From: Octopus sinensis
Taxonomy: Eukaryota
Direction: 5' to 3'
DNA: 14,077 nt
Assembly (NCBI RefSeq): GCF_006345805.1
Contig: NW_021826015.1
Location: 1 to 14,077, forward strand
Shown here: in pieces, positions 1 through 14,077 of the stretch
Numbering within the stretch: the stretch's first letter is position 1
Layout: the number at the start of each line of letters is the position of its first letter
The notes under the pieces: generated by a model
What the model was told of the DNA's origin: nothing
Seen by the model: only the letters and a program-made list of their open reading frames with translations
Databases searched by the model: none
Made by a program: the position numbers and the translations under genes

Positions 1-170
1 TAAATTTCAATTTCTCTCTATTTCCCTCTCTTTCTTTTTGTCTTTCACATTTTCCATTCCATTTACACCTTCTCTCTCTCACTCACTTCGATTCTTAGTC
101 TTATTTTAACTCTCTCTCTTTCTCTCCAACTCTAGATATCTTTATATCTCTCTTTTCCCTCTTCTTCTCT
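1..170. repeat. Pyrimidine-rich (CT/T) low-complexity tract
   Basis: Almost all C/T with short (CT)n runs; no associated exon could be supported. Confidence 0.7.
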
Positions 171-414
171 TGACAGAGAAATCCTACAGAAGCCAGTTCA
201 ATACAGTAGTGAACCACATACAATAATACCCTCTCACAGTTCACATACATGTGCACTGTTAATGTAACCTTATCTGTGAGGTGATTTACACAAATATCAA
301 GCTATATACTTCATATAAAAACCATCTATAAAACAATCTTCCTCTCTCTATAGAAAAGTACACATCCCTTTATTTTCTTACACGTGTATGAACATATTGA
401 TGTCTGCACATACA

Positions 415-592
415 TTCATTCATTCATACATGTATACATAAATACTCACACACATATATGTATGTGTATATATGTATGTGCATGTATATATATGTGTATA
501 TATACATAATACATATATATATATATATAAATATATATATATATATCTATTTATATTATATATAATTATATATATATTCTATATATATATAA

Positions 593-626
<34 letters not shown>
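415..626. repeat. Compound microsatellite (CATT/CATA/TG/TA)n
   Basis: Directly visible imperfect short repeats ending in long (TA)n. Confidence 0.9.
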
Positions 627-627
<1 letters not shown>

Positions 628-929
628 GATTAACACGTAGTTTGCATGAGGATGCATATGTAAGATTGGTTGTGCATGTGTGTGCATTCATGCACTTCTT
701 CATCCCTGTAGATGTATGGTTGAACAATTGCAACAAGAAGAGAGAGAGTATATCCCCCTCACAAACTTATATGTATGTAATTGCATGTTTTGCCTCTGTG
801 TGTGTGTGTGTTGTGTGTGTGTGTGTAAGTGCGAGTGGTAAGTAGTACAAAAAACAAACTACATGTATTTTCTTACAAGTATATATGTGACAACAGTCTT
901 TCTAAAGACTATACTTAACATTCTTACAA

Positions 930-977
930 ACATATAAACATACATACATACATTCATACATATATATTTATACATAT

Positions 978-1012
<35 letters not shown>

Positions 1013-1137
1013 CTCGTATATACACAGAAATAAATCAGGTTATTGAAAGAACTATTCTCTTAGTTTTATGTCTTACGGAAAACACATTTACTTCATACAT
1101 GCATACATACATACACATATATATGTATGTACGTATG

Positions 1138-1170
<33 letters not shown>

Positions 1171-1188
1171 ATATATAGTATGTATATA

Positions 1189-1223
<35 letters not shown>

Positions 1224-1373
1224 GATATATATATATATATATACATATGTATATATATATGTGCATGTATGAGTGAGTGTGTGTATACTTTACATATATA
1301 TGATGTATATATGTATGTGTATATCTATCTATCTATCTTTCAATTTACCAATCTATTTATCTATCTAGCTAGC

Positions 1374-1405
<32 letters not shown>

Positions 1406-1468
1406 GTATTTATACATAAATATATTATACACAGATAGATAGACAGATACATGCATATATGTGTATAT

Positions 1469-1501
<33 letters not shown>

Positions 1502-1540
1502 TACATGTATGTATATATATTATATATTATATATATTCAC
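930..1540. repeat. Compound microsatellite region (CATA)n,(CA)n,(TA)n,(TATC)n
   Basis: Directly visible; explains the HTHT/YIYI ORFs. Confidence 0.9.
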
Positions 1541-1852
1541 ATGCATAAATGTGTTTTTTTCTCAGAGATAAGTTGGTACACAGATGTGCATATCATAGTA
1601 AATATTTTTACATTACATAAATTTAGGTATATCTTCAAATTTGATGAATGTTTTACAGCTCCTCTGTGGATATATAAAAAAAAGCCATGTTTTTTCACAA
1701 TATTTGCCTATAACCTAGTCACAGACATAAAATATTCAATGATTATATACACATCAATATATCCAGGCAGTATGTATATGCATTCCTATATGTATTTTTT
1801 TTTCCTTTTTGCTGATGTACGTGTGCATGAGTATAAACTTTTATATTAATGC

Positions 1853-2450
1853 TCAGAGGGATCCCATGTTAGCAGTGGAAGAAAGTGTTTGGGAAGCATA
1901 ATATGCTTTCTAAGAATGGGTGGAAAAGTTCAGAAAGCTCTTACCTCTGCTGGCAACAAAGGGATTTTCTCTCTGAGTAAAGAGCATGTTGTATGATGCA
2001 TGTATGCGAAGTGTGATAATGCAAGGTAGTGAAACATGGATATTGAATATAGGAGGGGATGTATGAAGGCTGGAAAGATATAAAGGAGAATGTTGTGCTG
2101 GATGTATAATATCCATTTGAATGAATGACGGAGCATAAATGGGTTAAGAGAAAAACTAAATGTATGAGGACTGAGATACAGTATGCAAGAGAAGAGATTG
2201 CACTGGAATGGACTTGAAATGTGTATGGAAAATGGAAATTGGGTAAAGAAATGCCAAGCAATCTCAATGGAAGGATCCTGCAAATGCGTTAGAGTAAGAA
2301 AAACATGGACAGAAATGGTAAAGGATGTTCACAGGAGACTAGAAATTGTAAAGTATATTATACAAGACTAAATAAGTGACAATACTGCACAGTCCAAAAC
2401 TGTGTAAATATGTGAAACAATGATTGTGCAATGATAAGAGTGATGGTGAT
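1853..2450 (+). mobile_element. Degenerate RTE-clade LINE 3' fragment (C-terminal part of RT ORF), with stops and frameshifts
   Basis: From 1926: KFRKLLPLLATKGFSL*VKSMLYDACMRSVIMQGSETW. ORF 2183-2371: MQEKRLHWNG...WVKKC...EG...RVRKTWTEMVKD. These match the RTE motifs 'YxxxVRxxxxYGSETW' and 'RRLRWxGHVxRM...GRPRKTW...D'. Degenerate (TGA)n-like tail near 2431-2450. Confidence 0.88.
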
Positions 2451-2630
2451 ATATATATTAGAGGGTGTCAGACAGCCAAGGAGACGGAGAGATAATGTCT
2501 GAAAGGCAGGAAAAGTGGTGAATGTCATATTTTCTTAGTTCACATACACTTACATAGAGACATGCACACATAGATACTACTTTTGTATATGGTAGCAATT
2601 TTATGCAATATATATATATATATATATATA

Positions 2631-3145
2631 CTAGCAGTATCGCCCGGCGTTGCTCGGATTTGTAAGGGAAATAACTATATAAGCATTTTTAGAGAGTTAC
2701 TTCCTTTATAGATGCCAATTCGGGCTTTTTTAGCGATTTCTGTTTTGGCGACTTCAAGCCATGAAGTCGTTGTTCTAAAAGAACGCTGGTCTCCTTGACA
2801 ACGCATTACGACGTGATTTCCTTGAACCCTTCCCCACAGCTTCACGAGGGAGGGAAGAAGGGGGAGAAGCAAACACAGGTGCAGGTGTTTGAGCGTGGAT
2901 GCCAACTCGCCGCCATCGACACACGAAAAATTATGCATTAAAATGGAATAAAAAAAATGATGTTAAATTATTTTTAAAATCGTAGACTTATCGTAGACGC
3001 GCGCTAATAGCCAGACGGGCTCGATATTAATCACGACTATAAGATACCCAAATTTGGTTAAACTGCACCGCAAAATGTGGGAGTAGTTAGGAATCTAAAT
3101 CATAGGAGACAGACACTCACACAACTACAGTTTTATATATATAGA
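2631..3145 (-). mobile_element. Non-autonomous Helitron (515 bp)
   Basis: Minus strand begins A|TCTATATATATAAAA (TC at 3145-3144) and ends CTAG|T (2634-2631). Subterminal GC hairpin ccgagc-aac-gccgg (2644-2657) lies about 10 nt before CTAG. Inserted at AT within (TA)n, no TSD, CpG-rich. Confidence 0.85.
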
Positions 3146-3150
3146 TATAT

Positions 3151-3308
3151 AAAATAATATGTGACAATTATTCAGTAGCCAAGATAAAACTCTGAGTTTC
3201 GGATGCTGAGGTGGAAATCCACACCACCATCTCTTCGGTTATCTGGCCATCTATTTACATAATATTGAGGTCTCTTTCTTTCTTTTGTTATCTTACCGTT
3301 TTTACCAA
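3151..3308 (-). mobile_element. Short (TA)n-embedded element, probable Penelope-like pseudo-LTR fragment (family 1)
   Basis: Unique about 160-bp block between TA repeats that contains a minimal hammerhead motif; Penelope assignment is inferred from that motif. Confidence 0.55.
3183..3243 (-). ncRNA. Minimal type I hammerhead ribozyme motif (U4C variant)
   Basis: Minus strand: gataa CCGAAGA gatg[...gtgg attt ccac...]catc c GAAA ctc a gag T T ttatc. Stem I gataa/ttatc, stem II gatg/catc, self-complementary stem III ACTC-A-GAGT. Predicted cut between 3188 and 3187. Confidence 0.6.
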
Positions 3309-3338
3309 TATATATATACATATATATATACTCTCTCT

Positions 3339-3748
3339 CTTTTTACTCTTATAGTTTCTTCAGTCATTTGACTGCAGCCATGCTGGAGCACCACCTTTAG
3401 TTGAGCAAATGGAACCCAGGATTTATTCTTTGGAAGCCTAGTACTTATTCTATCGGACTCTTTTGCCGAACCACTAAATTATGGGAACATAAACACACCA
3501 CCATCGGATGTTAAGCGATGTTGGCAGACAAACACAGACACTCGAACATATACACATACATATATATATATATATACATATATACAATGGGCTTCTTTCA
3601 GTTTCCATCTACCAAATCCACTCACAAGGCTTTGGTCGGCCCACGGCTATAGTAGACAACACTTGCTCAAGGTGCCACGCAGTGGGAACGAACCCAGAAC
3701 CATGTCGTTAGTAAGCAAGCTACTTACCACACAGCCACTCCTACGCCT
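3339..3748 (-). mobile_element. tRNA-derived SINE family A (CORE-like centre, internal microsatellite), near full length
   Basis: Sense head ggagtggctgtgtggtaag (A box) and gggttcgttccc (B box), then ggcaccttgagcaagtg (CORE-like), internal (TA/TG)n and an (AAAAGAGT)-like tail. Homologous copies occur elsewhere in the window. Confidence 0.9.
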
Positions 3749-3760
3749 ATATATATATAT

Positions 3761-3793
<33 letters not shown>

Positions 3794-3946
3794 CATACAC
3801 ACACAAACATATACACACACTTTGTACTTGTGTGTGTAGATGCATAAGCATATATTTGCCAAAGGACATCGCACTATATCAGCAATCATGTTATGTAGGT
3901 ATGAACACTCATCAGAGTTGTCAAAAATAGAAATACATGCACATTT

Positions 3947-3978
<32 letters not shown>

Positions 3979-4084
3979 TCACATACACATTCAACATTGA
4001 TGCACAAATAATTCACAGATACATTGCTTCAAGACTGCATAGATAATCTTATAGATTAATAGATTGATCACTAAACTTATACAA

Positions 4085-4225
4085 TATATATGTCTATATA
4101 TATATATATATATAAATAATACACACACACACATATATATATATATATGTATATATGCATGTATATGAATATGTATATAATTTGTGTATGTGCACACGGT
4201 GTGTGTGTATGTATATATGTGTGTA

Positions 4226-4276
<51 letters not shown>

Positions 4277-4312
4277 TCTATATATAGATATATACATATA
4301 TATTATATATAT
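4085..4312. repeat. (TA)n/(TG)n compound microsatellite
   Basis: Directly visible; further tracts at 3749-3820 and 3949-3990. Confidence 0.9.
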
Positions 4313-4329
4313 ATTTATTATATAGAAGG

Positions 4330-4379
4330 AGCTTCTACAGGACTAGTACTGTTTCATTCAGAGAAATCTTCAGGAAGCT
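4330..4379 (-). ncRNA. Minimal type I hammerhead ribozyme motif with intact core
   Basis: Minus strand: agcttc CTGAAGA t-ttc-tct-gaa-t GAAA cag tACTAGTc ctg TA gaagct. Stem I 6 bp, stem III ACAG/CTGT with palindromic ACTAGT loop, GUA cleavage triplet (cut between 4336 and 4335). Stem II is weak, with U-U at its base. Confidence 0.72.
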
Positions 4380-4420
4380 TCCTGAAGATTTCTCAAAACA
4401 GTACTAGTCCTGTAGAAGCT
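4376..4420 (+). ncRNA. Defective mirror copy of the hammerhead motif
   Basis: agcttc CTGAAGA tttctc AAAA cag tactagtc ctg TA gaagct: TGAATG is replaced by A, which removes half of stem II and the G of GAAA. Confidence 0.6.
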
Positions 4421-4502
4421 CCTTCTATATAATAAATTAATTTTACTCTGCTATGTATTGAGTACCTTACTTACTGTGGTTAACCCCGAATCAACCCGGA
4501 CC

Positions 4503-4539
<37 letters not shown>

Positions 4540-5010
4540 TATAGGTTTGCTTGAGGAAGCATGAGAAAGAGAAATACAACTTAATACAGGTGAATATATA
4601 CATCATCTTATTTTTAATCAGCAGATAGCAAATAGTTGCAACAGTGGCTCAAGGGCCAAGCGTTTGATAAGGACGACGCAATGATTTGAGCTGAGTGACC
4701 TTGGTGTGAACTGCTACATGCGTGATTTCAACATTTTTAGCGAGAAAGTAAATGGGAAATAAAAAAATATTGACTAATTAATGTGCTGGACAATGAAACC
4801 ATTCTAATATGAACTGTGGGCATCTTTCCAAAACTATGAAAGAGATTGACGGAGACAGTGATGCCTCGATTGCTGGTCAATTCAGTTCACTGACGTTGGA
4901 AGGTGATGCATGGTTCATCTGCGTTTGGGTCTGGCACAAGTGCATGCTGACATCGATGCAAAATGATGATGTTTGAACTTGATGAAATGTGAATGCCGGA
5001 GACATATTTT

Positions 5011-5308
5011 TTTCTCTTTTGTTTGTTTTAGTCATTAGACTGTGGCCATGCTGGAGCACCATCTTGGGTGATTTTAGTTGAAGGAATTGACCCTAATACT
5101 CTTTTACTCTTTTACTTGTTTCAGTCATTTGACTGTGGCCCTGCTGGAGCACCGCCTTGAGTCGAGCAAATCGACCCCAGAACTTATTCTTTGTAAGCCT
5201 ATTACTTATTCTATCTGGTCTCTTTTGCCGAACCGCTAAGTTACAGGGACATAAACACACCACCATCGGTTGTGAAGTGATGTTGGGGGGACAAACACAG
5301 ACACACAA

Positions 5309-5355
<47 letters not shown>

Positions 5356-5814
5356 TATGACGGGCTTCTTTCAGTTTCCGTCCACCAAATCCACTTAGAA
5401 GCTTTGGTCGGCCCGAGGCTATAGTAGAAGACACTTGCCCAAGGTGCCATGCAGTGTGACTGAACCCGGAACCATGTGGTTGGTAAGCAAGCTACTTACC
5501 ACACAGCCACTCCTGCACCTAATGCATACATTTTTTTTCTTTAAAATCTGGTACTTATTCTAGTGGTGTTTGTTGTCAAACCCTTAAATTACAGTGATGT
5601 AAACACACCAACACCAACACAAATACAAACACACACATACACACACACTCTCTCTCACACACCACACATAATATCAACTAAATCCACCCACAAGGCTTTG
5701 GTCAGCTTGAGGCTATAGTAGAAGACACTTGCCCAAGGTGTCACACAGTGGGACTGAACCCAGAACCATGTTGCTGGGATGCAAACATCTTACCACATAA
5801 CCATGCCTGTACCT
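5011..5814 (-). mobile_element. Older SINE family A copy, split into 5011-5096 and 5521-5814 by a younger copy
   Basis: Tail segment gtcattagactgtggccatgctggagcacc stops at gaccctaat; homology resumes after 5520 (ggtacttattcta...caaggctttggtc...catgcctgtacct). Confidence 0.8.
5097..5520 (-). mobile_element. Younger full-length SINE family A copy nested in an older copy
   Basis: Complete head to tail with more CpGs retained; candidate TSD cctaat(a/g)c at 5092-5099 and 5518-5525. Confidence 0.9.
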
Positions 5815-5978
5815 ATAGGATAATAACAAGCTATAAGTTGACAGTTGAATTTGATGAAAGGAAATCTGAGAAAATTAGACCAAACTGGTAAATTTTGGAT
5901 GACATTCGAAACAGAACGACACAGGACTGAGATGCATGGAGAGATTTTTCAGTAATGTTTGAAATATAGGTATCATAA

Positions 5979-5993
5979 TGTGTGTGTGTGTGT

Positions 5994-6035
<42 letters not shown>

Positions 6036-6277
6036 CCCCAAACATCACTTGACAACCGATGCTGGTGTGTTTACGTCCTCGTAACTTAGTAGTATGGCAA
6101 AAGAGACCGATAGAATAAGTACTATGCCTACAAAGAATAAGACCTGGGATTGATTTCTTCGACTAAAAGTAATGCTCCAGTATGGCCACAGTCAAATGAT
6201 TGAAACAAGTAAAAGAGTAAAGAGAGTCAAGTACTGGGGTTGATGTAATGATAGCTGCTGGTCCGGCACCAAAATTT
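5979..6277 (+). repeat. Left arm of local inverted duplication (SINE A 3' half plus flank); partner 6352-6619
   Basis: Reverse complement aligns without gaps to 6352-6598 with about 15 mismatches in about 250 bp, including about 50 bp of non-family-A flank. Confidence 0.9.
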
Positions 6278-6402
6278 AAAATAGTGAGAAGGACAAAATA
6301 GAGGAGCAGGGACACAGAGAGATAAGAATATGGTATGGCAATAATGGTTCCAAATTTTGGTGCCGGACCAGCAGCTTTCGTTACATCAACCCCAGTACTA
6401 GA

Positions 6403-6813
6403 CTCCCTTTACTCTTTTACTTGTTTCAATCATTTGACTGTGGCCATACTGGAGCACCACTTTTAGTCGAAGAAATCGATCCCAGGGCTTATTCTTTGTA
6501 AGCATAGTACTTATTCTATCGGTCTCTTTTGCCAAACTACTAAGTTACGAGGAAGTAAACACACCAGCATCGGTTGTCAAATGATGTTGTGGGACAGACA
6601 CACACACACACACACACATATGTATACATATATACGATGGGCTCCTTTCAGTTTCCATCTACCAAATCCACTCACAAGGCTTTGGTCGGCCCGAGGCTAT
6701 AGTAGAAGACACTTGCCCAAGGTGCCACACAGTGGGACTGAACCCAGAACCATGTGGTTGCTATTTACCACATAGCCATTCCTGCACCTATTCACACAGC
6801 CACTCCTGCGCCT
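6403..6813 (-). mobile_element. SINE family A copy with duplicated 5' end
   Basis: Full family A homology; the head 21-mer occurs twice (6769-6789 and 6793-6813). Confidence 0.88.
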
Positions 6814-6897
6814 GTTAGTTATTTTATCAACCCTGGTACTTGACTGTTACTTATTTTATCAACCCTGGTACTTTACTGTTACTTATTTTATCGACCC
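6812..6897. repeat. 32-bp tandem repeat, about 2.7 copies, derived from the SINE B centre
   Basis: Unit ctgttacttattttatcaaccctggtacttga starting at 6812, 6844 and 6876. Confidence 0.9.
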
Positions 6898-7018
6898 CAA
6901 ATAGATGAAAGGCAGAGTTAACCTCAGTGGAATTTGGACCCACAACATAAAGATAGATGGAATGACTGCTAAGCATTTTATCCAGCATTCTAGCAATTCC
7001 GCCAGTTCACTTCCTTAA

Positions 7019-7233
7019 CCTTTTTAGCCTTTAACCGAGCCATATCTGGCCCAAATATTGTACCTGTTAAATGTTCAAACCCGCCAGATTTGGCCTTTCA
7101 CACATACTCTGCAATGTCATTCTAAAAGCAAACAATCACCTTCACTGAAATTTTGAAGCTATGAGATAATAAACAATTAATTCAAAACTCTGTGAATAAA
7201 CAAGAATTACATTGACGTCTGAATGTTAAAGGG
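7019..7233. mobile_element. piggyBac-type MITE 1
   Basis: TTAA at 7015-7018 and 7234-7237; degenerate TIRs cctttttagcctt / aatgttaaaggg. Confidence 0.72.
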
Positions 7234-7280
7234 TTAATATGAAACTAATTCCTTCTGTTAAAGGCTTCTGTTAAAGGCTT

Positions 7281-7419
7281 CTGTTACTTATGCTACCAAC
7301 TCCAAAAGGGTGAAAGGCAAAGTCAGCATTGGCACAACTTGGACTCAAAACATAAAAGCAGGTGAAAGGTTGCAAAGCATTTTCTCCAGCATGCTTACCG
7401 ATTCTGCCAGCTCACTGCC
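7281..7419 (-). mobile_element. SINE family B 5' part
   Basis: ctgttactta...gtgaaaggcaaagtca...gattctgccagctcactgcc; preceded by a 13-bp tandem repeat cttctgttaaagg (7252-7286). Confidence 0.8.
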
Positions 7420-7423
7420 TTAA

Positions 7424-7627
7424 CCCTTTCGTTACCATATTTCTGTTGAGATGCTCTGTGTTTCTTTCAATTACTTTAAATATAACAAAGAATTTAGTAA
7501 AATAACTTAGTCATCATTTAGCTACTGTTAGGAACATTTGGTGGAAGATTTTAATTCAAAACTTATGAAAATATAACATTTGTACTCAGATCCAGGGCCG
7601 GTTTCAGCCGGGTTGGTCACAAAAGGG
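7424..7627. mobile_element. piggyBac-type MITE 2 (internal sequence differs from MITE 1)
   Basis: TTAA at 7420-7423 and 7628-7631; TIRs ccctttcgttacca / tggtcacaaaaggg (12 of 14 match). Confidence 0.85.
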
Positions 7628-7650
7628 TTAATATGATATGATAATAATAA

Positions 7651-7788
7651 CGGTTTCAAATTTTGACACAAAACCAGCAGTTTTTGACGGTGAAGTCAAT
7701 TACATCCATCCCTGTATTTGACCAGTACTTATTTTATTGAACACAAAAGGACGAAAGGCAAAGTCAATCTCAGTAGAATTTGAACACA
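7651..7788 (-). mobile_element. SINE family B, 5'-truncated
   Basis: cggtttcaaattttgac...gaaaggcaaagtcaatctcagtagaatttgaac, ending in (TGA)n(TAA)n. Confidence 0.8.
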
Positions 7789-7822
7789 TGATGATGATGA
7801 TAATAATAATAATAATAATAAA

Positions 7823-8240
7823 TGCCCTGATGCAGTACCAGGCAGAGGATCTCGTGGCTTTTGATTGGAAGTGTTATCATGTATATTGTTTTGTCTTGGT
7901 ATAAAAGATGGGCTACAGAAAATATTCTGCTCAATACCATAGATTTGCTTGTCAGTTGTTTGACCATAACCAGTTGAGCATGTCCCTTAGTGGCTGACGA
8001 TATGTGCATCTCTGATCACGAGCAGAAGTAGTGGGGGAGCATCATAGCCATGTGTTGAGAGGGATTCTTTGGGGTTTGAATAATTCACCTCTGGAAACAT
8101 GGTTGTTTTGTTCAACATCCTTAAACAACCCTTATTCAGGGACCTTTTGAGCAGGATGGGTTACTCGACCAGAAGAAAATTCTAACTGGTCCCTACCTTC
8201 AAGGTCATGTACTGTTAATCTTGATATGAGATCACCATGT
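7823..8240. other. Unclassified complex block, probably a repeat, between (TAA)n and a Dong/R4 3' end
   Basis: Abrupt start after (TAA)n, higher GC than the flanks, no recognisable protein; joins directly to the Dong/R4 coding remnant. Confidence 0.4.
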
Positions 8241-8424
8241 CTTGAGAAGTACTTGGAACAAATAGGGGCTGCAATAAGGGTAGAGCACTTGCAGAAAATG
8301 GCACTGCTTGGAACTGCTCGAATGCTCTGGAACGTGCTCGAAAAATAAGAGGTGTTACCTTAGTTCACTGGTTGTGAACAGCTGACACTGTAGTACAACT
8401 CCAGCATTAGAAGCTGTGCAAAGG
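8241..8424 (+). mobile_element. Dong/R4-clade non-LTR retrotransposon 3' end 1 (RLE C-terminus plus 3' UTR)
   Basis: 8241-8348 translates LEKYLEQIGAAIRVEHLQKMALLGTARMLWNVLEK*, matching the R4/Dong terminal motif LQKxxLLGTARILRxVL; followed by (TAA/TGA)n. Confidence 0.85.
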
Positions 8425-8514
8425 TAATGATAATAATGATAATAATGATAATGATGATGATGATGATGATGATGAGATGATGATGATGATAATAATAATA
8501 ATAATAATAATAAT
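8425..8514. repeat. (TAA)n/(TGA)n microsatellite
   Basis: Directly visible. Confidence 0.95.
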
Positions 8515-8710
8515 AAAATACTGTCTATGTAATCCCAAATTTTAAAACAAACTTATAATTTTGTTTTCTTGAACATTCTCTAGAACAATACTATGTGCAA
8601 AACCAAATATATGATACCCTAGACATAATACTAACTTGAACTTCTAACTTGTTGTCTCTTGAGGTCCCTGGGTGAGACTTAGAGTCAACTTGTACAAATA
8701 CAAAGCAAAA
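8515..8710 (+). mobile_element. Probable Dong/R4 3' end 2 (last codons plus 3' UTR)
   Basis: Starts KILSM* (8515-8532), paralleling KTLSI* of fragment 3, and contains the same 3' UTR hairpin type at 8662-8680. Confidence 0.55.
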
Positions 8711-8712
8711 TT

Positions 8713-9100
8713 GTCAAGGAATTTGACAAACCAAGTAAATATAAAGACGTAGAAATTGAAATACAAAAGATGCAGCATCTTAAAATGAGAACTGTTACTG
8801 TTATTGTAGGTGCCCCAGGTATGATAAAAAAGGGATGTCAGAAACATCTAGATAAGATCTCAAGAGAATCATGTCTCAGAGAAATCCAAAAGATTGTACT
8901 GACAAGTACTGCCCACATCCTTAAAAAAACCCTATCCATTTAAATGTCTGTGTTGTATTACATGAAGATATTTCACTACATCCTTTCCCCAAGCTTTCGG
9001 TCATACTGTAATATCTCTTATCTTTCACTCGCCCTAGGACACTGAGTGTTTCTTTGCAAGTGACTGTAACAAACATGTAGATTAAAAGTAAAAAAAAAAA
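8713..9100 (+). mobile_element. Dong/R4-clade 3' end 3 (RLE C-terminal 76 codons plus 3' UTR)
   Basis: 8713-8943 translates VKEFDKPSKYKDVEIEIQKMQHLKMRTVTVIVGAPGMIKKG...EIQKIVLTSTAHILKKTLSI*, matching the RLE motifs KxxKYxDL, PVxVGALG and QKxxLxxTAxIL. Not shown in the ORF track. Confidence 0.9.
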
Positions 9101-9112
9101 TGATACTAATAA

Positions 9113-9329
9113 TCCTTTCTACTATACACACACAAGGCCTGAAATGTTGGGGAAGGGAGCTAGTCAATTACATTGACCCCCAGGGTTTAACTGGTACTTA
9201 TTTTATTGATCCTGAAAGGATGAAAGGCAAAGTTGACCTCAGCAGAATTTGAACCCAGAACATGAAAATGAACAAAATACTGCATTGAATTTTTGTCCAG
9301 CAAGCTAATGATTCTACCAGCTCACTGTC
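9113..9329 (-). mobile_element. SINE family B, near full length
   Basis: ctggtacttattttattgatcctgaaaggatgaaaggcaaagttgacctc...ccagctcactgtc. Confidence 0.85.
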
Positions 9330-9466
9330 TCAATAATGACGATAATAACAATAGCAATAGAAAAAGTAATAATAATAATAATAATAATTATTATTATTAT
9401 TATTATTTTGGTAGTCGTATTGCTAATTGCAAGATTCACTAAACAAGCTATCACATTTCTGTATTA

Positions 9467-9569
9467 CTTTGGCATTTGTAATGTGTCATTTTGTAGCGTT
9501 TTTTTTTCTAGTTTGTACAGTTAATATCTAATAATGTTGTTTTCTACATGTATATATATGTGTATGTCC
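9467..9569. repeat. Inverted repeat arm A (partner 11724-11826)
   Basis: ctttggcatttg...tgtatgtcc is the reverse complement of 11724-11826 with about 6 differences. Confidence 0.92.
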
Positions 9570-9594
9570 TGGGGTGTTCTACAAAATATATACA

Positions 9595-9934
9595 TAATTA
9601 TATATATGTATACATACATACCATATATATATATATATATATATAATTATATATATATATATATATATACACATACATATATACATATATATATATACAC
9701 ATATATATATACATATATATACATACATACATACATACATAATATATATATATATATGTATGTATGTATGTATGTATATATATGTATATATGTGTATATA
9801 TATATGTATATAGTGTGTGTATATATATATATAAAGACTTGTTTTATTTATATTTCCTGAGCGCCATACTAATACAATTGTTCGTTTGTTTTCCACCTGC
9901 CTTCGTCTTTTGTTTATTTTCATAAAGCTTCCCG

Positions 9935-9973
<39 letters not shown>

Positions 9974-10360
9974 AAATTTCAGCAAAATTTAGATTCAAAT
10001 GAATATCTGTGTTTGGATATATATATATATATATATATATAACATATATATTATATATATCACAAATATATAAGATATATATATATATGCAAAAACACAG
10101 ATATAATGCCTCAGCATTTATGAAACATTGTGTATAAGCTTATGTTCTGATGTACTCTACAGTTGTGTATGTGTGTGTATATTTGTATACTTCTGCATTT
10201 AATGAATACTATATATATATATATATATATAATATATATATAAATATATAAATATATAAATATATATACCCACATTTATATATATATATATACATATATA
10301 TATATGAATATTATAAATACAAATACATATATGTATGTATGTATATGTGTACATATGTAT
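9595..10360. repeat. Extended (TA)n/(CATA)n microsatellite field with short unique islands
   Basis: Directly visible; explains ORFs 9534-9860 and 9579-9998. Confidence 0.85.
9833..9936 (+). mobile_element. Diverged fragment related to the family 3 Penelope-like element, within (TA)n
   Basis: aaagactt...ttcctgagcgccatactaatac...cacctgccttcgtcttttgttt aligns by eye with 11899-11991 (aaaggactt...ttccagagtgttaaactaatac...cacctgtcttcatttttgttt). Confidence 0.6.
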
Positions 10361-10522
10361 TAGGTGTTAATTTTCTACATTTAATGTTGGTATTTTAAGC
10401 CACTGTTATTTTGTTTATGAGAATGTGCATGTGTGTGTGTGTGTGTGTGTGTATGTGTGTGTGTGTGAGAGAGAGAGAGTGCATGTGTCAGTATGGTGTA
10501 TATGATTTTATAATAAAAAATA

Positions 10523-10756
10523 AGATCAAATATTCCTCCTGAGTCATAAGCTCATAAAATCAGTTTTTTTGGGTTCTGTAGCACATATATAAATTATATA
10601 TATAGTTCAAATTTACAGGAAACAAAAATGAAGACAGGTGTAGGAACAACAAGCAGGTGTATTAGTTTAACACTCTGGAAGAATTGGAAAGTCCTTTACA
10701 TTTTGAGCCTATGCTCTTCAACAGAAAGGATTAAAAAGGAAAAAAATGGAGAGAAA
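10523..10756. repeat. Inverted repeat arm B, 234 bp (partner 11840-12073)
   Basis: Near-identical reverse complement; only about 3 differences, in T and TA runs. Confidence 0.95.
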
Positions 10757-10809
10757 TGAAAGAAAAAAACAAAGAAAAAATATGCTGAGTTCAACAGTCC
10801 AATATGACA
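10605..10809 (-). mobile_element. Probable Penelope-like pseudo-LTR fragment (family 3) between TA repeats
   Basis: Contains a degenerate hammerhead motif at 10692-10730 (minus strand); TA runs on both sides. Confidence 0.55.
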
Positions 10810-10863
10810 ATATATATATATTCCCCACTAAAGGAGATGCCCATCCATCATGGGATAATTCAA

Positions 10864-10959
10864 TGGACTGGAGCAACATGGAATGAAGTGTTTTGCTAAA
10901 GAACACAATGCACCACCCAGTCCAGGAATTGAAAGCGCAATCATGCAATCAATAGTGCA
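10864..10959 (-). mobile_element. Fragment of a further tRNA-derived SINE
   Basis: Minus strand shows a B-box-like gctttcaattcc followed by CORE-like tgttctttagcaaaacacttc. Confidence 0.55.
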
Positions 10960-11211
10960 CGATGGAAAGCATGCAGAAACTACAGTGCATTTGTTCCTGA
11001 TGTCTGCAGAGTAAGTTTGGTGTAATAGTGTATTTTTGTGGTATATATAAAGAAATAATTTTATGAATGGTTTAATTTGGTGGGCTGAAAAATAGGTGTA
11101 TGTATGTAAGCATGTATGTGCATATGCATGTACATATTTATGTATGTTCGGATGTATTTATGTATGAATGTATGTATGAATGCATGTATGTATGAACATA
11201 TGTATGTACAG

Positions 11212-11430
11212 CAGTGGTTTTCAACCAGGATTCCATGGAACCTTAGGGTTCCGCCAGTACAGTCCAGGGGTTCCGCAAGAAGTTACAAAAATGCTAAAAT
11301 CGGCAGTAATTTTTAATTCTCCTGTGCAGATATGTGTGCATAAGATTATTAAATTATTGCACAGGGGTTCCTCGAGCCAGTGGAATGTTTCCTTGGGGTT
11401 CCGCTCCAGCAAAAAGTTTGAAAAGCACTG
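11212..11430. mobile_element. hAT (Charlie/Buster-type) MITE, 219 bp
   Basis: TIRs cagtggttttcaa / ttgaaaagcactg (12 of 13 match); perfect 8-bp TSD atgtacag (11204-11211, 11431-11438) with central TA; repeated subterminal gggttcc motifs. Confidence 0.93.
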
Positions 11431-11865
11431 ATGTACAGTATATATGTGTGCGTGTGTATGTATATATGTAAGTTTTCTCCTCTATCTTGAGTTGGTGCTA
11501 CATTGTCTTGTGTACAAGATATTATTTCTCTTGAAGTGGTCTCACAACAGAAAGCTGATAACACACACTCACGAACTAAACGGTTAGCATGACCATCTAT
11601 GCAGAGCTGGGACTGCAAATTTGCACCCAGGAAACTCAGCACAGTAGTCGACAAACTTGAGCAAAAAATGGAAAGGTTTCTCAGATCCCTTGCTACAACC
11701 TTTTTGCACCCAGTCCATTCTGTGGACATACACGTATATATACATGTAGAAAACAACATTATTAGATACTACTGTACAAACTAGAAAAAAAAAACACTAC
11801 AAAATGACACATTGCAAATGCCAAAGGACTTTCCAATTTTTTCTCTCCATTTTTTTCCTTTTTAA

Positions 11866-11904
11866 TCCTTTCTGTTGAAGAGCATAGGCTCAAAATGTAA
11901 AGGA
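11866..11904 (+). ncRNA. Degenerate minimal hammerhead-like motif (duplicate of 10692-10730)
   Basis: tccttt CTGTTGA a gagc-atag-gctc AAAA T GT A aagga. Restoring two CpG decays gives gctcGAAACGTA. The core also deviates from CUGANGA at one position. Confidence 0.45.
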
Positions 11905-12073
11905 CTTTCCAATTCTTCCAGAGTGTTAAACTAATACACCTGCTTGTTGTTCCTACACCTGTCTTCATTTTTGTTTCCTGTAAATTTGAACTATATATAT
12001 ATATTTATATATGTGCTACAGAACCCACAAAACTGATTTTATGAGCTTATGACTCAGGAGGAATATTTGATCT

Positions 12074-12168
12074 GTGTGGCACCTTGGGCAAGTGTCTTCT
12101 GCTATAGCCCCGGGCCGACCAAAGCCTTGTGAGTGGATTTGGTAGACGGAAACTGAAAGAAGCCAGTC

Positions 12169-12205
<37 letters not shown>

Positions 12206-12274
12206 TGTGTGTCTGTGTTTGTCCTCCTAGCATTGCTTGACAACCGATGCGGGTGTGTTTACGTCCCCGTCACT
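12074..12274 (+). mobile_element. SINE family A internal fragment, truncated at both ends
   Basis: gtggcaccttgggcaagtgtcttc...(TA)n...gtgtttacgtccccgt. Confidence 0.88.
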
Positions 12275-12277
12275 ATG

Positions 12278-12440
12278 GTACACTCTATAAATTAGTTGTC
12301 ATTAGGAAGAGCATCGGACAGTAAAAACCAAGGCAAATACAAAGTACAGAACCTGGAGTGGTTTTTGGCCTTGCCAGCTCCTGTCAAACCATCCAACCCA
12401 TGTCAGTGTGGAAAATGGGCATTAAATGAGGATGATGATG
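12278..12440 (+). mobile_element. 3' part of another SINE with (GAT)n tail, possibly Ceph-domain/RTE-tail type
   Basis: ttaggaagagcatcggacagtaaaaacc ... gtcaaaccatccaacccatgtcagtgtggaaaatgggcattaaatgaggatgatgatg. Family assignment is from recalled similarity only. Confidence 0.55.
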
Positions 12441-12517
12441 GTCATCATCATCATTTGTTGTTGTTGATGTTTTTTCCCAAGTTAGCTCTGACTGAAAAGA
12501 CCTATGATAGAATATAT

Positions 12518-12747
12518 GTTTCTTTACTACCCATAGGAGCTAAACACAGAGGGGGACAAACAAGGACCGACAAACTGATTAAGTCGATTACATCGACCCC
12601 AGTGCGTAACTGGTACTTAATTTATCGACCCTGAAAGGATGAAAGGCAAAGTCGACCTCGGCGGAATTTGAACTCGGAACGTAACGACAGATGAAATACA
12701 GCTACACATTTCGCGCGGCGCGCTAACGTTTCTGCCAGCTCACCACC
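12518..12747 (-). mobile_element. Young full-length SINE family B with TSD
   Basis: CpG-rich complete copy flanked by acctatgatagaa(t/c)atat at 12500-12517 and 12745-12762. Confidence 0.92.
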
Positions 12748-13257
12748 TATGATAGAACATATCTTAGCCATAACCATTCCCTTTTTCTTTATTATCCAAT
12801 GAGTTCTTTTCTAGCATGGCTGTTTGTGTGGCTTAATTGCTATTTCTTACAGGCCAAGATCCCTTGCTGGTTTGACCCTTCAAGAATTTGGACTGGTAGG
12901 AATAGGTGGCATTTAAATCTACTGGACATACAATTTTCTAGTTTGCTCCAAAGTTAAGAATTCTAATAATTGTTGTAACTGTTCAGTTGTTAGTTGTTAT
13001 TGTTGTTGTTGTTGCTAAGTTCTAATTAAGTAGATGTGTGACAAAAGACATTCCAGCTATGACAAACACCCTCACATTGTGCATCTTAGACTCCCTAATT
13101 CAATTTGCTTTTCTCTCTTTAATACAATAATTTGGGGTAGATTTTATATTTATAGCAGATAATCAACTGAAAGGGAAGCTCCTTAAGTTGTAATTCAGTT
13201 CAGTGTTCTTCCCCAAAGGACCAACTATATACTAATTGGTATTATTAAGAACCCCTA

Positions 13258-13394
13258 AGGTGCAAGCTAAGCTAGCAGAATCATTAGCACACTAGGCAAA
13301 ATGCTAAGCAGCATTTCTTCTAAGTTAATGTCCTGAGTTCAAATTCCACAAAGGTTGACTTTGCCTTTCATTCTTTCAGGGACAATAAAATAAG
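13258..13394 (+). mobile_element. Old SINE family B 5' part
   Basis: agctagcagaatcattagc...gagttcaaattcc...gactttgcctttcattctttc. Confidence 0.8.
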
Positions 13395-13736
13395 GGCAGC
13401 AAGCTGGCAGAATTGTTAGCATGCCGGGTGGAATACTTAGTGGTATTTCATCTGCTGTAGAAGGCGGCCAGCTGGCAGAGTTGTTAGAACGCTGAGCGAA
13501 ATGCTTAGCGGTATTTCGTCTGCCGTTACGTTCTGAGTTCATATTCTGCCGAGGTCGACTTTGCCTTTCATCCTTTCGGGGTCGATAAATTAAGGACCAG
13601 TTACGCACTGGGGTTGATATAAACGAATTAATCTGTTTGTCTGTCCTCTCTATGTTTAGCCCCTTGTGGGTAGTAAAGAAATAGGTATTTCCTCTGCTGT
13701 TACGTTCTGAGTTCAAATTCTGCTGTGGTCAACTTC
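13395..13736 (+). mobile_element. SINE family B 5' part, split by a younger copy (13395-13458 and 13684-13736)
   Basis: Head ggcagcaagctggcagaattg; sequence resumes in register after 13683. Confidence 0.8.
13461..13683 (+). mobile_element. Young full-length SINE family B nested in its own family
   Basis: 17-bp TSD ggtatttc(a/c)tctgctgt at 13442-13458 and 13684-13700. Confidence 0.9.
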
Positions 13737-14077
13737 AAAGAAAGTTGGAAGAAAACAGTTAACCTTGTATTTGTGTTTAAAAATCTTCGAGGACAACATG
13801 TTCAAAAATGGCTGCTTCAAGCTCACAATTTCGATTTTGGTTTTGGTTCTCATGGTAACATCATTATAAACGTCTTAAACTCCAAACAAGTAAAGTCATG
13901 AAATTGTGTGACTGCTGAAACAATATTCAGAAGCCATACTTTTCAGTAAAACTTTTAATTAGTGATTTTAAAAACAATGAGTGGTTATGTTGGTGTTCAT
14001 TTTGCATGCACATGTGCTGACACATATATATATATACACCATGCACACTCATACACGCACACATATACATTCATGTA

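What the first reader, a model, noticed from the sequence alone, without database searches (positions are those of the whole stretch)
4313..4505. Spacerless 125-bp palindrome made of two back-to-back hammerhead ribozyme motifs
Seen: arms 4313-4377 and 4378-4437 are perfect complements except CATTCA versus A. The minus strand reads as a complete type I hammerhead (CUGAAGA, GAAA, GUA site, 6-bp stem I, palindromic ACUAGU loop III) followed by AATAAA. The only asymmetry in the palindrome falls in stem II/GAAA of the plus copy, and both motifs draw their stem I 5' strand from the symmetry centre. Established: Penelope-like elements carry minimal hammerheads with palindromic loop III in their pseudo-LTRs and often have inverted partial pLTR copies. 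Inference: this is a non-coding Penelope derivative whose transcript could fold either as a ribozyme (possibly a dimer) or as a roughly 60-bp hairpin that would be a Dicer/ADAR substrate.
Basis: partly seen in the sequence, partly recalled or inferred. Interest (0 to 1): 0.75.

Follow-up and report, generated by a model that had tools for sequence, protein, structure and literature searches.

The report
Head-to-head stub of Penelope retrotransposon
This palindrome is one of several hundred back-to-back double copies of the front end of a protein-coding Penelope-like jumping gene, likely made when both ends of a cut TA repeat copied the element's RNA back to its predicted capped start and were then joined, so the predicted hammerhead ribozymes are probably passengers locked inside a long hairpin.

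Summary
The palindrome and the minus-strand hammerhead motif are real. They are not a stand-alone RNA device. The 137-nt unit is the pseudo-LTR end of a Hydra-clade Penelope-like element with an RT + GIY-YIG ORF, linked in 15 of 15 loci tested. The genome holds at least 2,835 arms and 452 exact junctions like this one. In 94 of 94 head-to-head pairs, one arm ends at +67-72 and the other carries the tail to about +137. Arms stop at the first base of stem I far more often than upstream. A TATA box stays at -29 across diverged subfamilies, and an extra G often precedes +1. This fits two sense-strand cDNAs running off a capped 5' end and joining through AGCT (inferred). There is no excess of ends at the ribozyme cut site. 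In the insertion the hairpin (-92 kcal/mol) outcompetes the hammerhead fold (-6). The plus copy's core is broken by a deletion not shared by the family. The layout is known for PLEs, and this scan has noted the same thing on other DNA (AI notes, read after my analysis).

The parts
4313..4379 (-). Short arm: element positions +1 to about +68, with a complete type I hammerhead motif (one T lost in loop II against the family)
   Evidence: short arms end at +67 to +72 in 41 of 41 measured
4330..4379 (-). Hammerhead motif: stem I 4379-4374 with 4335-4330, CUGAAGA 4373-4367, stem/loop II 4366-4356, GAAA 4355-4352, stem III and loop 4351-4338, predicted cut between 4336 and 4335
   Evidence: descriptor scan; cleavage not tested
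4376..4379 (.). AGCT shared by both arms: predicted first four bases of the transcript and the microhomology that joins the arms
   Evidence: 452 exact junctions; stop hot spot; TATA at -29 in parent copies
4376..4437 (+). Long arm, palindromic part: hammerhead copy with a 6-nt deletion in loop II that removes G12
   Evidence: alignment to a family copy
4438..4505 (+). One-sided tail (about +69 to +137), part of the parent's 5' UTR; the ORF's ATG lies at +183 in the tandem copy L068
4084..4312 (.). Left (TA)n-rich target
4506..4543 (.). Right (TA)n target
   Evidence: 40 of 50 long arms run straight into pure ATATATAT

Best explanation
The feature is the shortest common insertion product of a Hydra-clade Penelope-like retrotransposon, likely formed by two target-primed cDNAs that copied the sense RNA back to its predicted capped 5' end and were joined head to head through AGCT. 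Shown: the parent and its domain order, the (TA)n target, the strict pairing of one short and one long arm, the stop hot spot at +1, the TATA box at -29 and the excess G before +1. Inferred steps: (1) transcription starts at the A of stem I, so the hammerhead is the first 55 nt of the mRNA; (2) the endonuclease cuts both strands of (TA)n; (3) one end primes at about +68 and the other at about +137, which makes the one-sided tail; (4) when the 5' copy of the unit is the template both cDNAs run off at the cap and give this ~195-bp stub, and when the 3' copy is the template they give longer fold-backs with scattered stops; (5) the 3' ends anneal by microhomology and are filled in. The stub lacks the TATA box and is probably dead on arrival; read-through RNA would fold as a long hairpin, not as a ribozyme.
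For: Parent: 15 of 15 loci picked by the endonuclease end carry the same hammerhead unit 2.8-4.7 kb downstream; L068 is pLTR-ORF-pLTR; 12 of 15 have an inverted second copy. ORF motifs RWR, DKT, CxCX5C, CxxC and CxH match the Hydra description; Atlas neighbours include RVT_1/GIY-YIG clusters at 0.96. Pairing: 94 of 94 pairs are long plus short (locus L080 counted in two sets). Hot spot: of 102 arms from the first 100 listed matches on C1, 24 stop within -1..+5 (21 exactly at +1), 16 within -145..-2 and 62 pass -145; per base 0.039 against 0.0014. Base before +1 genome-wide: T 1,617 (parental), A 399 (mostly perfect palindromes), G 308, C 32. The junction that needs only 1-nt overlap without a cap G, but gets 2 nt with it, is found 226 times; the junction with 2-nt overlap and no G 29 times; loss of one A in a control AA is 1 of 148, too rare to explain this. 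Some junctions carry G before both arms (L086, L019, L030). TATAAAT stays at -28 to -30 in subfamilies whose spacer to +1 has diverged, while the branch-point-like motif is lost. In vitro, another PLE cuts and extends both strands from two internal starts that bound the tail, on uncleaved RNA (PMC11167929). Untemplated G marks capped templates in L1 and SVA (PMC4859970).
Against: No RNA 5'-end data: the runs laid were contigs and only guessed to be RNA. Most G junctions can also be read as a G from the opposite arm: 21 of 30 were templated by an 8-mer test, 2 clearly untemplated, 7 unresolved; the inserted-junction set (G 21 of 32 arms) is biased by G-selected searches. Older subfamilies have A or C at -1, not the pyrimidine of a textbook initiator. 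The window's own junction is the perfect type and shows no G. The tail is about 69 bp against 30-40 bp in other PLEs and the 3' region about 3 kb against elements under 3 kb. One RNA or two as template is not resolved. Target-site duplications cannot be read in (TA)n.
Confidence: 0.72

Rival explanations
1. Same PLE origin, but the palindrome forms by self-priming or snap-back on one cDNA or on an antisense RNA template, as proposed for Adineta Penelopes.
For: Proposed in PMC3846280 for junction palindromes (passages). The two arms of one insertion often share private variants (L194, L208, L127/128). Seven copies join the end of one arm to the 3' strand of stem I through 6 nt.
Against: Either arm can be the longer one and each has its own stop point, including ORF-bearing arms joined to short inverted ones. 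Junctions with inserted bases and a G ahead of both sense starts fit two separate sense cDNAs. A snap-back does not by itself give the fixed second end at +68.
Confidence: 0.13
2. The stop point is a 3' splice site or another processing site at the 5' edge of helix I, as in D. virilis Penelope, not the transcription start.
For: The window's subfamily has a branch-point-like CTAAT, a pyrimidine run and TAG just ahead of stem I; in D. virilis the intron end maps to helix I (PMC4209133).
Against: The branch-like motif is absent from the largest subfamily and the pyrimidine at -1 from older ones, while TATA is kept. No shared upstream exon sequence appears in 30 G junctions, and arms keep the AG.
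Confidence: 0.08
3. The ~195-bp palindrome is a non-autonomous element or retrozyme that multiplies as a unit and works as a ribozyme or hairpin RNA.
For: 452 identical junctions; three or more subfamilies make the same stub; the junction occurs in contigs of a run that may be RNA (X8).
Against: 27 junction types among 91 insertions (set enriched by my searches); a continuum of arm lengths; stubs carry the markers of each parent subfamily; no TATA in the stub; no tandem arrays seen; hairpin -92 against hammerhead -6 kcal/mol.
Confidence: 0.05
4. Assembly or library fold-back artefact.
For: Small contig; both arms show single-base homopolymer losses; the 6-nt deletion may itself be a consensus error; no second copy of the flank to compare.
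Against: Hundreds of loci on large contigs with fixed biological ends; the same junction in contigs of a separate study.
Confidence: 0.02

Closest known systems
Hydra clade of Penelope-like elements (Craig et al. 2021, PMC8557442), including Hydra-1_Obim
   Same: Single ORF, RT then C-terminal GIY-YIG; RWK-like, DKT, CxCX5C, CxxC and CxH motifs; hammerhead; (TA)n target.
   Different: A different family from Hydra-1_Obim by eye (protein and hammerhead differ; not aligned by tool). About 3 kb of low-complexity 3' region and a ~69-bp tail.
EN+ PLE insertions with inverted 5'-truncated pLTR, junction palindrome and one-sided tail (PMC3846280; PMC8557442 Fig. 2 legend)
   Same: Head-to-head geometry, tail on one side only, microhomology joins, TATA in the pLTR (noted for Pen2a_Av).
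   Different: Here the fold point is a hot spot at one base with an excess G, and long-short pairing was 94 of 94; the published passages I read propose antisense self-priming or EN resolution instead.
Poseidon of Anolis (PAc) in vitro (Frangieh et al. 2024, PMC11167929)
   Same: Two internal RT starts bounding the tail, both strands cut and extended, AT-rich target, hammerhead cleavage not needed.
   Different: In PAc the hammerhead overlaps the ORF start; here it is upstream (ATG at +183). That paper's parts I read do not explain inverted junctions.
Non-LTR retrozymes and minimal PLE hammerheads (PMC4209133; bioRxiv 10.64898/2026.07.22.740005)
   Same: Type I hammerhead derived from a PLE pLTR; palindromic loop III can pair two monomers in cofolding.
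   Different: Retrozymes are direct tandem arrays; this is an inverted pair with one motif per strand.

Membership tests
EN+ Penelope-like element | Single ORF with PLE-type RT and GIY-YIG endonuclease linked to the repeat | tested here: met
   (parent copies, not the window copy). Pfam itself gave no RT or GIY-YIG hit on the 481-aa piece; NCBIfam a weak RT hit, E 0.005.
EN+ Penelope-like element | pLTR from partial tandem, or inverted 5'-truncated copy | tested here: met
   1 direct and 12 inverted of 15 loci
EN+ Penelope-like element | One-sided tail | tested here: met
   94 of 94 pairs; about 69 bp, longer than the 30-40 bp described
Hydra clade | RWK, DKT, CxCX5C linker, CxxC and CxH around E and N | tested here: met
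   RWR, SDKT, CNCHDKTTC, CDLC, CMH read from translations against the text
Hydra clade | Insertion into (TA)n; hammerhead present | tested here: met
Hydra clade | Placement in the clade by RT phylogeny | not tested
   Reference proteins were seen only as text in the paper's supplement; no tree built
Hydra clade | Generally short (<3 kb) | tested here: not met
   About 5.5 kb between pLTRs in L068; a tendency in the paper, not a strict criterion
Type I hammerhead ribozyme | Core CUGANGA, GAAA, NUH with three stems | tested here: met
   Minus arm and family; recurrent subfamily changes fall in N7, loop II and loop III (patterns fixed part of the core). Not met for the plus arm.
Type I hammerhead ribozyme | G10.1-C11.1 pair and Rfam model match | tested here: not met
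   U-U at that place with a 3-bp stem II; no Rfam hammerhead hit
Type I hammerhead ribozyme | Self-cleavage | not testable with these tools
   Genomic ends give little sign: starts at the cut site 11 against 8 two bases away; sequence leaving the unit right after the cut site 4 of 30 against 0 of 20 and 0 of 20 in controls, but TA overlap with the target can explain these
Non-LTR retrozyme | Direct tandem repeats each with a hammerhead | tested here: not met
   Inverted pair; no tandem array at the locus

The most novel reading that the evidence does not exclude
These stubs are a fossil record of the PLE insertion reaction: one complex (perhaps the predicted dimer) primes both ends of a double-strand cut at two fixed sites of a capped sense RNA whose first nucleotide is the hammerhead's first base, and joins the two cDNA ends. 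That would explain tail, inverted pLTR and junction palindrome in one step, replace the antisense self-priming model, and place the hammerhead as a 5'-terminal, cap-removing switch on the mRNA, not a processor of the template.
Probability: 0.5. Interest if true: 0.68.

Novelty: new member of a known kind. Interest (0 to 1): 0.42.

Why it matters
As a single locus it is ordinary transposon debris. As a family it gives counts that bear on an open question named in PMC8557442 (how PLEs form tandem/inverted structures and tails): strict long-short pairing, a one-base stop hot spot under a conserved TATA box, and a cap-like G. The family is young (copies 94-99% alike) with long open frames (up to 522 aa in one copy), so the model can be tested in vitro. 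Hundreds of perfect ~65-bp hairpins would also be a source of double-stranded RNA if transcribed (untested).

Tried and rejected
Rfam: no hammerhead match; only microRNA-type hairpin hits far below gathering scores. The RT + GIY-YIG ORF directly beside a stub in L002/L036 looked like the parent but is not: no hammerhead unit of this family follows it. Hammerhead-cleaved RNA as template: no clear excess of ends at the cut site. A pattern count meant as a control for stops at -5 (300) was confounded by subfamily differences and dropped; a position-ordered sample replaced it. Empty site or second haplotype of the locus: none found. Expression: no RNA holder listed on record; contigs of four runs guessed to be RNA cover most of the ORF and leave the reference at +1 in three runs, which may simply be genomic stubs; splicing across the upstream region was not examined with reads. 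A>G skew in run X2 cannot be read as editing. Literature searches listed no paper reporting cap-terminated head-to-head PLE stubs; the library lacks most subscription journals, and I saw only listings for most hits. Sequence look-up among earlier findings gave one unrelated note.

Full report
Observation. The two arms are exact complements around AGCT (4376-4379) except for one indel, and a descriptor scan of both strands of the window finds one type I hammerhead, on the minus strand. The plus arm has lost 6 nt including G12 compared with a family copy; the minus arm lacks one T. Rfam has no hammerhead match here or in an intact copy; stem II is short with U-U in place of the usual G-C. The feature sits between (TA)n runs on a 14-kb contig of a 2.7-Gb genome.

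Family. A search with 4378-4505 gave 948 candidates, 40 scored at 93-100%; 19 of the 40 had an adjacent inverted partial copy. An exact 22-mer of the core occurs 2,835 times, the exact 30-nt palindromic junction 452 times. Fold-backs occur at every scale, from 60-bp arms to arms of 2-4 kb.

Parent. One long arm led into the end of an ORF. Of 15 loci fetched around that ORF end (15 of the 30 loci returned), all carry the same hammerhead unit 2.8-4.7 kb downstream; 12 have an inverted second copy upstream, 1 (L068) a direct one followed by the ORF, 2 none within the stretch. [quoted passage not shown] Pfam did not recognise it; the Atlas put it at 0.96-0.98 beside clusters some of which carry RVT_1 and GIY-YIG. 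The paper's supplement lists one cephalopod Hydra family, which differs by eye. No tree was built. In L068 the ATG lies at +183, counting the A of stem I as +1, so hammerhead and tail are 5' UTR.

Two fixed outer ends. In five sets of loci, 94 of 94 head-to-head pairs have one short arm and one with the tail (L080 counted twice; some sets chosen by junction pattern; the position-ordered set alone gives 44 of 44). Short arms end at +67 to +72. Two independent random choices would give half the pairs alike. This matches the in vitro behaviour of the Anolis PLE, which cuts and extends both strands from two internal starts bounding the tail and uses uncleaved RNA (PMC11167929, parts 1-2 of 4 read).

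The inner end. Among 102 arms from the first 100 listed matches on C1 (two more arms lay in the flanks), 24 stop within -1..+5, 16 between -145 and -2 (about four of these are chance extensions of stops near +1) and 62 pass -145: 0.039 against 0.0014 stops per base. Parent copies have TATAAAT at -29. It stays at -28 to -30 in subfamilies whose spacer to +1 has diverged, whereas the branch-point-like motif of the window's subfamily is lost; L068's upstream copy keeps just the TATA region. The base before +1 is T 1,617, A 399, G 308, C 32. The junction best explained by an extra G is found 226 times against 29 for the one with 2-nt overlap and no G, and single-base loss in a control AA is 1 of 148. 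Several junctions show G ahead of both arms. Against this, 21 of 30 G cases can be read as templated by the other arm. Untemplated G is the accepted mark of a capped template in L1 and SVA (PMC4859970, passages). I infer that +1 is the capped start; no RNA 5' end was seen.

The ribozyme. Recurrent subfamily differences fall in N7, loop II and loop III, which fits selection on the fold in the parent, with the caveat that my patterns fixed part of the core. The first 60 nt fold within 1.2 kcal/mol of the hammerhead; with the tail, or inside the palindrome, stem I is not predicted (hairpin -92, hammerhead -6 kcal/mol). Two monomers cofold through loop III, but a head-to-head pair supplies only one motif per strand. 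Starts at the cut site are 11 among 2,051 arms against 8 at a control two bases away; departures right after the cut site are 4 of 30 examined (of 49 hits) against 0 of 20 (of 34) and 0 of 20 (of 91), weak and open to TA overlap. Cleaved RNA is at most a rare template. Cleavage itself is untested.

Mechanism. Likely: the endonuclease cuts both strands of (TA)n; one end primes at about +68, the other at about +137; on the 5' copy of the unit both cDNAs reach the cap; the ends anneal through AGCT and are filled in. The stub lacks the TATA box. Rivals are antisense or snap-back self-priming (PMC3846280, passages), a splice-site stop as in D. virilis (PMC4209133, parts 1-2 of 4; promoter passages of PMC2377424), a self-spreading unit, and artefact. 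Contigs of four runs from four studies, guessed to be RNA, show the junction in one run and departures at +1 in three: this speaks against an assembly artefact of the family but does not show a start.

Comparison and novelty. Inverted pLTR, tail and junction palindromes are described for PLEs; opposite-strand hammerhead pairs 100-700 bp apart were noted in Schistosoma. It is not a retrozyme (bioRxiv 10.64898/2026.07.22.740005, part 1 of 5). An octopus repeat paper has no mention of hammerheads or palindromes in its main text (PMC13282606, passages; supplements not read). Seven searches listed no paper with the cap-terminated twin-priming account. After my analysis, a word search showed that this scan reached like readings on other DNA; these are unchecked AI notes and lend no support. 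Verdict: a new family of a known clade, an ordinary locus, and a useful, testable mechanistic signal; interest 0.42.

Noticed in passing
L036:1077-2383 (G000:C3): A 5'-truncated PLE of another type (RT part, CX4CXXC linker, GIY-YIG; Pfam RVT_1 E 0.0085, GIY-YIG E 0.0032) sits in the same (TA)n right beside a Hydra stub; two families appear to share targets.
   Followed up: partly
window 10520-12075: A second long inverted structure: arms 10595-10756 and 11840-12001 are 100% complementary, with further complementary sequence outside short TA runs; possibly another fold-back insertion of a different element.
   Followed up: no
window 6011-6618: Inverted arms of 267 nt, 94% complementary, 74 nt apart, built from a common dispersed repeat around an unrelated inner hairpin.
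   Followed up: no
window 8132-8359 (-) and 8683-8943 (+): Frames that resemble the C-terminal end of a LINE-type protein (recalled resemblance; Pfam gave no hit); a similar frame lies in L012.
   Followed up: partly
L132 (minus, near 2923 on that strand) and L082 (minus, near 8618 on that strand): Two other type I hammerhead-like motifs of unrelated sequence turned up in flanks.
   Followed up: no
L099, L104, L109, L110, L014, L153: Some arms begin with T or G in place of the +1 A, often with G in front; this could be misreading of a modified first base of a capped RNA (speculation).
   Followed up: no
L246/L247 and L253: Two insertions in which both arms begin at or within a base of the hammerhead cut site; the best hint that cleaved RNA is sometimes copied.
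   Followed up: partly
L068:5690-8024, run X2: 14 of 19 difference places are A>G on the laid strand; could be editing or a species difference, cannot be told from contigs.
   Followed up: no
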